Source of the DNA: Clostridia bacterium
Lineage (GTDB): Bacteria > Bacillota > Clostridia > Oscillospirales > Butyricicoccaceae
Reading direction: 5' to 3'
DNA length: 64,000 nucleotides
Assembly (NCBI GenBank): GCA_017559995.1
Contig: JAFYPP010000003.1
Location: forward strand, 1,015-65,014
Shown one piece after another: positions 1 to 64,000 of the stretch. Each line of letters starts with the position of its first letter. Position 1 is the stretch's first letter. Both the position numbers and the translations under genes were made by a program. The notes beneath the pieces are model-generated. The model was not told the origin of the DNA. It worked only from the letters and a program-made list of their open reading frames with translations, and made no database searches.

Positions 1-107
1 TGCAGGGAAGTGATACGGTCGGTGATTGGTTCATCCCCACGCCTGCCGGCAGCCTGAACGGCGGCGACGGCGCCTTTGGTGATCACCATTGGTCTGCTAA
101 ACAGGTC

Positions 108-914
108 ATGGAGAATCTTTACGATCCCTATCTGGCCAAGTATCCCGACTACATCACCCGCACCCATCTGGGCAAAGACCAGACCGGCCAGTACGATATG
201 TACGGCTACGTGTACACCCCCGCGACCTATAAGACGACCTTCTTCCTCACCGGCGGCGTCCACGCCAACGAGGAGTCTGCCTACTATTCTCTGGCGAAGC
301 TCATGCAGCTGATCTGCGATGCCACCGAAGAGGATACGATGTTCTATCCGCTCCGGCAGAATGTACGGTTCGTTGTGATCCCCGTGGTCAACGTCTGGGG
401 CGTATCCCAGGATCATGACCGTGCCAACGAAGAGGGCCGCAAGCGCATCCGCCGCAACGGCGAGGACGTGGACCTGAACCGTGACTTTGAGGACGTGAGC
501 CAGCAGGAAACCAAAAACGTGCTGGCGTTCCTGAAAAACTTCCTGGGCACCGTGGACTTTGCCATGGACTTCCATAACTCCGGCAAGGAAAACTGCCCCC
601 TGTGGTACAACTTCATCAACTATGCCGTCAACAGCCAGGTGAACTATAAGGTCACCAACCATATGTACCATCGTCTGATGGAACTGGGCCTCTCCGAGCA
701 GACACCCAATATGGAAAAGATCCCCGGCAGATACCACAAGGCCAGCAAATATCTCGAGGGCCGCATCTGGAACGAGTTCGGCATTCCCACCATTACGGTG
801 GAGCACGTGGTCAATTCCACCTTCCCCGATCGGTTCTCGGAGGAGGGCTTCACGCTGGGCGTGGAGACCTACGGCAACTTCCTCATTCAGAACGCACTGT
901 TTTTCATCAAATAA
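108..914 (+). CDS. M14-family zinc carboxypeptidase (may start upstream of the window)
   Basis: 268-aa ORF with a GGVHANEES (HxxE zinc motif) and DLNRDF, both typical of M14 peptidases. The same frame has no stop from nt 3 to the ATG at 108, and there is no clear SD before 108, so the gene may be 5'-truncated by the window edge. Confidence 0.7.
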   Translation: MENLYDPYLAKYPDYITRTHLGKDQTGQYDMYGYVYTPATYKTTFFLTGGVHANEESAYYSLAKLMQLICDATEEDTMFYPLRQNVRFVVIPVVNVWGVSQDHDRANEEGRKRIRRNGEDVDLNRDFEDVSQQETKNVLAFLKNFLGTVDFAMDFHNSGKENCPLWYNFINYAVNSQVNYKVTNHMYHRLMELGLSEQTPNMEKIPGRYHKASKYLEGRIWNEFGIPTITVEHVVNSTFPDRFSEEGFTLGVETYGNFLIQNALFFIK

Positions 915-931
915 AAGCAAATAAAAGCAAA

Positions 932-960
932 GGGAGCGGAGAGATCCGCTCCCTGTTTAT
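932..960 (+). terminator. Rho-independent terminator after the M14 peptidase gene
   Basis: Hairpin GGGAGCGGA-GAGA-TCCGCTCCC followed by TGTTTATTTAT, about 18 nt after the stop codon. Confidence 0.7.
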
Positions 961-1034
961 TTATCGATTTCGGATACAAATTATGAAACATCTTCATAAT
1001 TTTAAAAAATATGAAATATTTTTGCAAAAAACGG

Positions 1035-1063
1035 TTGAATTTGAGAAAAATATATCATATAAT
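1035..1063 (+). promoter_or_regulatory. Sigma-A-type promoter for the GGDEF/EAL gene
   Basis: TTGAAT, a 17-nt spacer, then TATAAT, in an AT-rich spacer about 65 nt upstream of the ATG at 1129. Confidence 0.5.
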
Positions 1064-1128
1064 TTAAGTAAAATTTTTTAATTATTTACGCGCCGTGTTT
1101 GCGGGGCTATTTTTATGGAGAGATATTC

Positions 1129-3057
1129 ATGATTTTTATCGGTGACTATTTTGCGTTGGGATTGGTTTTCGTCCTGTGTATGTTCTTCTTTGACAGCAAG
1201 ATCGCCCTGCGGTATATGCCCAAGGCCAGCAAGCTGTATATCGCCTGTCTGTTTTCCACCGCCCTGACCGCCCTGGTGGATCTCATCACCGGACAGATGC
1301 TGGAGATGTCCCACGTTTTACTGTGGCAAAATATGCTGGTGAATACGCTGTACTTCATCGTCAACATCCTCACCACATCCTTTATGGCCCTGTATCTGTT
1401 CACTCGTATCCTGGAGCACACCCACGAGCGGCACTGCATGAAGCGGGCCTGCATGGGCCTTGCCAGTCTGTTTGCCGTGTATATGGTATTTGTGGTGTCC
1501 AACCTGTGGAACGGCTGCCTGTTCTATTTTGACGAATCCGGTGCCTATTGCCGAGGCCCCCTCAACGCGCTGGGCTATTTTATCACCATCGGACAAATGG
1601 TGCTGGTCATGATCTGCTATTTCCGCAACCGGCAGAACGCCAGCAGACCCATGCGCCGGGTACTGTTCCAGACATTCCCCGTGATCCCTCTGTGCATCAT
1701 GCTTCAGCGAGCCTATCCCGAGATCATGCTCAACGGCTTCCTGCTGGCCATGATGAACACCGTGCTGTTTTTGACCTTCCAGGGTCAGCGCCACGGTGTG
1801 CACTCGCTCACCGAGCTCAATGACCGTCACCGTTTCTTTACCGAGACCGATTACCGCATCAACAAGAACGAGCCCTTCCAGATCTTCCTGATCAATATCA
1901 AGAACTTCGGTTCGGTGAACCAGAAGCACGGCCACCTCTTCGGCGACGAGTTCCTGTATCAGTTCGCCTTTTCTCTGGAAAAACTGCTGCCCGGCAGTCT
2001 GTCTTTCCACATGAACGGCACGGTGTTCGCCACCGTGCTGCGGTACACCTATCAAACCACCGCCGAGGAGCAGATCGGCGTGCTGCTGGACTTTTTGGAG
2101 AAGGGCATTCAGTGCGCTAACCGTCACATTCCCATTGAGTACGTGGTGGTGCACTACGTCTCTGACGGTATGGAATGCACCGCCGCCGAGATCTATGAAA
2201 ATCTGGAGTACGCCGCCGTCAGAGCCTACGATACCAAGCAGCGCTATATCCGCTGCACCACGGAGGTGCGGCAGGAGATGATCCGCCGCCGCTATCTGCG
2301 TGAGCGCATCCGCACGGTGGACAGAATGCACGGCTTTGAGGTTTGGTTCCAGCCCATCCAGTGCCAGGCCACCGGCAAGTTCAACTCCATGGAGGCCCTC
2401 ATCCGTCTGCGTGAGCCTGACGGCAGCCTCATCAGCCCGGCGGAGTTCATTCCGCTGGCGGAGCAGACCGGCCAGGTGTCCCTGATCACCTGGTTCGTGT
2501 TGGAGGAAGTGTGCCGTTTCCTGAAGTTTTCTCCCAAGCTGAACGGCGTCAGCGTTTCCATCAACCTGCCCATGCCACAGCTGCTGGAAAAGGGCTTCGT
2601 GCCCCGGTTCATCGGCATCGTGGACCAGGCTGGCATTGATCACGACCGCATCTGCATCGAGTTTACAGAGCGTGCCATTCTGGACAACTTCCAGCAGACC
2701 ATGGCCATCATGGAGCAGCTCACCGAAGAAGGCTTCCGTTTCTATCTGGACGACTTCGGCGCCGGCTATTCCAACTTCAACTGCCTGCTGCAGCTGCCCT
2801 TCCAGATCATCAAGCTGGACACCTGTCTGGTGAAGGCCGGCAAAAACGGCAAGCGGGACTACACCATGGTGCGCACCCTCTGCAAGATGTTCCATGACAT
2901 GGATCTTACCGTGGTAGCGGAAGGCGCGGAGAGCGACGAGGAAGTGAAGGCGCTGGCCGAACACGGCGTGGACCGTGTGCAGGGTTATGCTCTGGCCCGT
3001 CCCATGTCGGAGGATACCGTGCTGGAGTTTTACAAAGAATATCCCATTGAAGAATAA
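1129..3057 (+). CDS. Membrane-anchored c-di-GMP phosphodiesterase (degenerate GGDEF + EAL)
   Basis: 642 aa from ATG 1129, with a GGAGAG SD about 8 nt upstream; the track ORF begins at TTG 1099. The N-terminal ~220 aa are hydrophobic and multi-TM. The GGDEF fold is marked by HGHLFGDEFL, but the active-site position reads NGTVF rather than GG[DE]EF. EAL-domain motifs are present: EALIRL, DDFGAGYSN, EGAES, QGY. Confidence 0.85.
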   Translation: MIFIGDYFALGLVFVLCMFFFDSKIALRYMPKASKLYIACLFSTALTALVDLITGQMLEMSHVLLWQNMLVNTLYFIVNILTTSFMALYLFTRILEHTHERHCMKRACMGLASLFAVYMVFVVSNLWNGCLFYFDESGAYCRGPLNALGYFITIGQMVLVMICYFRNRQNASRPMRRVLFQTFPVIPLCIMLQRAYPEIMLNGFLLAMMNTVLFLTFQGQRHGVHSLTELNDRHRFFTETDYRINKNEPFQIFLINIKNFGSVNQKHGHLFGDEFLYQFAFSLEKLLPGSLSFHMNGTVFATVLRYTYQTTAEEQIGVLLDFLEKGIQCANRHIPIEYVVVHYVSDGMECTAAEIYENLEYAAVRAYDTKQRYIRCTTEVRQEMIRRRYLRERIRTVDRMHGFEVWFQPIQCQATGKFNSMEALIRLREPDGSLISPAEFIPLAEQTGQVSLITWFVLEEVCRFLKFSPKLNGVSVSINLPMPQLLEKGFVPRFIGIVDQAGIDHDRICIEFTERAILDNFQQTMAIMEQLTEEGFRFYLDDFGAGYSNFNCLLQLPFQIIKLDTCLVKAGKNGKRDYTMVRTLCKMFHDMDLTVVAEGAESDEEVKALAEHGVDRVQGYALARPMSEDTVLEFYKEYPIEE

Positions 3058-3064
3058 CAGAAAA

Positions 3065-3087
3065 GAGGGTGCCCCGGCGGCACCCTC
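3065..3087. terminator. Bidirectional terminator hairpin between the EAL gene and gtrA
   Basis: GAGGGTGCC-CCGGC-GGCACCCTC, flanked by an A-run upstream and TCATTTTTATT downstream. It lies between convergent genes. Confidence 0.7.
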
Positions 3088-3102
3088 TCATTTTTATTGA
3101 CG

Positions 3103-3519
3103 TTATTCTGCTTTTTCCCGGAACACAAAGAACCGCTGCCCCAGATAGTTGAAACCGACGAACAGACACATACCAACCAGCATGGCCACGTTCTCCTGTA
3201 CGGTCACCGTCATGCCGGACAAAAGCCGCATGGCAAGGGGCTTCGCCAGACCGTAGGCCAGCAGGTAGCACAGGCTGATGTTGATGACAAAGCGGGGGAG
3301 TGTCTCCTTTGCGTTGGCCTTATTTTTGAAGGTGAACAGTTTGTTGAGGAAGTAGCTGAGGATGCTGCCGAACACGTAATTGGACGCCGACGAGATCCAG
3401 TAGCTTAAATGGAACACATTGTAGAACAGGAACATGATGCCCGTTCCCACGATGGTGTTGGCAACGCCCACCAGAATGAACTTCCAAAAGGTACGGTCAA
3501 ACAGTTTCGCGATCTTCAT
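3103..3519 (-). CDS. gtrA: GtrA-family membrane protein (putative lipid-linked sugar flippase)
   Basis: 138 aa from the internal ATG at 3519 (MKIAKLFDRTFWKFILVGVANTIVG...). It has about 4 TM segments with a GtrA-like pattern, and its start overlaps the upstream GT2 stop by 23 nt. The track ORF extends to 3612, but that part overlaps the GT2 coding sequence. Confidence 0.8.
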   Translation of the reverse strand: MKIAKLFDRTFWKFILVGVANTIVGTGIMFLFYNVFHLSYWISSASNYVFGSILSYFLNKLFTFKNKANAKETLPRFVINISLCYLLAYGLAKPLAMRLLSGMTVTVQENVAMLVGMCLFVGFNYLGQRFFVFREKAE

Positions 3520-4462
3520 GGCAAGCTCCTTTGACCCGCTGGGCCACGATGTATCGGGGACGGCCTTTGATCTCCTCATAAATGCGCGCGATATAATAAC
3601 CGATGATGCCAAGGGAGATCATGATCAGACTGCTGGAAAACAGCAGGATCAGAATGACGGTGGTAAAGCCTTCCAGCGCCTGACCCATGATCTTCTGGGC
3701 CAGTGAGATGCCGCCCAGGATCACCGAAGAAAGGAACATAACGACACCCAGAACGGTGACGATCTGCATGGGCGCGGCAGAGAAGGAAGAGATGTTGCTG
3801 ACGGCATATTTCACCAGCGACAGGGGAGACCACTTGGTGATGCCGGCCTCACGCTCGCGGACGTCAAACTCCACATAGGTGGTCTTAAAGCCGATCCAGG
3901 AGGACAGGGCGCGGAAAAAGGCGTTGCGCTCCCGCATATTCAGCAGAACGTTCACCGCCTGCCGGTCCAGCAGCTTGAAGTCGGAGGCGTTTGCCATGTC
4001 GATGCCGGTGGCTGAACTGATCAGTGCGTAAAAGCCCTTGGCGCCGATGGAATGCAGGGCGTCTTCCTTACCGCGGCTGGACTTTCTGCCCTCCACGATG
4101 GCGTAACCCTGCTGCCACAGGTCGTACATCTCCAGGATCTTCTCCGGCGGATGCTGCAGGTCACAGTCGATGACCACGCAGCAGTCACCGTCGGCCTCGG
4201 CCAGACCGGCCATGATGGCGGCCTCTTTGCCGAAATTGCGGGAGAAATGGACGCCGCGCACCTGCGGCTGCTCTGCCGCCTGCGCCCGGATCAGTTCCCA
4301 GGTGCGGTCTTTGGAGCCGTCGTCCACGAAAATCAGTTCATGGGGGATATTCTGCCCGGAAAGCAGACCGCCGATGACCCGGGCGGCCTTTTGCAGCATG
4401 GCTTCTTCGTTATAAGCGGGTATGATCACGGAAAGCATCAAAGGATCCTCCAGATTCTGCAA
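3497..4462 (-). CDS. GT2 glycosyltransferase, GtrB/CsbB-like polyprenyl-phosphate sugar synthase
   Basis: 321 aa. LSVIIPAYNEE and FVDDGSKDRT are GT-A/GT2 motifs. The two C-terminal TM helices are typical of GtrB/CsbB/DPM1-like enzymes. Confidence 0.85.
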   Translation of the reverse strand: MQNLEDPLMLSVIIPAYNEEAMLQKAARVIGGLLSGQNIPHELIFVDDGSKDRTWELIRAQAAEQPQVRGVHFSRNFGKEAAIMAGLAEADGDCCVVIDCDLQHPPEKILEMYDLWQQGYAIVEGRKSSRGKEDALHSIGAKGFYALISSATGIDMANASDFKLLDRQAVNVLLNMRERNAFFRALSSWIGFKTTYVEFDVREREAGITKWSPLSLVKYAVSNISSFSAAPMQIVTVLGVVMFLSSVILGGISLAQKIMGQALEGFTTVILILLFSSSLIMISLGIIGYYIARIYEEIKGRPRYIVAQRVKGACHEDRETV

Positions 4463-4609
4463 TATTTTAGGAAATTATATCACATCTCCGTGGATTTTTC
4501 CATAGATTTCGGCATCTTTTGCCCATTTAAAAGGAGGCAAATCCTCTTTACAATTTTTTCACTACAGTATAAAATAACCTTATAGATCCAAAATGACGGA
4601 GGACTGCGT

Positions 4610-7195
4610 ATGCGTCAGTTTTACAATAAAATCAAAGAGGAGAACAAGCCGCTGTTCTGGGCCGTGGCAGCGTTTATCGTGCCGTTTTTGGCGATGTGGA
4701 TCGGCTTTGCCTGTCTCGGCATTTATCCCTTTGGCAACAAGCAGATCCTGGTGCAGGATGCCTGGCATCAGTATTTCCCCTTCTTGGTGGAGCTGCGTCA
4801 CAAACTGGTCAACGGCGAATCGTTGTTTTACACCTGGAACAACGGTCTGGGAACAAACTTCCTGGCTCTGTCGGCGTATTATCTGGCAAGCCCGCTGAAT
4901 CTGCTGCTGCCCCTGTTCCCGGAGGAAAACCTGCAGATCTTCTTCACCCTGATGGTGTCGGTGAAAATGAGTCTGGCCTCCGCCTTCGCGGCCTTCGCCA
5001 TGCAGAAAGTTTTCCGCAGATGCGATCCTCTGGCCGTTGTTTTCGGCTGCTGCTTCGGCCTGTGTTCCTTCTGCATGGGTTACTACTGGAACATCATGTG
5101 GCTGGATACGGTGGCGCTGCTGCCGCTGGTGGCACTGGGCGTGATCTCTCTGGTACGGGAAGGTAAGTTTAAGCTCTATGTGGTGGCTGTGGCCCTCAGC
5201 ATGATCTGCAACTTCCTCATCGGCCTTTACGTTTGTATTTTCACCTTCTTTTTCTTCTTTGTGGCCTGTATCGGCTGCCATGTCTCCTGGAAAACCTTCG
5301 GCAAGCGGTTTGTGCAGATCGGCGTATTTACGGTGATCGCCATCGCTCTGACGGCCTTTATCCTGATCCCCGTGCTGATGGCGCTGCAGAACACCTACGG
5401 TATCTCCAAAGCGATGCCCGATTGGGAACTGAAGGAATCCTTTGTGGAGGTGTTCGGCAATTTCGCAGCCTTTGGCGGCCCTACCTCCCGCGAGGGTCTG
5501 CCCAATCTCTACACCGGTTTGCCCTGTATCCTGCTGGGCGCGCTGTACGTTGTGTCTCCCAAAGTGTCCACCCGGCAGAAATGCTGCGCTGTGGGCCTTT
5601 TGGCGCTGCTGATCCTCAGCCTGAACATCAGCGTCATCGAGTACGCCTGGAACGGCTTCCATACCACCAATATGCTGCCCTACCGGTTCTCCTTCCTGGT
5701 GTCCTTCGTTCTGGCAGGCATGGCGTTTCAGGTGGTGCCCGAGTTGTTTGAGGAGATGCCGCGGTGGAAGTACGTGATGATGGGCGTGGTCTCCGCGGTG
5801 TTGGTGACCCTTTGCTGGATCACCCACGATATGACGATCGCCCTGGCCAACGCCGCTGTCTTGCTGGGTTATATCGGCGTGGCGTATATCTGCAGAAACA
5901 AAAAGCGCCAGATGGCCTTTTTCCTGTGCCTGATCTTCACCATCGAAATGGTAGGCAACGTGTCCTTCGGCGTCGTTACCGTGGGCGCCAACACCATGGA
6001 GGGGTATCCCTACCTGAAGAATGAGGTCAGCCAGCTGCTGGACAGCATCGAGGAGCGCGATCAGGGACTCTACCGTGTGGAGTGCGTCCCCAAGCAGTCG
6101 CTGAACGATCCTACGCTGCTGGGATACCGCGGCCTTTCCACCTTCTCTTCGCTGGCAAATGTAAACGTGAACTACGCCCTGGGAGATATGGGCGTTTCGG
6201 ATTTCCCCTCGGGTAACTCCTATTACAACAACTATGTTTCCTCCCCTGTAGTGAACGCCTTTTTGGGCATCAAATATTTTGTTGCGAAGAACCGCCGCGC
6301 GGAGGACGCGCTGTTCCTCGAGGAACTGGAAGCCACCGACTTCGCGAAGTCCTATGAAAACGAAGCCTGGCTGCCCATCGGCTTTATGACCGATGCCGAA
6401 ATGGGCGATCTTCACTTCAGCGGCAATCCCTTCAACCGCCAGAACGCGTTGTTTACCGCGGCGACAGGCATTGAGGAAGACGTATTTGAAGTGCAGGATA
6501 TCATCCACGTAGGACATGAAAATCTGGACGTTACACGCAGCGCCCTGGGTAATTACAACTATTCGTTGATCGACAAAGAAGCCGACGGCATCATGAAGTA
6601 CAACTACAAGATGCCCAGATACGGTCAGATTTACGCCTATATCGACTGCAACGAGGTAAAGACCCTGCAGCTGCTGTGGAACGAGAAGGAGACCATTCAG
6701 ATGGCCATCGATACCGAGCCCAGCATCAACTGCATTGGCTACTTTGCCGAGGGCGAGCTGATCTCCTTCAAGTGGAACGTTGGCAAGGAAGTCACCGATA
6801 ACTCCAAGATGTATATCTATACGGCGCTGGTCAATCAGGATGTGTTTGAAAGGGGAATGGAGGTACTTGCGGATGAAACGCTGCAGGTGACCGACTATTC
6901 CTCCAACCGCATCACCGGCACCATCGATGTCCGGGAGGACGGCTATTTCTATACCTCCGTGCCATATGAGCAGGGCTGGAAACTGTACGTGGATGGGGAA
7001 GAGGCAGAGATCACGCCCTGGCAGGATGCCTTCATCGCTCTGGAAAATCTGGAGGCGGGTACCCATACCATCGAGATGAAATTTGTGCCTGCCGGCTTCC
7101 GTTTGGGCGCCGCCATCACAGCAGGCGGCCTGCTGTTGTTCGTACTGGCAATTTTCTTTGAAAGAAAATATAGAAATAAGAATAATTCCTATTGA
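4610..7195 (+). CDS. yfhO: YfhO-family polytopic membrane glycosyltransferase (GT-C-like)
   Basis: 861 aa. The N-terminus (FWAVAAFIVPFLAMWIGF...GIYPFGNKQILVQDAWHQYFPF) is characteristic of YfhO proteins. It has many TM segments, a large extracytoplasmic C-terminal domain and a final TM. SD GGAGGA lies 6 nt before the ATG. Confidence 0.85.
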   Translation: MRQFYNKIKEENKPLFWAVAAFIVPFLAMWIGFACLGIYPFGNKQILVQDAWHQYFPFLVELRHKLVNGESLFYTWNNGLGTNFLALSAYYLASPLNLLLPLFPEENLQIFFTLMVSVKMSLASAFAAFAMQKVFRRCDPLAVVFGCCFGLCSFCMGYYWNIMWLDTVALLPLVALGVISLVREGKFKLYVVAVALSMICNFLIGLYVCIFTFFFFFVACIGCHVSWKTFGKRFVQIGVFTVIAIALTAFILIPVLMALQNTYGISKAMPDWELKESFVEVFGNFAAFGGPTSREGLPNLYTGLPCILLGALYVVSPKVSTRQKCCAVGLLALLILSLNISVIEYAWNGFHTTNMLPYRFSFLVSFVLAGMAFQVVPELFEEMPRWKYVMMGVVSAVLVTLCWITHDMTIALANAAVLLGYIGVAYICRNKKRQMAFFLCLIFTIEMVGNVSFGVVTVGANTMEGYPYLKNEVSQLLDSIEERDQGLYRVECVPKQSLNDPTLLGYRGLSTFSSLANVNVNYALGDMGVSDFPSGNSYYNNYVSSPVVNAFLGIKYFVAKNRRAEDALFLEELEATDFAKSYENEAWLPIGFMTDAEMGDLHFSGNPFNRQNALFTAATGIEEDVFEVQDIIHVGHENLDVTRSALGNYNYSLIDKEADGIMKYNYKMPRYGQIYAYIDCNEVKTLQLLWNEKETIQMAIDTEPSINCIGYFAEGELISFKWNVGKEVTDNSKMYIYTALVNQDVFERGMEVLADETLQVTDYSSNRITGTIDVREDGYFYTSVPYEQGWKLYVDGEEAEITPWQDAFIALENLEAGTHTIEMKFVPAGFRLGAAITAGGLLLFVLAIFFERKYRNKNNSY

Positions 7196-7267
7196 CAAAT
7201 CTTAATAGGTGTGTTAAAGTGTACCCATAAAGAACACACACTACACAAAACGAAAGGAATTATTACC

Positions 7268-7777
7268 ATGAACGAAAAGATCGCTTTCCTGCTGAATCAG
7301 CAGATCAACAAGGAATTTTACAGCGCTTACCTGTATCTGGATATGTCCAACTACTACGATGATCTGGATCTGGACGGCTTCGCCAACTACTACCTGATCC
7401 AGGCGCAGGAAGAGCGGGATCACGCCATGCTGTTCCTGAAGTATATGCAGGAGGTGGGCCTGAAGGTCACCCTGGAAGCCATCGACAAGCCCGATAAGGT
7501 CTTTAACAACCCCATGGATCCTCTGGAGATCGCCGCCGAGCATGAGCGCTACGTCACCGCTCTGATCAACGATATCTACCACGAGTGCCACGAAGCCCGG
7601 GACTACCGCACCATGAAGTTCCTGGACTGGTTCGTGGACGAGCAGCGTGAGGAAGAGAAGAACGCCGACAGCATGGTCAACCGGTTCAAGCTCTTTGGCC
7701 ACGATGCCAAGGGTCTGTACTCTCTGGATCAGGAGTTCGCCGGTCGCGTCTACACCGCGCCCTCTCTGGTTCTGTAA
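7268..7777 (+). CDS. ftn: Ferritin (non-haem, Ftn-type)
   Basis: 169 aa from ATG 7268, with SD AAAGGAA upstream. LLNQQINKEFYSAYLYLDMS and QAQEERDHA are ferritin di-iron site blocks. The track ORF starts 19 codons earlier without an SD. Confidence 0.9.
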   Translation: MNEKIAFLLNQQINKEFYSAYLYLDMSNYYDDLDLDGFANYYLIQAQEERDHAMLFLKYMQEVGLKVTLEAIDKPDKVFNNPMDPLEIAAEHERYVTALINDIYHECHEARDYRTMKFLDWFVDEQREEEKNADSMVNRFKLFGHDAKGLYSLDQEFAGRVYTAPSLVL

Positions 7778-7791
7778 ATCCAAATAGCAAA

Positions 7792-7819
7792 GAGGCAGCG
7801 AACGCTGCCTCTTTTTCCG
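7792..7819 (+). terminator. Rho-independent terminator after ferritin
   Basis: AGAGGCAGC-GAAC-GCTGCCTCT followed by TTTTTCC. Confidence 0.8.
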
Positions 7820-7887
7820 TTGCGTAATGATAATTCCACGGTTTTGGGGAAGGCTATCCGTATCCTGCAAACCTGGGAGGTCATTTC

Positions 7888-9324
7888 GTGGATACCGTGA
7901 ACAAGGATTATCAAAAAGGTTTTATTCCGTACGCCGTCGCCGCTGCGGCACTCAGCCTGTGCGGAGGTTTGATGGCGGCCGTTCCTTCCAATATGGTTGC
8001 CGACTGGCAGCTGGCGGAAAGCAACGTGGCCTGGCTGGCCATGGCCTATTCTCTGGGCGCCGCCGCCACCGCGCCCATTCTGGGCAAACTTGCCGATATC
8101 CTGGGCCGCAGAAAAACTCTGCTGCTTGGCCTGATCCTGCTGACGGCGGGATTCGCGCTGACGGCAGTCATTCCTGACGGCATGGTGGTCCCCGTCATGG
8201 TGCTGCGCTTTTTGTCAGGTGTGGGTGCCGCGGGCATCTCGCCGGTCGTACTCTCGTATATTATGACCGAGTTTCCACAGGAAAAACTGGGGAAGGGCTT
8301 CACGCTGTATATGCTGATCTCCTGCGGCATGGTCATTTTCGGCCCTGCCTTGGGCAGCGTTCTGCTGGTGCGTTCGGGCTGGCGTGTGGTGCTTTACACC
8401 TGCACCGCCGTGGGCGTTTTTGCTCTTTTGGCCTGTCTTTTTTTGACCAAAAGGGAAGAGGGGGCCAGAAGGAATACAGGGCCTTTTGACTATACCGGCG
8501 CCGCCTTGGTGCTGGTGTTCTTTTCCATGCTGTTGTTCATCCCCACCTTTGGGCAGAACAACGGCTGGTTGGCCGTGCCAACGCTGCTCTGCATCGCCGT
8601 CGGCGCGGTATCCCTTGTTCTGCTGTACGTCACCGAGCGCAAAGCGCAAAATCCCATCCTGAATGGGCAGTTCATCGCCAGAAAGCAGTTCCTCCTGCCG
8701 GTGATCGCCCTGTTTCTTTCCCAGGGCTTGCTGCAATCCTGTATGACCAATATCATCACCTTCGCCATCGTGACTACGGGTGACCGAACGTTGTCCGGCA
8801 TCGCCACATCCATCCTTTACGTGGGGATGGCCCTGGGCACGGTAGTAATCGGCCCGCTGGCCGACAAAAGGGAACCGAGAACGGTGGCAGCGGTGGCACT
8901 GGTTTTCGTGGCGCTGGGCGCTGCCTTGCAGCTGCGGTTCACCGCCGACACCGGCTTGCTGCTGACGGGCGCCGCCATGTTTCTCATCGGCCTTGGCTTG
9001 GGAGGCAACGGTACCATTTTTCTCAAGGTGGTGCTGTCCGGCCTTCCGCAACAGCTGGCCGGTTCCGGCTCGGGCACCTATAACGTGTTCCGGGATATGT
9101 CCACGCCCTTCGGCGTGGCGGTGTTCGTTCCTCTGTTTTCCCGCCGTCTTGCGGACGGTACCGCTCTCCGGCTGGAGCAGGGGATCGGGGAGACCGCGGC
9201 CCGGACAATGGCGGCGGTGGAAGCCATCCAAGCCACCGCTCTGGTACAGGTGGTCAGCGTGGCGGCAGGCATTGCCGTATGCCTGATGCTGCCGAAAATT
9301 TACAACCCGCCAAAAGCCAGCTGA
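7888..9324 (+). CDS. MFS transporter (DHA2/EmrB-like, ~14 TM)
   Basis: 478 aa with a GTG start and a GGGAGG SD 7 nt upstream. It is hydrophobic throughout, with an MFS motif-A-like block (GKLADILGRRKTLL). Confidence 0.8.
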   Translation: MDTVNKDYQKGFIPYAVAAAALSLCGGLMAAVPSNMVADWQLAESNVAWLAMAYSLGAAATAPILGKLADILGRRKTLLLGLILLTAGFALTAVIPDGMVVPVMVLRFLSGVGAAGISPVVLSYIMTEFPQEKLGKGFTLYMLISCGMVIFGPALGSVLLVRSGWRVVLYTCTAVGVFALLACLFLTKREEGARRNTGPFDYTGAALVLVFFSMLLFIPTFGQNNGWLAVPTLLCIAVGAVSLVLLYVTERKAQNPILNGQFIARKQFLLPVIALFLSQGLLQSCMTNIITFAIVTTGDRTLSGIATSILYVGMALGTVVIGPLADKREPRTVAAVALVFVALGAALQLRFTADTGLLLTGAAMFLIGLGLGGNGTIFLKVVLSGLPQQLAGSGSGTYNVFRDMSTPFGVAVFVPLFSRRLADGTALRLEQGIGETAARTMAAVEAIQATALVQVVSVAAGIAVCLMLPKIYNPPKAS

Positions 9325-9329
9325 TTTCA

Positions 9330-9361
9330 CAGGAGCCACCCTGCCGGAGGCTCCTGTTTTT
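9330..9361 (+). terminator. Rho-independent terminator after the MFS gene
   Basis: CAGGAGCC, an 11-nt loop, then GGCTCCTG followed by TTTTT. Confidence 0.7.
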
Positions 9362-9396
9362 GCGCTTTTCACCATGGGTTTTTACAGATAAAAAGG

Positions 9397-9425
9397 TTGA
9401 AATATACACCTCTCTATGCTAAAAT
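9397..9425 (+). promoter_or_regulatory. Sigma-A-type promoter of lon
   Basis: TTGAAA, a 17-nt spacer, then TAAAAT, about 50 nt upstream of the lon ATG. A short inverted repeat (TAGAG-N8-CTCTA, about 9434-9451) lies just downstream of the -10 element. It matches neither the CIRCE nor the CtsR consensus. Confidence 0.55.
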
Positions 9426-9477
9426 ATTATAATTAGAGTAAGAATGCTCTATCGTATCTTTCCACAGGAGGAACCCA

Positions 9478-11907
9478 ATGAAAGCAACACCCACTTTAAA
9501 CAAAGTCATCAATCAGGTTCCCACCCTCGCCCTGCGGGGAATCACCGTTTTTCCCGGCGCGCTCTTCCATTTTGACGTAGGCCGTCAGAAGTCTATCCGC
9601 GCCATGGAATACGCTATGGCCAACGGTCAGCGCATCTTCTTGGTCACCCAGAGAGACGTGTCGGTGGACAATCCCGGTCAGGCGGATCTGTATGACCTGG
9701 GCACCTACTGCAAGGTGCGCCAGATCCTCAAGATCCCCGGAGACAGCATCCGTGTTCTGGTGGAGGGCAAGCAGCGCGCCCTCATGCACGGTCTGGTGGA
9801 CGAGGAACCCTATCTGACTTCCGATATCGAACTGCTTCCCACCATGGAGATCAACCGTGTCACCAAGCGTGATCTGGCCATGGTGCGCAACGCCCAGGAA
9901 CTGTTCATGGAATACACCACTCTGGCCCCCCAGATGGCCAGCGACGTGATCATGCACGTGATGGCCGCCAAGGAGCCCGGACAGCTGTCCGACTATGTGG
10001 CGCAGAACGTGCAGATGAGTTTTGAAAACAAGCAGCGCATCCTGGAGATCCAGGAGCCCCGCCGCCGTATGGCCTTGCTGCTGCGCCTGCTGACCCAGGA
10101 GCTGGAGATCATGCATCTGGAGCAGGACATCCAGGACAAGGTCAAGGCCCAGATGGACAAGGGCCAGCGGGATTACTACCTGCGTGAGCAGATCAAAGCC
10201 ATCAACGAGGAACTGGGCGAAGGCGAGGACGCCGCGCAGGAAGCACAGGAGTACATGAATAAGATCGCCGCCAAAAATCTGCCCAAAGAGGTGGAGGAAA
10301 AGCTGGTGAAGGAGGTCAAGCGTCTGTCCAAGATGCAGACCACCTCTCCCGAAAGCGGCGTTTCCCGTACCTATCTGGATACCTGTCTGGACATTCCCTG
10401 GACCGAAAACCGTAAGGAAAACGACGACATCAAAAAGGCCCGTGCCATTTTGGATGAAGATCACTACGGTCTGGAGAAGGTCAAGGAGCGCATCCTGGAG
10501 TTTTTCGCCGTCAAGAACCTCACCGGCGGTGTCAAGGGCCAGATTCTCTGTCTGGCAGGCCCTCCCGGCGTCGGTAAGACCTCGGTGGCTCGCTCCATCG
10601 CCCGCTGCATGGGCCGTGACTACGCCCGTTTGAGCCTGGGCGGTGTCCGTGACGAAGCCGAGATCCGCGGTCATCGTAAAACCTACATCGGCGCCATGCC
10701 CGGCCGCATCATCACCGCCCTGCGGCAGGCCGGCAGCCGCAACTGCCTGATTCTGGTGGACGAGATCGACAAGCTGGGCTCCGACTACAAGGGCGATCCT
10801 TCCTCCGCTCTGCTGGAGGTCTTTGACACCGAGCAGAACGTGGCCTTCCGTGACCACTTCGTGGAGCTGCCCTTTGACCTCAGTGACGTTCTGTTCATCA
10901 CCACCGCCAACGACAAGCACGCCATCCCCGGCCCGCTGCTGGACCGTATGGAGGTCATCGATCTGCCCGGTTATACCGACATCGAGAAGGTGCAGATCGC
11001 GCGCCGCCATCTCATCCCCAAGCAGCTGAAGAAGCATGGCCTCCGTCCCCAGAACTTCCGGCTGGACGACGAAGCCCTGCGGATGGTCATTTCCTGCTAT
11101 ACCCGTGAAGCCGGTGTCCGTTCTCTGGAGCGTGAACTGGCCAAGCTGTGCCGCAAGACGGCAAAGCATATGAGCGAGAGCGGCAAGCGTTCTCTGCACT
11201 TTACCACCGACAACCTGCCCAAGTATCTGGGCACCCCGGTGTTCAAGCCCGAGCAGCCTCTGGAGACCCCCGAGTGCGGCGTGGTCAACGGTCTGGCCTG
11301 GACCTCCGCCGGCGGCGAAATGCTGGAAGTGGAAGTCAGCGCCGTGGACGGTACCGGCAAGGTGGTCACCACCGGCAATCTTGGCGACGTGATGAAGGAA
11401 TCCGCCCAGGCGGCCATCACCTACCTGAGAAGCCGTGCCGAAAAGCTGGATCTGCCCGCCGATTTCCATACCAAAAAGGATATCCACATTCACTTCCCCG
11501 AGGGCGCTGTGCCCAAGGACGGCCCCTCCGCCGGTATCACCACCGCCACCGCCGTCTATTCGGCCCTGACCGGCCGTCCCGTGCCCAAGACCTTTGCCAT
11601 GACCGGCGAAATTTCTCTCCGTGGCAGAGTGCTGGCCATCGGCGGTCTGCGGGAAAAGACCATGGCGGCCTACCGCAACCGTGCCACCACCGTCATCATC
11701 CCCGAGGACAACCGCAAGGATCTGGACGATATCGATCCCCTGGTGCGGGAAAATGTGTCTTTCGTCCTGGTCAACCATATGGATCAGGTGCTGGATACCG
11801 TGTTTGAACTCAATCACGCGGCGGCCGCTCCCATCAAGGAAGAACCCGTCCCCGCCATGCCGCCCCAGGCTGTCACTTCCAACGGACGCACCTCCATCCG
11901 TCAGTAA
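9478..11907 (+). CDS. lon: ATP-dependent Lon protease (LonA)
   Basis: 809 aa with an N-terminal LON substrate-binding domain and an AAA+ module (GPPGVGKTS Walker A, LILVDEIDK Walker B). The C-terminal protease domain carries PKDGPSAG, the catalytic Ser motif. Confidence 0.97.
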   Translation: MKATPTLNKVINQVPTLALRGITVFPGALFHFDVGRQKSIRAMEYAMANGQRIFLVTQRDVSVDNPGQADLYDLGTYCKVRQILKIPGDSIRVLVEGKQRALMHGLVDEEPYLTSDIELLPTMEINRVTKRDLAMVRNAQELFMEYTTLAPQMASDVIMHVMAAKEPGQLSDYVAQNVQMSFENKQRILEIQEPRRRMALLLRLLTQELEIMHLEQDIQDKVKAQMDKGQRDYYLREQIKAINEELGEGEDAAQEAQEYMNKIAAKNLPKEVEEKLVKEVKRLSKMQTTSPESGVSRTYLDTCLDIPWTENRKENDDIKKARAILDEDHYGLEKVKERILEFFAVKNLTGGVKGQILCLAGPPGVGKTSVARSIARCMGRDYARLSLGGVRDEAEIRGHRKTYIGAMPGRIITALRQAGSRNCLILVDEIDKLGSDYKGDPSSALLEVFDTEQNVAFRDHFVELPFDLSDVLFITTANDKHAIPGPLLDRMEVIDLPGYTDIEKVQIARRHLIPKQLKKHGLRPQNFRLDDEALRMVISCYTREAGVRSLERELAKLCRKTAKHMSESGKRSLHFTTDNLPKYLGTPVFKPEQPLETPECGVVNGLAWTSAGGEMLEVEVSAVDGTGKVVTTGNLGDVMKESAQAAITYLRSRAEKLDLPADFHTKKDIHIHFPEGAVPKDGPSAGITTATAVYSALTGRPVPKTFAMTGEISLRGRVLAIGGLREKTMAAYRNRATTVIIPEDNRKDLDDIDPLVRENVSFVLVNHMDQVLDTVFELNHAAAAPIKEEPVPAMPPQAVTSNGRTSIRQ

Positions 11908-11919
11908 GGAGAGGGAACT

Positions 11920-12513
11920 ATGGATTTTCGTAAAACAGAGTTTGTCCGCTCTGCCGCCAAGGCAAAGGATTTTCCCAACGACCCATCCCCCCGCGTGGTG
12001 TTCGTAGGCCGCTCCAACGTGGGCAAATCCTCCACCATCAACGCGGTGGTAGGGAAGAAGGGCTTCGCCCGTGTCAGCTCGGTCCCCGGAAAGACGGTGT
12101 TCGTCAACCTGTTCCGTGTGGATGAAAAGGGCTGGCTCATCGACCTGCCCGGTTACGGCTACTCCAAGACGTCCAAAGAGGAGCGGGAGCGCTACTCCAA
12201 CCTCATCGACGAGTATCTCACCGCCGATCAGGAAAATATCGTCCGTATTTATATGATCGTCGACGCCCGGCACAAACCCACCGCCGACGACGTGACCATG
12301 GTTCAGTGGGTCCGCCATTACGGCAGCCCCCTCACCGTGGTGGCCAACAAGCTGGACAAGCTGAAAAAGAGCGAGATCGAGCCCAATCTGGCCCGCATCC
12401 GGGAAGTTCTGATGCTGGGCGAGGAGGATGTGCTCATCCCGTTCTCGGCCGAAAAAGGTACCAATTGTGATTTATTAAAAGCAGATATTCAAAAAGCAAT
12501 AGAGGAGAATTGA
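11920..12513 (+). CDS. engB: Ribosome-biogenesis GTPase YihA/YsxC (EngB)
   Basis: 197 aa with GRSNVGKSS (G1), DLPGYG (G3) and NKLDK (G4). It sits in the classic position directly after lon. Confidence 0.93.
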   Translation: MDFRKTEFVRSAAKAKDFPNDPSPRVVFVGRSNVGKSSTINAVVGKKGFARVSSVPGKTVFVNLFRVDEKGWLIDLPGYGYSKTSKEERERYSNLIDEYLTADQENIVRIYMIVDARHKPTADDVTMVQWVRHYGSPLTVVANKLDKLKKSEIEPNLARIREVLMLGEEDVLIPFSAEKGTNCDLLKADIQKAIEEN

Positions 12514-12514
12514 T

Positions 12515-13825
12515 ATGAAAACCTACTACAGCAAGCATTTCACCATCGCTGAAAACGGTCATCTGCACATGGACGGCGTCGACCTGATCGACGTGGCCAA
12601 GCAGTACGGCACTCCCGCTTATGTCATGAGCGAGAGCCAGCTGCGCGAGAACTGCCGCGAGTTCACCACCGCCATGAAGCGCAACTTCGGCGAGAACTAC
12701 AAGGTCGCTTACGCCAGCAAGGCCCTGTGCGCCCGCTTCCTGTATCCCATCCTGGCTTCCGAAGGCATCCACGCCGACGTGGTTTCCGGCGGCGAGCTGT
12801 ACACCGCTCTGAAGGCCGGTTTCAACCCCAAGCACCTGCACTTCCACGGCAACAACAAGACCGTTGCCGAGCTGGAAATGGCTGTTGAGTGCGGCATCGG
12901 CTCCATCATCATCGACGCTTTCGAAGAGGTCGACCGCATCGAAGCCATCTGCGCCAAGAAGGGCGTGAAGCAGCGCGTTCTGTTCCGCGTGAAGCCCGGC
13001 GTCCACGCTGATACCCACGAGTTCATCTCCACCGGCCAGAACGACTGCAAGTTCGGTTTCGGTATCGAGGACGGCGACGCTATGCGTATGTCCAAGTACA
13101 TCCTGGAGCATGAGCATCTGGAGTTCGCCGGCCTGCACTGCCATATCGGTTCTCAGGTCTTCTCCATCGACGGCTTTGCCCGCGCTGCCAAGATCATGTT
13201 CGACTTCTTCTGCAAGGTCGAGAACGAGCTGAACATCAAGATGGAAGAGCTGATCGTCGGCGGCGGCTTCGGCGTCAAGTACATGCCCGAAGACGAGCCC
13301 GGCACCTTCAGCGAGAAGATCGACGCCATGGGCGAAGTCCTGCGCGCCGAGGCTGCCAAGGTCGGCCGTGAGGTTCCCGAGATCGTCATCGAGCCCGGCC
13401 GTTCCATGGTTTGCGCCGCCGGCTGCACCCTGTACACCGTCGGTTCCGTCCGCGACATCAAGGACGCCCGTTCCTATGTCTCTGTTGACGGCGGTCTGCC
13501 CGATAACCCCCGTTTCGCTCTGTATCAGGCCGCTTACGACGCCGTTGTCGCCAACCGCGCCGACGCTCCCAAGGACAAGCTGCAGACCATCGCCGGCCGT
13601 TGCTGCGAGTCCGGTGACCTGGTTGCCCGTGACCTGATGTTCCAGACCGCCAAGGCCGAGGACATCCTGTGCGTCTTCGCTACCGGTGCTTACAACTTCT
13701 CCATGGCTTCCAACTACAACCGTGTTCCCCGCGCTCCCATCGTGCTGGTGAAGGAAGACGGTACCACTCAGGAAGTCGTCCGTCGTGAGACCTACGAAGA
13801 CCTGATCCGCAACGATATCGTCTAA
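12515..13825 (+). CDS. lysA: Diaminopimelate decarboxylase
   Basis: 436 aa, a PLP-dependent group IV decarboxylase. Blocks present include YASKA, HCHIGSQ, GGGFGV, EPGR and CESGD. Confidence 0.93.
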   Translation: MKTYYSKHFTIAENGHLHMDGVDLIDVAKQYGTPAYVMSESQLRENCREFTTAMKRNFGENYKVAYASKALCARFLYPILASEGIHADVVSGGELYTALKAGFNPKHLHFHGNNKTVAELEMAVECGIGSIIIDAFEEVDRIEAICAKKGVKQRVLFRVKPGVHADTHEFISTGQNDCKFGFGIEDGDAMRMSKYILEHEHLEFAGLHCHIGSQVFSIDGFARAAKIMFDFFCKVENELNIKMEELIVGGGFGVKYMPEDEPGTFSEKIDAMGEVLRAEAAKVGREVPEIVIEPGRSMVCAAGCTLYTVGSVRDIKDARSYVSVDGGLPDNPRFALYQAAYDAVVANRADAPKDKLQTIAGRCCESGDLVARDLMFQTAKAEDILCVFATGAYNFSMASNYNRVPRAPIVLVKEDGTTQEVVRRETYEDLIRNDIV

Positions 13826-13834
13826 TCAACTTTC

Positions 13835-13864
13835 TCGGAGGATGCACCCATGGGTGCATCCTCC
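13835..13864 (+). terminator. Perfect 30-nt palindrome / hairpin after lysA
   Basis: CGGAGGATGCACCCA|TGGGTGCATCCTCCG forms a 15-bp perfect stem with no loop mismatch. It is not followed by a U-tract (GATAATTC). Confidence 0.5.
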
Positions 13865-13889
13865 GGATAATTCTAAAAGGAGGTAGCAG

Positions 13890-14669
13890 ATGAAAGAAGT
13901 AACGTTCCGTCTGGAGGTCTTTGAAGGCCCTCTGGATCTGCTTTTGCATCTGCTCTCCAAAAACAAGGTGGAGATCAAGGACATCCCCATCGCTTCCATC
14001 CTGGATCAGTACCTGGAGTACATTCGCAAGATGGAAGAGTTCGATCTGGACGTGGCCGCCGAGTTCATCACCATGGCCGCCCAGTTGATGTACATCAAGT
14101 CCAAGATGCTGCTGCCCGTCTATGAGGACGAGGCGGAAGAGGATCCCCGGGCAAGCCTGGTGGAAGCCCTGCTGGAGTACCAGCGCATCAAGGAAGCCGG
14201 CAGCGCCCTCAGCCTGCGGGCGCAGATCGGCCGGGACATCTTCGTCAAAGGCCAGGAACAGCTGGAGAAGGAACATTGTTCCTTTACCGGCAGTTATTCC
14301 TATGAGGTGCTCACCCGGGCGCTGGATGACATCCTGCAGCGTGCCCAGCGCAAACTGCCGCCGCCGGTGACCGCCTTTCAGGGCATCGTTGGCCGTGAAA
14401 CCGTTCCCGTGGACGAAAAGATCGGCCAGATCGTGCAGATGTTCGTTCACAAATCCAGATTGAGTTTTGAGCAGCTGGTTCTGTCCGCCCAAAGCCGCTC
14501 GGAGATCGTGGCGATCTTCCTTGCGGTACTGGAGCTTTCCAAAACCAGAAAAATCATGATCGAGGACACCGAAGAGGGCGATTGCACCCTTCGGCTGGCC
14601 ACAAAGGAGGAGCAGGCGCTGACGGCGCCCCAGGTGGAACATGATCGAGAAGACGACGGAATTGCGTGA
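13890..14669 (+). CDS. scpA: Segregation and condensation protein A
   Basis: 259 aa. FEGPLDLLLHLLSKNKVEIKDIPIA is the canonical ScpA N-terminus. SD AAGGAGG is present. Confidence 0.93.
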   Translation: MKEVTFRLEVFEGPLDLLLHLLSKNKVEIKDIPIASILDQYLEYIRKMEEFDLDVAAEFITMAAQLMYIKSKMLLPVYEDEAEEDPRASLVEALLEYQRIKEAGSALSLRAQIGRDIFVKGQEQLEKEHCSFTGSYSYEVLTRALDDILQRAQRKLPPPVTAFQGIVGRETVPVDEKIGQIVQMFVHKSRLSFEQLVLSAQSRSEIVAIFLAVLELSKTRKIMIEDTEEGDCTLRLATKEEQALTAPQVEHDREDDGIA

Positions 14670-15255
14670 GTTGGAATGCGCGCTGGAGGCAGTGTTGTTT
14701 GCCGCCGGCGATTCGGTGAGCGAAGGCAAGCTGTGCGCCGTGCTGGACTGCGACAAGCAGGCGCTGCGGACCGCCGCCCAGAATCTCGCCGACTATTACG
14801 ACTTCAATCTGCGGGGCATTAAGCTGCTCAAGTTGGATGACCGATATCAGCTGGCCTCCCGGGCAGACTATGCCCAGGCGGTGCGCAGCACGCTGGAGAC
14901 CCGCAAGCCGCAGAATCTGACCCCTGCCGCGTTGGAAGTACTTGCCATCGTTGCCTACAAGCAGCCTGTCACCAAGATCTATATCGAACAGGTTCGCGGC
15001 GTAGACAGCGCCTATACCTTGAGCAGTCTGGTAGACAAGGGCCTGGTGGAGGATTGCGGCCGTCTGGACGTTCCCGGCAGACCCATTCTGTACCAGACTA
15101 CCGAAACCTTTCTGCGTGCCTTTGGCTTGAGTTCCGTGAGCCAGCTGCCTGCGCTGGAATCCTTTGGCGAACCCGATCCCCAGCAGATGACCTTCCGGGA
15201 GCTGGAAGAACAGAACGCGGCGGAACAGAGCGAGATCTCCGAGGAGGATGTCTGA
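14641..15255 (+). CDS. scpB: Segregation and condensation protein B
   Basis: 204 aa with LEAVLFAAGD and EVLAIVAYKQPVTKIYIEQVRGV blocks. It overlaps the scpA stop. Confidence 0.92.
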   Translation: MIEKTTELRELECALEAVLFAAGDSVSEGKLCAVLDCDKQALRTAAQNLADYYDFNLRGIKLLKLDDRYQLASRADYAQAVRSTLETRKPQNLTPAALEVLAIVAYKQPVTKIYIEQVRGVDSAYTLSSLVDKGLVEDCGRLDVPGRPILYQTTETFLRAFGLSSVSQLPALESFGEPDPQQMTFRELEEQNAAEQSEISEEDV

Positions 15256-15895
15256 TTTGCTGAGCATTCTTGGGTGGGTGCTGTTGAGCATCCTGCTGTT
15301 TGTGCTTTTTCTTTTGCTCCTTCCGATACACACCCGTGTGCGCTATGACGGCGCTGTGCAGGTGTGGGCAGGAATGGGGCCGGTTTCTCTGCGGATTTAT
15401 CTGCTGAAGAAAAAGAAAAGCAAACCCAAAAAAGAAAAAACACAAGGGGCAGAGAAAACAGGGAAGGCCGACAAGCCCAAAAAGAAGCTTACGCTGGAAA
15501 TCATTTTTGACTTGATCAAACTGGGCGTGGAAGCGTTGGGTACACTGAAGCGGCAACTGGTACTGTCCAATCTCACCGTCCAATTGAAGATCGGGGACAA
15601 AGATGCCGCGAAAACAGCCATCCTATACGGACGTGTTGCTGCGGCGGTTTCCTCGCTGTATCCCATCCTGGAGCGAAATCTTCGCATCAAAAAGACCGAT
15701 ATCGCGGTAGATGCCGACTTTGACGGCGGAAAAACCGACCTTTTGGCGGATATCACCCTTGCGGTTTGTCCGCTGCGGCTGCTGTTGGCATCGGTGGTGT
15801 TACTGTTCCACTTCCTGAAAATCCGTAAGAAAATCAAATTGCATAACCAACCCACAGAAGAGAAAGGTGGCATAACTCATGAGCAGCATCAATGA
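15248..15895 (+). CDS. DUF2953/YtfI-like sporulation membrane protein
   Basis: 215 aa with an N-terminal TM, a Lys-rich linker (KKKKSKPKKEK...) and the position scpB-ytfI-ytfJ that is conserved in sporeformers. The exact start is uncertain (ATG 15248 or TTG 15257). Confidence 0.6.
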   Translation: MSDLLSILGWVLLSILLFVLFLLLLPIHTRVRYDGAVQVWAGMGPVSLRIYLLKKKKSKPKKEKTQGAEKTGKADKPKKKLTLEIIFDLIKLGVEALGTLKRQLVLSNLTVQLKIGDKDAAKTAILYGRVAAAVSSLYPILERNLRIKKTDIAVDADFDGGKTDLLADITLAVCPLRLLLASVVLLFHFLKIRKKIKLHNQPTEEKGGITHEQHQ

Positions 15896-16250
15896 CGCAA
15901 TGAACCTGACCATGCAGAAGCTCCGTGAAATGATCGACGTCAATACCGTGGTAGGCCAGCCCATCACCACCCCCGACGGTACGACCCTCATCCCGGTGTC
16001 CAAGGTCACCTTTGGCTTTGCTTCCGGCGGTACCGACGGCACCAACATTCGTTTTGGTGCCGGCAGCGGTGCGGGCGTTACCATTAGTCCCCAGGCCTTC
16101 GTTGTCATCTCCAACGGCAACGTGCGCATGCTGTACGTGGATCCTCCCGCAAACAGCACGCTGGACAAGGCCGTGGATATGATCCCCGGTATCGTCGACA
16201 AGTTCCACTTTATGAAGAAGGACAAAACCGAGGAGAACCCTGTTTATTAA
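15879..16250 (+). CDS. ytfJ: GerW/YtfJ-family sporulation protein
   Basis: 123 aa. The block VVGQPITTPDGTTLIPVSKVTFGFASGG is the typical YtfJ/GerW core. Confidence 0.85.
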   Translation: MSSINDAMNLTMQKLREMIDVNTVVGQPITTPDGTTLIPVSKVTFGFASGGTDGTNIRFGAGSGAGVTISPQAFVVISNGNVRMLYVDPPANSTLDKAVDMIPGIVDKFHFMKKDKTEENPVY

Positions 16251-16278
16251 GACCGCATAATTCCGTTCACCTGCCCGT

Positions 16279-17412
16279 ATGGTATATGGGCAGGTGATTG
16301 TCTTGATAAAACGGACCTTATTTACATTCCTTTGCTTGCTGGCGTTCTCAATATTTCCCGCAAAAGCAGGTGAAATACCGCAGATCAGCGCCGCGAGCGC
16401 CGTACTGTATGACCCGTTGAGCGGAATGGTGCTGTATGAAAAAGATGCCGGTACCCGTCGTGGAATGGCCAGCACCACAAAAATCATGACGGCGCTGGTG
16501 GCTTTGGAACAGTACGATATGACACAAACCGTGGAGATCAAACGGGAATGGTGCGGTATCGAAGGCTCCAGTATGTACCTGCGGGCAGGGGAGCGCCTTA
16601 CGGTGTCTGACTTGCTGTACGGTTTGCTGCTGGCCAGCGGAAATGACGCCGCTACGGCACTGGCCGGGATGCATCCCGGCGGAGCAGATGCTTTCGTATC
16701 ACAAATGAACGAAAAAGCTGCGGAACTGTCACTGACAGATACCCATTTTGAGAACCCCAGCGGTCTCGACGGCGAGAGCCATTTCACCACGGCGCTGGAA
16801 CTTGCGAAACTGACCGCCGAGGCCATGAAAAATCCGGCATTCGCGCGCATCGTCTCCACGAAAGCTATTTCTGTCGCAGGCCGCGCACTGCAGAACCACA
16901 ACCGCTTATTGACGGACATCGGCGCCTGCGGCGTAAAGACCGGTTACACCAAAGCCTGTGGGCGATGTCTGGTCTCCGCCAAGGAGCAAAACGGCAGAAT
17001 GCTCATCTGCGTTACGCTGAACGCCCCCAACGACTGGCAGGATCACACCGCGTTGTACGCATACGGGTTTTCTCTGTATCGCCTGTACGATGTGCTGGGG
17101 GCAGGGGATTGCGGCTCCGTGCCGCTGATCTCCTCCACAAAAAACACCGCCCGGTTGTACTGCGCGGAGAGCGCCTCCCTTTGGCTGACCGAAGCCGAGG
17201 CGGAACAGATCACCACGGTGCTCTGCGGCCCCCGCTTCTGGTACGGCGCCACCCATGCCGGAGCGCCCTACGGAACGATCCGGATCAGGCTGGGCAGGGA
17301 AGTGCTGTGGGAAGGACCCGTATATTTTGCCGATCAATCCGAAGAAGTGCAGCCGGAAACCACCGGCTGGAACCGTTTTTTGAACATATTGTTTAGGAGT
17401 AGAGAACATTGA
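16279..17412 (+). CDS. D-alanyl-D-alanine carboxypeptidase (S11, low-MW PBP, DacB-like)
   Basis: 377 aa with a signal/TM N-terminus, the SxxK active site (MASTTKIMTA), SGN (LLASGND) and KTG (VKTGYT). The start codon is uncertain: there is no SD at 16279, and TTG 16303 is an alternative. Confidence 0.88.
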   Translation: MVYGQVIVLIKRTLFTFLCLLAFSIFPAKAGEIPQISAASAVLYDPLSGMVLYEKDAGTRRGMASTTKIMTALVALEQYDMTQTVEIKREWCGIEGSSMYLRAGERLTVSDLLYGLLLASGNDAATALAGMHPGGADAFVSQMNEKAAELSLTDTHFENPSGLDGESHFTTALELAKLTAEAMKNPAFARIVSTKAISVAGRALQNHNRLLTDIGACGVKTGYTKACGRCLVSAKEQNGRMLICVTLNAPNDWQDHTALYAYGFSLYRLYDVLGAGDCGSVPLISSTKNTARLYCAESASLWLTEAEAEQITTVLCGPRFWYGATHAGAPYGTIRIRLGREVLWEGPVYFADQSEEVQPETTGWNRFLNILFRSREH

Positions 17413-18128
17413 AGGAACGACTTCAAAAAATTCTTTCCGCCGCGGGTATTTGCTCCCGCAGAGCGGCCGAAACCTATATCACCGAAGGCCGTGTAAAGGT
17501 TAACGGCATTACAGCCAATCTGGGCGAAAGTGCCGACCCGGACACCGATGAAATTCTGGTGGACGGCCGTCCTCTGGGCAAAAAAGCGCCTCGTCTGACC
17601 TATATCATGCTGAACAAGCCCCGTGGGTATGTGACCACCCTGTCTGACGAGGCCGGCCGCAAGACAGTTGCCGATCTCATCGGCGACGTTCCCGAGCGTG
17701 TCTATCCCGTGGGTCGTCTGGATATGCATTCCGAAGGCCTGCTGCTGCTGACCAATGACGGTCAGTTGGCACACAGCCTGATGCACCCCTCCCATGAGGT
17801 GTATAAGGAATATCTGGTCAAGCTGACCCCTGATGAAGAGGGTCTGCCTTCTCCCGAAAAGCCTCTGTCCGGCGTGATCGAACTGGACGGAGAGCGCCTG
17901 CTGCCCGCCAAATGCCGCCTGCTGTCCAAGACAGATAACGGCTATATCATGACCATTTCCATTCGCCAGGGCAAAAACCGCCAGATCCGCCGTATGTGCG
18001 CCAAATGCGGATACACCGTCAATTCCCTCAAACGTGTTTCCGAGGGCGACGTGAAGCTGGCCGATCTTCCCAGTGGCCGCTGGCGCTATCTCACCGAAGC
18101 GGAAGTCCGCTATTTAAAATCGCTGTAA
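17409..18128 (+). CDS. rluB: rRNA pseudouridine synthase (RluB/RsuA family)
   Basis: 239 aa with a TTG start and a TAGGAG SD. An S4 domain is present (RLQKILSAAGICSRRAAE) and the catalytic block is VGRLDMHSEGLLLLTNDG. Confidence 0.9.
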   Translation: MKERLQKILSAAGICSRRAAETYITEGRVKVNGITANLGESADPDTDEILVDGRPLGKKAPRLTYIMLNKPRGYVTTLSDEAGRKTVADLIGDVPERVYPVGRLDMHSEGLLLLTNDGQLAHSLMHPSHEVYKEYLVKLTPDEEGLPSPEKPLSGVIELDGERLLPAKCRLLSKTDNGYIMTISIRQGKNRQIRRMCAKCGYTVNSLKRVSEGDVKLADLPSGRWRYLTEAEVRYLKSL

Positions 18129-18155
18129 GAAGTAGAAAGAGTTGGGGGTGGATCC

Positions 18156-18998
18156 ATGAAACGGATCAACGAAGCAATCGCTGAAAAGGCCAACGGCTTT
18201 ACAAAAGGACAGCACCTTTTGGCACGGTTCATTACCGAACATTGCGACAAAGCGGCCTTCATGAGTTCCTTTGACTTGGCGGCCGTTACCGGCGTCAGCC
18301 AGTCTACCGTCATTCGCTTTGCCTCCGCGCTGGGCTATCAGGGCTACGGCGATTTTCAGGACGCTTTGCAGGTGGAGCTGAAGTACCGGCTCACCACGCT
18401 GGAGCGTTTTGAACTGGTGGAAGAGAACAGTTCCAGCGACGCCGAGATGCTGAACAACATCGCCATGCACGACGCCATGAACATCAAGAAAAATCTCAGC
18501 CTGAATCCCATGGACGCGCTGCACAACCTGTGTACGCGGCTGATGCTTTCCGGCAAGATCTATCTCTACGGCCAGGGCTTCGCATCGCCTGCCGCCATGT
18601 ATCTGGCGTCTTATCTGCGTATTCTGCTGCCCAATGTCTGCTGTATCAACCAGCTTGGACAGGAGCCGCTCAGCAGCGCCGCCGGAATGGATGCCGGCGA
18701 TCTGCTCCTGTGCATCGGTTTTCCCGCCCACCAGCGCACGACGCTGGAATTGCTGGCCTACGCCCGGGAACAGGAGGTCTGCACCGCCATCATCAGCGAA
18801 AGTCACGATTCGCCCCTGGCGAAAGAGGCCGATATCAGCCTGATCGCCGAGTGCGGCGACTTTGGTCTGGGCGGCAGCATCGCGCCGCTGATCTCTCTGT
18901 GCAGTATGATCGTCTGCCTGCTGTCCAAAACCGATGACAAGGCCCAGCGAAAGCTGAACACCTTTACAGCGGCAACCCAGTTTCAAATCAAGGAGTAA
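18156..18998 (+). CDS. MurR/RpiR-family transcriptional regulator (HTH + SIS)
   Basis: 280 aa with an HTH_6 block (VSQSTVIRFASALGYQGYGDFQ) and a C-terminal SIS sugar-phosphate binding fold. Confidence 0.85.
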   Translation: MKRINEAIAEKANGFTKGQHLLARFITEHCDKAAFMSSFDLAAVTGVSQSTVIRFASALGYQGYGDFQDALQVELKYRLTTLERFELVEENSSSDAEMLNNIAMHDAMNIKKNLSLNPMDALHNLCTRLMLSGKIYLYGQGFASPAAMYLASYLRILLPNVCCINQLGQEPLSSAAGMDAGDLLLCIGFPAHQRTTLELLAYAREQEVCTAIISESHDSPLAKEADISLIAECGDFGLGGSIAPLISLCSMIVCLLSKTDDKAQRKLNTFTAATQFQIKE

Positions 18999-19000
18999 CC

Positions 19001-20239
19001 ATGAAGATTGTGATCATCGGCGGCGGTGCCGCCGGTATGATGGCAGCTTGTACCGCTGCCGAACGTGGCGCGAAGGTCACGTTGATCGAGCGCAACTCCC
19101 AGTTGGGCATCAAGGTGAACATCACCGGCAAGGGCCGCTGCAATGTTACCAATGACAGCGAACCCGAAGCCCTCATTAAAAATACATTGACCAACGGACG
19201 GTTTCTGTACAGTGCCTTCGCGGCCCTGTCCGCCCAGGACACCATTGCCTTTTTCGAGCGCATCGGCGTTCCGCTGAAGGTGGAGCGGGGCAAGCGTGTC
19301 TTTCCCGTTACCGACAACGCCCGTGACATTACCGGCGCTCTCAAGACCCACCTGCACCGCCTTGGTGTCACCGTGCTGCAGCACCGTGTGAAGAGCATCG
19401 TCACCAAGGACGGCGCCGCCTGCGGTGTTTCGCTCCAGGACGGCTCTGTCATCGTTGCCGACCGGGTGATTTTGGCCACCGGCGGCCGTTCCTATCCCCG
19501 TACCGGCTCCGACGGCGACGGCTACCGCATGGCACAGGCGCTGGGTCACACCGTGACCGCTCTGCGCCCCTCGCTGGTGCCGCTGCTCACCGAAGAGACC
19601 TCTCCTGCGCTGATGGAAGGCCTCGCGCTGAAAAACGTTTCCCTGACGGTGAAAAAGGATGGCAAGAAGATCTTCTCCGACTTCGGTGAGATGGTCTTTA
19701 CCGCCAAGGGCATTTCCGGCCCGCTGGTGCTCAGCGCATCCGCCCATCTTGGTGTGAAAAAGCACACCTATCCTTATCAGGCCTTTATCGATCTCAAGCC
19801 CGCGCTTGATCACGACACGCTGGACAAGCGTCTGCTGCGGGATTTTGAGGAGAATATCAACCGGGACTTTTCCAACGCCCTGTCCCAGCTGCTGCCCGCC
19901 AAAATGATCCCCGTTATGATCGACCTTTGCGGCATTTCCGCCCGGCAGAAGGTCAACACCATCACCCGTCAGCAGCGGGAGCAGCTGTGCGCGTTGCTCA
20001 AGGCCTTCCCCCTGACCGTTGTTTCGGCGGGCAGTTGGGATGAGGCGGTAGTCACCGCCGGCGGCATCGCCGTCAAGGAGATCGACCCCAAAACCATGGC
20101 ATCCAAACTGGTTCCCGGCCTGTATTTTGCCGGTGAGGTCATGGATGTAGACGCATATACCGGCGGCTTTAACCTGCAGATCGCCTGGTCCACGGGCTAC
20201 TGTGCCGGACAAGCTGCCGCGGAAGGAGAAGAAGTATGA
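19001..20239 (+). CDS. HI0933/BaiN-like FAD-dependent oxidoreductase
   Basis: 412 aa with the dinucleotide fold VIIGGGAAGMMAA, then ITGKGRCNVTN and a C-terminal FAGEVMDVDAYTGGFNLQ block typical of the HI0933 family. Confidence 0.85.
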   Translation: MKIVIIGGGAAGMMAACTAAERGAKVTLIERNSQLGIKVNITGKGRCNVTNDSEPEALIKNTLTNGRFLYSAFAALSAQDTIAFFERIGVPLKVERGKRVFPVTDNARDITGALKTHLHRLGVTVLQHRVKSIVTKDGAACGVSLQDGSVIVADRVILATGGRSYPRTGSDGDGYRMAQALGHTVTALRPSLVPLLTEETSPALMEGLALKNVSLTVKKDGKKIFSDFGEMVFTAKGISGPLVLSASAHLGVKKHTYPYQAFIDLKPALDHDTLDKRLLRDFEENINRDFSNALSQLLPAKMIPVMIDLCGISARQKVNTITRQQREQLCALLKAFPLTVVSAGSWDEAVVTAGGIAVKEIDPKTMASKLVPGLYFAGEVMDVDAYTGGFNLQIAWSTGYCAGQAAAEGEEV

Positions 20240-20913
20240 TGAATTACCACGCCATCGCCATCGACGGCCCCTCCGGCGCCGGCAAAAGCACGGTCGCCAA
20301 GGAGCTGTCCGCTCTGCTGAAGTTTATTTATATTGATACCGGTGCCATGTACCGTGCCATCGGCCTGTACACCGCCCACAAGGGCGTTGACGCCAATGAC
20401 CGGGAAAAGGTACCCGCTCTGCTGCCCGAGATCAAGCTGGAGCTGGGCTTCATCGACGGCGTACAGCACATTTTCCTCAACGGGGAAGACGTGTCCGACA
20501 AGATCCGCACCGAAGAGGCCTCCAAGCGCGCCAGCGACGTGTCTGCCATTCCCGAGGTCCGCGCCTTTCTGCTGGACTTCCAGCGCAGTTTCGCCCAGTC
20601 CAACAACGTGATCATGGACGGCCGTGATATCGGCACCGTGGTGCTTCCCAATGCCGATTTGAAAATCTTCCTCACCGCCACCGCCGAGGCCCGTGCCCAG
20701 CGCCGCTATATCGAGCAGATCGCAAAGGGCATGGACGTGACCTATGAGCAGGTGCTGGAAGGTATGCGCGTCCGTGACCTGCAGGACTCCACCCGTGCCG
20801 CGGCGCCCCTTAAACCCGCCGATGACGCCGTTTTCGTGGACAGCACCGAGATGGACCTGCAGCAGACCATCGATCACGTTCGCGCCATCGCAAAGGAGCG
20901 CATCGGTGTTTAA
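20236..20913 (+). CDS. cmk: Cytidylate kinase
   Basis: 225 aa with IAIDGPSGAGKST (P-loop), YIDTGAMYRA and MDGRDIGT. Confidence 0.95.
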   Translation: MMNYHAIAIDGPSGAGKSTVAKELSALLKFIYIDTGAMYRAIGLYTAHKGVDANDREKVPALLPEIKLELGFIDGVQHIFLNGEDVSDKIRTEEASKRASDVSAIPEVRAFLLDFQRSFAQSNNVIMDGRDIGTVVLPNADLKIFLTATAEARAQRRYIEQIAKGMDVTYEQVLEGMRVRDLQDSTRAAAPLKPADDAVFVDSTEMDLQQTIDHVRAIAKERIGV

Positions 20914-21496
20914 GGTCGTTTATTGGTTCCTGTATATCGTTCTGTACCCCTTTTACCGCTTTCGGTTTGTGGGTAAGGAGAACATTCCCGAAGGCGCTGC
21001 CGTCCTGTGCGGAAATCACACGGCGAACATTGACGCCGTGTTCATCGTGCTGGCCAACGGCCCCCAACGCAACTTCGGTATTATCGGCAAGGAAGAACTG
21101 TTCCGCTTCAAGCCTATCGCAGCCTTTTTCCATTGGATCGGCGGCGTTCCCGTCAAACGTGACGGCGGCGACCTGCAGGCCGTCCGGGTCAGCCTGTCCA
21201 TTCTGAAGGCAGGGAAGAAGCTGCTGCTGTTCCCGGAAGGCACCCGTGTCAAAGAGGGTATGGCGCCCGTGGCGCCCAAGTCGGGAGCGCCCATGTTTGC
21301 GCTGAAGTGCAACGCTCCGCTGGTGCCGATATACATTCCCTCCGGCCGGAAGGCTTTCCGCAAAAACACCGTGGTTATCGGTAAACCCTATCTTCCGGAG
21401 TTTGACGGAAAACCCGGCCACGACGATTATCAGCGCATGGCCGAAGATCTTATGCAGCGCATTCAGGCGCTGGCACACGGGGAGCTGAACAAATGA
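20906..21496 (+). CDS. plsC: 1-acyl-sn-glycerol-3-phosphate acyltransferase
   Basis: 196 aa from the in-frame GTG at 20906, which overlaps the cmk stop by 8 nt. It has the NHTANIDA (HX4D-type) and FPEGTR acyltransferase motifs. The track ORF start at 20744 lies inside cmk. Confidence 0.85.
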   Translation: MFKVVYWFLYIVLYPFYRFRFVGKENIPEGAAVLCGNHTANIDAVFIVLANGPQRNFGIIGKEELFRFKPIAAFFHWIGGVPVKRDGGDLQAVRVSLSILKAGKKLLLFPEGTRVKEGMAPVAPKSGAPMFALKCNAPLVPIYIPSGRKAFRKNTVVIGKPYLPEFDGKPGHDDYQRMAEDLMQRIQALAHGELNK

Positions 21497-23427
21497 TCAC
21501 ACTTGCAAAACACGCCGGTTTCTGCTTTGGCGTTCGCCGCGCGGTACAGATGGCGGAGGAGAACGCGACGCCCAATGACCTGCTTTACGCGGCGGGCCCG
21601 CTGATCCACAACCGTCACGTGATCGAGGATCTCCGGGAAAAGGGCGTGATCACGGTCCACGATCTGGCCGACATTCCCGACGGCGCCCGTGTCATCGTCC
21701 GTGCCCACGGTGTTCCGCCCGAGGATCTCGCCGTTTTGGAGAAGAAGGGCTGCTCGGTGCTGGACGCCACCTGTCCTTTCGTCGCCCGCATCCATAAGAT
21801 CGTGCAGGAAGAAAGCGAAAAGGGAAGGGCGATTTTGATCTTTGGCAAGCACGGCCACCCGGAAGTTGTGGGCATCGCCGCGCGGTGTAAAACCCCGCTG
21901 ATCGCCGAAACCTATGAAAATTTGGAAGAAATTCTCCAAAAATGGAAAAATGCGCCGATTTCGGTGGTTTGCCAGACCACTTTTCAAAAAGAAATTTGTG
22001 TAGAATATGTAAAAATCGTAAAAAACACTTGTAATTCACCCCAGATATTTGATACAATATGTAATGCTACGGATTTGCGCCAATCAGAAGCGCAGGCCCT
22101 GGCTTTGCGATCCGATTTTGCGGTTGTCATCGGTGACCCCTCCAGCAGCAACTCCCAAAGCCTCTATCGCCTGTGTTCGGAATATTGTCCGAACGTGCAG
22201 TTTATCCAGGAGGCATCCGAGTTGGACCTGACTGGACTGAAGCGGTCAACCCACGCGTTCGTCACCGCGGGCGCTTCAACACCGGATCGAATTATTGAGG
22301 AGGTATATAGGAACATGACTGAAGAAATCAAGACCACCGGCGCAGAGAGCTTTGAGGAATTACTGGAGCAGTCTCTGAAAACTTTACATACAGGAGAAAA
22401 GGTGACTGGCATCGTTACCGCTATCAACGCTACTGAAGTTTCCGTTGATCTGGGTGTCAAGCAGGCTGGCTACATCCCCACCACCGAGCTGTCCGACGAC
22501 CCCACTTACGTTGTTGCTGATAACATCCACGTTGGCGACGAAGTCGAAGCTTTTGTTGTCCGTGTGAACGATGTTGAAGGCTGGATCATGCTGTCCAAGA
22601 AGCGTCTGGACGCCGTCAAGAACTGGGAGGTTCTGGAGGCTGCCGTCGAGAGCAAGGAAGTTATGGAAGGCGTTATCGTCGACCAGAACAAGGGCGGCGT
22701 TGTCGCTCTGGTCAAGGGCATCCGTGTGTTTGTCCCCGCCAGCCAGACCGGCCTGCCCCGCGAGGCTTCTTTTGACTCCATGATGAAGACCACCCAGAAG
22801 CTGCGCATCACCGAAGTCAACACCCAGCGTCATCGCGTTGTTGGCTCCATCAAGGCTCTGCAGAACGAGGCCCGCAAGGAAGCTCAGACCAAGATCTGGG
22901 AGACCATCGAAGTCGGCACCGTCTATCAGGGCGTTGTCAAGTCCTTCACTTCTTACGGCGCTTTCGTCGACATCGGCGGCGTGGACGGTATGGTTCACAT
23001 CTCCGAGCTGTCCTGGGGCCGCGTGAAGCATCCCTCTGACGTTCTGACCATCGGCCAGGAAGTCGAAGTCTACGTCATCGCTCTGGATGCCGAGAAGAAG
23101 AAGATCTCTCTGGGCTACCGCAAGGCTCAGGACAATCCCTGGACCAAGTTCACCACCACCTATGCCGAGGGCGATGTCGCCAACGTCAAGGTCGTGAAGT
23201 TCATGCCCTTCGGCGCTTTCGCTGAGGTTCTGCCCGGCGTTGACGGTCTGATCCACATTTCTCAGATCGCTGACCGCCGCATCGGCAAGCCCGAGGAAGT
23301 CCTGCAGGTTGGCCAGATGGTCGACGCCAAGATCATTGGCATCGACGAGGACAAGAAGAAGATCTCTCTGTCCATCCGTGCTCTGCTGACCGGCGAAGAG
23401 GCTCCCGCTGAGGAGACTGCTGAGTAA
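21493..23427 (+). CDS. ispH: Bifunctional IspH (HMBPP reductase) / ribosomal protein S1 fusion
   Basis: 644 aa. The N-terminal ~280 aa are IspH/LytB (AGFCFGVRRAV, the conserved Cys in ATCPFV, SSNS). The C-terminal ~350 aa hold four S1 RNA-binding repeats (e.g. GVVKSFTSYGAFVDIGGVDGMVHISE). Confidence 0.92.
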   Translation: MITLAKHAGFCFGVRRAVQMAEENATPNDLLYAAGPLIHNRHVIEDLREKGVITVHDLADIPDGARVIVRAHGVPPEDLAVLEKKGCSVLDATCPFVARIHKIVQEESEKGRAILIFGKHGHPEVVGIAARCKTPLIAETYENLEEILQKWKNAPISVVCQTTFQKEICVEYVKIVKNTCNSPQIFDTICNATDLRQSEAQALALRSDFAVVIGDPSSSNSQSLYRLCSEYCPNVQFIQEASELDLTGLKRSTHAFVTAGASTPDRIIEEVYRNMTEEIKTTGAESFEELLEQSLKTLHTGEKVTGIVTAINATEVSVDLGVKQAGYIPTTELSDDPTYVVADNIHVGDEVEAFVVRVNDVEGWIMLSKKRLDAVKNWEVLEAAVESKEVMEGVIVDQNKGGVVALVKGIRVFVPASQTGLPREASFDSMMKTTQKLRITEVNTQRHRVVGSIKALQNEARKEAQTKIWETIEVGTVYQGVVKSFTSYGAFVDIGGVDGMVHISELSWGRVKHPSDVLTIGQEVEVYVIALDAEKKKISLGYRKAQDNPWTKFTTTYAEGDVANVKVVKFMPFGAFAEVLPGVDGLIHISQIADRRIGKPEEVLQVGQMVDAKIIGIDEDKKKISLSIRALLTGEEAPAEETAE

Positions 23428-23442
23428 GCAATCAAAGAAAAC

Positions 23443-23480
23443 AAGCCTCCGGTCTGTGACCGGAGGCTTTTCTTTTTTTT
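23443..23480. terminator. Bidirectional terminator between ispH/S1 and the recombinase gene
   Basis: AAGCCTCCGGTC-TGT-GACCGGAGGCTT followed by a T-rich run (TTCTTTTTTTT), between convergent genes. Confidence 0.85.
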
Positions 23481-24507
23481 ATTCTTCATCTTCCTGTGGC
23501 CGTTTTTTACGGCCGGGAGGGGAGATCTGGCTCAAGGGATTGGCGTTGGAGGCATCCTTCATGTTTTGATCCACCACGTGGGTGTAGATCATGGTGGTGT
23601 CCAGGTTTTCATGACCGAGCACTTCCTTGAGCGTGCGGACATCCACACCATTCTGGTACATCAGCGTGGCCGCGGTATGGCGCAGTTTGTGCACCGAACA
23701 ATGCTTCTGCGAAAGGCCCGCCGCGCCCAGGTATTTTTTGACCAGCGCCTTCACCGTCTGGACATTGATACGCTGCCCAAACTGACTGATAAACAGGGCA
23801 TTTTTATGACCGGCTTTCGGCGTGATCCGGTGGGGAAGATAGGCCTCGATCGCGTTGAGGCACGCCTGGTTGAGGTAGATCATGCGCTCCTTGTTGCCCT
23901 TTCCCAGCAGCCGCAAGCGGTCGTCGGAAATGTCCTGCAGATTGATACCCACCAGTTCGGAAACACGCATACCGCAGTTCAAAAACAGGGTAAGGATACA
24001 GTAATCACGCTCTCTGTATTTGCCATCCACCGACTCCAGCAGCTGCAAACTCTCACGAAGGGTCAAATGCTTAGGGAGAGCTTTCTGGGCCTTGGGCATA
24101 TCCAGACTTTTGGTGGGATTCTCTTCAACCAATTGCAGTTTATCACAGTAATATTTATAAAATCCGCGCAGGGAAGAGACCTTTCGGGCCCGGGTGCGCA
24201 CCTCGTTACCATAGGCCGTTTCGGAACTTTTATGATGTTTTGGGCGCTCCCTTGCAGTGAAAACAAGGAAATCCAGAACTTCCGAACGGGTAACACTGCG
24301 GACGAGTTCCAGGTCGACCTTTTCCAGAGAAATCGCGGAAAACTCGGCGGCAGGGGAGGCCAGCCCACGTTTTTGCAGGATATAACGGAAAAACGTGCGT
24401 AAATCAAGATAGTATTCGTTGACAGTTCGAGGGGAACGGCCCATAATGGTTTCCAGATAGACCAGATAATCCCGAATCACAGCGGGGGATTCTTTTAAAT
24501 AATCCAT
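23479..24507 (-). CDS. Tyrosine site-specific recombinase (XerC/XerD-like)
   Basis: 342 aa with an N-terminal SAM-like core-binding domain. The catalytic region carries the R..HxxR..Y set (HKLRHTAATLMY, LGHENLDTTMIYTHV). No phage or IS genes are adjacent. Confidence 0.85.
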   Translation of the reverse strand: MDYLKESPAVIRDYLVYLETIMGRSPRTVNEYYLDLRTFFRYILQKRGLASPAAEFSAISLEKVDLELVRSVTRSEVLDFLVFTARERPKHHKSSETAYGNEVRTRARKVSSLRGFYKYYCDKLQLVEENPTKSLDMPKAQKALPKHLTLRESLQLLESVDGKYRERDYCILTLFLNCGMRVSELVGINLQDISDDRLRLLGKGNKERMIYLNQACLNAIEAYLPHRITPKAGHKNALFISQFGQRINVQTVKALVKKYLGAAGLSQKHCSVHKLRHTAATLMYQNGVDVRTLKEVLGHENLDTTMIYTHVVDQNMKDASNANPLSQISPPGRKKRPQEDEE

Positions 24508-24526
24508 AAAAACCTCATAGAAACAG

Positions 24527-25048
24527 GTGCAATATATGCTGTACGGAAATATTTTGTATCATTTTGAAGGTAGGTATCTAACGATCATCTCTGATGATTA
24601 TTATATCAAAAAGATCCTGTTTGGCAAGCATGAGCTTGAAGAAGGTGTTACGCTTGCGCCGGAACATCCGCTGCTGAAAGAAGCTGCGGCCCAGCTTACA
24701 GAATATTTTAATGGTCAGCGTACGCGGTTTGATCTGCCGATCAGTCCGTCCGGTACAGCATTTCAAAAATCTGTGTGGAACGGCTTACTGCAGATCCCAT
24801 ACGGTCAAACCTGGACGTACGGACAGATGGCTGAATACATCTGTAATCCCAAGGCTTGCCGAGCAGTTGGCGGTGCGTGTCACAATAATCCGATCGCTAT
24901 CGTCATACCGTGTCATCGCGTCATCGGCGCCGGCGGTAATCTGACCGGTTTTGGCGGTGGAATGCCCATGAAACGCTGGCTGCTTGAATTGGAACAAAAC
25001 CACTCGACAGACCTGCAGGAACCATCACAAACATCTCCGCACCCATAA
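24527..25048 (+). CDS. ogt: Methylated-DNA--protein-cysteine methyltransferase
   Basis: 173 aa with the PCHRVIG active site and a preceding YGQ...NP helix-turn-helix block. The start may be GTG 24527 or ATG 24536. The 5' half is markedly AT-rich (about 32% GC in a 60-nt sample). Confidence 0.9.
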   Translation: MQYMLYGNILYHFEGRYLTIISDDYYIKKILFGKHELEEGVTLAPEHPLLKEAAAQLTEYFNGQRTRFDLPISPSGTAFQKSVWNGLLQIPYGQTWTYGQMAEYICNPKACRAVGGACHNNPIAIVIPCHRVIGAGGNLTGFGGGMPMKRWLLELEQNHSTDLQEPSQTSPHP

Positions 25049-25070
25049 TTTCCGGTTTGACGCTCCCCTA

Positions 25071-25100
25071 AATTATACAAAATATTCATTTTGTATAATT
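25071..25100. repeat. AT-rich 30-nt inverted repeat (13-bp arms, 4-nt centre)
   Basis: AATTATACAAAAT-ATTC-ATTTTGTATAATT, between convergent ogt and SDR genes. A second GC-rich hairpin follows at 25123-25148 (GAGCAACCAC-AAGTCT-GTGGTTGCTC). Confidence 0.8.
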
Positions 25101-25158
25101 AAATGTGTGCCATTTACAGAATGAGCAACCACAAGTCTGTGGTTGCTCTACTCATTAT

Positions 25159-25863
25159 TCACGGCTGATACTGCCAGCCCCAGTCATTATGATAGATCAT
25201 CAGCTTGGTTTGGCCGCCGTCGATGCAAATATTTTCTCCGGTGATGAACCCGGCCTTTTCAGAACATAAAAACAGCACCATATTGGCAATATCCAACGGA
25301 TTACCGACCCGTCCGGCGGGCTGCTGCACTGCGTCCGGTCCGTCATACACCGCATAATCGGTGTCGATCCAGCCGGGAGAAATGGAATTGACACGGACCT
25401 TTCCTGCCAGGCTTACCGCCAGAGCGTGTGTCAGCGCGGCAATACCGCCTTTTGCGGCAGTATAACTTTCGGTCTGCGGTTGGCTCATACGGTCACGGGA
25501 AGACGAAATATTGATAATACTGGCCCCCGGCGCAAAATACGGTGTAAAAAGCTTGCTCAAATAAAACGGAGCGGTTACACCCACGTTCAGCGCTTGCTGA
25601 AATTGCTCCCAGGTGCAGCTGTCAAGGCCGTGCATGGCAGGCGGAGCGTTATTGACCAGCACGTCCACTCGCCCGTGTTCCTCAATGACCCGCTCCGCAA
25701 AACGCCGCAGAGTCTCTTCGTTTCCAATATCGCCGACAAAATACGGATTGTCTTTGATATCGATCACGCAGACGTTTGCGCCCGCATTTGCGAACTCGTC
25801 GCAAATGCATTTGCCAATGCCGCCGGCACCGCCGGTCACCACAACTACCTTATCCCGAAACAT
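25159..25863 (-). CDS. SDR-family oxidoreductase
   Basis: 234 aa with TGGAGGIG (the NAD(P) Rossmann motif), NNA, and the YxxxK catalytic pair (YTAAKGG). Confidence 0.88.
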   Translation of the reverse strand: MFRDKVVVVTGGAGGIGKCICDEFANAGANVCVIDIKDNPYFVGDIGNEETLRRFAERVIEEHGRVDVLVNNAPPAMHGLDSCTWEQFQQALNVGVTAPFYLSKLFTPYFAPGASIINISSSRDRMSQPQTESYTAAKGGIAALTHALAVSLAGKVRVNSISPGWIDTDYAVYDGPDAVQQPAGRVGNPLDIANMVLFLCSEKAGFITGENICIDGGQTKLMIYHNDWGWQYQP

Positions 25864-25883
25864 ACGTCTCCCCTCCCCGGGCT

Positions 25884-27491
25884 TTAAACGCCGCCTTTGC
25901 CTCGCTTGATCACCTTACCGGCACGCACGCCCAGCGAAACGCCGTCACGGACGGCAATCTTACCGTTTACCAGCACGAAATGGATTCCCTGGTTCCTGCG
26001 GAACGGATGGGCATAATCTGCCACAGCGTGAAGCTTGTCATACTGGAAAACGCAGATATTGGCGTCCCAGCCTTCCCGCAAAAGGCCCTGACCGGGCAGA
26101 TTCAAGGCCACCGCCGCATCATAGGTCTGGTTTTTGACCGCTTCTTCCATGGTACGCAGGCGGAAATCACGCACCAGTTCCAACCGACGTACGGTAGACG
26201 CGGTGCCGCGAGGATGGCCGTTGCCGGCGTGTTCGGGGTCTTTCCATGTGTTTCTGTCGGAAACATCCGAACCAAGGAACACCTTGGGATGGGCCATGAT
26301 ACGCAGCAGGTCGGAAGGACACTGGTTGAACAGGATACTCTGCATGACGCCGTCATTCGCCAACAGCACATCGCACAGAGCGTCAATGGGCTCCTTTCCT
26401 TCCTCTTTCGCGATCTGGCCAATGGTCTTATTGACATATCCCGGCGTCTTGGCCGCGCTGCAGATCAACGTACCGTCAAAACCGGCGGAGTAAATACCGC
26501 TTTCGAACTCATCCACTTCGTGGAAAATGGAATACAGGATCTGCTGACGGATGGCCGGATCCTTCAACCGCTCCAGCAAAGCGGGAATACCGCCCACCAG
26601 ATATTTGGGCGGGATCTGGCTGGACAGGGGCGCCGAACCTGCGGTATAGGGATACTGATCGGCACAAACGGCAACACCGCGGGCGTTTGCATCGTCGATT
26701 TCCTTCAGCAAGTACTGCGATGTGCCCTCGTTGTGTTTGCCCATGACCTTCAGGTGAGAGATCAGCACCGGGACGCCGCCCTCTTCACCGATGCGGATGG
26801 CTTCCTGCACCGAACGGAGAACATTATCGCCTTCGCCACGGATATGGGAACCGTAAATACCGCCGTAGGGCTGCATGACCTTTACCAGTTCGATCAATTC
26901 TTCTGTCGTACCATAGACAGACGGCGCGTACACCAGACCGGAGGTCACGCCCAAATAGCCGGCTTCCATGGCCTCGATCAAATCAGCCTGCATGGTCTGC
27001 ATTTGTCGCGCGCTGGGGGCGGCATCGGAATATCCCAGCACCTTCCGCCGCAGTGCGCCGTGGCCGATGAAAAAGGCCATATTGGTGCCAAACTGCTGTT
27101 TTTCCGCAGCTTCAATAAAGGATGTAGGTGTCTGAGCGATTCGAATCCGGTCGAGGAACTCCTCGTCAGAGAGATCGCCCTGTCGAATACTGCCTTCCGC
27201 ATAAGGTTCGGGAGAACTGCCGCACTGGCCGGCGATCTGCATGGTGACACCCTGTTCCAAATAATTATAGCTGTCACTGCCGGTGAACACCGAACTGTCA
27301 CTGTGGCTGTGGGTATCAATAAAACCGGGAGAAACCTGCATTCCGGCAGCATCGATGATCTCCACGGCTTCCTCATCAATACAAGGCGCAATGTGGGCAA
27401 TTTTTCCGTCTTTTACCGCAATATCACCGTAAAAAGCCGTGCTGCCGCTGCCATCCACGATTTGACCGTTTTTGATCAGCACATCAAACAT
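25884..27491 (-). CDS. N-acyl-D-amino-acid deacylase (D-aminoacylase family amidohydrolase)
   Basis: 535 aa from ATG 27491, with a GAGGGAGG SD. MFDVLIKNGQIVDGSG and GFIDTHSHSD give the metal-binding HxH. The length and C-terminal beta-domain are typical of D-aminoacylases. Confidence 0.8.
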   Translation of the reverse strand: MFDVLIKNGQIVDGSGSTAFYGDIAVKDGKIAHIAPCIDEEAVEIIDAAGMQVSPGFIDTHSHSDSSVFTGSDSYNYLEQGVTMQIAGQCGSSPEPYAEGSIRQGDLSDEEFLDRIRIAQTPTSFIEAAEKQQFGTNMAFFIGHGALRRKVLGYSDAAPSARQMQTMQADLIEAMEAGYLGVTSGLVYAPSVYGTTEELIELVKVMQPYGGIYGSHIRGEGDNVLRSVQEAIRIGEEGGVPVLISHLKVMGKHNEGTSQYLLKEIDDANARGVAVCADQYPYTAGSAPLSSQIPPKYLVGGIPALLERLKDPAIRQQILYSIFHEVDEFESGIYSAGFDGTLICSAAKTPGYVNKTIGQIAKEEGKEPIDALCDVLLANDGVMQSILFNQCPSDLLRIMAHPKVFLGSDVSDRNTWKDPEHAGNGHPRGTASTVRRLELVRDFRLRTMEEAVKNQTYDAAVALNLPGQGLLREGWDANICVFQYDKLHAVADYAHPFRRNQGIHFVLVNGKIAVRDGVSLGVRAGKVIKRGKGGV

Positions 27492-27587
27492 CGAGTATTC
27501 CTCCCTCAAATATATATTGATCGACTCATACGATTTTCCTCACCTCCTTCATACCATAATTTCCCTGTTGTGTCAACCGCAACGATC

Positions 27588-27620
27588 GAAAACCCCTGTG
27601 AAACCGTCACAGGGGTTTTC
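27588..27620 (-). terminator. Rho-independent terminator of the adaptor/permease operon
   Basis: On the minus strand: GAAAACCCCTGTGA-CGGTT-TCACAGGGGTTTTC followed by GATCG, 3 nt after the permease stop. Confidence 0.8.
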
Positions 27621-27622
27621 CT

Positions 27623-28792
27623 CTATTCGGTGCGAATGGCACGGATCGGGTCCAGCCTTGCCGCCCGTAAAGCCGGGAGGATACCAAATATAATGCCGCA
27701 AAAAATAGAAATCCCAAAGCTGACCAGCACGCTTTCCGGTTGAAAGGCGATGGAAATAGAGAAAACCAGCCGAATCAAACGCATCAACACAGCGCTGCAC
27801 AAAACACCGGCGACGCCGCCCGCCAGACATTGCAGTAGGGACTCCCACAGGAAGGTTTTCACGATTGCCCGCTTCGTAGCGCCCAGCGCGCGATAGATCC
27901 CGATTTCCCGTGTGCGGGCATCCAGCGAAGATATCATGGCGTTCATCACGCCAAGGCCGCCAACCACCACCGAGATCGCGGCGATCCCGCCGATCAGCAG
28001 CGCAATCGCCTCCGTTATAACAGAAAAGCTGTCCATATACTGATTCAGGTTTTCAAAAGCATAGGTCTGCGGAGCGACACGTTCCAGCCGATCCATCAGC
28101 TCCGGCACATTCCGCCCTGCATCCGCTATATTTGCGATCATCTTATCGGTATACAGCCCAGGATCCATGGCCTGCAGTGTCGTATAAGGCAGATAGACGA
28201 AATAAGGCAGTTGTCCGCCCAGCATCATGGAAACGCCGGATGACTGCGAACGGATCACCGCGCAGATCTCCAGCGCCTCCGTCCATCCGTTTACCGTAAG
28301 GTAGAGCGTCTTTCCCACCACGTTGGTCCGCTGATATACCTTCTGCGCAAAATCCGTGTCGATAACAGCGATTTTGGCGGCGGAGCGAACCTGTGTCCCG
28401 TTTGGCAGACTCCCGTGACAGACCTCCAGTTGGAAAACATCCTTCAAATGCTCATCAATACCGAGGATCCCAGCCGTTGAGCACAGGTTCCGCAGCTGCA
28501 CGGTTCCGGATGCAAGGACCAGCGGCATAGACGCCTGTACACACGGTGCGTCAGCGACCACCTCCACCGCCTGCTCCGTAAAGGACTCCCCTGTTTTGTG
28601 ATAAACCGCTACTCCACCGATACCGATCCGTCCCATTTCAGCTTCCACGATTTCTCCGGCAAACATACCGAAACTCAATACCGAACTGACCGAGGTGATG
28701 CCGACACAAATTGCCAGTACGCACAGTTTTGAACGGACGCCTGCCCGTGTCACATTTTTCAGGGCGATCAAAAACAAATCAATGGCTTGCAA
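27623..28792 (-). CDS. ABC-transporter permease, FtsX/MacB type
   Basis: 389 aa with an N-terminal TM, a large extracytoplasmic domain and a C-terminal FtsX 3-TM bundle (REIGIYRALGATKRAIVKTFLWESLL). Confidence 0.85.
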   Translation of the reverse strand: MQAIDLFLIALKNVTRAGVRSKLCVLAICVGITSVSSVLSFGMFAGEIVEAEMGRIGIGGVAVYHKTGESFTEQAVEVVADAPCVQASMPLVLASGTVQLRNLCSTAGILGIDEHLKDVFQLEVCHGSLPNGTQVRSAAKIAVIDTDFAQKVYQRTNVVGKTLYLTVNGWTEALEICAVIRSQSSGVSMMLGGQLPYFVYLPYTTLQAMDPGLYTDKMIANIADAGRNVPELMDRLERVAPQTYAFENLNQYMDSFSVITEAIALLIGGIAAISVVVGGLGVMNAMISSLDARTREIGIYRALGATKRAIVKTFLWESLLQCLAGGVAGVLCSAVLMRLIRLVFSISIAFQPESVLVSFGISIFCGIIFGILPALRAARLDPIRAIRTE

Positions 28793-29789
28793 AGTTTACC
28801 AAGGCCCCTTCCCAGCGTAAATCCGGGCGCAGCATAACCGCATCCTGTGCCAGCAGCCCTTCACATACCTCGACCCATTCTTCCAGTTCCGAACCGGTTT
28901 GAACATTTTGTCTTACCACCCGAAGGCCCTGCAGTTTGAGCACGTACTCCTGCCCGGTCTCATCCTGTGCGATCGCCTCATAGGGCAGCAGCAGCGCGCT
29001 TTCCCGTGCCGCCACAACCACTTTCGCGGCGGCACGGTATCCCGGTCGGAGCACGGTAGGATCAGACGTTCTCATCAGTACGGCGGTCTCACAGGTAGAT
29101 TGGCCTGTAATACTGGTCTTTTCCGTGGCGAAAGGCGCAACGGAAATAATCTCTCCCTGTAATTCACGAATGGAAAACGCCGGAACAGAAATGTAGCAAT
29201 CCATACTGGCCGCAAGCATGCCCACCACGGTCTCACCTGCCATGGCCTCGACACGAAGACTTTCCGGTGTATAAAGTGTGATACACGGCAGCAAAGCGCT
29301 TAACGTTTCCCCCTCCGCCGCGTCGATGGACATCACAAGCGCATCCTTTTCACTATAAAGACAATACGTTTTATCGTCGCCGATCATACCGTTGGTTTGG
29401 ATATCCATACTTTCCAAAAGTTCGGTCGCTCCGTTCAGATCGCCCGCCATGACGGATTCCTGCAGCCGGGTGAAGGCCACCGCTGCAGCGGCCTGCTCCT
29501 CCGCCACAGACTCCACACGCTCCAGCTTCAGCAGACACTGCCCCGCTTTCACCACGTCTCCCTCGGCAACGTATAGCTCCAATACACGGCTTGTACCCCG
29601 CGCGTAAAGCCGTTGTTTCTCTGTGGCGATCACAGTTCCCTGGAGTTGCACCGTATCCTGGATCGGACTGATTTCGGGATACAGAAACTGCAGACGCTCC
29701 GTTGTCCGCTGTTCACGGTAGGCGTACCCTCCCCAGGATACCCCCAATACAGCACCCAGCAACGCAATGACCACAACCGTTTTTTTCAT
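28779..29789 (-). CDS. HlyD/MFP-family periplasmic adaptor subunit
   Basis: 336 aa from ATG 29789, with a GGAGGTGGAGG SD. It has a signal-anchor (MKKTVVVIALLGAVLG), a lipoyl-like hairpin (GDVVKAGQCLLKLE) and a beta-barrel C-terminus. Its 3' end overlaps the permease start by 14 nt. Confidence 0.8.
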   Translation of the reverse strand: MKKTVVVIALLGAVLGVSWGGYAYREQRTTERLQFLYPEISPIQDTVQLQGTVIATEKQRLYARGTSRVLELYVAEGDVVKAGQCLLKLERVESVAEEQAAAAVAFTRLQESVMAGDLNGATELLESMDIQTNGMIGDDKTYCLYSEKDALVMSIDAAEGETLSALLPCITLYTPESLRVEAMAGETVVGMLAASMDCYISVPAFSIRELQGEIISVAPFATEKTSITGQSTCETAVLMRTSDPTVLRPGYRAAAKVVVAARESALLLPYEAIAQDETGQEYVLKLQGLRVVRQNVQTGSELEEWVEVCEGLLAQDAVMLRPDLRWEGALVNFASH

Positions 29790-29864
29790 GCCTCCACCTC
29801 GTTTCTGCTGATATTCTTGCCTGTCCTGCGCAAAATATGAGTACAACAGAACGGAGGTAATGTC

Positions 29865-29999
29865 ATGCAAATTCCCTGTTCCCAGGAGCGATGTGCCTAT
29901 CAATCCTACGGTGAATGTACGCTGAAAACCGTTACCGATGATTGTACCATGAACGAAAAATGCGCTTATTACCGCCCAAAAAGCAAAAAACAGCTGTAA
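29865..29999 (+). CDS. Small Cys-rich protein (44 aa), absent from the ORF track
   Basis: ATG at 29865 is preceded by GGAGGT at 7-nt spacing. It translates to MQIPCSQERCAYQSYGECTLKTVTDDCTMNEKCAYYRPKSKKQL (5 Cys). The stop codon is embedded in a strong terminator hairpin. Confidence 0.55.
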   Translation: MQIPCSQERCAYQSYGECTLKTVTDDCTMNEKCAYYRPKSKKQL

Positions 30000-30028
30000 G
30001 GGTATAGACCCTTACAGCTGTTTTATTT
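29991..30028. terminator. Bidirectional terminator (small ORF / radA)
   Basis: CAGCTGTAAGGG-TATAGA-CCCTTACAGCTG followed by TTTTATTT. It lies 4 nt from the radA stop on the other strand. Confidence 0.85.
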
Positions 30029-30031
30029 CAA

Positions 30032-31399
30032 CTATTCAAAGCATTTCCGTATGGCGTTTTGGACATCCTTGACCGGGATCAGGCGAATCCCCTCGACGCC
30101 CTTCAGGCTGGGAAGATTGTCCTCCGGAAGAATACAGGTTTGGAAGCCCAGGCGCTGCAGTTCTGCAATGCGCTGCGCCGCGCCGGTGACGGCACGGACT
30201 TCGCCGGACAGACCGACCTCACCGAATGCCGCCAGATTCTGCGGAATGCTCCGCTCCAAATAACTGGACGCGATGGCAAGCAGCGCCGCGAGATCCACCG
30301 CCGGCTCGTCCAGATCCATACCGCCAACCACGTTGATATAGGTATCGTAGTTGCCCAACAGCATACCCGCACGCTTTTCCAGGATCGCCAGCAGCAGCAC
30401 CGCACGGTTATAATCGATGCCGGCAGCGGTTCTTCTGGCGGAACCGTAGGCCGACTTGGTCACAAGGCCCTGGATCTCGGCCAAAATGGGTCGTGTTCCT
30501 TCCATCGTTGCCACGACACAGCTGCCGTTGGCGTTTTCCGGCCGACCGCTCAACAGGGCGGCAGAAGGATTCTGCACCTCTTCCAGCCCCAAATGGGTCA
30601 TCTCAAACATACCGATCTCATTGGTGGAGCCAAAGCGGTTTTTGGTGGCTCGCAGCAGCCGGTAAGAGGCATGGCGGTCGCCCTCAAAGTTCAGGACGGC
30701 ATCCACCATATGCTCCAAAACCTTTGGGCCGGCAATACCGCCGTCTTTGTTCACGTGGCCCACCAGGATCACGGAAATGGAATTGGACTTGGCGAACTGC
30801 AAAAGCTGCATGGTACATTCCCGAACCTGTGTCACGCTGCCGGGCACCGACTGCAGCTCGGGGTTGAGCATGGTCTGGATGGAGTCCACGATCATCACCG
30901 CAGGCTTCAGCTTTGCCGCCGAAAGCAAGATCTGGTCGATCTGCGTTTCGGCGCAGATGAGCAGATTTTCTCCGTCGATCCCAAGGCGGTCCGCGCGCAT
31001 TTTGATCTGCGCCAGAGATTCTTCACCCGTCACATACAGCACGCAGGACGAAGCGCACAGGCTCTTGCAGGCCTGCAGCAGCAAAGTGGACTTGCCGATA
31101 CCGGGGGCACCCGACACCAGCACCAGGCTGCCGGTCACCATACCGCCGCCGAGAACACGGTCCAACTCACCGATGCCGGTAGAGAACCGCGCGTCCTCCG
31201 TGCCGGCGATCTCCCGCAGGCGCACCGGCCGGTTTCCGCCGCCGGGTGTCAAAATATCCAGATTCCTTGCGTTCTTATCCTCCCGAACGCGCTCTTCCTC
31301 CATGGTATTCCAGCTTCCGCAGGATGGACATTTTCCGAACCATTTGGGCGAGTCGTATCCGCACTCGGTACATACATAGGCTGTCTTTGTCTTTGCCAT
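30032..31399 (-). CDS. radA: DNA repair protein RadA/Sms
   Basis: 455 aa from ATG 31399. It has an N-terminal C4 zinc finger (YVCTECGY...CPSCGSWNT), a RecA-like Walker A (GAPGIGKST), the KNRFG motif and a Lon-like C-terminal domain. Confidence 0.96.
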   Translation of the reverse strand: MAKTKTAYVCTECGYDSPKWFGKCPSCGSWNTMEEERVREDKNARNLDILTPGGGNRPVRLREIAGTEDARFSTGIGELDRVLGGGMVTGSLVLVSGAPGIGKSTLLLQACKSLCASSCVLYVTGEESLAQIKMRADRLGIDGENLLICAETQIDQILLSAAKLKPAVMIVDSIQTMLNPELQSVPGSVTQVRECTMQLLQFAKSNSISVILVGHVNKDGGIAGPKVLEHMVDAVLNFEGDRHASYRLLRATKNRFGSTNEIGMFEMTHLGLEEVQNPSAALLSGRPENANGSCVVATMEGTRPILAEIQGLVTKSAYGSARRTAAGIDYNRAVLLLAILEKRAGMLLGNYDTYINVVGGMDLDEPAVDLAALLAIASSYLERSIPQNLAAFGEVGLSGEVRAVTGAAQRIAELQRLGFQTCILPEDNLPSLKGVEGIRLIPVKDVQNAIRKCFE

Positions 31400-31403
31400 C
31401 GTT

Positions 31404-32114
31404 CTATCCCCTACTATAACGTTCATAACCGCTGACCAGTGCCAGCGCGATCTTGGTTTGATAATCGTCCCGCTGCAGTTTGGCGCACTCCTCCTCGTTG
31501 GAAAGAAATCCGCACTCCACCGTCACCGCCGGGCCCTGAATGTTCTTCATCAAAAACACGCCTTCCGGCGCCGGCTTGCAGACACGTTGGTTTTCCGGGT
31601 CCAACGCCGTCCGCAGCGCCTCTTGCAGGGTCTGGGCCAGTTGTTCCCCCGCCCCGCCATAAAAGACCTGTGCGCCGGCGTATTGCGGCTGTGAGAACTT
31701 GTTCAGGTGAATACTGACAAACGGACATTCCGGATAGTCCCGCGCGATCTCCAACCGGGCGTGGAGGTCGGCGTTTTTATTCTCCCGCGCGCTTGCGTCC
31801 GGGCGGTATCCCAGCGATGTGTCGTCGTTTCTGGTCATCAGCGCCGTTTTTCCGCAGAAGCCAAACAGCGCCTGGGTCTTTTGCGCCACGACCAGCGTGA
31901 TGGGCGCTTCACAAACCCCGTCCGCCGATACCGCGCCTCCGTCAAGACCGCCGTGTCCGGCGTCCAGGATCACGTCCACCTGCATCTCCACAAGCTCCGA
32001 CGCGAACCGGGTTTTGCTATTTACAACGATCATCAATATTATAGCAATCAAAGTCAGGAAAGTCAAAATTCCATAAAACAGTAAGGTTTTCCAGCGAAAG
32101 CCGCCCATACGCAC
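31404..32114 (-). CDS. cwlD: N-acetylmuramoyl-L-alanine amidase, CwlD-like (germination-specific)
   Basis: 236 aa with an N-terminal TM and an amidase_3 fold (ILDAGHGGLDGGAV, SIHLN). Its size and sporulation context fit CwlD. Confidence 0.8.
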   Translation of the reverse strand: MRMGGFRWKTLLFYGILTFLTLIAIILMIVVNSKTRFASELVEMQVDVILDAGHGGLDGGAVSADGVCEAPITLVVAQKTQALFGFCGKTALMTRNDDTSLGYRPDASARENKNADLHARLEIARDYPECPFVSIHLNKFSQPQYAGAQVFYGGAGEQLAQTLQEALRTALDPENQRVCKPAPEGVFLMKNIQGPAVTVECGFLSNEEECAKLQRDDYQTKIALALVSGYERYSRG

Positions 32115-32117
32115 CTC

Positions 32118-32507
32118 TCAATCGGTCACACCGGACAGGATCGCGCCGGCAAGTCCCCCGACCAGCATGGCTCCCACCGACAATGCCAGCCGTCCGGCCT
32201 GCATGGGTGCCGAAAAAAGCAGCATTCCGCCGATCATCAGCACGGAGCCGTATAGCATTACGCTCAAAAGGCCGCACATTAGCTTTTTCCGATTCTTTAA
32301 CGCCGCAAACCACGCACAGAGAAGTGCGGAAACCGCAAGGATCATCGGCCCCAACCATCGGCAAGCCTCCAGCTTGAGCAGTTCTCCGTGCAAGGCCAGT
32401 GCCGCAAGCAAGGTAAGCGCAAGTGTCCCTGTTATCCCAAAGACACTCCCGGTAACAATGCGCCCGGGCAGGATCTCGCAATTTTCAAGATCGCGTATTT
32501 TGGACAT
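32118..32507 (-). CDS. Small 4-TM membrane protein (TIGR04086/YrzE-like)
   Basis: 129 aa from ATG 32507, with a GGGAGG SD. It is hydrophobic and sits downstream of yajC, as in many Clostridia. The family assignment is from memory only. Confidence 0.5.
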   Translation of the reverse strand: MSKIRDLENCEILPGRIVTGSVFGITGTLALTLLAALALHGELLKLEACRWLGPMILAVSALLCAWFAALKNRKKLMCGLLSVMLYGSVLMIGGMLLFSAPMQAGRLALSVGAMLVGGLAGAILSGVTD

Positions 32508-32562
32508 AAAAAAACCTCCCGCACAGTTCTTACAAAAAACTATGCGGGAAGGCATGCGAACA

Positions 32563-32913
32563 TTACTTGGATTCTTCGGTCTCCTTAGACTCTTCCTCGG
32601 CAGCTTCGGCACCCTCGCGGGTCTGGATGGCCCACTTCTTGACGGTCAGGCGGGTCTTGGCAGCGCCGGTCTCGAAGGTGACTTCGTCATCCTTGACGGA
32701 CAGGATGCGGCCGGTAAAACCACCGATGGTGACGATTTTGTCGCCGGCCTGCAGGCTGGCGCGCAGCTGACGGTCGGCCTTTTCCTTCTTCTTCTGGGGA
32801 CGGATCAGCATGAAGTAGAACAGAGCCACCATGATACCCAGCCAAATGAAGGTGCCGTAGGTGCCCATGGCGCCGCCTTCGCTGGTAGCATACAGGTTAA
32901 AGAAATTGGTCAT
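32563..32913 (-). CDS. yajC: Preprotein translocase subunit YajC
   Basis: 116 aa from ATG 32913, with a GGAGG SD. It has one TM followed by LIRPQKKKEK...LQAGDKIVTIGGFTGRI, the YajC signature. Confidence 0.92.
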   Translation of the reverse strand: MTNFFNLYATSEGGAMGTYGTFIWLGIMVALFYFMLIRPQKKKEKADRQLRASLQAGDKIVTIGGFTGRILSVKDDEVTFETGAAKTRLTVKKWAIQTREGAEAAEEESKETEESK

Positions 32914-32978
32914 AATTGCCTCCATTGAAAATGATAATGAAAATATTATAGCAGAAACAGTTGGAAAAACAAGGGTGC

Positions 32979-34109
32979 TTAGATTCTTTTTACAAGTTTT
33001 TCGCTGTTTTCACGGCGGAACTCTTCAAATCTGCCCTCTTCAATGGCCAGACGGATCTGTGCCATCAGGTTGTTGTAGAAATACAGATTGTGCATGACAG
33101 CCAGACGCATACCCAGCATCTCCCCTGCCTTCAGCAGATGGCGCACATAGCCGCGGGAGTACTGCTGACACACCGGGCAGTTGCAGTTGGGATCGATGGG
33201 ACGGGGATCGGTCATGTACTTGGCGTTGTTCAGGTTGATGGCGCCTTCGGAGGTAAACACATGACCGTGACGGGCATTTCGGGAGGGCATAACGCAGTCA
33301 AAGAAATCCACGCCCCTTGCAACCGCTTCAATGATGTTGGAAGGCGTACCAACGCCCATCAGGTAGCGGGGACGGTCAACGGGCATATGAGGCTCCACAG
33401 CCTCAATGATCTCGTACATCACCTCGGCAGGCTCGCCAACCGCCAGACCGCCGATGGCGTAACCGGGCAGATCCAGTTCCCGGATCTCCTTCATGTGTTT
33501 CACACGGAGATCCTTATAGGTACCGCCCTGATTGATGCCCCACAGCATCTGGCCGGGGTTCACGGTGTCGGGGCGCTGCTTGAGGCGCTCCAGCTCGTCC
33601 TTGCAGCGGTGGAGCCAACGGGTGGTACGGTCACAGGATTTGGCCACGTAATCGTGCTTTGCAGGGTTTTCGATACACTCGTCAAAGGCCATGGCGATAT
33701 CAGAGCCCAGCGCCCACTGAATGAGCATGCTCTCCTCCGGGCCCATGAAGATATGGCGGCCGTCGGTGTGGGCGTTGAAATACACGCCCTCTTCCTTGAT
33801 CTTGCGCAGGACGGACAGGGAGAACACCTGAAATCCGCCGCTGTCGGTGAGGATCGGGCCATCCCAATTCATGAACTTGTGCAGGCCGCCCAGGGACTTT
33901 ACAACGTCCTGACCGGGGCGCACATGGAGATGGTAGGTATTGGACAGTTCCACCTGACAACCCACACGGCGCAGATCTTCGGCAGAAAGACCGCCCTTGA
34001 TGGCAGCCTGGGTACCCACGTTCATAAAGACAGGGGTCTGCACCGTGCCGTGAGCGGTTTGGAACTCGCCGCGGCGTGCCTTTCCGTCAGTAGTGATCAG
34101 TTTAAACAT
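32979..34109 (-). CDS. tgt: Queuine tRNA-ribosyltransferase
   Basis: 376 aa from ATG 34109, with a GGAGG SD. It has TPVFMNVGT, LTDSGGFQ and the zinc site CxCxxC...H (CNCPVCQQYSRGYVRH). Confidence 0.96.
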   Translation of the reverse strand: MFKLITTDGKARRGEFQTAHGTVQTPVFMNVGTQAAIKGGLSAEDLRRVGCQVELSNTYHLHVRPGQDVVKSLGGLHKFMNWDGPILTDSGGFQVFSLSVLRKIKEEGVYFNAHTDGRHIFMGPEESMLIQWALGSDIAMAFDECIENPAKHDYVAKSCDRTTRWLHRCKDELERLKQRPDTVNPGQMLWGINQGGTYKDLRVKHMKEIRELDLPGYAIGGLAVGEPAEVMYEIIEAVEPHMPVDRPRYLMGVGTPSNIIEAVARGVDFFDCVMPSRNARHGHVFTSEGAINLNNAKYMTDPRPIDPNCNCPVCQQYSRGYVRHLLKAGEMLGMRLAVMHNLYFYNNLMAQIRLAIEEGRFEEFRRENSEKLVKRI

Positions 34110-35319
34110 AATTTTCCTCCGATAGCGCTGCCAAAGCCGATTCATCCGGCAGCGATTCAACATTCTTCAATGTACGCTGGATCTGTCGGGTACGGGTACC
34201 CACCAGCTTGTCCAGCTCGGCATTGGCCTGATTCAAGCGGTTCTGGGTAGCCTCCAGCACGGTGGCAAACTTATCAAACTCGCCCTTGACGGCGCCAAGC
34301 ACCTTCCAGACCTCGCTGGAGCGCTTCTGGATAGCCAGCGTACGGAAACCCATCTGCAGGCTGTTCAGCAACGCGCTCATGGTGGTGGGGCCGGCCAAGG
34401 TCACTTTATGCTCACGCTGCAGCACCTCCACCATACCGGCCCGAACCAGTTCGGCGTACAACCCCTCCACGGGAATAAACAGGATGGCAAAATCGGTGGT
34501 GTTGGGCGGATCGATATACTTGGTCTGCACGTCCTTGGCAAAGCCCTTTACACGGGTCTTAAGCGCCTTGACGGCGGTCTCCACCTGGGCGGCGTCTGCG
34601 GAATCATAGGCGGCAAGCACCTGTTCATAGGCATCCAGCGGGAACTTGGCATCAATGGGCAGCCAAACGGGGCTTCCGTCCGTGCCGGGCAGGCGAATGG
34701 CGTATTCCACATTGGCCTGACTTCCCTGCTTGGTCGCCACATTGACGGCGTACTGGTCGGGCGTCAGCAGCTGCTCCAGAATGGCGCCCAGCTGTACTTC
34801 ACCGAGAACGCCTCGGGTCTTGACGTTGGAAAGCACCTTCTTCAGGTCGCCCACGCCCTGGGCAAGGGTCTGCATTTCGCCCAGGCCCTTATACACCTGC
34901 TCCAGACGCTGGGAGACCAGCTGGAAGGAGTCATTCAGCTTACGGTCCAGGGTCTCCTGCAGTTTTTCATCCACGGTTTTGCGAATGCTGTCCAGCTGTG
35001 CCTGGTTGCCGGTCTGCATACGCTCCAGACTTTCGTTCATGGTGCGGCGCAGATGCTCCAGCTTCTGCTCGGTCTGCATGGCACCGCTGACCTGCTGGGC
35101 CTGCAGCTTTTCCAGCCAGCCGTCCACCGACTGCAGCAGCAGATCCTGCCGTGCCGACAGGGCCGCATCGCCCTTCTGGCTGTCCTGCAGGGTATTCTGC
35201 AGCTGGGCAAGCTGCTTTTCCAGCTCATCCATGCGCTGCAGTTTGCGGTTCTGCAGCAGGATCAGCACAAGACCCATGACAGCCGCAACTGCGGCAATAA
35301 TCGAAAATACAATCATCAT
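34102..35319 (-). CDS. rmuC: DNA recombination protein RmuC
   Basis: 405 aa with an N-terminal TM, a long coiled coil and a C-terminal RmuC nuclease-like domain (VEYAIRLPG...WLPIDAKFP...FAILFIPVEGLY). Confidence 0.88.
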   Translation of the reverse strand: MMIVFSIIAAVAAVMGLVLILLQNRKLQRMDELEKQLAQLQNTLQDSQKGDAALSARQDLLLQSVDGWLEKLQAQQVSGAMQTEQKLEHLRRTMNESLERMQTGNQAQLDSIRKTVDEKLQETLDRKLNDSFQLVSQRLEQVYKGLGEMQTLAQGVGDLKKVLSNVKTRGVLGEVQLGAILEQLLTPDQYAVNVATKQGSQANVEYAIRLPGTDGSPVWLPIDAKFPLDAYEQVLAAYDSADAAQVETAVKALKTRVKGFAKDVQTKYIDPPNTTDFAILFIPVEGLYAELVRAGMVEVLQREHKVTLAGPTTMSALLNSLQMGFRTLAIQKRSSEVWKVLGAVKGEFDKFATVLEATQNRLNQANAELDKLVGTRTRQIQRTLKNVESLPDESALAALSEENYV

Positions 35320-36347
35320 CAGTACAAAAACATGGCGTCGCCGAAGCTGAAGAAGCGATACTTCTCCCGCACGGCCTCTTCATACGCCGCCAGCACCTTT
35401 TCCCTGCTGCTGAACGCCGAGATCAGCATGATCAGCGTGCTTTCGGGCAGATGGAAATTGGTGATGATGGCATCCAATCCCTTGAAGGTATAGCCGGGGT
35501 AAATGAAAATGCTGGTGCTGCCGCTGCCGGCGTGCGTCACGTGATTTTCATCGGTGGTGGACTCAATGGTACGGCAGGACGTGGTACCCACGCAGATCAC
35601 ACGGCTGCCGCGGGCACGGGCGGCGTTGATACGGGCGGCGGCCTCTTCGGTGACGTTGTACCGCTCGGAATGCATCACGTGATCGGTGATCTCGTCCTCC
35701 TTAACGGGACGGAAGGTGCCCAGACCCACGTGCAGGGTCACGCGGACGATGTCCACGCCCTTCTCCTCGATCTTTTTCAGTAGTTCGGGGGTGAAGTGCA
35801 GACCCGCGGTGGGCGCGGCGGCGGAGCCGTTATTCTTGGAATACACCGTCTGATAACGTTCCTGGTCGCCCAGTTTCTCCTTGATATAGGGCGGCAGAGG
35901 CATGGTGCCCAGACGCTCAAGATGCTCCAGGAAAATGCCCTCGTAGCAGAAGCGCACCAGGCGGTTGCCGTCGGGTTTCACGCCTTCCACCACGGCGGTC
36001 AGCTGACCGTCACCAAAGGAAATGGTGGCGCCCTCCTTCAAGCGGCGTCCGGGGTAAACGATGCAGTCCCACAGATCCCCTTCCACGTTTTCCAGCAGAA
36101 GCACTTCCACGGCCGCGCTGCCGCCGCCGGTCTTCTGTCCGTACAGACGGGCAGGCAGCACCCGGGTGTCGTTGATCACCAGACAGTCACCGGGCACCAA
36201 ATGATCCAAAATGTCATAGAAATGCTCATGACCGACCTTGCCGGTATGGCGGTCCAAAGTCATCAGCCGGGAATGATCCCGCTGCAGCAGCGGAGTTTGC
36301 GCGATCAGCTCTTCGGGCAGATCGTAGTAAAAATCAGACTTTTTCAA
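35319..36347 (-). CDS. queA: S-adenosylmethionine:tRNA ribosyltransferase-isomerase
   Basis: 342 aa with [26 protein letters not shown] and [10 protein letters not shown]. Its stop overlaps the rmuC ATG (ATGA). Confidence 0.96.
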
Positions 36348-36357
36348 TGGTTTATCC

Positions 36358-38034
36358 TCAATTCGGATCGTAATAGTCTACTTCCGCGCCGGTGAAGTAG
36401 AACTCAATAATTTCTTCATAGTCAAAGCCCGCATTGGCCATAGACTTGGCGCCTTCCTGGCTGAGGCCGATATTATGGCCGGAGCCGGTACCGGTAATGG
36501 TGTACTCGCCTTTCTTATGCTCTTGGCGCTGGGGTTCGGTGATGGTGACCTCCTCAATACCGCGGGCGGTCAGGGCCACGGGGCCGTCATCAAAATCCAG
36601 TTCTTCGGCGTTTCTGCCGTCGCCCTGGGCATACAGGTCGCTCAAAGCCACCGGCTTGCCGTTGATGTTCACCGTCCTCTCACCGGTATCGCCGTTGATG
36701 GTGTAGCGGTGGCTGCCCACCGTATAGCCCAGCGTCGTGCTGTTCAGCGCCGTTCTGGCCCGGTCGCCGGTAAAGGTCTTGGTGCTGCCGTCCTCCAGTT
36801 CCACCGTCAGCGCCAGCACGTTGCCCACGTCGCTGTATTTGCTGACGTACAGGTCGGTAACATCCTTGGTGATATAGCCCTTGTTCTGCAGGATCCAGGA
36901 GATCTCGTCCAGCGTAATGGTAAAGCTGAAAGGCCGGGTACTCTCCAGATAGGTATCCTCCACCGCTTTCAGGTAAGGGATATCCTTACCCCAGATGTTG
37001 CCCGCATCCTCGGTGTAGCCGCCGCTGGAGGCGTGGTAATAGGTTTGACAGATCTTGCCGTCATAAACCACAAACAGGCCGTCCACATCTTCTACCGCGC
37101 CGTCGCTGACCTCGGTAGCCTTGTTGGTGCCGTAATACACCTGACAGTCGGTGGTGTTGCACAGGTCAAAGCCCTTGGCCCGATGCTTATTTACGTTGTT
37201 CACCGTATAACTCTTGGCGCACAGAGCCTGCGCCTTCTGGGCCTCCACAGGCCAGCTGGGGCTAACCTCGTAAGGGATAACACCCTTGACATAATCGGTA
37301 AGGCCGATCACGTTGATGACGTTGATATTGTTTCCGCTGACACGGTTATACTCAAAACCGCCGTAATACATGTAACCCTTGAACCAGGTCTGCTCGCTCT
37401 TAGGCATAATGCCCAGCGGATACTCACCCAGCATATCGAACTGATAGAGGATATCGGAGGTGCCGGTGACCACCACCGTGTAACAGGTGCCATTGGGCAC
37501 ACGGCGCTCCACATCCCAGCCAATGGCTTCGGACACTTCGTCGATCATCTCATTGGCGGCCTCGCCGTTGATGTACTGGCCGATACGCACACGGTAGCCG
37601 CCGGGCGTATAGCAAAGGTAGGCGTCGTAATCCGCGTCCTCCACCTCATCGATCACATCAAGGGCGTCATCCAGCTCTTCGAAGTATTCATCGATCTGCA
37701 GGCAGTAGGCGCACACCATATCGTTGTAGTTGGCCAGAGGGGTATCTGAATAGGTATTACCGGAAAGCCACAGATTGGTGTTTTTCAGGACGGTGATCTT
37801 GTTTTCGTCCTCTACTTCGTAGGTGGACACGAACTCCCGATCCTCGTCGAAATAGCCGAACGTATAGCCGGTATCCATGCCGGAGACGTTCTGCAGATTG
37901 GCGGCAACCAACGCGTTGCTGTCATAGCTGAGACCCACCTTGATGATGGGGTCATAGTTTCGCGCGGCGGATGTATTGGGTAAAAATGCCAGAAACAGGC
38001 ATAAAACAACGCAAAGGGAAAGGATTTTTTTCAT
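36358..38034 (-). CDS. SpoIID/LytB-domain protein (long form)
   Basis: 558 aa from ATG 38034, with signal peptide [24 protein letters not shown]. SpoIID-type blocks are present: [32 protein letters not shown] and [13 protein letters not shown]. The track ORF extends 89 codons further upstream without support. Confidence 0.8.
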
Positions 38035-38224
38035 AGGGCACCTCATCAGTTTTCGCATATACGGGCAGAGTACCGATATTTTATTTATTATACAGCAAAT
38101 ACAGACATAATTCAATGAAAAACGGCAAGTTCCGTACAAAAAAGTACACCGTTTCACCCTTCCGCGCGGTGCTGCATAGATTGGAATGAAGGTATCCTTC
38201 AATCTCAATCGGGAGGTAAATGCT

Positions 38225-39091
38225 ATGCCTGAAAAGGTTTCTCCTGGCCCGCTGCGGGGCAATCCCCCGCCCCGCGAGGCTGTTTGTGTCCATACCCGCA
38301 AAGTTTATGATTCCTGTTGTGAAAAAGAGTGTCTCCGGGACCTCCGCGTCTATCTCACTGGTGCCTCCCAGTGCATTCTGGAAAGCGCCATCAACGTGAA
38401 AGCAAAAAGCGCCGAACTGCTCTGGACCTCCATCGACGTGGAGCCCATCACCTACAACCGCGGATTTTTCACCGTTGACACCCGGTACTTTTTCAAGATC
38501 ACCTGCGAGGCCTTCTGCGGTGTGGGCCGCCCCAAGACCCTGACCGGTCTGGCGGTGTATGACAGACGCACGGTGCTGTTTGGCAGCGAGGGCAGCGCAC
38601 GCATCTTCAGTTCCATGTATACCGGCAATTCCCTTGATCTGCAGAATCCCGAGCGCTCCAACCTGCCGGTAGCGGTGGTGGAAGTGGTGGATCCCGTTGT
38701 GCTGGGCTGCCGTATGGAAGACCGCTGCGGCAGCTGCTGCTCGGTGGATGTTCCCGCCGACATCTGCGGCTGCTTTGACGATGACCTTGCCACCGGCGGC
38801 GAAGGCCGCCAGCTGCTGGTGACTTTGGGGCAGTTCAGCATCATCCGTCTGGAGCGTGACGTGCAGCTGCTGATGCCCGCCTATGATTTCTGTATGCCGC
38901 AGAAAGAATGCGCCGGCTCCGGGGAGGATCCCTGCGCCCTGTTCCAGAACTTCCAGTTTCCCGTGGATGAGTTTTTCCCGCCTAAAGAGTCCGATTTCCT
39001 CCAAAATCAAACCGGGAACACCGCAAGCAACTGCGGAAGTCCCCAGAACAACTGCGGCAATTGCGGCTGCGGAAAACTGTCCCGCAAGTAA
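38225..39091 (+). CDS. Cys-rich hypothetical protein (about 20 Cys in 288 aa; possible spore structural protein)
   Basis: ATG 38225 is preceded by a GGGAGG SD. There is no TM or signal peptide. Cys clusters: CVHTRKVYDSCCEKEC, CEAFC, CRMEDRCGSCC, CGC, and the C-terminal NCGSPQNNCGNCGCG. I recognise no family. Confidence 0.6.
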   Translation: MPEKVSPGPLRGNPPPREAVCVHTRKVYDSCCEKECLRDLRVYLTGASQCILESAINVKAKSAELLWTSIDVEPITYNRGFFTVDTRYFFKITCEAFCGVGRPKTLTGLAVYDRRTVLFGSEGSARIFSSMYTGNSLDLQNPERSNLPVAVVEVVDPVVLGCRMEDRCGSCCSVDVPADICGCFDDDLATGGEGRQLLVTLGQFSIIRLERDVQLLMPAYDFCMPQKECAGSGEDPCALFQNFQFPVDEFFPPKESDFLQNQTGNTASNCGSPQNNCGNCGCGKLSRK

Positions 39092-39097
39092 GCAAAC

Positions 39098-39129
39098 GAA
39101 AACGGCGTGACCGCAGTCACGCCGTTTTC
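39098..39129. terminator. Bidirectional terminator (Cys-rich gene / GNAT gene)
   Basis: GAAAACGGCGTGAC-CGCA-GTCACGCCGTTTTC between convergent genes. Confidence 0.85.
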
Positions 39130-39130
39130 T

Positions 39131-39676
39131 CTATTCTTTCAAAATCGCGTACCAACAGGCATCACAGATCCCCCGGTTATTGCGGTCCGAAGCACGGAGC
39201 GTCCCTTCATAGGTCATTCCGCACTTGCGCATCACGGCACCGGAATGGGGATTTCTCGGGTCGTGATAGGCTTCCACCCGTTGCAGACCAACGCGGTTGA
39301 ACAGGAAATCGATCACCAGGTTCAGCGCTTCGGTCATAAAGCCCCGATGCCACCAGGCTCGGCCAAGACAGTAGCCCACCGTTGCCTTTTCCACCCGTTC
39401 ATCCAAAGACATGACCGCGATACTGCCAACCGGCTCACCGCTGTCCTTGAGAACGATGGCCCAATGATAGTAGCACGGCTCTTCGTAGTGGGGCACCCAT
39501 TCCCGCAGGATGCCTTCCGTGATGGCTTCACCTGTGTGGGTGGGCCACGTCAGGTATTTGGTGACCTCCGGATCGGATGCCCAGTTGCGGTACATCGCCC
39601 CGGCATCCTCCACCGAAAACGGCCGAAGGATCAGTCGCCGACTCTCCAGCGTCTGCGTTCCGATATGATTCAGCAT
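39131..39676 (-). CDS. GNAT-family N-acetyltransferase (RimJ/RimL-like)
   Basis: 181 aa. LESRRLILRPF is the typical RimJ/RimL N-terminus and RGFMTEAL is the acetyl-CoA motif-A region. The start lies 3 nt after the AAA+ stop. Confidence 0.82.
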   Translation of the reverse strand: MLNHIGTQTLESRRLILRPFSVEDAGAMYRNWASDPEVTKYLTWPTHTGEAITEGILREWVPHYEEPCYYHWAIVLKDSGEPVGSIAVMSLDERVEKATVGYCLGRAWWHRGFMTEALNLVIDFLFNRVGLQRVEAYHDPRNPHSGAVMRKCGMTYEGTLRASDRNNRGICDACWYAILKE

Positions 39677-39679
39677 ACG

Positions 39680-41719
39680 TTATTCAAACAAATCGAAATC
39701 ACACTTTTCCAACAGGTCCAGCGCTGCATCGGGCTGATCCAACACCCGGCGGGACTGTGCCAGAATGGCACTTTCGATGACGTTTCTTGCCAAACGGCCG
39801 TTGCCGCTTTCCCGGCTTTCCATGGCCTGGATCACGCAGAAATAGTCCAGCAGCGCGCTCTTTGCGTCCTCGGACAGACGGTAACCTCGGGAGGTGGCGT
39901 TGATCTCGGCGATCTTTGCCAGCTCGTCGCCGCTGTAGTCGGGAAACTCGATGATGTTGGGGAAACGGCTTCGCAAACCGGAGTTGGCGGTGAGGAAGGT
40001 CTCCATTTCCTTGGTATAACCGGCAAGGATGACGATCAGGTCGTCACGGTTGTCCTCCATGCCCTTTACCAGCGTATCGATGGCCTCCAGACCGAAGCTG
40101 TCGTCCTTTCCACGATACAGCGAATAGGCTTCGTCAATGAACAGGACGCCGCCCAGGGCGCTCTTCATCACCTGCATGGTCAGGGGCGCGGTGTGGCCTA
40201 CGTACTTGCCCACCAGGTCCGCACGGCTGACTTCCACCAGCTGACCGCCGGACAGAACGCCGATGGCCTTCAAATACTTGGACACCAGACGGGCGATGGT
40301 GGTCTTGCCGGTGCCGGGATTGCCTGTAAAGATCATATGCATGGACACGCCGCTTACCGGCAGGCCCTGCGCTTTGCGCATTTCCTGCACCTTGTAGTTC
40401 TTTTCCAGCGACAGGATATACTCCTTGATCTCACGCAGGCCAACGATGGTATCCATCTCTGCTTTGACAGCCTCCAACTCACCGCGGTAGCCGCCGGGCA
40501 GCAGAGACAGCAGGTCGGTCTTCACACCGTCCAGCACGGCAAACAGATGGGAATCCTCACAAACCAGAGACACAGTCTGGTCGGGCGCGTCTTTTTCCAG
40601 CTTGTACTGCGCCAGCGCCTCGAAGCAATCGTTGGTATAATCCAAAATACCGCCGACCCCGGTATCCGGCTTGATTTTGTCTGCCAGGAATCCGTTGATC
40701 GCCGTATCCGCAGCAAGCGTAAAGCCAAGCCGCTTTACAGCTTTTTCGGAGAGTTTTTGGAACTGCAGCGCCGCGATCCGCTCCAGATTTTCCCGGGAAA
40801 GCTGCTGTGTGGCGCATACATCGCCCAAAGCATCCACAACTTTCGCGCCAAAAGCGCCAACAAGCTTGTCCAGACCTTTTTCCGAAACCAGCACCAGATA
40901 GCTGCCGTTGGCATAGATACAGCCCACCGTTTCGGAGGCCAGCGCCGTGCCGGCGTCCACAAGGTGTCCCTTCTGCATCACGTAACGGGAGGAAAGCTGC
41001 AGGCTTCCCGTGCAGATCAGCTCACCCAGCTGCTGCAAAAAGGCAGGATGACACTGTTCGTAGTGATCCATCACGAGGATCCCGCCCTTCAGCAGCGCGG
41101 CGTACAGATCCTGCAGGAACAGTTTTTCCTCACTTTGGCCGGGATACAGCGCAAGGTCCAGCGTCTGCACCGCGCCATGCTCCAACAGGCCGACTTTGTG
41201 CATCTCTTCTGCCACCAGATCCAAAGCGGTATGCCGTCCGGTGTTGGGCTTGCCGTGGACAAGAATGGCGTTGCGCAGGCCCTCAGGTTGTTCCCAACCC
41301 ATGATATAGGGCCGCTTGAAGGCAATGATCAGCTTCTTCAAAAAGGCCTCCTGACCGATCAGTTCCGCGGTCAGCCGAGGCAGCAGATCGCCAAAACGCT
41401 GCGCTTCCGGCCGGGTTTCGACCTCTTTCACGGCGGTTTCCGGTTTGGCAGGCGCCTTGGGCTGATAGGTCACCCCAAAATCCTTTTCCACTTCCTTCTG
41501 GATGGCGTCAAAATCCAGTTCACCGCTCATCTGCTTGAGTTCGTCCAGCTGATCCTGCAGTTTTTGATTGAGCTGTTCCTGCCGGGCTTTCATCGAATCC
41601 AAGCCCATGTTCACTTTTTTGCTTTGTTCCAGATACCGTTCAGCGCTCTGCGTGGAAAAGGTGCGATTTTTACCGTTTCCAAACACATCACGAAGCAGAT
41701 CGTCAAGCTCTTTCGCCAT
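39680..41719 (-). CDS. AAA+ ATPase, SpoVK/CbbX-type C-terminal module with a degenerate N-terminal ATPase-like module
   Basis: 679 aa from ATG 41719, with a GGAGG SD. The C-terminal module has GNPGTGKTT (Walker A), VLFIDEAYSL (Walker B) and the GYTKEM...RSRF block typical of SpoVK/CbbX. The N-terminal module reads LIGQEAFLKKL...VHGKPNTGRHT, a Clp-D2-like layout in which the Walker A lysine is replaced. Confidence 0.8.
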   Translation of the reverse strand: MAKELDDLLRDVFGNGKNRTFSTQSAERYLEQSKKVNMGLDSMKARQEQLNQKLQDQLDELKQMSGELDFDAIQKEVEKDFGVTYQPKAPAKPETAVKEVETRPEAQRFGDLLPRLTAELIGQEAFLKKLIIAFKRPYIMGWEQPEGLRNAILVHGKPNTGRHTALDLVAEEMHKVGLLEHGAVQTLDLALYPGQSEEKLFLQDLYAALLKGGILVMDHYEQCHPAFLQQLGELICTGSLQLSSRYVMQKGHLVDAGTALASETVGCIYANGSYLVLVSEKGLDKLVGAFGAKVVDALGDVCATQQLSRENLERIAALQFQKLSEKAVKRLGFTLAADTAINGFLADKIKPDTGVGGILDYTNDCFEALAQYKLEKDAPDQTVSLVCEDSHLFAVLDGVKTDLLSLLPGGYRGELEAVKAEMDTIVGLREIKEYILSLEKNYKVQEMRKAQGLPVSGVSMHMIFTGNPGTGKTTIARLVSKYLKAIGVLSGGQLVEVSRADLVGKYVGHTAPLTMQVMKSALGGVLFIDEAYSLYRGKDDSFGLEAIDTLVKGMEDNRDDLIVILAGYTKEMETFLTANSGLRSRFPNIIEFPDYSGDELAKIAEINATSRGYRLSEDAKSALLDYFCVIQAMESRESGNGRLARNVIESAILAQSRRVLDQPDAALDLLEKCDFDLFE

Positions 41720-42641
41720 CACACAAACCTCCACGCAAAAACTCGTTCAGGTACCGGAAGGGTACCATTTCATCACGTTCGTTCATTTCCAGGATCTCGT
41801 CGGCGGTGCACCAACGGAAGTCACAGGTTTCTCCCGGCTGCAGCACCACGGCATCCAGTGCAAAGTTCTGCCGGAACAGCCACACATCGGTAAACCAATC
41901 CCAGCCCTGATAAGAAAGAATGATCTTTCCGTTCTCCGGCGCTATCTCCAAACCGGTCTCCTCCCGCACCTCACGGAGGGCAGCCGCAAGGCTGTCATCT
42001 CCCGACAAAGCAGAGCCGCCGGTACATTCCCAAAGGCCTGCGTAGCCCTTGTTGGGCGCTCTCTTGGTGATCAGGAAACGGCCGTCGGTATGCTGCAGCC
42101 AAACGTGCACCGTCAGGTGATAATCGCCGGTTTGAAGGGGTTCTCCCCTTTTCTGTATACGGCCTGTAAAGGTTCTATCCTTGTCATAGATATCCCACAG
42201 TTCATCAGAGCTGGTCTGCACGTTTCGCCAGCCCTGTACCCAGTCGTAGAACTTGGAATGGGGCGCGGGATAGGTGAGATTTTTAGGCGGTCCATCCACC
42301 AGACAGACCTCCGCGATCTCCCGCTGGGGCAGCGGCCCAAGCTCGCTGATCTCCGCGAAATATACCAGGCCGTATCGGGTAATGCTGTAGGCGCAAATGG
42401 GCGTAAGGTCAAACTTGACCGCGCCGGTTTCTTCCCACAGTTCCCGTTCCGCGGCCTGCAGCGGCGTTTCACCGGGTTCGATATGGCCCCCGGGCAGCTC
42501 CCAGGTGTCCCGGTCCCTATGTCGGCAGAAAACCCAATGATCCCGGTATCGCGCGGCGATGACCACAAAAGTCAGCTGCTCGTCGGCGATCTCGCCCAGA
42601 GCATAGCGTTCCGGTGTTTTCAGCGGATGCTTCTTGTACAT
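41703..42641 (-). CDS. Tandem (double) NUDIX hydrolase
   Basis: 312 aa with two Nudix boxes: GGHIEPGETPLQAAERELWEETG and GGSALSGDDSLAAALREVREETG. Its 3' end overlaps the AAA+ start by 17 nt. Confidence 0.85.
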   Translation of the reverse strand: MYKKHPLKTPERYALGEIADEQLTFVVIAARYRDHWVFCRHRDRDTWELPGGHIEPGETPLQAAERELWEETGAVKFDLTPICAYSITRYGLVYFAEISELGPLPQREIAEVCLVDGPPKNLTYPAPHSKFYDWVQGWRNVQTSSDELWDIYDKDRTFTGRIQKRGEPLQTGDYHLTVHVWLQHTDGRFLITKRAPNKGYAGLWECTGGSALSGDDSLAAALREVREETGLEIAPENGKIILSYQGWDWFTDVWLFRQNFALDAVVLQPGETCDFRWCTADEILEMNERDEMVPFRYLNEFLRGGLCDGERA

Positions 42642-42726
42642 GGAGTACTCTCCCTCATCGTGGATTTTATTGATTTATCATACCATATTTTGCGCCGAAA
42701 AACAATGTTTCGCACAGGCAAAGAAA

Positions 42727-42756
42727 AACCGCCGTGGCCAAACGGTCACGGCGGTT
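42727..42756 (-). terminator. Rho-independent terminator of the hydrogenase operon
   Basis: On the minus strand: AACCGCCGTGACCGTTTGGCCACGGCGGTT followed by TTTTCTTTG, 15 nt after the hydrogenase stop. Confidence 0.85.
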
Positions 42757-42770
42757 AATTGCTTTATAAA

Positions 42771-44300
42771 TTAGTCCTTCAGCAGGGGCAGAGTGATGTC
42801 GTACTTGCTCTCCAGAGCGCTCTCGAAGGGAGCTTCCTTGGAGTACAGGCCGACAGCGGCGGCGCTCTTCTTGATGGGCTGGATGGTACCGGCACCGGCA
42901 ACGCAGCCGCCGGGGCAGCACATACCTTCCAGCAGATAGCCGTTGTACTTACCGGCCTTGGCCAGCATCAGCATCTTCTTACACTCGGACAGACCCTGAG
43001 CGGCAACGACCTTGACCTCACGGCCGGGAGCCAGGTGCTTGGCAGCCTCGACAACGGCAGCGGCAACACCGCCGCCAACGGCGAAGTTACGGGCAACACC
43101 GGAAGCCTCGCACAGGGGGACTTCATCCTCGGCGGGGATGGACTTGAAGTCCACTTCCTTGGCCTCGAACATACCCTGCAGCTCTTCGAAGGTCAGAACG
43201 AAGTCAACGTCGGAACGGACGCTGCGGCGGCTGGCCTCCAGCTTCTTGGCGGAGCAGGGACCGACGAAGGTGATCTTGGCGTCGGGATGCTGGGTCTTCA
43301 GCATACGGGCGGTCAGAACCATGGGAGACATAGCCATGGAAATGTTCATGGCCAGCTCGGGGAACTCCTTTTTGGTCATGACGGACCAGGCGGGGCAGCA
43401 GGAGGTAGCCATGAAGGGCTGATACTCGGGAACTTCACGCAGGAAGTCCTTGGCTTCCTCGATGGTGCACAGGTCGGCGCCGATAGCGACTTCCACCACG
43501 TCGGAGAAGCCCAGCTGTTTCATAGCAGCGGTCAGGCGCTCGGGAGTGGCATCGGGACCAAACTGGCCGTAGAAAGCGGGAGCCACGCAGGCGATGTTGC
43601 GATCGCCCTTCTTGATGGAGTGGATCAGCTGGAAGATCTGGCCCTTATCGGAGATAGCGCCGAAGGGGCAGGAAACCATACACATACCGCAGGACACGCA
43701 CTTGTCGTAGTTGATCTTGGCGCGGCCGTGCTCGTCGGACTCGATGGCGTTCATACCGCAGGCGGCGGCACAGGGACGCTCCTGCTTGATGATGGCGTTG
43801 TAGGGGCAGGCGTTGGCGCACTTGCCGCACTTGATGCACTTGGTCTCATCGATGACGGACTTGCCCTTCACGAAGCTGATAGCGCCCTTGGGGCAGACTT
43901 CGTAGCAGTAGTGAGACAGGCAGCCCTGGCAGCCATCGGTGACATGGTAACGGTTGGTGGGGCAAGCGTTACAAGCGTAGCTGATGATGTTCACCAAGGG
44001 GGGATCATAGTACTTTTCGGCAATGGCGCTCTCGTTGACGCCGTCGGACAGACGGGTGTGCTCGGTGATGGAACGCAGAGGCAGGCCCATAGCCAGACGG
44101 ATGCGCTCGCCAATGATGGCGCGCTCCAGGAAGATGGACTCACGATCCTCGGGCAGCTCGCCGGGAGCGATCTTGTAGGGCAGATCTTCGATACGGGTGT
44201 AGTCGCCGCCCTCATAGGCCAGACGGGCGACCTCGGTGAAGATCTGCTTGCGGTGTGCGGTCATGGAAGTTGCGATACCGCGGGTTTGAGTGAGATTCAT
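42771..44300 (-). CDS. [FeFe] hydrogenase, catalytic type (group-B-like, multi-ferredoxin N-terminus)
   Basis: 509 aa with several CxxCxxCxxxCP ferredoxin motifs. All three H-cluster motifs are canonical: TSCCPAW (L1), GPCSAKKLE (L2) and EGMCCPGGCVAG (L3). Confidence 0.88.
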   Translation of the reverse strand: MNLTQTRGIATSMTAHRKQIFTEVARLAYEGGDYTRIEDLPYKIAPGELPEDRESIFLERAIIGERIRLAMGLPLRSITEHTRLSDGVNESAIAEKYYDPPLVNIISYACNACPTNRYHVTDGCQGCLSHYCYEVCPKGAISFVKGKSVIDETKCIKCGKCANACPYNAIIKQERPCAAACGMNAIESDEHGRAKINYDKCVSCGMCMVSCPFGAISDKGQIFQLIHSIKKGDRNIACVAPAFYGQFGPDATPERLTAAMKQLGFSDVVEVAIGADLCTIEEAKDFLREVPEYQPFMATSCCPAWSVMTKKEFPELAMNISMAMSPMVLTARMLKTQHPDAKITFVGPCSAKKLEASRRSVRSDVDFVLTFEELQGMFEAKEVDFKSIPAEDEVPLCEASGVARNFAVGGGVAAAVVEAAKHLAPGREVKVVAAQGLSECKKMLMLAKAGKYNGYLLEGMCCPGGCVAGAGTIQPIKKSAAAVGLYSKEAPFESALESKYDITLPLLKD

Positions 44301-44332
44301 AGCAATTCCCCTTTATTTTAATCTATAAAAGT

Positions 44333-45511
44333 TTAACACATACTGAGTTTTACGTTTTTGCCAAGTTCAGAAAGTTCCTTTTCCAGAGCTTCCGCAAGGG
44401 CAAGTTTATTCTGGAATGACGAATGACCGGTGTGGTTGGCGGTATTCACGGCGGTGCCGAAGAAAATATTTACATCGGTTGCCTGCTCCAGCAGCAAATA
44501 TGCCAGGCGGGAGGCGCCGTCCTTCCCTTTTTCCAGATCCAGCGTCATCATGCAGTCCTTGCGATAACGACGGATCAGATCCACCGTTGCCTGCAGCGTC
44601 AGGAAACCTTCGGTAACAAGGTCCACACCGTCGATACGGGCCATAGCCGGTACATCCTCGGTAGCGGTATCTTCCTGGCTGTAGACTTCTTTGCCCAGGT
44701 AAGCGGCGACCGTTTTGGCGGTGGTACCGCCGCACACGGCGTGGGCACCTGCCTTGGAGAAGAACAAGCGCATGGTAGCCTGATCATCCTCACGGTTTTC
44801 GGGAGGTCCGATCATCACATTGGCCGCGTATCTGCGGCGAACCTTCAGTGCCAGCACGGTGGCATCGTCATCCGATTCGTCCAGATTGAGGGCCAGCGCC
44901 GCGCGGAGAATGATGGCGGCGATGCGCTGGGGCGACAGGTCTTCCCTGTCGTTCTGCGCGGCAAGGGCAGCGACATCTTCCGAAGGCCAGCCGTCACAGG
45001 TCTTACCCCGTCCGGCCTGGGTAATGCCGTCACTCATGAACAGCAGCAGATCGCCCTCTTCTAGATGCAGCGTGCTCTCGTGGATCTCTTTTTCACCCAC
45101 AAACTGCACGCCGTAGGGAAACCGGGTGGGCTTTCCGTGGCGGATCAGCAGCGCGGGCGGATTATCGTAGCGCGCAAGATACGCGGTCGTACCCTGCAGT
45201 TTCAGCGCGGTAAAAGTGGCGTAGGCCAGTTTCCGTTCCCGGCACATGGGCAGGGTTTCGGAAATGGTCATGATACACTCGTCGATGGGGATGTTTCCCG
45301 CCATCATGGCGGACAGCATTTTTGCGGTGATGGTGGCCAGAATGTTGGCCTTTACACCGCTGCCCATGCCGTCGGACAGCACCACGATGCGCTCATCGCC
45401 CACCGCGTCCTGACACCAGAAGTCACCGCAGATGCTTTCACCGTTTTTGCAGACGCTTGCGGCGCCCAGTTCCAGGACCAGGTCTCCCACGATCAGATTA
45501 TCTCTGTTCAT
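44333..45511 (-). CDS. PP2C/SpoIIE-family serine phosphatase
   Basis: 392 aa from ATG 45511, with a GAGGA SD; the track start is 45523. It has CGDFW...VLSDGMGSGVKANILA and FMSDGITQAG metal-binding blocks, plus a ~170-aa C-terminal domain I cannot assign. The start overlaps the HydS stop by 14 nt. Confidence 0.82.
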   Translation of the reverse strand: MNRDNLIVGDLVLELGAASVCKNGESICGDFWCQDAVGDERIVVLSDGMGSGVKANILATITAKMLSAMMAGNIPIDECIMTISETLPMCRERKLAYATFTALKLQGTTAYLARYDNPPALLIRHGKPTRFPYGVQFVGEKEIHESTLHLEEGDLLLFMSDGITQAGRGKTCDGWPSEDVAALAAQNDREDLSPQRIAAIILRAALALNLDESDDDATVLALKVRRRYAANVMIGPPENREDDQATMRLFFSKAGAHAVCGGTTAKTVAAYLGKEVYSQEDTATEDVPAMARIDGVDLVTEGFLTLQATVDLIRRYRKDCMMTLDLEKGKDGASRLAYLLLEQATDVNIFFGTAVNTANHTGHSSFQNKLALAEALEKELSELGKNVKLSMC

Positions 45512-47198
45512 CTTTGTCCTCATCCATCAAAATGGTGTTTTTCAAATTGTTGACGGCAACCTTGGTCTCTGCCACCGTTTCGCCCAGAAGGCTTGCGATC
45601 TCGTGCGCGATCCGCATCTGCTTTTCCACGATCTCGTCTGCCATGCCCGCGGTGCGGAGCTTGACCTGACGGATCTGATTCTTTTTCTGGCGGCTGCGGG
45701 TCACGTCCTTCATGATGCAGGTGACGATCTCTTTATCTTCATCGCAGATGAAAACCTGCTCCAGATAAACGTTGTAGTCGGAAAGATAGGTGTAGTTCTG
45801 GATCTGCCGTCCGTCGCCGCTGAGCATACGGACAAAGTCAAACTCGTCCAGAATACGGGAAACGGGATATCCGATAATATCCTCCCGGTTGCGAATGGAG
45901 AAGATCTCACAGGCGGCCTCGTTGATTTGCTTCACTTTCAGATCACGGCCAACCGTAACGATCGCGTTGGGAGAAACGCTGACGATCTTGTCGGAATAGG
46001 ATTCCGCCTTGGCCTGCATATAGGGCAGACACATGGTGATATCCGCGCGGCCCAGGAATACGGCGTGGGCCTTTTCACGGCAGGTGGCATAGCCGCACAT
46101 ACCGCAGTTCAGCTCGTCCTCGGGCTTGGTTTTACCCATACGCCGCAGAACATTCTGCAACTGCTCGGCAGAGGGCTCGGGACGGTACACGGGACGGGCG
46201 GTCAGCACGCTCTCCAGATCCACGGTCTCGTCGACTTCGAAATCGGAACCTTCGTTGTCTACGGCAGAGGTCTGCACCACGGCGGAAGAGACGGCAACAC
46301 GGCGATCACGCTTCAGGAAGGCGGGGCCGCCGACACAGGAGCCCTCGCAGGCGGAAACTTCAATGAAGCAGCGCTTCAGTTTGCCGTCCACAGCGTCGCG
46401 AATGGCCTGGATGCAATCCTCCATACCGTCCACAGCCAAATAACGCCAACCGGCTTCGGTCTTCATGGTACGAAGGATACCGCCGGTCACGGGGAACATA
46501 CGGGACAGTTTCGCGTCGGAACTGGCGAACGCCTTGTTCACGTGGATGCCGCTTTCACGCATCCAATCTTCCAGTTCGTCAAAGGTCAGATCGTAATCGG
46601 GGCCGTCGGTACAACCCTGGGGCACCGTTTCGGTCTTTTTGGAAATGCAGGGGCTAAGAAACACCACCGCGGCGCCCGGACAGCGCTGATGGATCAGGCG
46701 GGTCACGGCGCGGAGCGGTGTGGTAACGGGAGCCATAAACGGGATGGCTTCCGGCATATACTTACGGATGTACTGATTGATGGAAGAGCAGCAGGTGGTG
46801 ATCACCGGGCCTTCGATACCGGAGGCAAGAAGCTTTTCGTACTCGCTCTTTACCAGAAAAGCGCCTTCCGCGGTTTCAAACACCTGGGAAAAGCCCAGCT
46901 GCTTCATGGCAGCGGAAAACATCTGCCAGTCGCAGCCGTCGAAATAGGCGGTAAAGGAGGGTGCCACAGCGGCAACCACTTCCCGACCGGAAGCCAGCAG
47001 CTGCCGGATCTCCTGCAGGCTGCTCACGTCCTCCTTGGCATTCTGGGGGCACACCACCGTGCAGCGGCCGCAGAGGATGCAGTCCTCCTCCACGATCTGC
47101 GCCTGCTGGTCAATGACCTGAATGGCCTTCACCGGACAGTTTCGAACGCATTTGTAACAGTTTTTGCAATTTGCCTTTTTGAACTTCAGGATCCCCAT
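45498..47198 (-). CDS. hydS: Sensory-type [FeFe] hydrogenase-like protein with C-terminal PAS domain (HydS, group C)
   Basis: 566 aa with two N-terminal 4Fe-4S motifs (CKNCYKCVRNCP, CILCGRCTVVCP). The H-domain motifs are modified: TTCCSSI (L1), SPCISKKTE (L2) and EVSACEGSCVGG (L3). There is an extra CGMCGYATC cluster and a PAS-like C-terminus (SPNAIVTVGRDLKVKQINEAACEIF). Confidence 0.85.
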   Translation of the reverse strand: MGILKFKKANCKNCYKCVRNCPVKAIQVIDQQAQIVEEDCILCGRCTVVCPQNAKEDVSSLQEIRQLLASGREVVAAVAPSFTAYFDGCDWQMFSAAMKQLGFSQVFETAEGAFLVKSEYEKLLASGIEGPVITTCCSSINQYIRKYMPEAIPFMAPVTTPLRAVTRLIHQRCPGAAVVFLSPCISKKTETVPQGCTDGPDYDLTFDELEDWMRESGIHVNKAFASSDAKLSRMFPVTGGILRTMKTEAGWRYLAVDGMEDCIQAIRDAVDGKLKRCFIEVSACEGSCVGGPAFLKRDRRVAVSSAVVQTSAVDNEGSDFEVDETVDLESVLTARPVYRPEPSAEQLQNVLRRMGKTKPEDELNCGMCGYATCREKAHAVFLGRADITMCLPYMQAKAESYSDKIVSVSPNAIVTVGRDLKVKQINEAACEIFSIRNREDIIGYPVSRILDEFDFVRMLSGDGRQIQNYTYLSDYNVYLEQVFICDEDKEIVTCIMKDVTRSRQKKNQIRQVKLRTAGMADEIVEKQMRIAHEIASLLGETVAETKVAVNNLKNTILMDEDKDEQR

Positions 47199-47213
47199 GG
47201 TGAGACCCTCCTT

Positions 47214-47861
47214 TTAAGATTGGCTGCGGATGATTCCCTGCAGCTGATGGGCAAGCATTGCCAGCGAAGAAGAAAGATCTTCGTTACGAACGATTACGTT
47301 CTCGGGTATGCGGAGCTGAACGGGCGCAAAGTTCCAAATGGCCAGGATGCCGGCTGATACCAGCTGATCGCAAACAGCCTGCGCCTGATCGGCGGGAACG
47401 GTGATGATGCCGATGCGGATATGCATCCGTCTGCAAAGATCCACCATCCGCCGCACGGAAAACACCGGCTTATCGTGGATCGACAACCCATCCAGGGCGT
47501 CGTTGCGGTCAAAGGCGGCCACAATATGAACACCGCAATGGTCAAAACCGGGGTTGCCCAAAAGCGCATGGCCAAGGGAACCAACGCCGACCAAAACGGC
47601 GTCATCCACATTTCGGTATCCAAGATAGGTTTCCATGTTGTCGATCAGGTCGCTGATCAGAAATCCGGTACGGGGTTTTCCGGGAGTTGTGCTCATCAAA
47701 GACAGTTCTTTGCGGACCTGAACCTCATTCAAACCCAACTGCCGTGCTACCACAGGCGCGGTAACAAAGACGCTTCCCTGTTTCTGCAATTCTTTCAAGT
47801 AAAGCAGATAGCGCGGGAGCCGCTTCAACGCTTGTTCCGATATGGCAACGGCTTTGGTCAT
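47214..47861 (-). CDS. rex: Redox-sensing transcriptional repressor Rex
   Basis: 215 aa from ATG 47861, with a GGAGG SD 6 nt upstream. It has a winged helix (RLPRYLLYLKEL...VTAPVVARQLGL) and an NADH-binding Rossmann motif (LVGVGSLGHALL). Confidence 0.92.
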   Translation of the reverse strand: MTKAVAISEQALKRLPRYLLYLKELQKQGSVFVTAPVVARQLGLNEVQVRKELSLMSTTPGKPRTGFLISDLIDNMETYLGYRNVDDAVLVGVGSLGHALLGNPGFDHCGVHIVAAFDRNDALDGLSIHDKPVFSVRRMVDLCRRMHIRIGIITVPADQAQAVCDQLVSAGILAIWNFAPVQLRIPENVIVRNEDLSSSLAMLAHQLQGIIRSQS

Positions 47862-48150
47862 GGAAACCTCCAATCAGTATATTTTTACCGATACAGTATA
47901 CCGCAAAATGGCGCGGTTTGTCAATTGCTTTGATACAAGTCTGTATTAAATATGTATTAATTAAATAAAAACGTTTTCCTATCGAGTAAGCGTTTTGTAG
48001 GTTATTTCACGCATTTTTGGAAATGTGCGGAAAATTTTCCTGTTATATCCGCTATTCCTTGAAAATTGGCACTCTTTTCGGCTTTTTTCGCACGAAAAGT
48101 TCGTCCGCGTTTACCTTCGCCAGTTATTTCCAATATCGTGTGTTTTTCTC

Positions 48151-48178
48151 TTGACAACGGCGCTGAAACGGCTAAAAT
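48151..48178 (+). promoter_or_regulatory. Sigma-A-type promoter of the 241-aa membrane protein gene
   Basis: TTGACA, a 16-nt spacer, then TAAAAT, about 40 nt upstream of the GTG at 48220. Confidence 0.5.
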
Positions 48179-48219
48179 GTCTTTTTGAGTCGAAACGCTG
48201 ATGTAAGGGAGACCTCACC

Positions 48220-48945
48220 GTGTCCAAAATGCGAAAAATCTATCTGGCGCGCTTCATTTTCCGCTGCCTGACGCTGCTTGCGATGACAAGCCTTATCTTT
48301 CTGGCCCCCAAACAGTTTGAACCCTTCTATCCGGGCCGTTTCTTTGCAAAGCCTACGCTTCTGCACCTTTTGTGGATCGTTTGGATCATGGATATGCTGT
48401 CCCAGTTGATTCCTTCCGGCAAGGCCGTTACCGCCCTGGGATCCCAGAAATCCTTCCGCATCCATTTTCGCCGGGCCGCCACCCCGCTCTCCCCTGCCGG
48501 ACTTGCGCAAAGAGCGAAAGCCGCTGCCAAGCGTGCCTATGTGGTGTTCCTCATTTGGTGCGTGCTGACCGCCGCTCTTGGCATTCTGCACGGGAAAGGC
48601 ATTCTGGGCGACCTCGCGCTGTTATGGGTAACCACCTTTTTCTACGTTTGTGACCTGATCTGCGTCCTGTTCTGGTGCCCTTTCCGTCATTTTATCATGA
48701 AAAACCGCTGCTGTACCACCTGCCGTATTTTCAACTGGGACCATCTGATGATGTTCAGTCCCCTGCTGTTTGTGGACGGCTTCTTTGCACGCAGCTTGTT
48801 CCTTCTTTCCGTCGTGGTCTTTCTGGTGTGGGAGATCACGGTGCTCCGCCATCCCGAGCGGTTTGACGAAGGCGCCAACGACGCCCTCAAGTGCGGCCAA
48901 TGCACCGATCGGCTGTGCGTCAATGCAAAAAAGATCCACGGATGA
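48220..48945 (+). CDS. Hypothetical polytopic membrane protein with Cys motifs
   Basis: 241 aa with a GTG start and a GGGAGA SD. It has about 5-6 hydrophobic segments and the motifs CPFRHFIMKNRCCTTC and CGQCTDRLC. I recognise no family. Confidence 0.6.
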   Translation: MSKMRKIYLARFIFRCLTLLAMTSLIFLAPKQFEPFYPGRFFAKPTLLHLLWIVWIMDMLSQLIPSGKAVTALGSQKSFRIHFRRAATPLSPAGLAQRAKAAAKRAYVVFLIWCVLTAALGILHGKGILGDLALLWVTTFFYVCDLICVLFWCPFRHFIMKNRCCTTCRIFNWDHLMMFSPLLFVDGFFARSLFLLSVVVFLVWEITVLRHPERFDEGANDALKCGQCTDRLCVNAKKIHG

Positions 48946-48976
48946 CAAAAAAGCCCTCTTGCGAGGGCTTTTTTTA
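48946..48976. terminator. Bidirectional terminator (membrane protein / GTPase-NYN gene)
   Basis: An A-run, then AGCCCTC-TTGC-GAGGGCT, then a T-run, between convergent stops. Confidence 0.85.
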
Positions 48977-51598
48977 TTTCTTCTTTGTCATTTCGCGGAC
49001 AGTACTGCCCTTCATGGCACGGTTGCGATACTTCTGCACGATCTCGTCGATCTCCAGATGGGTGTTGCGGATCTCGCTGAGGAAAATATTGGCCGGTACC
49101 CGCGTGGCACCATGGCCCAGAATGATCAGCTGTTCCATGCCGTCAGAGGTGGCTACCCGAACACGGTACTGCTTGCGCATATCGTAGGTGGCCTTTTCGA
49201 TAAAGGCGTCGGCAGTTTCGGCCTCCTTGGTGTAGACGATGTGGATGTTTTTATATTTCTCCACCGAACCGGGATTGCCCTTCACTTTGTAGGCGTCGAA
49301 CACCAGAATCACGCCGCACTTGCGGTAGCCCTGATAGTTGCTCAAAAGATCGGCCAGCGACTGCCGCGCGGCCTCCAGACTTTCGGCCGCCAGCGACTTC
49401 AACTCGTCCCATGCAAAAATGATATTGTAACCGTCCACCAGAAGGTATTCAGGCAGCATCGTTACCGGCGTATGCTTAACCGATTTATGGCTCTCCGCCC
49501 GCACCTCGGGCGTACGCTGGACAAACTCCCGGCGCTTGACGGCACCGTAGGTACGCTCAAAGATCGCCTGCAGTTCCTTGTCCTCTTCCACCGTACCGCG
49601 ATAGGCGCTTGCGGAAGCCGACACGGTGACCACGGGCGTCTCTTCTTCCATTCTGGCAGCGGGCCGCAGACCGCTCTCCAGATGCATATGCTGCTCCACT
49701 TCGTACCAGGGCACGATCACACCGGCACCGTGGCTGCAGAATACCGAATCGGCAGAGTTCTCGGTGTCGGCGTCCACGTCGTAGGCTATAGCCTCCACCA
49801 CGGCCTGCTGCTGGGCGCACGCCTCGTACCGACCCGGCCAACAGGAAAGACGGCCGCGGCCGCGGGTATAGGCCGCCAGTTCAGACTGGTAACCGCGCAT
49901 GGCGGCCACCGGCGCGCTGCCGGTCAGCAAGGCCCGGTCTCCTACCTGCTCGGGGCTTTCACAGGTGCCGTTTTTCTGCTGAATATCGGTCATGGCACGG
50001 CCCACGCACTCAACGGGCAGTTCCATGGAAAAGTCGTAATAAGGCTCCAGAAGGATGCTTTCCGCCTTGCGCAGACCGTGCCGCACGGCACGGTAGGTGG
50101 CCTGACGGAAATCGCCGCCCTCGGTGTGCTTTACATGGGCACGGCCGCTGAGGATGGAGATCCGCACGTCGGTAATGGGTGAGCCGGTCAGCACGCCCAC
50201 ATGCTGTTTTTCCTCCAGATGGGTGAGGATCAGCCGCTGCCAGTTGAGATCCAGATCGTCGGTGCCGCAGGACGAGTCAAAGACCAAACCGCTGCCACGG
50301 GGGCCGGGCTCCAGCAGCAGATGCACCTCGGCGTAATGACGCAGCGGCTCGAAGTGTCCCACGCCCTCCACGGGAGCGGCGATGGTTTCCTTGTAAACCA
50401 CGCTGCCCTGACCAAAGGAAACATCCATGGAAAAGCGCTCTTTGATCTGCCGCTGCAGCACTTCCAGCTGCACCTCGCCCATCAGCTGCACCTGCACCTC
50501 ACGCAGACGCTCATCCCACAGGATGTGCAATTGGGGATCCTCTTCCTCCAGCTGGCGCAGCTTTCGCATGGTCTCCGGGATATTGCAGTCCTTCGGAAGA
50601 TCCATCCGATAGGTCAGCACCGGTTCCAGAAGGGGTGCCTGTGCCGCGGCTTCGGCACCCAGGCCCTGCCCCGGGAAGGTAAGCTCCAACCCGGTGACGG
50701 CACAGACCGAGCCGGCTTCCACCACCTCGGCCTGCTTGTATTTGGCGCCCGAATAGATGCGCAGCTGATCGGCCTTTTCCGACCACTCGCCGCCGCTTCC
50801 CATCCCGGAAAGCAGGCTCTTCACCCGCAGCTGACCGCCGGTGACCTTGAGATAGGTCAGCCGGGTGCCCTGAGTATCCCGGGCGATCTTATAGACCCGT
50901 GCCGCGAACTCTGTCGGATAGGCGGGCCTTACGGTCAGCCCGGACAGATCGCCCAGCAGCTCCTCGACGCCCTCCAGCTTGAGGGCCGAGCCAAATCTGC
51001 AGGGGAAAGCCTTTCGCCGCGCGATCACCCCGGCAAGGTCATCGGCGGAAAGATCCCCGTCCTCCAGATAGCGTTCCAAAAGCCGCTCGTCGCACAGCGA
51101 GAACGCCTCTGCCCGTTCATCGGGCGGGGCGTCCATATCGATGCATTTATCGGACAGACGGCTCTGCAGTTCCGTGAGGATGGCAGGCTTGTCCGCGCCC
51201 GCCAGATCCATCTTATTGACGAACAGAAAGGTCGGTATTTTGTACCGCCGCAGCAGCCGCCAAAGGGTCTCCGTGTGGCTTTGCACACCGTCGGTGCCGG
51301 AGATCACCAGGATGGCGTAATCCAGCACCTGCAGGGTGCGCTCCATTTCGGCGGAAAAATCCACGTGCCCCGGGGTGTCCATCAGGGTGATCTCCACCTC
51401 CGGCAGGGGCAGCACCGCCTGTTTGGAAAAGATGGTGATGCCCCGCTCCCGCTCCAGATTGTTGTGGTCGAGAAAGGCGTCCCTGTGATCCACCCGGCCC
51501 AGCTTGTTGATGCTGCCGCTCAAATAGAGCATACCCTCGGAAAGGGTCGTCTTGCCCGCGTCAACATGGGCCAGGATGCCGATCACAAGTTTCTTCAT
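48974..51598 (-). CDS. TetM/EF-G-like translational GTPase fused to a C-terminal YacP/Rae1-type NYN nuclease domain
   Basis: 874 aa. G1 AHVDAGKT, G2 RGITI, G3 DTPGH and G4 NKMD are present, followed by regions colinear with EF-G/TetM domains II-V (about aa 1-640). After a linker, aa ~716-858 carry LLVDGYN, VFDA, ETAD..IEK and VATSD, the YacP/Rae1 blocks. SD AGGAGA is present. Confidence 0.85.
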   Translation of the reverse strand: MKKLVIGILAHVDAGKTTLSEGMLYLSGSINKLGRVDHRDAFLDHNNLERERGITIFSKQAVLPLPEVEITLMDTPGHVDFSAEMERTLQVLDYAILVISGTDGVQSHTETLWRLLRRYKIPTFLFVNKMDLAGADKPAILTELQSRLSDKCIDMDAPPDERAEAFSLCDERLLERYLEDGDLSADDLAGVIARRKAFPCRFGSALKLEGVEELLGDLSGLTVRPAYPTEFAARVYKIARDTQGTRLTYLKVTGGQLRVKSLLSGMGSGGEWSEKADQLRIYSGAKYKQAEVVEAGSVCAVTGLELTFPGQGLGAEAAAQAPLLEPVLTYRMDLPKDCNIPETMRKLRQLEEEDPQLHILWDERLREVQVQLMGEVQLEVLQRQIKERFSMDVSFGQGSVVYKETIAAPVEGVGHFEPLRHYAEVHLLLEPGPRGSGLVFDSSCGTDDLDLNWQRLILTHLEEKQHVGVLTGSPITDVRISILSGRAHVKHTEGGDFRQATYRAVRHGLRKAESILLEPYYDFSMELPVECVGRAMTDIQQKNGTCESPEQVGDRALLTGSAPVAAMRGYQSELAAYTRGRGRLSCWPGRYEACAQQQAVVEAIAYDVDADTENSADSVFCSHGAGVIVPWYEVEQHMHLESGLRPAARMEEETPVVTVSASASAYRGTVEEDKELQAIFERTYGAVKRREFVQRTPEVRAESHKSVKHTPVTMLPEYLLVDGYNIIFAWDELKSLAAESLEAARQSLADLLSNYQGYRKCGVILVFDAYKVKGNPGSVEKYKNIHIVYTKEAETADAFIEKATYDMRKQYRVRVATSDGMEQLIILGHGATRVPANIFLSEIRNTHLEIDEIVQKYRNRAMKGSTVREMTKKK
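49025..49453 (-). other. NYN (YacP/Rae1-like) ribonuclease domain within the GTPase fusion
   Basis: The segment LPEYLLVDGYNIIFAWDELK...CGVILVFDAYKVKG...IHIVYTKEAETADAFIEKA...VRVATSDGMEQLIILGHGA keeps the acidic residues expected for a PIN/NYN active site. Confidence 0.75.
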
Positions 51599-51616
51599 GG
51601 GTTTCTCCTAACGTGA

Positions 51617-52432
51617 TTATTTTTCCAGAATATCCAGGAACTCCTGCGAGGGTTCCTCGCCGTATTCGCTGATCTCGTACACTTCCACGTGCTTGATATT
51701 GTCGGCCTCGTCGCCGAACTTGGCACGCACTTCCGCGTCATACTCACGGCGGAACCGTGCGAACAGGCGGTCAAACCGATCACGCAGACGGGCGATCTGC
51801 TGCTCTCTGGGCCAATCGATCAGTTCGGTATTGTCGGGCCAGTACATCCAGTCAAAATACTGGCACTCGTGGCAGGAAGCGTGCTGCACGATGTCCTCCA
51901 GCGTATCGTCGATGGGAACGATGACGTCGCCCTGGCAGGGATAGGGCTTTTTGAAGGAGTCATGCCAGTACAGCACCACGGGCATATGCTCCATATAGGG
52001 CGTATCGGCGCAGATGCAGGGCACGGTCAGCAGGAAAGAAGCGTCCTGCACCAGCTGCGCGGTGTTGCGGTGGTCGGCATGGTAGTCGTTCAGGCGGTTG
52101 GTGATGATCAGATCGGGCTTGAAGCGGCGGATATAGCGGATCAGCTCTTCCCGGATCTCCAGAGTGACTTCCAGACGTCCGTCGGGATGATCCAGAACGT
52201 CATACCGCGCGTCCAGACGGGCTCCGCTGCGGGCGGCTTCGGCACGGCGCATGAGCTTCAGCTCCTGGCCGCCGATCTCCTTGCGATAGGTACCGGCGCT
52301 GCCGTCGGTGACCGACAGCAGACGGATCTCCCAGCCTTTGCGCTTCAGTTTGGTCAGCAGACCGCCGGCGCTGGTATCGGCATCATCGGGATGGGCACCG
52401 ATGCTCAAAACTCTCATTTTTCGTTCACTCAT
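51617..52432 (-). CDS. PIG-L/LmbE-family N-acetylglucosaminyl deacetylase
   Basis: 271 aa from ATG 52432, with AAAGGAG upstream; the track start is 52453. VLSIGAHPDDADTSAGG is the PIG-L zinc motif, and HxDH (YHADHRN) is also present. The stop lies 18 nt before the GTPase-NYN start. Confidence 0.8.
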   Translation of the reverse strand: MSERKMRVLSIGAHPDDADTSAGGLLTKLKRKGWEIRLLSVTDGSAGTYRKEIGGQELKLMRRAEAARSGARLDARYDVLDHPDGRLEVTLEIREELIRYIRRFKPDLIITNRLNDYHADHRNTAQLVQDASFLLTVPCICADTPYMEHMPVVLYWHDSFKKPYPCQGDVIVPIDDTLEDIVQHASCHECQYFDWMYWPDNTELIDWPREQQIARLRDRFDRLFARFRREYDAEVRAKFGDEADNIKHVEVYEISEYGEEPSQEFLDILEK

Positions 52433-52576
52433 ATGGCAGACGCTCCTTTGCATATATGTTTTCTGTGGAGATTATACCAAACCCCGCACAAAAAGGCAAC
52501 GAAAACGGTAGCATTCCGAAGGTATCTGTGATAAAATAAGCGTACTAATTGAAATCATAACAAGTGAGGGCAATCT

Positions 52577-53287
52577 ATGAATATCATTCACGTTTCCAGC
52601 TATGAAGAATTGAGCCGCAAGGCTGCCGATATCATCGCTTCCCAGATTTTGATGAAACCCAACTGCGTGCTGGGCCTCGCCACCGGTTCCACCCCCATCG
52701 GCACTTACCAGAACCTGGTGAAGAAATACCAGCAGGGCGATCTGGATTTTTCCACCCTGACCACCTTTAACCTGGATGAATATCTGGGTCTCACCGGCGA
52801 CCATCCCCAGAGCTACCGCTATTTCATGAACGATAACCTGTTCAACCACGTAAACGTCCGTCCCGAGTGCACCAACGTACCCGACGGCTGTGCCGCCGAT
52901 CCCAAGGCCTACGGTCTGGCCTATGACCAGGCCATCGCCGACATGGGCGGCATCGATCTGCAGCTGCTGGGCATTGGGAACAACGGCCACATCGCCTTCA
53001 ACGAGCCTGCCGACGTGTTCGTGGCGGAAACTCATACCGTCACCCTCGACAAGAGCACCATCGAGGCCAACAAGCGGTTCTTCAACTCCATCGACGAAGT
53101 CCCCACCCAGGCCATCACCATGGGCATGGGTTCCATCATGAAGGCCAAGAAGGTCCTGCTCATCGCCAACGGTGCCGCCAAGAAGGAAGCTATTGAGAAA
53201 TCCTTCTACGGCCCCATCACTCCCGAGGTCCCTGCTTCTATCCTGCAGCTCCATCCCGACCTGACCGTCATCTGCAATCTGGACTGA
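52577..53287 (+). CDS. nagB: Glucosamine-6-phosphate deaminase
   Basis: 236 aa with LGLATGSTP, FNLDEY and LGIGNNGHIAFNEP, the NagB signatures. Confidence 0.95.
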   Translation: MNIIHVSSYEELSRKAADIIASQILMKPNCVLGLATGSTPIGTYQNLVKKYQQGDLDFSTLTTFNLDEYLGLTGDHPQSYRYFMNDNLFNHVNVRPECTNVPDGCAADPKAYGLAYDQAIADMGGIDLQLLGIGNNGHIAFNEPADVFVAETHTVTLDKSTIEANKRFFNSIDEVPTQAITMGMGSIMKAKKVLLIANGAAKKEAIEKSFYGPITPEVPASILQLHPDLTVICNLD

Positions 53288-53288
53288 T

Positions 53289-54158
53289 ATGCGCGTCGGT
53301 GCGGTAGATTTTGGCGGAACCGCCATCAAATACGGCATTTGGGAGGCCGGTCAGCTGACCGGCCTTTCGGAACGTCCCTCCCCCACCGGCTGCGCCGCTG
53401 ACGTAGTGGACGCCCTGACGGATATCATCAACGGTCTGGGAAAACTGGACGCCGTGGGCATCAGCACCCGTGGTCAGGTGGACGGAAACGGTGCCATTCT
53501 CTACGATAACGGCCCGGTGGCCGACTATACCGGCACACCGCTGAAAGCGCTTTTGGAGGCCCGTCTCGGCATTCCCGTCTGGGTGGAGAACGACGTAAAC
53601 GCAGCCGCCTGGGGCGAAGCCTGTCTGGGTGCCGGAAAGGGCTGCGGAGACTTCCTCTGCCTGACCTATGGCACCGGTATCGGCGGTGCCATCGTGCTGA
53701 ACGGCCAGCTTTACCGGGGCGCCAATTGGTCTGCCGGTGAGTTTGGCGCCATGCAGCTGTTTTCGCAAAAGCCGGCCTGGCCCGGCTTCGGCGGTGCCTA
53801 TTACGAAAACTTTGCTTCCGCGGCCGCTCTGGTGGACGGCGCAAAGGCTGTAGACCCCGCACTTACCGACGGCAAAAAGGTTTGCGCCTGCATGGATGAC
53901 CCTGCCATCGCGCCGTTGGTGGAACAATGGGTATCCAATATCGGCTGGGGCCTCAGTTCCCTCATCCACGTTTTCAACCCAGGTCTCATCGTCCTCGGCG
54001 GCGGCATTCTGCAGAATGAGGAACTGTTCCGCCGCATCGACACCTTCACCCGTGCCCAGCTGATGCCCGGATTTGAAGTGGTGCAGCTGAAACAGGCCCA
54101 GTTGGGCAACCGTGCCGGGCTCATCGGCGCGGCGCTTCTGGCCGAACGATCCCTTTAA
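53289..54158 (+). CDS. ROK-family sugar kinase (GlcNAc/GlcN/glucose kinase type)
   Basis: 289 aa with the ATP-binding N-terminus VDFGGTAIKYG, then ENDVNAAAWGE and GTGIGGAIV. I saw no clear CxCGxxGC zinc motif. Confidence 0.82.
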   Translation: MRVGAVDFGGTAIKYGIWEAGQLTGLSERPSPTGCAADVVDALTDIINGLGKLDAVGISTRGQVDGNGAILYDNGPVADYTGTPLKALLEARLGIPVWVENDVNAAAWGEACLGAGKGCGDFLCLTYGTGIGGAIVLNGQLYRGANWSAGEFGAMQLFSQKPAWPGFGGAYYENFASAAALVDGAKAVDPALTDGKKVCACMDDPAIAPLVEQWVSNIGWGLSSLIHVFNPGLIVLGGGILQNEELFRRIDTFTRAQLMPGFEVVQLKQAQLGNRAGLIGAALLAERSL

Positions 54159-54162
54159 ACGC

Positions 54163-54196
54163 AAAAAAGCCACCCGAATGGGTGGCTATTTCTTTT
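54163..54196. terminator. Bidirectional terminator (ROK kinase / ridA)
   Basis: An A-run, then AGCCACCC-GAAT-GGGTGGCT, then TATTTCTTTT. Confidence 0.85.
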
Positions 54197-54202
54197 GCCT
54201 GT

Positions 54203-54580
54203 TTACTTCTTGGCGATGACTTCGATCTCCACCAGACCGCCCTTGGGCAGTGCGGCTACTTCCACGCAGGAACGGGCAGGCAGCACGGGACCGTTGATGT
54301 ACTCGGCGTAGATAGCGTTGACCTTGCCGAAATCGTTCATATCCTTGATGAATACCAGGGTCTTGATGATGCTGGTCATCTCCAGACCGGCCTCGGCCAG
54401 GATGGCCTTGACGTTCTCCAGAGCCAGCTTGGCCTGGGCCTCGACGCCTTCGGGCATTTCACCGGTGGCGGGGTCAATGCCCAGCTGACCGGAAGTATAA
54501 ACCAGATTGTCGATCTCAACGGCCTGGGAATAGGGGCCCAGAGCGCCGGGAGCCTTATCGGTATTGATCTTCTTCTGCAT
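54203..54580 (-). CDS. ridA: RidA-family reactive enamine/imine deaminase
   Basis: 125 aa from ATG 54580, with a GGAGG SD. It has APGALGPYSQA and PARSCVEVAALPKGGLVEIE, the YjgF/RidA signatures. Confidence 0.92.
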   Translation of the reverse strand: MQKKINTDKAPGALGPYSQAVEIDNLVYTSGQLGIDPATGEMPEGVEAQAKLALENVKAILAEAGLEMTSIIKTLVFIKDMNDFGKVNAIYAEYINGPVLPARSCVEVAALPKGGLVEIEVIAKK

Positions 54581-54657
54581 AACAATAACCTCCAAATCAA
54601 TTGATTTGCGGTTATTATACTACATTCGTTCTGGTATTTCCAGTAGTTTTACAAATT

Positions 54658-55551
54658 TCACAGCAGACCCAGTCCGCGCATGGCCTGACGGAGTTCCGCC
54701 CGGGCGGCGTCGCCGATGTCCGTCAGCGGCTGGCGCACATAGCCGCTGTCCAGTTCCAGCATGGCCATGGCAGCCTTCACCGGGATGGGATTGATTTCAC
54801 GGAAAAGCGCCTGTATGAGCTTCTGGCATTGGATCTGCAGTTCCAGCGCCCCTTCCCTGTCGCTTTTCCAAAGATCACAGATCCGCTGGGTTTGCGCCGG
54901 GATCACATTGGCCATGGTGGAGATCACCCCGACACCGCCCAAGGCCAAAATCGGAATGATGTGATCGTCGTTACCGCTGTAAAGGAAGAACTCCTCCGGG
55001 CAGAGCGCCCTGATCTTCAGCAGCAGGCTGAAATCGCCCGAAGCCTCCTTTGTGCCGACGATATTAGGATGCGCGGCAAGCTCGGCGTAGGTCTCCGCCG
55101 CAATGGACATCCCGGTACGGGACGGCACGTTATACAGGATCATGGGCAGATCGGCGGCATCGGCGGCAGTCTCATAGTGACGGATCAACCCGCGCTGGGT
55201 GGTTTTGTTGTAATAGGGCGTCACCGCCAGCGTCCCCTGCGCCCCAAGGCTCTTTGCCCGTTTGCAGAGCAGCACCGTTCGGCGGGTGTCATTTCGGCCT
55301 ACGCCCGCCAAAACGGGCACCCGACCGCAAACACGCTGCAGGGTGTGATCCAGGATCCGCTCCCACTCGCCATCGCGGATGGTGGCACATTCTCCCGTGG
55401 TGGCGCACATGGCCAATGCCGCGGTGCCAGCCTCGATCTGCCGCTCGATCTGAAGGCCAAGGGTTTGAAGATCAAGTTCTCCCGCCCGGTCAAAAGGTGT
55501 GATCATCGCTGTGGCACTGCCGTGAAAAACCGGCTTTTTCATCTCAAACAT
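54658..55551 (-). CDS. dapA: 4-hydroxy-tetrahydrodipicolinate synthase
   Basis: 297 aa from ATG 55551, with a GGAGAAGAGG SD. It has ITPF, TTGE, TPYYNK, YNVPSRTG and the active-site Lys in IVGTKEASGD. The 544-aa track ORF owes its extra N-terminal 247 aa to read-through antisense to the gerB-type gene. Confidence 0.9.
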   Translation of the reverse strand: MFEMKKPVFHGSATAMITPFDRAGELDLQTLGLQIERQIEAGTAALAMCATTGECATIRDGEWERILDHTLQRVCGRVPVLAGVGRNDTRRTVLLCKRAKSLGAQGTLAVTPYYNKTTQRGLIRHYETAADAADLPMILYNVPSRTGMSIAAETYAELAAHPNIVGTKEASGDFSLLLKIRALCPEEFFLYSGNDDHIIPILALGGVGVISTMANVIPAQTQRICDLWKSDREGALELQIQCQKLIQALFREINPIPVKAAMAMLELDSGYVRQPLTDIGDAARAELRQAMRGLGLL

Positions 55552-55589
55552 CACCTCTTCTCCACATCCATATGCGGAGAAGCCGTCTG

Positions 55590-56630
55590 TCATGTCTGCC
55601 GTCGTTTCAAACGGTGAGCCACGACTGCCGCGGCAGGTCCCAGCAGCAGCATAACGGATACCGCAGCCTCCCCCGCGGTACGCCAGCGCACCTGCTCGCT
55701 GCTCCAGCTCAATGATCCGCTGAGTATGGCACCGCCAAGCAGGAGCGGCGGATACCATCGGCCCAGCCTTGGCATTCGGTTTTTCAGGCAGGTCTGTGCG
55801 TAACGCAGGCAAAGTGCCGCCCGGAACGGCTGCACCAACACAAATACCGAAGATATCAGGATCTGGCTGTGCCGCGTAGTTGCCGCCGCGGCAAACATGG
55901 GAAACCGGAACCGGCCAACGGCCGGCCATCCCAAAACCGCGGCGTCCCGCAGGGAAAGCACGGCCATCAGCAGGCAAGCAGAGATGCCGGCGGCATAGAT
56001 CGCCCTTCGTTTTTCGACGGTGCCGCCGCTGCCGAAAACCGCGATGGGAAAGAATGACGCCGCGGTCAACGCCGCGAAACTGCTGATAAAACTGCGCGCG
56101 AGAACCCCTTCCCCTTCGGCAAACAACGGCAGCAGCCGGTGAAGATCCGCTTTTCCCACGGTGACCGCCACACTCAACAGCAAAAGAGCCACCGCGCAGG
56201 GCATCACAGCCCAGGCGGCTTTGCCCAGACCGCGGAGGCTGCAGACCAGCATCAGCAGCACCACCAGCGTCAGCATGGCAGTATTGCCCCACGCGCCCGC
56301 GTCATTCAGGTCGTTGATCACGATAAAATCCGCAAACAGCCGCATGGCATCCCCTGCCATCAGCACAGAAAGAACCACGTACACTCCCGTGAAAATACCG
56401 CCCGCAAAACGGCCCAGCGCGCCCGTAAAGCCCATGCCAGCCGAATGACAATCGGCCGCTTGATGAAACAGCCAATTGACCGGCATTGACAGTACGCCCA
56501 ACACCGGAAACAGCAGCCATCCGCTCTGCGTTCCTTTTGCGCCGGCCGCCGTCACCAGATTTCCAAGCAGAAACAAAAACAGCAGAAAGAAGCATTGCCG
56601 TGGAGTAAGCCCGTCACGATCCATTGTCAT
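55590..56630 (-). CDS. Spore germination receptor B subunit (GerAB/APC-type permease)
   Basis: 346 aa with about 10 TM segments. The N-terminus (LTPRQCFFLLFLFLLGN) is typical of GerXB proteins. The start overlaps the gerC-type stop (ATGA). Confidence 0.82.
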   Translation of the reverse strand: MTMDRDGLTPRQCFFLLFLFLLGNLVTAAGAKGTQSGWLLFPVLGVLSMPVNWLFHQAADCHSAGMGFTGALGRFAGGIFTGVYVVLSVLMAGDAMRLFADFIVINDLNDAGAWGNTAMLTLVVLLMLVCSLRGLGKAAWAVMPCAVALLLLSVAVTVGKADLHRLLPLFAEGEGVLARSFISSFAALTAASFFPIAVFGSGGTVEKRRAIYAAGISACLLMAVLSLRDAAVLGWPAVGRFRFPMFAAAATTRHSQILISSVFVLVQPFRAALCLRYAQTCLKNRMPRLGRWYPPLLLGGAILSGSLSWSSEQVRWRTAGEAAVSVMLLLGPAAAVVAHRLKRRQT

Positions 56631-57685
56631 CCCCCCTGCCCGTCATCCGACCATATTCTGCCCCAAATGAGGTTTTTCACCCGCACCTCCACCAAAATGG
56701 GGTAATCCGCAAACAGCGACGGCCAATCGTCGCCCATGGCCGCCCATTGTTTGGGATGTGTCTGCGCGATGCGGCTGCCAAATCCCACAGCGTCACATTC
56801 CAGCCACCGCAGCCGCTCCAAAAGGGATCCGCATCGCTGTGCCAACGCCATTTCCGCTTCCGCCATCAGTGCCTCACGGTTGCTCTCGCTGTCGCTGGCT
56901 TTCAGCACCAGTTCCAGCGTCAGTTTCGCCCCCGACCGGTCGGCTTCCAGTTTTCTGTCCAATCCCATCACCTCAAACACCGCGTGCTCGGTGACCAGCG
57001 TCCCGCCGGACTTGCCCTGCATCCACATCAGGCTGCAGCTGTCCCGGGCATCCAGCACCGCAAGCATACGATCCTTTTGGAAGAGCGCCGTTCCGTCCAG
57101 CGAGCAAACCGTTTCCCCGTCCCGTTCCTCCAGCGTTAAAAACGGCAGTACGCCCTCCACTCCCTGGGCGGCCACCTGCTGATAAAAAGCCCCGGCGTCC
57201 ACATCCGCGGTAATGCACTGCTTTGCGCCCGCCCGGATCATATCCTCCAGTTCCACGCTGTGCAGGTCACTGATCACCGGCTTGGCACGCATGGTCTGCG
57301 CCGCAGTGTCCTTGCAGACGGCAAGCCGCAGGGATATTGGATATTGCGTTCCCCGCAGCAGTTCCTCAAGGATCGGTTTCATGCCGTTTTGCGCCGTCTC
57401 CCTGCTGACAACAAGAACCTGCGCGTGATTGCAGTACAGCGTACGGCCGGTCATGGATACCATGTTGTTGATGCTGTCCGTGATGGTAACGCCTGTTCCA
57501 CGGAGATACACGCTTTGGTTTCCTTCGCCGTCCCCCTCCGAAAGGCGGATCACTTCAGCCCCTACCTGATATCCGCCGGGATGTCCGTCCACACCGATGC
57601 CTGTGACCACCGTCAGCTGCGCGGCGTCCCGGCCGCAGCCGCACAACAGCAGTATGAGCAGCAGGCATGCCATCCGTTTGATCAT
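56627..57685 (-). CDS. Spore germination receptor C subunit (Ger(x)C lipoprotein)
   Basis: 352 aa from ATG 57685, with a GGAGGGG SD. It has a lipobox (LLLCGCG) followed by VTGIGVDG, the GerAC-family start. The start overlaps the gerA-type stop by 4 nt. Confidence 0.85.
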   Translation of the reverse strand: MIKRMACLLLILLLCGCGRDAAQLTVVTGIGVDGHPGGYQVGAEVIRLSEGDGEGNQSVYLRGTGVTITDSINNMVSMTGRTLYCNHAQVLVVSRETAQNGMKPILEELLRGTQYPISLRLAVCKDTAAQTMRAKPVISDLHSVELEDMIRAGAKQCITADVDAGAFYQQVAAQGVEGVLPFLTLEERDGETVCSLDGTALFQKDRMLAVLDARDSCSLMWMQGKSGGTLVTEHAVFEVMGLDRKLEADRSGAKLTLELVLKASDSESNREALMAEAEMALAQRCGSLLERLRWLECDAVGFGSRIAQTHPKQWAAMGDDWPSLFADYPILVEVRVKNLIWGRIWSDDGQGG

Positions 57686-59157
57686 AAACCCCTCCGTTTG
57701 TTCGGCGCGCGATCCGCCAGAAATCGCCCAAACCGTTTCATGGCCCAATAAGGCGGCCGTATCACGCTGTCCTCCGCACTTCCGCACTGCTGCAGCGGCA
57801 GACCGGCAAAATAAGATACCCCAAAAGAACGCTGTTCCGACAGCAGCAGAAGAATGCCGATACAGCCCAAAAGGACACCGTAAATGCCAAACCACACCGC
57901 CAGAAACATCAATACCGTGCGGCACAGAAGGGTCGCCGCTTTCAGTTTTGGCGTGATCAGGCTGCAAATGCTGGACACCGCCACAATGATAAGCACCGGC
58001 ACGGAAACCAGTCTGGCGTCCACAGCGGCCTGGCCGATCACCAGACCGCCCACCACGGAAAGGCTCTGTCCCACGCTGGACGGTGTCCGCGCGCCGGCCT
58101 CACGAAGAATATCAAAGGCAAGGCTCAGCAAAAGCGCCTCCAGCAGAATGGGAAAGGGAACGCCCTGCCGTGCTTTCGCCACGCTCAAAATCAGCGGCAG
58201 CGGCATGAAGGCCTGATGGAACGCCACCAGAGAAAGATAGAGCGGCAAAACCGAGATCGCGGCGACAAACCCGGAGACGCGCAAAACACGGTTGATCCCC
58301 GCGAAGAATACATCCACATAGTAGTCCTCTCCCGACTGAAACTGCTCCAGAAACACATGAGGCACCGTCAGCGCCACCGGACTTCCGTCCACAAGCAGTG
58401 CGATGCGTCCCTCCAAAAGCTTTGCTGCCACCACGTCGGGCCGCTCGGTGGTGCCGGTGGTGCGAAACGGCGACCACCGGGCGTCACGCACAAGCTCGGC
58501 AATATAATTGCTGTCAAATACACCGTCGATGGCAATGCCGCTCAACCGTTTCCGCAGTTGCGCCAGAGCGTTTCTGTCCACCTGCCCCTCCAGATAGCAT
58601 AGGCAGCAGTCGGTTTTTGTCACAGTTCCAAGTGTAAAGTACTCAAGCTTTAATGCAGTTGTGCGCAAACGCCTTCGCAGCATTGCGAGATTGTGCAGAA
58701 GTGGCTCCACAAACCCTTCCCGCGGTCCCTTCAGGTAGGTCTCACCTGCCGGCTCTGCAATCCCCCGCTTCGCAAACCCTTTGCTGCCCAGGATCAGCGC
58801 TTTACCGCAGCCGTCAACGAAAAGCACGGTATCCCCGTAAAGCAGCCCCCGCAGCACCGCCTCTACCGTTTCTTCCGTCTGGGCCTCATTGGCCTGCAGT
58901 ACCTGATACTGCAGAAAATCCATGACCGAAGCGCCCCGGGGCGGCACCTCCCGCAGCAGACTGATGGGCCGAGTGATGCTTTGGTTGATCCGCAGGGAGT
59001 CCACCATCCCGTCCACAAACACCAGGCAGCACCGAACGTCAGCCACCGCCTGCGGCTGAAGGCGGTGAAGTTTTACAGTCCTGTCATTTCCAAACAGTTT
59101 CCTGATCCGCGCAATATTTTCTTCCAATACGGACGACACTTTTTCCGGCAAATCCAA
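57682..59157 (-). CDS. Spore germination receptor A subunit (GerA family)
   Basis: 491 aa with a soluble N-domain (DGMVDSLRINQSI, GFVEPL) and a C-terminal 5-TM region. The TTG start makes the exact start uncertain. Confidence 0.88.
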   Translation of the reverse strand: MDLPEKVSSVLEENIARIRKLFGNDRTVKLHRLQPQAVADVRCCLVFVDGMVDSLRINQSITRPISLLREVPPRGASVMDFLQYQVLQANEAQTEETVEAVLRGLLYGDTVLFVDGCGKALILGSKGFAKRGIAEPAGETYLKGPREGFVEPLLHNLAMLRRRLRTTALKLEYFTLGTVTKTDCCLCYLEGQVDRNALAQLRKRLSGIAIDGVFDSNYIAELVRDARWSPFRTTGTTERPDVVAAKLLEGRIALLVDGSPVALTVPHVFLEQFQSGEDYYVDVFFAGINRVLRVSGFVAAISVLPLYLSLVAFHQAFMPLPLILSVAKARQGVPFPILLEALLLSLAFDILREAGARTPSSVGQSLSVVGGLVIGQAAVDARLVSVPVLIIVAVSSICSLITPKLKAATLLCRTVLMFLAVWFGIYGVLLGCIGILLLLSEQRSFGVSYFAGLPLQQCGSAEDSVIRPPYWAMKRFGRFLADRAPNKRRGL

Positions 59158-59194
59158 TCACCTCATTTTCCGTAGTTTGCCCGAAAAAGACGTA

Positions 59195-59222
59195 AAAAAG
59201 CACCGGTTTCCCGGTGCTTTTT
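59195..59222. terminator. Terminator after the anti-sigma gene
   Basis: AAAAAGCACCGG-TTTC-CCGGTGCTTTTT, a symmetric A/T-flanked hairpin 9 nt after the anti-sigma stop. Confidence 0.85.
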
Positions 59223-59230
59223 CAAAGTTA

Positions 59231-60112
59231 TTATTTCCAATAAAATACCAGAAGAATGTGCTCGCCGTCCTCCGAAACGTCATGTTCGTCCAGCACTTCC
59301 ACGGTAAAGCCGCAGGCGGTCAGCTGATCGATCCAGTATTCCTCCGCCCAGGCGGCGATCTCCACATAATCACGGGAGGCGCCGTCCAATTCCGCCTGAT
59401 ACACAAAGTGCAGATCCACCCACTCGGGAAGGCGTTCCCGGGGACCGGTGACCTTCAGCCACTTGCGGATGGAAGGCACACGGTAGGTGTTGTCCTCGTT
59501 GGCATATTCCTGCCGCACAGGCGGCAGATCTTCTGCCATCTGTCCGGTAAGCGCGTTTGCCACCGGCGGCGCGGCATCCATGGCTCCTGTTTCGTTCCTG
59601 TCGGCGCTGTTACTGGTGACAACGCTTTGGGAGGGCGCATAGGACTCCGCACGATCCATTGCCGCCGGAGCGGTAGCCATGGGTGCGGAACCGGCGGCAG
59701 AGAACGTAGGCGCCATCACCTGCGGCGCCTCTGCCGCGGCTTCTTTTGTTACGGCAAGGTCAAGTCCGGGGACAAACCGGGCGGCAACGATTACCACAAC
59801 GGCACAGGCGGCAGCACCGGCAAGGGCACGGTACCAGCGTTTACGGTAAAACGGCACAGGGGCGGCCGAGACTGTAGGAACGGATTCCGGGCAGTTCTTT
59901 TCCACATAGTCCAGTATCTGTCCATGCAGTCCCTCAGGCACCGGTTCCTCCATGTCGGCAAGCGCTTCTTTCATAGCGCGCAGCTGCTCATAGCGGGAAC
60001 GGCAAGCCTGACATTCTTTCAAATGTTCTTCCAAAGGCCGACACTCTTCGGAGGGAAGCATGTCATCCAGGAAAAGGTTTATCAACAGTTCAAAATCTTC
60101 ACAGGATCGCAT
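59231..60112 (-). CDS. Anti-sigma factor (zf-HC2 type, single TM)
   Basis: 293 aa from ATG 60112, with an AGGAGGG SD. The N-terminal HxxxCxxC motif is HLKECQACRSRY. It has a central TM (ALAGAAACAVVVIVAA) and an extracytoplasmic C-domain of unknown family. The start overlaps the sigma gene stop by 14 nt. Confidence 0.8.
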   Translation of the reverse strand: MRSCEDFELLINLFLDDMLPSEECRPLEEHLKECQACRSRYEQLRAMKEALADMEEPVPEGLHGQILDYVEKNCPESVPTVSAAPVPFYRKRWYRALAGAAACAVVVIVAARFVPGLDLAVTKEAAAEAPQVMAPTFSAAGSAPMATAPAAMDRAESYAPSQSVVTSNSADRNETGAMDAAPPVANALTGQMAEDLPPVRQEYANEDNTYRVPSIRKWLKVTGPRERLPEWVDLHFVYQAELDGASRDYVEIAAWAEEYWIDQLTACGFTVEVLDEHDVSEDGEHILLVFYWK

Positions 60113-60722
60113 CTGTATTCCCTCCTTTCGATAGTTTAGACGGCGATATGCCAAAAATGTTCCCACTTTGTAATAATTTTTTTCGAAGATTTTCTCTCGC
60201 CCGGGAAAGCCTGGATTTTACCGTTCCCGACTCCAGACAAAGCACCTGGGCGATCTCATCGTAGCTTAACCCCTGAATGTCCCGCAGCACGATCATCTCC
60301 CTTTGCTGCTGCGGCAGCTGGGAAATGGCTTCTGCCAGACTTTCCCGAAGATCGGCCTGCTCCACCAGCGTCTGCGGATCGTAACTCTCGTCGGCTACCT
60401 CCGCGGTGCGGTAGTCCTCCTCGTCATCGGGGATCTCCAACGGCAGCTCGTTTCTGCGGCTGCGTTTTGCCAGCATATCCTTGCAGACATTAACGCCGAT
60501 GCGGTAGATCCAGGTGGAAAACTCGCTTTCCTCCTGAAATCCTGGCAAAAACCGAAATACTCTCAAAAACACCTCTTGCGAGGCATCCATCGCGTCCTCC
60601 CGGTTGCCCAGATAACGGAACGCAAGGTTATAGATTTTTCCTTCATAAGCTGATACCAGCGCGGCAAAAGCGTCACGGTCGCCTGCTTTCGCCTGCCGGA
60701 CCAGCGCTTTTTCCTTCGACAC
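60099..60722 (-). CDS. ECF (sigma-70 group IV) RNA polymerase sigma factor
   Basis: 207 aa with a GTG start. Region 2 (DASQEVFLRVF, FSTWIYRIGVN) and region 4 (LSYDEIAQVL...GTVKSRLSRAR) are present. Confidence 0.9.
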   Translation of the reverse strand: MSKEKALVRQAKAGDRDAFAALVSAYEGKIYNLAFRYLGNREDAMDASQEVFLRVFRFLPGFQEESEFSTWIYRIGVNVCKDMLAKRSRRNELPLEIPDDEEDYRTAEVADESYDPQTLVEQADLRESLAEAISQLPQQQREMIVLRDIQGLSYDEIAQVLCLESGTVKSRLSRARENLRKKLLQSGNIFGISPSKLSKGGNTDAIL

Positions 60723-60726
60723 GGTA

Positions 60727-61707
60727 TCACCCCTTTACGTCGAATTGCTGCTGCTCCAGCTCCTCGCAAAGCGTGAGGAACTCCTCCAATGTATTGATTT
60801 GCGCCATGCGTGGTTTGTAGGACTTGGCCCCGCGCAGGTTGCCCAGATACCACAGCATGTGCTTGCGAAGCTCGGGCATGGCCCGGTGCTCCGCCTTCAG
60901 CTCGCAGGTCAGACGGGCGTGACGGCGCATCACCTCCAGCACTTCCGCGGCGCTGTGTTCCGGCTTGGGAAGTCCGGCCTCCAGCGCCAGACAATCCCGG
61001 AAGATCATGGGATACCCTTCGGCGCCCCGTGCGATCATGATGAAATCCGCGCCGGTCTCTGCCAGAATATCCATACAGTCCTGACCGCTCAAGGCGTCAC
61101 CGCTGGCGATCACCGGCACCGATACGGCATCTTTTACCGCCTTGACCATGGATCGGTCGCTGGTACCGCTGTACATCTGCACACGGGTGCGACCGTGGAC
61201 ACACATGGCGTCGGCGCCGGCGGCTTCCATTCGTTTGGCGAACTCCACGCAGTTGCGGGCCTCTTCCCGGATGCCGCTGCGGAACTTCACGGTGACGGGC
61301 AGATCCACCGCCTTTTTCATGGCAGTAACGATGGCTGCCGCCCGTTCGGGGTCTCCCATCAGGGCGCTGCCGTCACCGTTGTTGAAGATTTTGGGCATGG
61401 GACAACCCATATTCACGTCCAGGAACTCCGGTTTGCAGATGGCCGCCGCGCGCACGGCGGCTTCCGCCATGATCTCCGGCTCGTTGCCGAACAGCTGGGC
61501 GCCGCAGGGGCGCTGTTCCGCCTGCATTTCCAGCAGGCTGGCGGTCTTTTTATCCTCATAGACCAGCGCTCGCGCGCTGACCATCTCGGTATAGGTCACC
61601 GCGGCGCCCTGCTCGGCGCACACCGTGCGGAAGGCCGCGTCGGTGATCCCCGCCATGGGCGCCAGGAAAAAACGGTTTTTCGGGGTAAATCCGCAAAAAT
61701 CAGTCAT
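60727..61707 (-). CDS. dusB: tRNA-dihydrouridine synthase
   Basis: 326 aa from ATG 61707, with a GGGAGGG SD. It has LAPMAGITD, DVNMGCP and VHGRT, the Dus-family FMN/active-site blocks. Confidence 0.92.
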   Translation of the reverse strand: MTDFCGFTPKNRFFLAPMAGITDAAFRTVCAEQGAAVTYTEMVSARALVYEDKKTASLLEMQAEQRPCGAQLFGNEPEIMAEAAVRAAAICKPEFLDVNMGCPMPKIFNNGDGSALMGDPERAAAIVTAMKKAVDLPVTVKFRSGIREEARNCVEFAKRMEAAGADAMCVHGRTRVQMYSGTSDRSMVKAVKDAVSVPVIASGDALSGQDCMDILAETGADFIMIARGAEGYPMIFRDCLALEAGLPKPEHSAAEVLEVMRRHARLTCELKAEHRAMPELRKHMLWYLGNLRGAKSYKPRMAQINTLEEFLTLCEELEQQQFDVKG

Positions 61708-62914
61708 GTTCACCCTCCCAGGTGACGGCGTATTCGCCCAGGATCTTGTCCGAAAGGTCGTTCAGATAGGACAGATTAAAGGGCGTTTCATAGTTTTTGA
61801 TGCTGTGTTTACCGGCAAGCTCGTCGGTATATTCGCACAAGGGATAGATCCGGTAATATCCCTTTTGATAGTGGGTCACCGTGGGGATCACCCCGGCAGA
61901 CGTAGTCTCCAACAGAGTGCCGTCCTGTTGGAAGAGCAATTCGATCTCCAGAATACCACCAAGCATAGTCACACGCTTGTGCTGATTGGACACAAAATTA
62001 CCCAGGGAATACATACACAGGGTGCGGTGTCCGTCCTCCCGTTCCAGCCACGCCATGGGCTGCAGCACGTGAGGATGGGTGCCGATGATCAAGTCGGCGC
62101 CGCCGTCGCACAGAAGCTGCGCCAGTTCTTCCTGACGGGCGCCCTGTACGGTCTGGTACTCGTTGCCCCAATGCATGGAAACGATGAGATAATCGCAAAC
62201 GGGACGAATGGCTTCCAGATCGGCCTTGATCTTTGCATCGTCAATCATGGAGATCTTCCACAGCTTGTCCGACGGCAGCTGATAGCCGTTCAGGCCGTAA
62301 GTATAGGACAGGAAACCGAAGCGGATCCCCTGCTTTTCCACAATGGAAAGCTGGGTGGATTCTTCCTCGGTGCGGAACGCGCCCAGAACGGCGTCAAAGG
62401 GCAGCTCATGTACCGTTTCCAGACAGGTCTCCAGACCCTTGACGCCCTTGTCCAGCGTATGGTTGGTCGCCAGATTGATCACGTTGAAACCAGCATCGAT
62501 CAAAGCGTCCGCGGCTTCCAGCGGTGCCGCCAGATTGGGGTACGAACCGGCCTCACCGGTGAACATGACCTCCTGGTTGATAAAAGCGATATCGCTGCCT
62601 TCGATGATGGAACGGATGGGCTCATACACCGGTCGGAAATCATAGCCGCCTTCCACCGCGCAGGCATAGGACACCGTGTTGTGCAGCAGATTGTCACCGG
62701 CGGCAGTGATGCGGATAGAGACCGTGGGCGGTTCGGTAGGCGCCTCCGTGGGCGGTTCGGTGGGGGCTTCCGTGGCCGGCTGTGCAGGTGCTTCCGTAGG
62801 CACCGTTACCGCCGGTTGGGTTTCCTGGGGTACGTTCTCCGGCCGGATGCCGCAGCCGCACAAGAGAATACACAACGCCAAAACAGCGCTGGACAGTTTC
62901 AAAAATCGATTCAT
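61700..62914 (-). CDS. CapA/PGA_cap-family metallophosphatase-like lipoprotein
   Basis: 404 aa with a lipobox (LLCGCG) and a Pro/Thr/Glu/Ala repeat linker. The CapA core is present (ITAAGDNLLH, INLATNH, VSMHWGNEY, GTHPHV). Confidence 0.82.
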   Translation of the reverse strand: MNRFLKLSSAVLALCILLCGCGIRPENVPQETQPAVTVPTEAPAQPATEAPTEPPTEAPTEPPTVSIRITAAGDNLLHNTVSYACAVEGGYDFRPVYEPIRSIIEGSDIAFINQEVMFTGEAGSYPNLAAPLEAADALIDAGFNVINLATNHTLDKGVKGLETCLETVHELPFDAVLGAFRTEEESTQLSIVEKQGIRFGFLSYTYGLNGYQLPSDKLWKISMIDDAKIKADLEAIRPVCDYLIVSMHWGNEYQTVQGARQEELAQLLCDGGADLIIGTHPHVLQPMAWLEREDGHRTLCMYSLGNFVSNQHKRVTMLGGILEIELLFQQDGTLLETTSAGVIPTVTHYQKGYYRIYPLCEYTDELAGKHSIKNYETPFNLSYLNDLSDKILGEYAVTWEGEHD

Positions 62915-63020
62915 AGGATCCCTCCAGACCTATATCATAGCAAATCAACAACGGTGTTACAATGACTTTCTGCGAAGTTTTTGGAGCGTCAGGCCTAAAT
63001 TCATTTTTTTAAGGAATTCA

Positions 63021-63050
63021 TTTGACATTTTCTCGAAATAAGGCGTATAA
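63021..63050 (+). promoter_or_regulatory. Sigma-A-type promoter of typA
   Basis: TTGACA, an 18-nt spacer, then TATAAT, about 36 nt upstream of the typA ATG. Confidence 0.5.
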
Positions 63051-63086
63051 TTACTTGTTTGAAATTTTACTTTGGAGGAAGATACA

Positions 63087-64000
63087 ATGGTTCGCAATGA
63101 TCTGAGAAACATCGCTATCATTGCCCACGTCGACCACGGCAAAACGACGCTGGTGGATGAGATGCTCAAACAGGGCGGTGTCTACCGTGAAAACCAGGCC
63201 GTCGTCGACCGCGTGATGGATTCCAACGATCTGGAGCGTGAGCGCGGCATCACCATCCTGGCAAAGAACACTGCCGTTCATTACAAGGACACCAAGATCA
63301 ACATCGTGGACACCCCCGGCCACGCCGACTTCGGCGGCGAGGTGGAGCGTATCCTCAAGATGGTCAACGGCGTTATCCTGCTGGTAGACGCCGCGGAAGG
63401 CCCCATGCCCCAGACTCGCTTCGTTTTGAGCAAGGCTCTGGAACTGGGCCACCGTGTTATCGTGGTGGTCAACAAGATCGACCGCCCCGACCAGCGCATC
63501 CACGAGGTGGTGGATGAGGTTCTGGAACTGCTGCTGGACCTGAACGCCACCGAGGATCAGTTCGATTCTCCCATGCTGTTCTGCTCCGGCCGTCAGGGTA
63601 CCGCTTCCTATTCCCCCGACTCCGCCGGCACCGATCTGCGCCCCCTGTTCGACACCATCATGGAATACATTCCCGCCCAGGAGGTGGAGCCCGAGGCCCC
63701 CTTCCAGATGCTGGTCTCCTCCATCGACTATAACGAGTTCGTCGGCCGTATCGCCATCGGCCGCATCGAGCGCGGTACCATCAAGCAGAACCAGGAGATC
63801 GTGGTCTGCAACTATCACGCCCCCGAACAGGTCAGCAAGAAGTGTAAAGCGGTTTCTCTTTACACCTTTGACGGTCTGGGCCGCACCCCCGTTACCGAGG
63901 CCTCTGCCGGCAACATTATCGCTATGAGCGGTATCGGCGACATCAGCATCGGCGACACCATCTGCGCTCCCACCGACGTGGAGCCTCTGCCCTTCGTAAA
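63087..64000 (+). CDS. typA: Translational GTPase TypA/BipA (3'-truncated by window end)
   Basis: My own translation from ATG 63087 (SD GGAGGA 7 nt upstream) gives MVRNDLRNIAIIAHVDHGKTTLVDEMLKQGG...DSNDLERERGITILAK...VDTPGHADFGGEVER. It is open to the window end and absent from the ORF track because there is no stop. Confidence 0.93.
   Translation, partial: MVRNDLRNIAIIAHVDHGKTTLVDEMLKQGGVYRENQAVVDRVMDSNDLERERGITILAKNTAVHYKDTKINIVDTPGHADFGGEVERILKMVNGVILLVDAAEGPMPQTRFVLSKALELGHRVIVVVNKIDRPDQRIHEVVDEVLELLLDLNATEDQFDSPMLFCSGRQGTASYSPDSAGTDLRPLFDTIMEYIPAQEVEPEAPFQMLVSSIDYNEFVGRIAIGRIERGTIKQNQEIVVCNYHAPEQVSKKCKAVSLYTFDGLGRTPVTEASAGNIIAMSGIGDISIGDTICAPTDVEPLPFV

What the first reader, a model, noticed from the sequence alone, without database searches (positions are those of the whole stretch)
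48974..51598. TetM/EF-G-like ribosomal GTPase fused in-frame to a Rae1/YacP-type NYN endoribonuclease domain
What the sequence shows:
- One uninterrupted 874-aa ORF.
- Residues 1 to ~640 carry an intact translational GTPase (AHVDAGKT, RGITI, DTPGH, NKMD).
- These residues are colinear with ribosomal-protection / EF-G-like proteins through domains II-V.
- After a ~75-aa linker, residues ~716-858 (nt 49025-49453) read LLVDGYNIIFAW, VILVFDAY, KEAETADAFIEK, VRVATSDG. These are the conserved acidic blocks I recall from B. subtilis YacP/Rae1.

Established knowledge:
- EF-G/Tet(M)-family factors place domain IV at the ribosomal A site.
- Rae1 is a translation-dependent endonuclease that cuts mRNA in the A site (B. 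subtilis work by the Condon laboratory, recalled from memory).

Inference: the fusion would be a GTPase-delivered A-site nuclease. Possible roles are stalled-ribosome mRNA clearance, stress-triggered translation shut-off, or abortive-infection-type defence.

I know of no experimental description of this architecture.

The domain-IV tip region here (SGRAHVKHTEGGDFRQ) lacks the YSPVS-type loop I recall in Tet(M). It should therefore not be read as a tetracycline-resistance gene.
Basis: partly seen in the sequence, partly recalled or inferred. Interest (0 to 1): 0.85.

Follow-up and report, generated by a model that had tools for sequence, protein, structure and literature searches.

The report
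Ribosome GTPase fused to Rae1 nuclease
A real, widely conserved gene of gut Clostridia joins an EF-G-like ribosome-binding GTPase to a Rae1-type RNA-cutting domain; the architecture was catalogued in 2015 and 2017 but I found no experimental test of it, and it may show how this nuclease is brought to stalled ribosomes.

Summary
Window 48974-51598 (- strand) is one uninterrupted 874-aa ORF. It has intact GTPase motifs, EF-G domains III-V and a C-terminal NYN_YacP domain (163 bits against a cutoff of 24.6). The domain aligns to B. subtilis Rae1 and keeps its catalytic aspartates. It is not an assembly artefact: 80 genomes and at least 150 clusters at 50% identity carry the same fusion.

The architecture is not new. 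Atkinson 2015 and Matelska 2017 both noted it, and I found no experimental study.

What I add:
- The GTPase half is neither Tet(M) nor EF-G. It is about 30% identical to each and falls below every NCBIfam cutoff.
- It belongs to a distinct subfamily. That subfamily has its own near-invariant domain-IV tip loops and a roughly 45-aa extension after domain V.
- The subfamily also exists unfused in Lactobacillaceae.
- The nuclease hangs on a poorly conserved tether that is never shorter than 74 residues.
- The gene is solitary and chromosomal, and it has no defence-system hits.

Rae1 is now placed 12 nt upstream of the A site, on collided ribosomes.

Most likely function: a GTPase-targeted mRNA nuclease for stalled or collided ribosomes. 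This is inferred, not shown.

The parts
48974..51598 (-). Complete 874-aa ORF (stop codon 48974-48976): translational GTPase joined to a NYN nuclease
   Evidence: a 100% identical protein is in NCBI (P0001)
51605..51609 (-). Shine-Dalgarno AGGAG, 6 nt before the ATG. The upstream PIG-L gene stops 18 nt before the ATG.
   Evidence: read directly from the sequence
50951..51589 (-). G domain (residues 4-216) with G1 AHVDAGKT, G2 RGITI, G3 DTPGH (catalytic His78) and G4 NKMD
   Evidence: GTP_EFTU, E 4.7e-49; motifs retained in most of 119 divergent representatives
50639..50914 (-). Domain II beta-barrel (residues ~229-320)
   Evidence: strands 232-314 in the AlphaFold model; EF-G_D2 Pfam hits in relatives
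50411..50626 (-). Domain III (residues ~325-396)
   Evidence: EFG_III 343-396
50060..50407 (-). Domain IV (residues 398-513), the most conserved part of the family
   Evidence: EFG_IV; mean column identity 0.84, against 0.75 for the G domain and 0.73 for NYN
50306..50365 (-). Domain-IV tip loop signature GVGHFEPLRHYAEVHLLLEP (412-431). It is 4 residues shorter than the EF-G loop and differs from Tet's HIEVPPNPFWAS.
50087..50146 (-). Domain-IV tip loop signature GRAHVKHTEGGDFRQATYRA (485-504), at the position of Tet(M) loop III (YYSPVS) and of EF-G's SYHDVDSSE
   Evidence: the importance of Tet(M) loop III is from PMC4750697
49808..50053 (-). Domain V (residues 516-597)
   Evidence: EFG_C, E 2.6e-18
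49676..49807 (-). Subfamily-specific extension after domain V (598-641; ...DxENxxDSVFCSHGAGxxVPW...MH). It is absent from Tet and EF-G and present in both the fused and unfused forms.
   Evidence: modelled as a beta-hairpin 618-629 plus a helix 631-637
49445..49675 (-). Tether (642-718): poorly conserved and predicted to be disordered, except for one conserved helix, ELQAIFERTYG (675-685, nt 49544-49576)
   Evidence: identity 0.46; pLDDT below 50 at 646-668 and 683-715, helix 670-683; length 74-206 aa, median 92, in 248 proteins
49010..49444 (-). Rae1/YacP-type NYN endoribonuclease domain (719-863) with D722, D768, D797 and D819
   Evidence: D722 and D797 correspond to Rae1 D7 and D81 (D7N D81N catalytic mutant, PMC10351889); the four Asp are kept in 144-146 of 147 aligned sequences
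48947..48974 (.). Palindromic GC-rich hairpin flanked by an A-run and a T-run: a probable bidirectional terminator shared with the convergent gene 48220-48945

Best explanation
The gene encodes a ribosome-dependent GTPase that carries its own Rae1-type mRNA endonuclease on a flexible leash.

Shown here:
- The GTPase belongs to an unnamed EF-G/Tet-related subfamily.
- Both halves keep every catalytic residue.
- The tip of domain IV is the most strongly conserved part of the protein.
- The leash is never shorter than 74 residues.
- The gene is solitary, chromosomal and widespread in Clostridia.
- The same GTPase exists without the nuclease in Lactobacillaceae.

Inferred mechanism:
1. In its GTP form, the factor docks in the ribosomal factor-binding site, as EF-G and Tet(M) do.
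2. Its private domain-IV loops probe the decoding centre or A site, so that only a stuck ribosome is accepted. This could be a trailing ribosome that cannot translocate because it has collided with a stalled one, or a stalled ribosome with an accessible A site.
3. Docking holds the tethered NYN domain next to exposed mRNA. The likely site is near the mRNA entry side of the bound ribosome, which in a disome faces the tail of the stalled ribosome, where free Rae1 is known to cut.
4. Cleavage yields a truncated mRNA. The upstream ribosomes are rescued by tmRNA and the message is degraded.
5. GTP hydrolysis releases the factor.
For: - Domain content, scores and fold: Pfam hits; homology to the Rae1 crystal structure at E 6e-25; EF-G fold over about 680 aligned columns at Foldseek E 5e-52.
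- Catalytic residues: G1-G4 motifs and His78 are present. The Rae1 catalytic pair D7/D81 maps to D722/D797, and these plus D768 and D819 are kept in 144-146 of 147 aligned sequences (146 divergent representatives plus the query).
- Selection acts on the part that would contact the decoding centre: domain IV has the highest conservation (0.84), with two near-invariant tip loops.
- The tether varies in length (74-206 aa), is poorly conserved and is predicted to be disordered, as expected for a leash and not a rigid joint.
- The fusion is ancient and stable: 80 of 80 loci kept; all of the best 150 representatives at 50% identity are fusions; no split genes.
- The GTPase module also exists on its own. 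Unfused proteins are 47-58% identical to fused ones (mean 54%) and share the same signatures. The two forms group together in 100 of 100 NJ bootstraps.
- Free Rae1 is a translation-dependent mRNA nuclease. It cuts 12 nt upstream of the A site of a stalled ribosome and feeds tmRNA rescue of collided ribosomes (PMC12407103; PMC13622287).
Against: - There is no biochemical, genetic or structural datum on any member of this family. Ribosome binding, GTPase activity, nuclease activity and the substrate are all inferred from homology.
- The AlphaFold models give no reliable placement of the NYN domain (pTM 0.50, NYN pLDDT about 45-55; C-terminal model pLDDT 54.7).
- A long leash leaves the geometry unconstrained. 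The A site, the mRNA entry channel, the inter-ribosome mRNA and even rRNA are all within reach.
- I could not establish whether genomes with the fusion also keep a free Rae1.
- No neighbouring gene gives functional context.
Confidence: 0.5

Rival explanations
1. It is a ribosome-directed RNase whose target is rRNA or tRNA, not mRNA. The GTPase docks and the NYN domain cuts 16S or 23S rRNA or a bound tRNA, for ribosome maturation, decommissioning or stress-induced shutdown.
For: [quoted passage not shown]
- Standalone yacP always lies next to rRNA-processing genes (mrnC, rlmB).
- The leash could reach rRNA elements around the factor site.
Against: The only experimentally characterised member of the NYN_YacP family, B. 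subtilis Rae1, cuts mRNA in a translation-dependent way. The fused gene has left the rlmB-sigH neighbourhood.
Confidence: 0.2
2. It is a tetracycline ribosomal-protection protein, as NCBI names it, possibly with an accessory nuclease.
For: - NCBI names it 'TetM/TetW/TetO/TetS family tetracycline resistance ribosomal protection protein'.
- The best NCBIfam model is tet_protect.
- It is colinear with Tet(O) residues 1-602 in a single alignment stretch.
Against: - The score is 404.7 against a cutoff of 775, and all specific Tet models fall far below their cutoffs.
- It is only about 30% identical to Tet(M/O/W), the same as to EF-G.
- Both Tet domain-IV loops, including the functionally key loop III, are replaced.
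- It is chromosomal, with no leader peptide and no conserved mobile-element neighbours.
- On the sampled tree the fused proteins form one clade (97 of 100 bootstraps), and there is no sign of the patchy, mobile-element-borne spread of tet genes. Congruence with the species tree was not tested.
Confidence: 0.03
3. It is an anti-phage or abortive-infection effector that shuts down translation by cutting RNA on ribosomes when triggered.
For: The Rae1 preprint speculates that stall-triggered cleavage could act against phage mRNA. Nuclease-NTPase fusions are common in defence systems (general knowledge).
Against: - There is no significant PADLOC hit; the best is E 0.007 to a TIR-like model.
- No neighbour is conserved in more than 9 of 75 loci.
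- The surrounding genes are housekeeping and the GC content matches the flanks.
- The family is conserved like a core gene.
- The only 'phage' records carrying it are UNVERIFIED faecal metagenome scaffolds.
Confidence: 0.07
4. The NYN domain has lost its nuclease role and serves only as an RNA- or ribosome-binding anchor for a GTPase with another job, such as ribosome splitting or recycling.
For: The GTPase module functions without any NYN domain in Lactobacillaceae, so it has an activity of its own.
Against: All four active-site aspartates and the DGYN, ETAD and TSD blocks are kept across the whole family. That is not expected for a domain that is no longer catalytic.
Confidence: 0.08
5. It is an assembly or frameshift artefact that joins two adjacent genes.
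For: None found.
Against: The same uninterrupted fusion occurs in 80 independent genomes, including complete isolate genomes. No split version occurs in 1.2 Mb of related loci. The ten sequences published in 2015 show the same fusion.
Confidence: 0.01

Closest known systems
Clostridial 'Tet'-NYN_YacP fusion proteins catalogued by Atkinson 2015 (BMC Genomics, Additional file 8) and Matelska et al. 2017 (NAR)
   Same: The architecture and the private sequence signatures are identical: GHFEPLRHYAEVHL, KHTEGGDFRQATYRAVRQGL, SVFCxHGxG, LLVDGYNI, E/QTAD and ATSD. The published examples come from Ruminococcus albus, Eubacterium rectale, C. thermocellum and Desulfitobacterium hafniense, among others.
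   Different: Nothing essential; this protein is a further member. Those papers filed the GTPase as 'Tet' or 'TetM-like' and ran no experiments. Here the GTPase is shown to be a separate subfamily that has unfused members.
Bacillus subtilis Rae1/YacP (PDB 5MQ8), a ribosome-associated endoribonuclease
   Same: The C-terminal domain is homologous over Rae1 residues 3-149 (E 6e-25) and has the catalytic D7/D81 equivalents. It probably also cuts mRNA on stalled or collided ribosomes.
   Different: Rae1 is a free 170-aa protein encoded in the rlmB-rae1-sigH cluster, and it binds ribosomes only transiently. Here the domain is permanently tethered to a factor-site GTPase and the gene lies elsewhere.
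Elongation factor G
   Same: The five-domain fold, the intact G motifs and the histidine of the second domain-IV loop are shared.
   Different: - About 30% identity, and below all EF-G model cutoffs.
- The GGRGQ tip of the first domain-IV loop is deleted.
- It is about 80 aa shorter in the G' region.
- It is not in the rpsG-fusA-tuf operon.
- It has an extra extension after domain V.
Tet(M)/Tet(O)/Tet(W) ribosomal protection proteins
   Same: The overall length of the GTPase part is similar, the two are colinear, and tet_protect is the best-scoring NCBIfam model.
   Different: About 30% identity. Loop III (YYSPVS) and the HIEVPPNPFWAS loop are replaced. The C-terminal extension is different. 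The gene is chromosomal and not mobile.
SmrB (E. coli) and Cue2 (yeast), nucleases recruited to collided ribosomes
   Same: The proposed outcome is the same: endonucleolytic cleavage of mRNA at stalled or collided ribosomes, feeding rescue pathways.
   Different: The folds are unrelated (SMR domain). Recruitment is through the disome interface or ubiquitin, not through a translational GTPase.

Membership tests
Catalogued clostridial trGTPase-NYN_YacP fusion family (Atkinson 2015; Matelska 2017) | A single polypeptide with GTP_EFTU, EFG_III/IV/C and a C-terminal NYN_YacP domain | tested here: met
   the same architecture is precomputed for all 120 closest clusters
Catalogued clostridial trGTPase-NYN_YacP fusion family (Atkinson 2015; Matelska 2017) | Sequence signatures shared with the ten published members | tested here: met
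   The sequences of Additional file 8 carry the same domain-IV, post-V and NYN motifs found here.
Rae1/YacP NYN endoribonucleases | Pfam NYN_YacP above the gathering score, and homology to the Rae1 structure | tested here: met
   163.1 bits against 24.6; 5MQ8/5MQ9 at E 6e-25
Rae1/YacP NYN endoribonucleases | Catalytic aspartates D7 and D81 (D7N D81N is inactive) | tested here: met
   D722 and D797 align to D7 and D81 and are conserved in 145 of 147 aligned sequences.
Rae1/YacP NYN endoribonucleases | A free single-domain protein of ~170 aa encoded between rlmB and sigH | tested here: not met
   Here it is the C-terminal domain of an 874-aa protein lying between a PIG-L gene and a membrane-protein gene. 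The standalone context is seen.
Rae1/YacP NYN endoribonucleases | Translation-dependent cleavage of mRNA upstream of stalled ribosomes | not testable with these tools
   Needs biochemistry or genetics.
Tetracycline ribosomal protection proteins | Score above the NCBIfam tet_protect equivalog cutoff | tested here: not met
   404.7 against 775; TetM/W model 257.8 against 1100
Tetracycline ribosomal protection proteins | Domain-IV loop III (L505-Y-Y-S508-P-V510), which displaces tetracycline | tested here: not met
   Alignment with real Tet(M), Tet(O) and Tet(W): GLYYSPVSTPADF against GRAHVKHTEGGDF. The role of the loop is from PMC4750697.
Tetracycline ribosomal protection proteins | Carried on mobile elements, with a patchy distribution | tested here: not met
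   No conserved neighbours and no mobile-element genes. Among plasmid records, only two large replicons (252 and 518 kb) of Clostridia carry it.
Tetracycline ribosomal protection proteins | Confers tetracycline resistance | not testable with these tools
   An MIC assay is needed.
Elongation factor G | Score above the EF-G model cutoffs | tested here: not met
   TIGR00484 288 against 659.4; NF009381 327.3 against 583
Elongation factor G | Five-domain EF-G fold with intact G1-G4 motifs | tested here: met
Elongation factor G | First domain-IV loop with the GGRGQ tip that contacts the codon-anticodon helix | tested here: not met
   A 4-residue deletion: EF-G RQ(S/T)GGRGQYG against EPLRHYA
Known anti-phage defence systems (PADLOC) | A significant match to a defence-protein model, and a defence-island context | tested here: not met
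   The best hit has E 0.007 and no stretch that passes on its own. The neighbours are housekeeping genes.

The most novel reading that the evidence does not exclude
The fusion is a Rosetta stone for a dedicated bacterial sensor of stalled ribosomes. Under this reading, the unnamed GTPase subfamily (private domain-IV loops plus the extension after domain V) is the factor that recognises stuck or collided ribosomes and brings Rae1 to them. It would act covalently in Oscillospirales, Lachnospirales and related Clostridia, where the fusion might be the only Rae1. It would act in trans in Lactobacillaceae, which have the unfused GTPase and where at least Latilactobacillus has a free YacP. That would amount to a GTPase-gated no-go-decay pathway in bacteria. 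A GDPNP-locked, nuclease-dead fusion would give the first stable ribosome-bound Rae1 complex for cryo-EM.
Probability: 0.25. Interest if true: 0.8.

Novelty: new member of a known kind. Interest (0 to 1): 0.5.

Why it matters
How Rae1 finds stalled or collided ribosomes is an explicitly open question. A September 2026 preprint states that no ribosome-bound Rae1 structure exists because the interaction is transient. A natural protein in which the same nuclease is covalently tied to a factor-site GTPase does two things:
- It points to where on the ribosome the nuclease works.
- It offers a way to trap the complex, using a non-hydrolysable GTP analogue and nuclease-dead mutations.

The gene is also common in abundant human and animal gut Clostridia. 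It is routinely auto-annotated as a Tet(M)-family tetracycline-resistance gene or as EF-G, which can inflate resistome counts. Finally, the GTPase half, together with its unfused Lactobacillaceae relatives, is a translational-GTPase subfamily that no curated NCBIfam model covers.

Tried and rejected
- **Co-occurrence of the fusion with a free Rae1.** I scanned the window and 80 loci (1.2 Mb) with an NYN HMM and found only fused copies, but this is not whole-genome evidence. I then searched with a profile of four standalone YacPs. The listed top 120 hits were all Bacillaceae, Peptostreptococcaceae or Latilactobacillus, so the question stays open.
- **Conserved gene neighbourhood.** Clustering the ORFs within 6 kb of the gene in 75 loci gave no partner present in more than 9 loci. 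The unfused gene has no yacP neighbour either.
- **Structure prediction.** The full-length model is good only for the GTPase half. The C-terminal model was poor (pLDDT 54.7) and I did not use it, so no docking or inter-domain geometry is claimed.
- **Taxonomy of distant family members.** Cluster look-up returned almost no names.
- **Extra domains in long variants (993-1156 aa).** There are none. The extra length comes from insertions in the G domain or from longer tethers.
- **Defence role.** PADLOC gave nothing significant.
- **Phage carriage.** The only hits are UNVERIFIED faecal metagenome scaffolds and small unannotated Listeria or Enterococcus 'phage' records, which look like bacterial DNA.
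- **Literature.** Eight full-text searches found no experimental work on the fusion. Leroy 2017 and Condon 2018 (on the distribution of Rae1) are not held in the library, so I could not check whether they mention it.


Full report
**1. The observation**

Window 48974-51598 on the minus strand is a single uninterrupted ORF of 874 codons. It has an AGGAG ribosome-binding site 6 nt before the ATG, and a palindromic terminator-like hairpin at its 3' end.

Pfam places the domains as follows:
- GTP_EFTU at residues 4-216 (E 4.7e-49)
- EFG_III at 343-396
- EFG_IV at 398-513
- EFG_C at 516-597
- NYN_YacP at 719-863 (E 7.5e-48, 163 bits against a gathering score of 24.6)

The last 171 residues match the crystal-structure sequence of B. 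subtilis YacP/Rae1 (5MQ8/5MQ9) over Rae1 residues 3-149 at E 6e-25. The AlphaFold model of the first ~640 residues is confident and matches EF-G structures over about 680 alignment columns.

**2. Not an artefact, and not rare**

A 100% identical protein is already in NCBI, from a Clostridia MAG, and the 120 closest clusters (68-100% identity) all have the same five-domain content.

A scan of one genome per species returned 582 tblastn-positive stretches. The 80 best, which were kept, are all full-length fusions. They come from Oscillospiraceae, Lachnospiraceae, Ruminococcaceae and relatives, including cultured Flavonifractor plautii ATCC 29863, Ruminococcus callidus ATCC 27760, Intestinimonas massiliensis and Coprococcus eutactus.

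An HMM of the NYN domain found 82 hits in the window plus these loci (1.2 Mb). Every hit lay in a reading frame of at least 600 aa, so there are no split versions and no second YacP nearby.

An exhaustive search of 1.84 billion representatives at 50% identity, using residues 398-874, gave 827 proteins at E <= 1e-30. All of the best 150 match from domain IV through the NYN domain, and the 150th still scores 367 bits. The family is therefore large and old.

**3. Already catalogued**

[quoted passage not shown] Those sequences carry exactly the signatures found here.

Matelska et al. 2017 (PMC5499597) also noted a 'TetM-NYN_YacP fusion' in some Clostridia and called its role unclear.

Eight full-text searches found no experimental work on it. 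Two Condon-laboratory papers that might mention it are not held in the library. The architecture is known; its function is untested as far as I could see.

**4. What the GTPase half really is**

It fails every curated NCBIfam cutoff:
- tet_protect: 404.7 against 775
- TetM/W family: 257.8 against 1100
- EF-G TIGR00484: 288 against 659

I fetched genuine Tet(M), Tet(O), Tet(W) and S. aureus EF-G from annotated plasmid records and aligned them.
- At Tet(M) loop III, the loop that displaces tetracycline (PMC4750697), Tet proteins read GLYYSPVSTPADF, EF-G reads GSYHDVDSSEMAF, and this family reads GRAHVKHTEGGDF.
- At the other tip loop, Tet has HIEVPPNPFWAS, EF-G has FSRQSGGRGQYGDV, and the family has GHFE--PLR----HYAEV. 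That is four residues shorter than EF-G and lacks the GGRGQ tip.

The NCBI product name is misleading.

**5. An unfused sister group**

A tblastn search against plasmids unexpectedly found proteins of ~644 aa on Ligilactobacillus salivarius megaplasmids that are 45-47% identical over residues 1-641/659. The pairwise alignment shows the same private signatures: EGVGHFEPLRHYSEVHLLLEPG, HTVGGDFRQA, and a ~45-aa extension after domain V (...ENTPQSVFCSHGAGYTVDW...MH). Tet and EF-G lack all of these.

A search with this protein shows the unfused form is chromosomal and widespread in Lactobacillaceae: Companilactobacillus, Levilactobacillus, Paucilactobacillus, Lactiplantibacillus and Pediococcus. 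It is annotated variously as EF-G, TetM or GTP-binding protein, and it also falls below all NCBIfam cutoffs.

Over 589 columns of the GTPase part, fused and unfused proteins are 54% identical on average, and each is about 30% identical to both Tet and EF-G. In NJ bootstraps the fused and unfused proteins group together 100 times out of 100, the fused clade alone 97 times and the unfused clade 100 times.

The unfused proteins end 5-20 residues after the shared ...MAHxxY motif, which is exactly where the fusion's tether begins. So the GTPase is an autonomous module of a distinct, unnamed subfamily of translational GTPases. The Clostridia version has captured a Rae1 domain.

**6. Anatomy of the fusion across the family**

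Mean column identity by region, over 75 orthologues that are 57-64% identical to the query:

| Region | Mean column identity |
|---|---|
| Domain IV | 0.84 |
| G domain | 0.75 |
| NYN | 0.73 |
| Domain III | 0.71 |
| Domain V | 0.70 |
| Post-V extension | 0.69 |
| Domain II | 0.67 |
| Tether 642-718 | 0.46 |

- Domain IV contains two near-invariant tip stretches, at 412-431 and 485-504.
- The tether is predicted to be disordered (pLDDT below 50), apart from one helix at 670-683 that coincides with the conserved motif ELQAIFERTYG.
- The distance from the SVFCxHGAG motif to the start of the NYN domain is 74-206 residues, with a median of 92, in 248 proteins. It is never short.
- The validated Rae1 catalytic pair D7/D81 (D7N D81N mutant, PMC10351889) corresponds to D722/D797. 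Together with D768 and D819, these are kept in 144-146 of 147 aligned sequences.
- GTPase motifs, including the catalytic His of DTPGH, are kept in nearly all representatives.

**7. Genomic context**

The neighbours here are housekeeping genes:
- a PIG-L family deacetylase, ending 18 nt upstream and probably co-transcribed in this genome
- a Rex repressor
- a PAS-containing [FeFe]-hydrogenase-like protein, a SpoIIE-type phosphatase and an [FeFe]-hydrogenase
- NagB, a ROK kinase and RidA

GC content matches the flanks. Across 75 loci, no neighbouring family is present in more than 9. PADLOC gives nothing significant. Among plasmid records, only two large replicons of Clostridia carry the fusion. 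The 'phage' hits are UNVERIFIED faecal metagenome scaffolds. By contrast, standalone yacP/rae1 always sits between rlmB and sigH. This is a solitary core-type gene, not a resistance cassette or a defence island.

**8. Mechanism**

A September 2026 preprint shows that Rae1 generates the tmRNA substrates when ribosomes collide. It also states that no ribosome-bound structure exists and that the mode of recognition is unknown (PMC13622287).

Putting this together with the anatomy, my best-supported model is that the GTP form docks in the factor-binding site and the private domain-IV loops test the decoding centre. It accepts only a stuck ribosome, and the tethered NYN domain then cuts nearby exposed mRNA. 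It follows from established ribosome architecture that the mRNA entry side of a trailing ribosome adjoins the tail of the stalled one. SMR-domain factors contact uS3 of the collided ribosome and uS7/uS11 of the stalled one. A leash of at least 74 residues could therefore reach the site where free Rae1 cuts.

These steps are inference. Nothing about ribosome binding, GTP hydrolysis, cleavage or substrate has been measured. I give the model 0.5. The main rival is rRNA or tRNA as the target, at 0.2. Tetracycline resistance, a defence role, a non-catalytic NYN domain and an artefact are all unlikely, for the reasons given under each rival.

**9. What remains open**

I could not determine whether genomes with the fusion also keep a free Rae1. 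That is the most informative missing fact. The structure models do not place the NYN domain. The taxonomy of the most divergent members is unknown.

**10. Verdict**

It is not novel as an architecture, and it rests on an outdated A-site premise.

The protein is a new member of a family that was catalogued but never characterised. Interest is moderate (0.5). A specialist would not be surprised that the fusion exists. However, recent Rae1 work makes it a timely, directly testable handle on how this nuclease is targeted. The finding that the GTPase is a distinct subfamily with unfused relatives sharpens that test.

Noticed in passing
L081:5986-7920 (Ligilactobacillus salivarius plasmid NZ_CP117984.1, 127181-129115); also P0271-P0390: An unfused orthologue (~640-660 aa) of the GTPase half is widespread and chromosomal in Lactobacillaceae. 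It has the same domain-IV signatures and post-V extension. It is annotated inconsistently as EF-G, TetM or GTP-binding protein and falls below all NCBIfam cutoffs.
   Followed up: yes
L081:5529-5798; L083:10236-11309; L086:506-1819: The unfused GTPase gene lies next to, or within about 6 kb of, other ribosome-related genes: an rpsN (S14) paralogue in L. salivarius, an RsgA-type GTPase in Levilactobacillus, and HflX about 6 kb away in Companilactobacillus. The pattern is not consistent across genera and may be coincidence.
   Followed up: partly
window 48974-51598 and its database relatives: NCBI names this protein and many relatives 'TetM/TetW/TetO/TetS family tetracycline resistance ribosomal protection protein', although it scores about half the tet_protect cutoff and lacks the Tet loops. 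This is a likely source of false tetracycline-resistance calls in gut resistome surveys.
   Followed up: partly
L082:5397-8024 (MT835563.1, 'UNVERIFIED: Bacteriophage sp.' from human faeces): A record in the phage collection carries a full 875-aa fusion ORF. A second record (MT835514.1) has a weaker match. Both are unannotated metagenomic scaffolds and are probably bacterial DNA rather than phage genomes.
   Followed up: partly
P0167 (1156 aa), P0136 (1069 aa), P0164, P0148: Some family members are 120-280 aa longer. They have no extra Pfam domain. In P0167 the GTP_EFTU match spans residues 3-520, which implies a ~300-aa insertion inside the G domain. Others have tethers of up to 206 aa.
   Followed up: partly
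window 42771-47873 (- strand): A cluster of four genes: an [FeFe]-hydrogenase, a SpoIIE-type phosphatase, a hydrogenase-like protein with Fe-S and PAS domains (sensory type), and a Rex redox repressor. It looks like a redox- or H2-sensing regulatory unit and is unrelated to the finding.
   Followed up: no
window 48220-48945 (+ strand): A convergent 241-aa ORF with several hydrophobic segments, a C-terminal Cys-rich stretch and no Pfam match. It shares the palindromic terminator at 48947-48974 with the fusion gene.
   Followed up: no
window 63072-64000 (+ strand): The window ends inside another translational GTPase gene whose N-terminus (IAIIAHVDHGKTTLVDEMLKQ) looks like TypA/BipA. The genome therefore encodes several EF-G-family paralogues.
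   Followed up: no
L093:1-5390 (C. difficile), L095, L096: Several records filed as plasmids in PLSDB carry core chromosomal operons (cysS-mrnC-thyX-rlmB-yacP-sigH-tuf; rpsG-fusA-tuf in S. aureus L091). They appear to be chromosome fragments or chromids rather than true plasmids.
   Followed up: no
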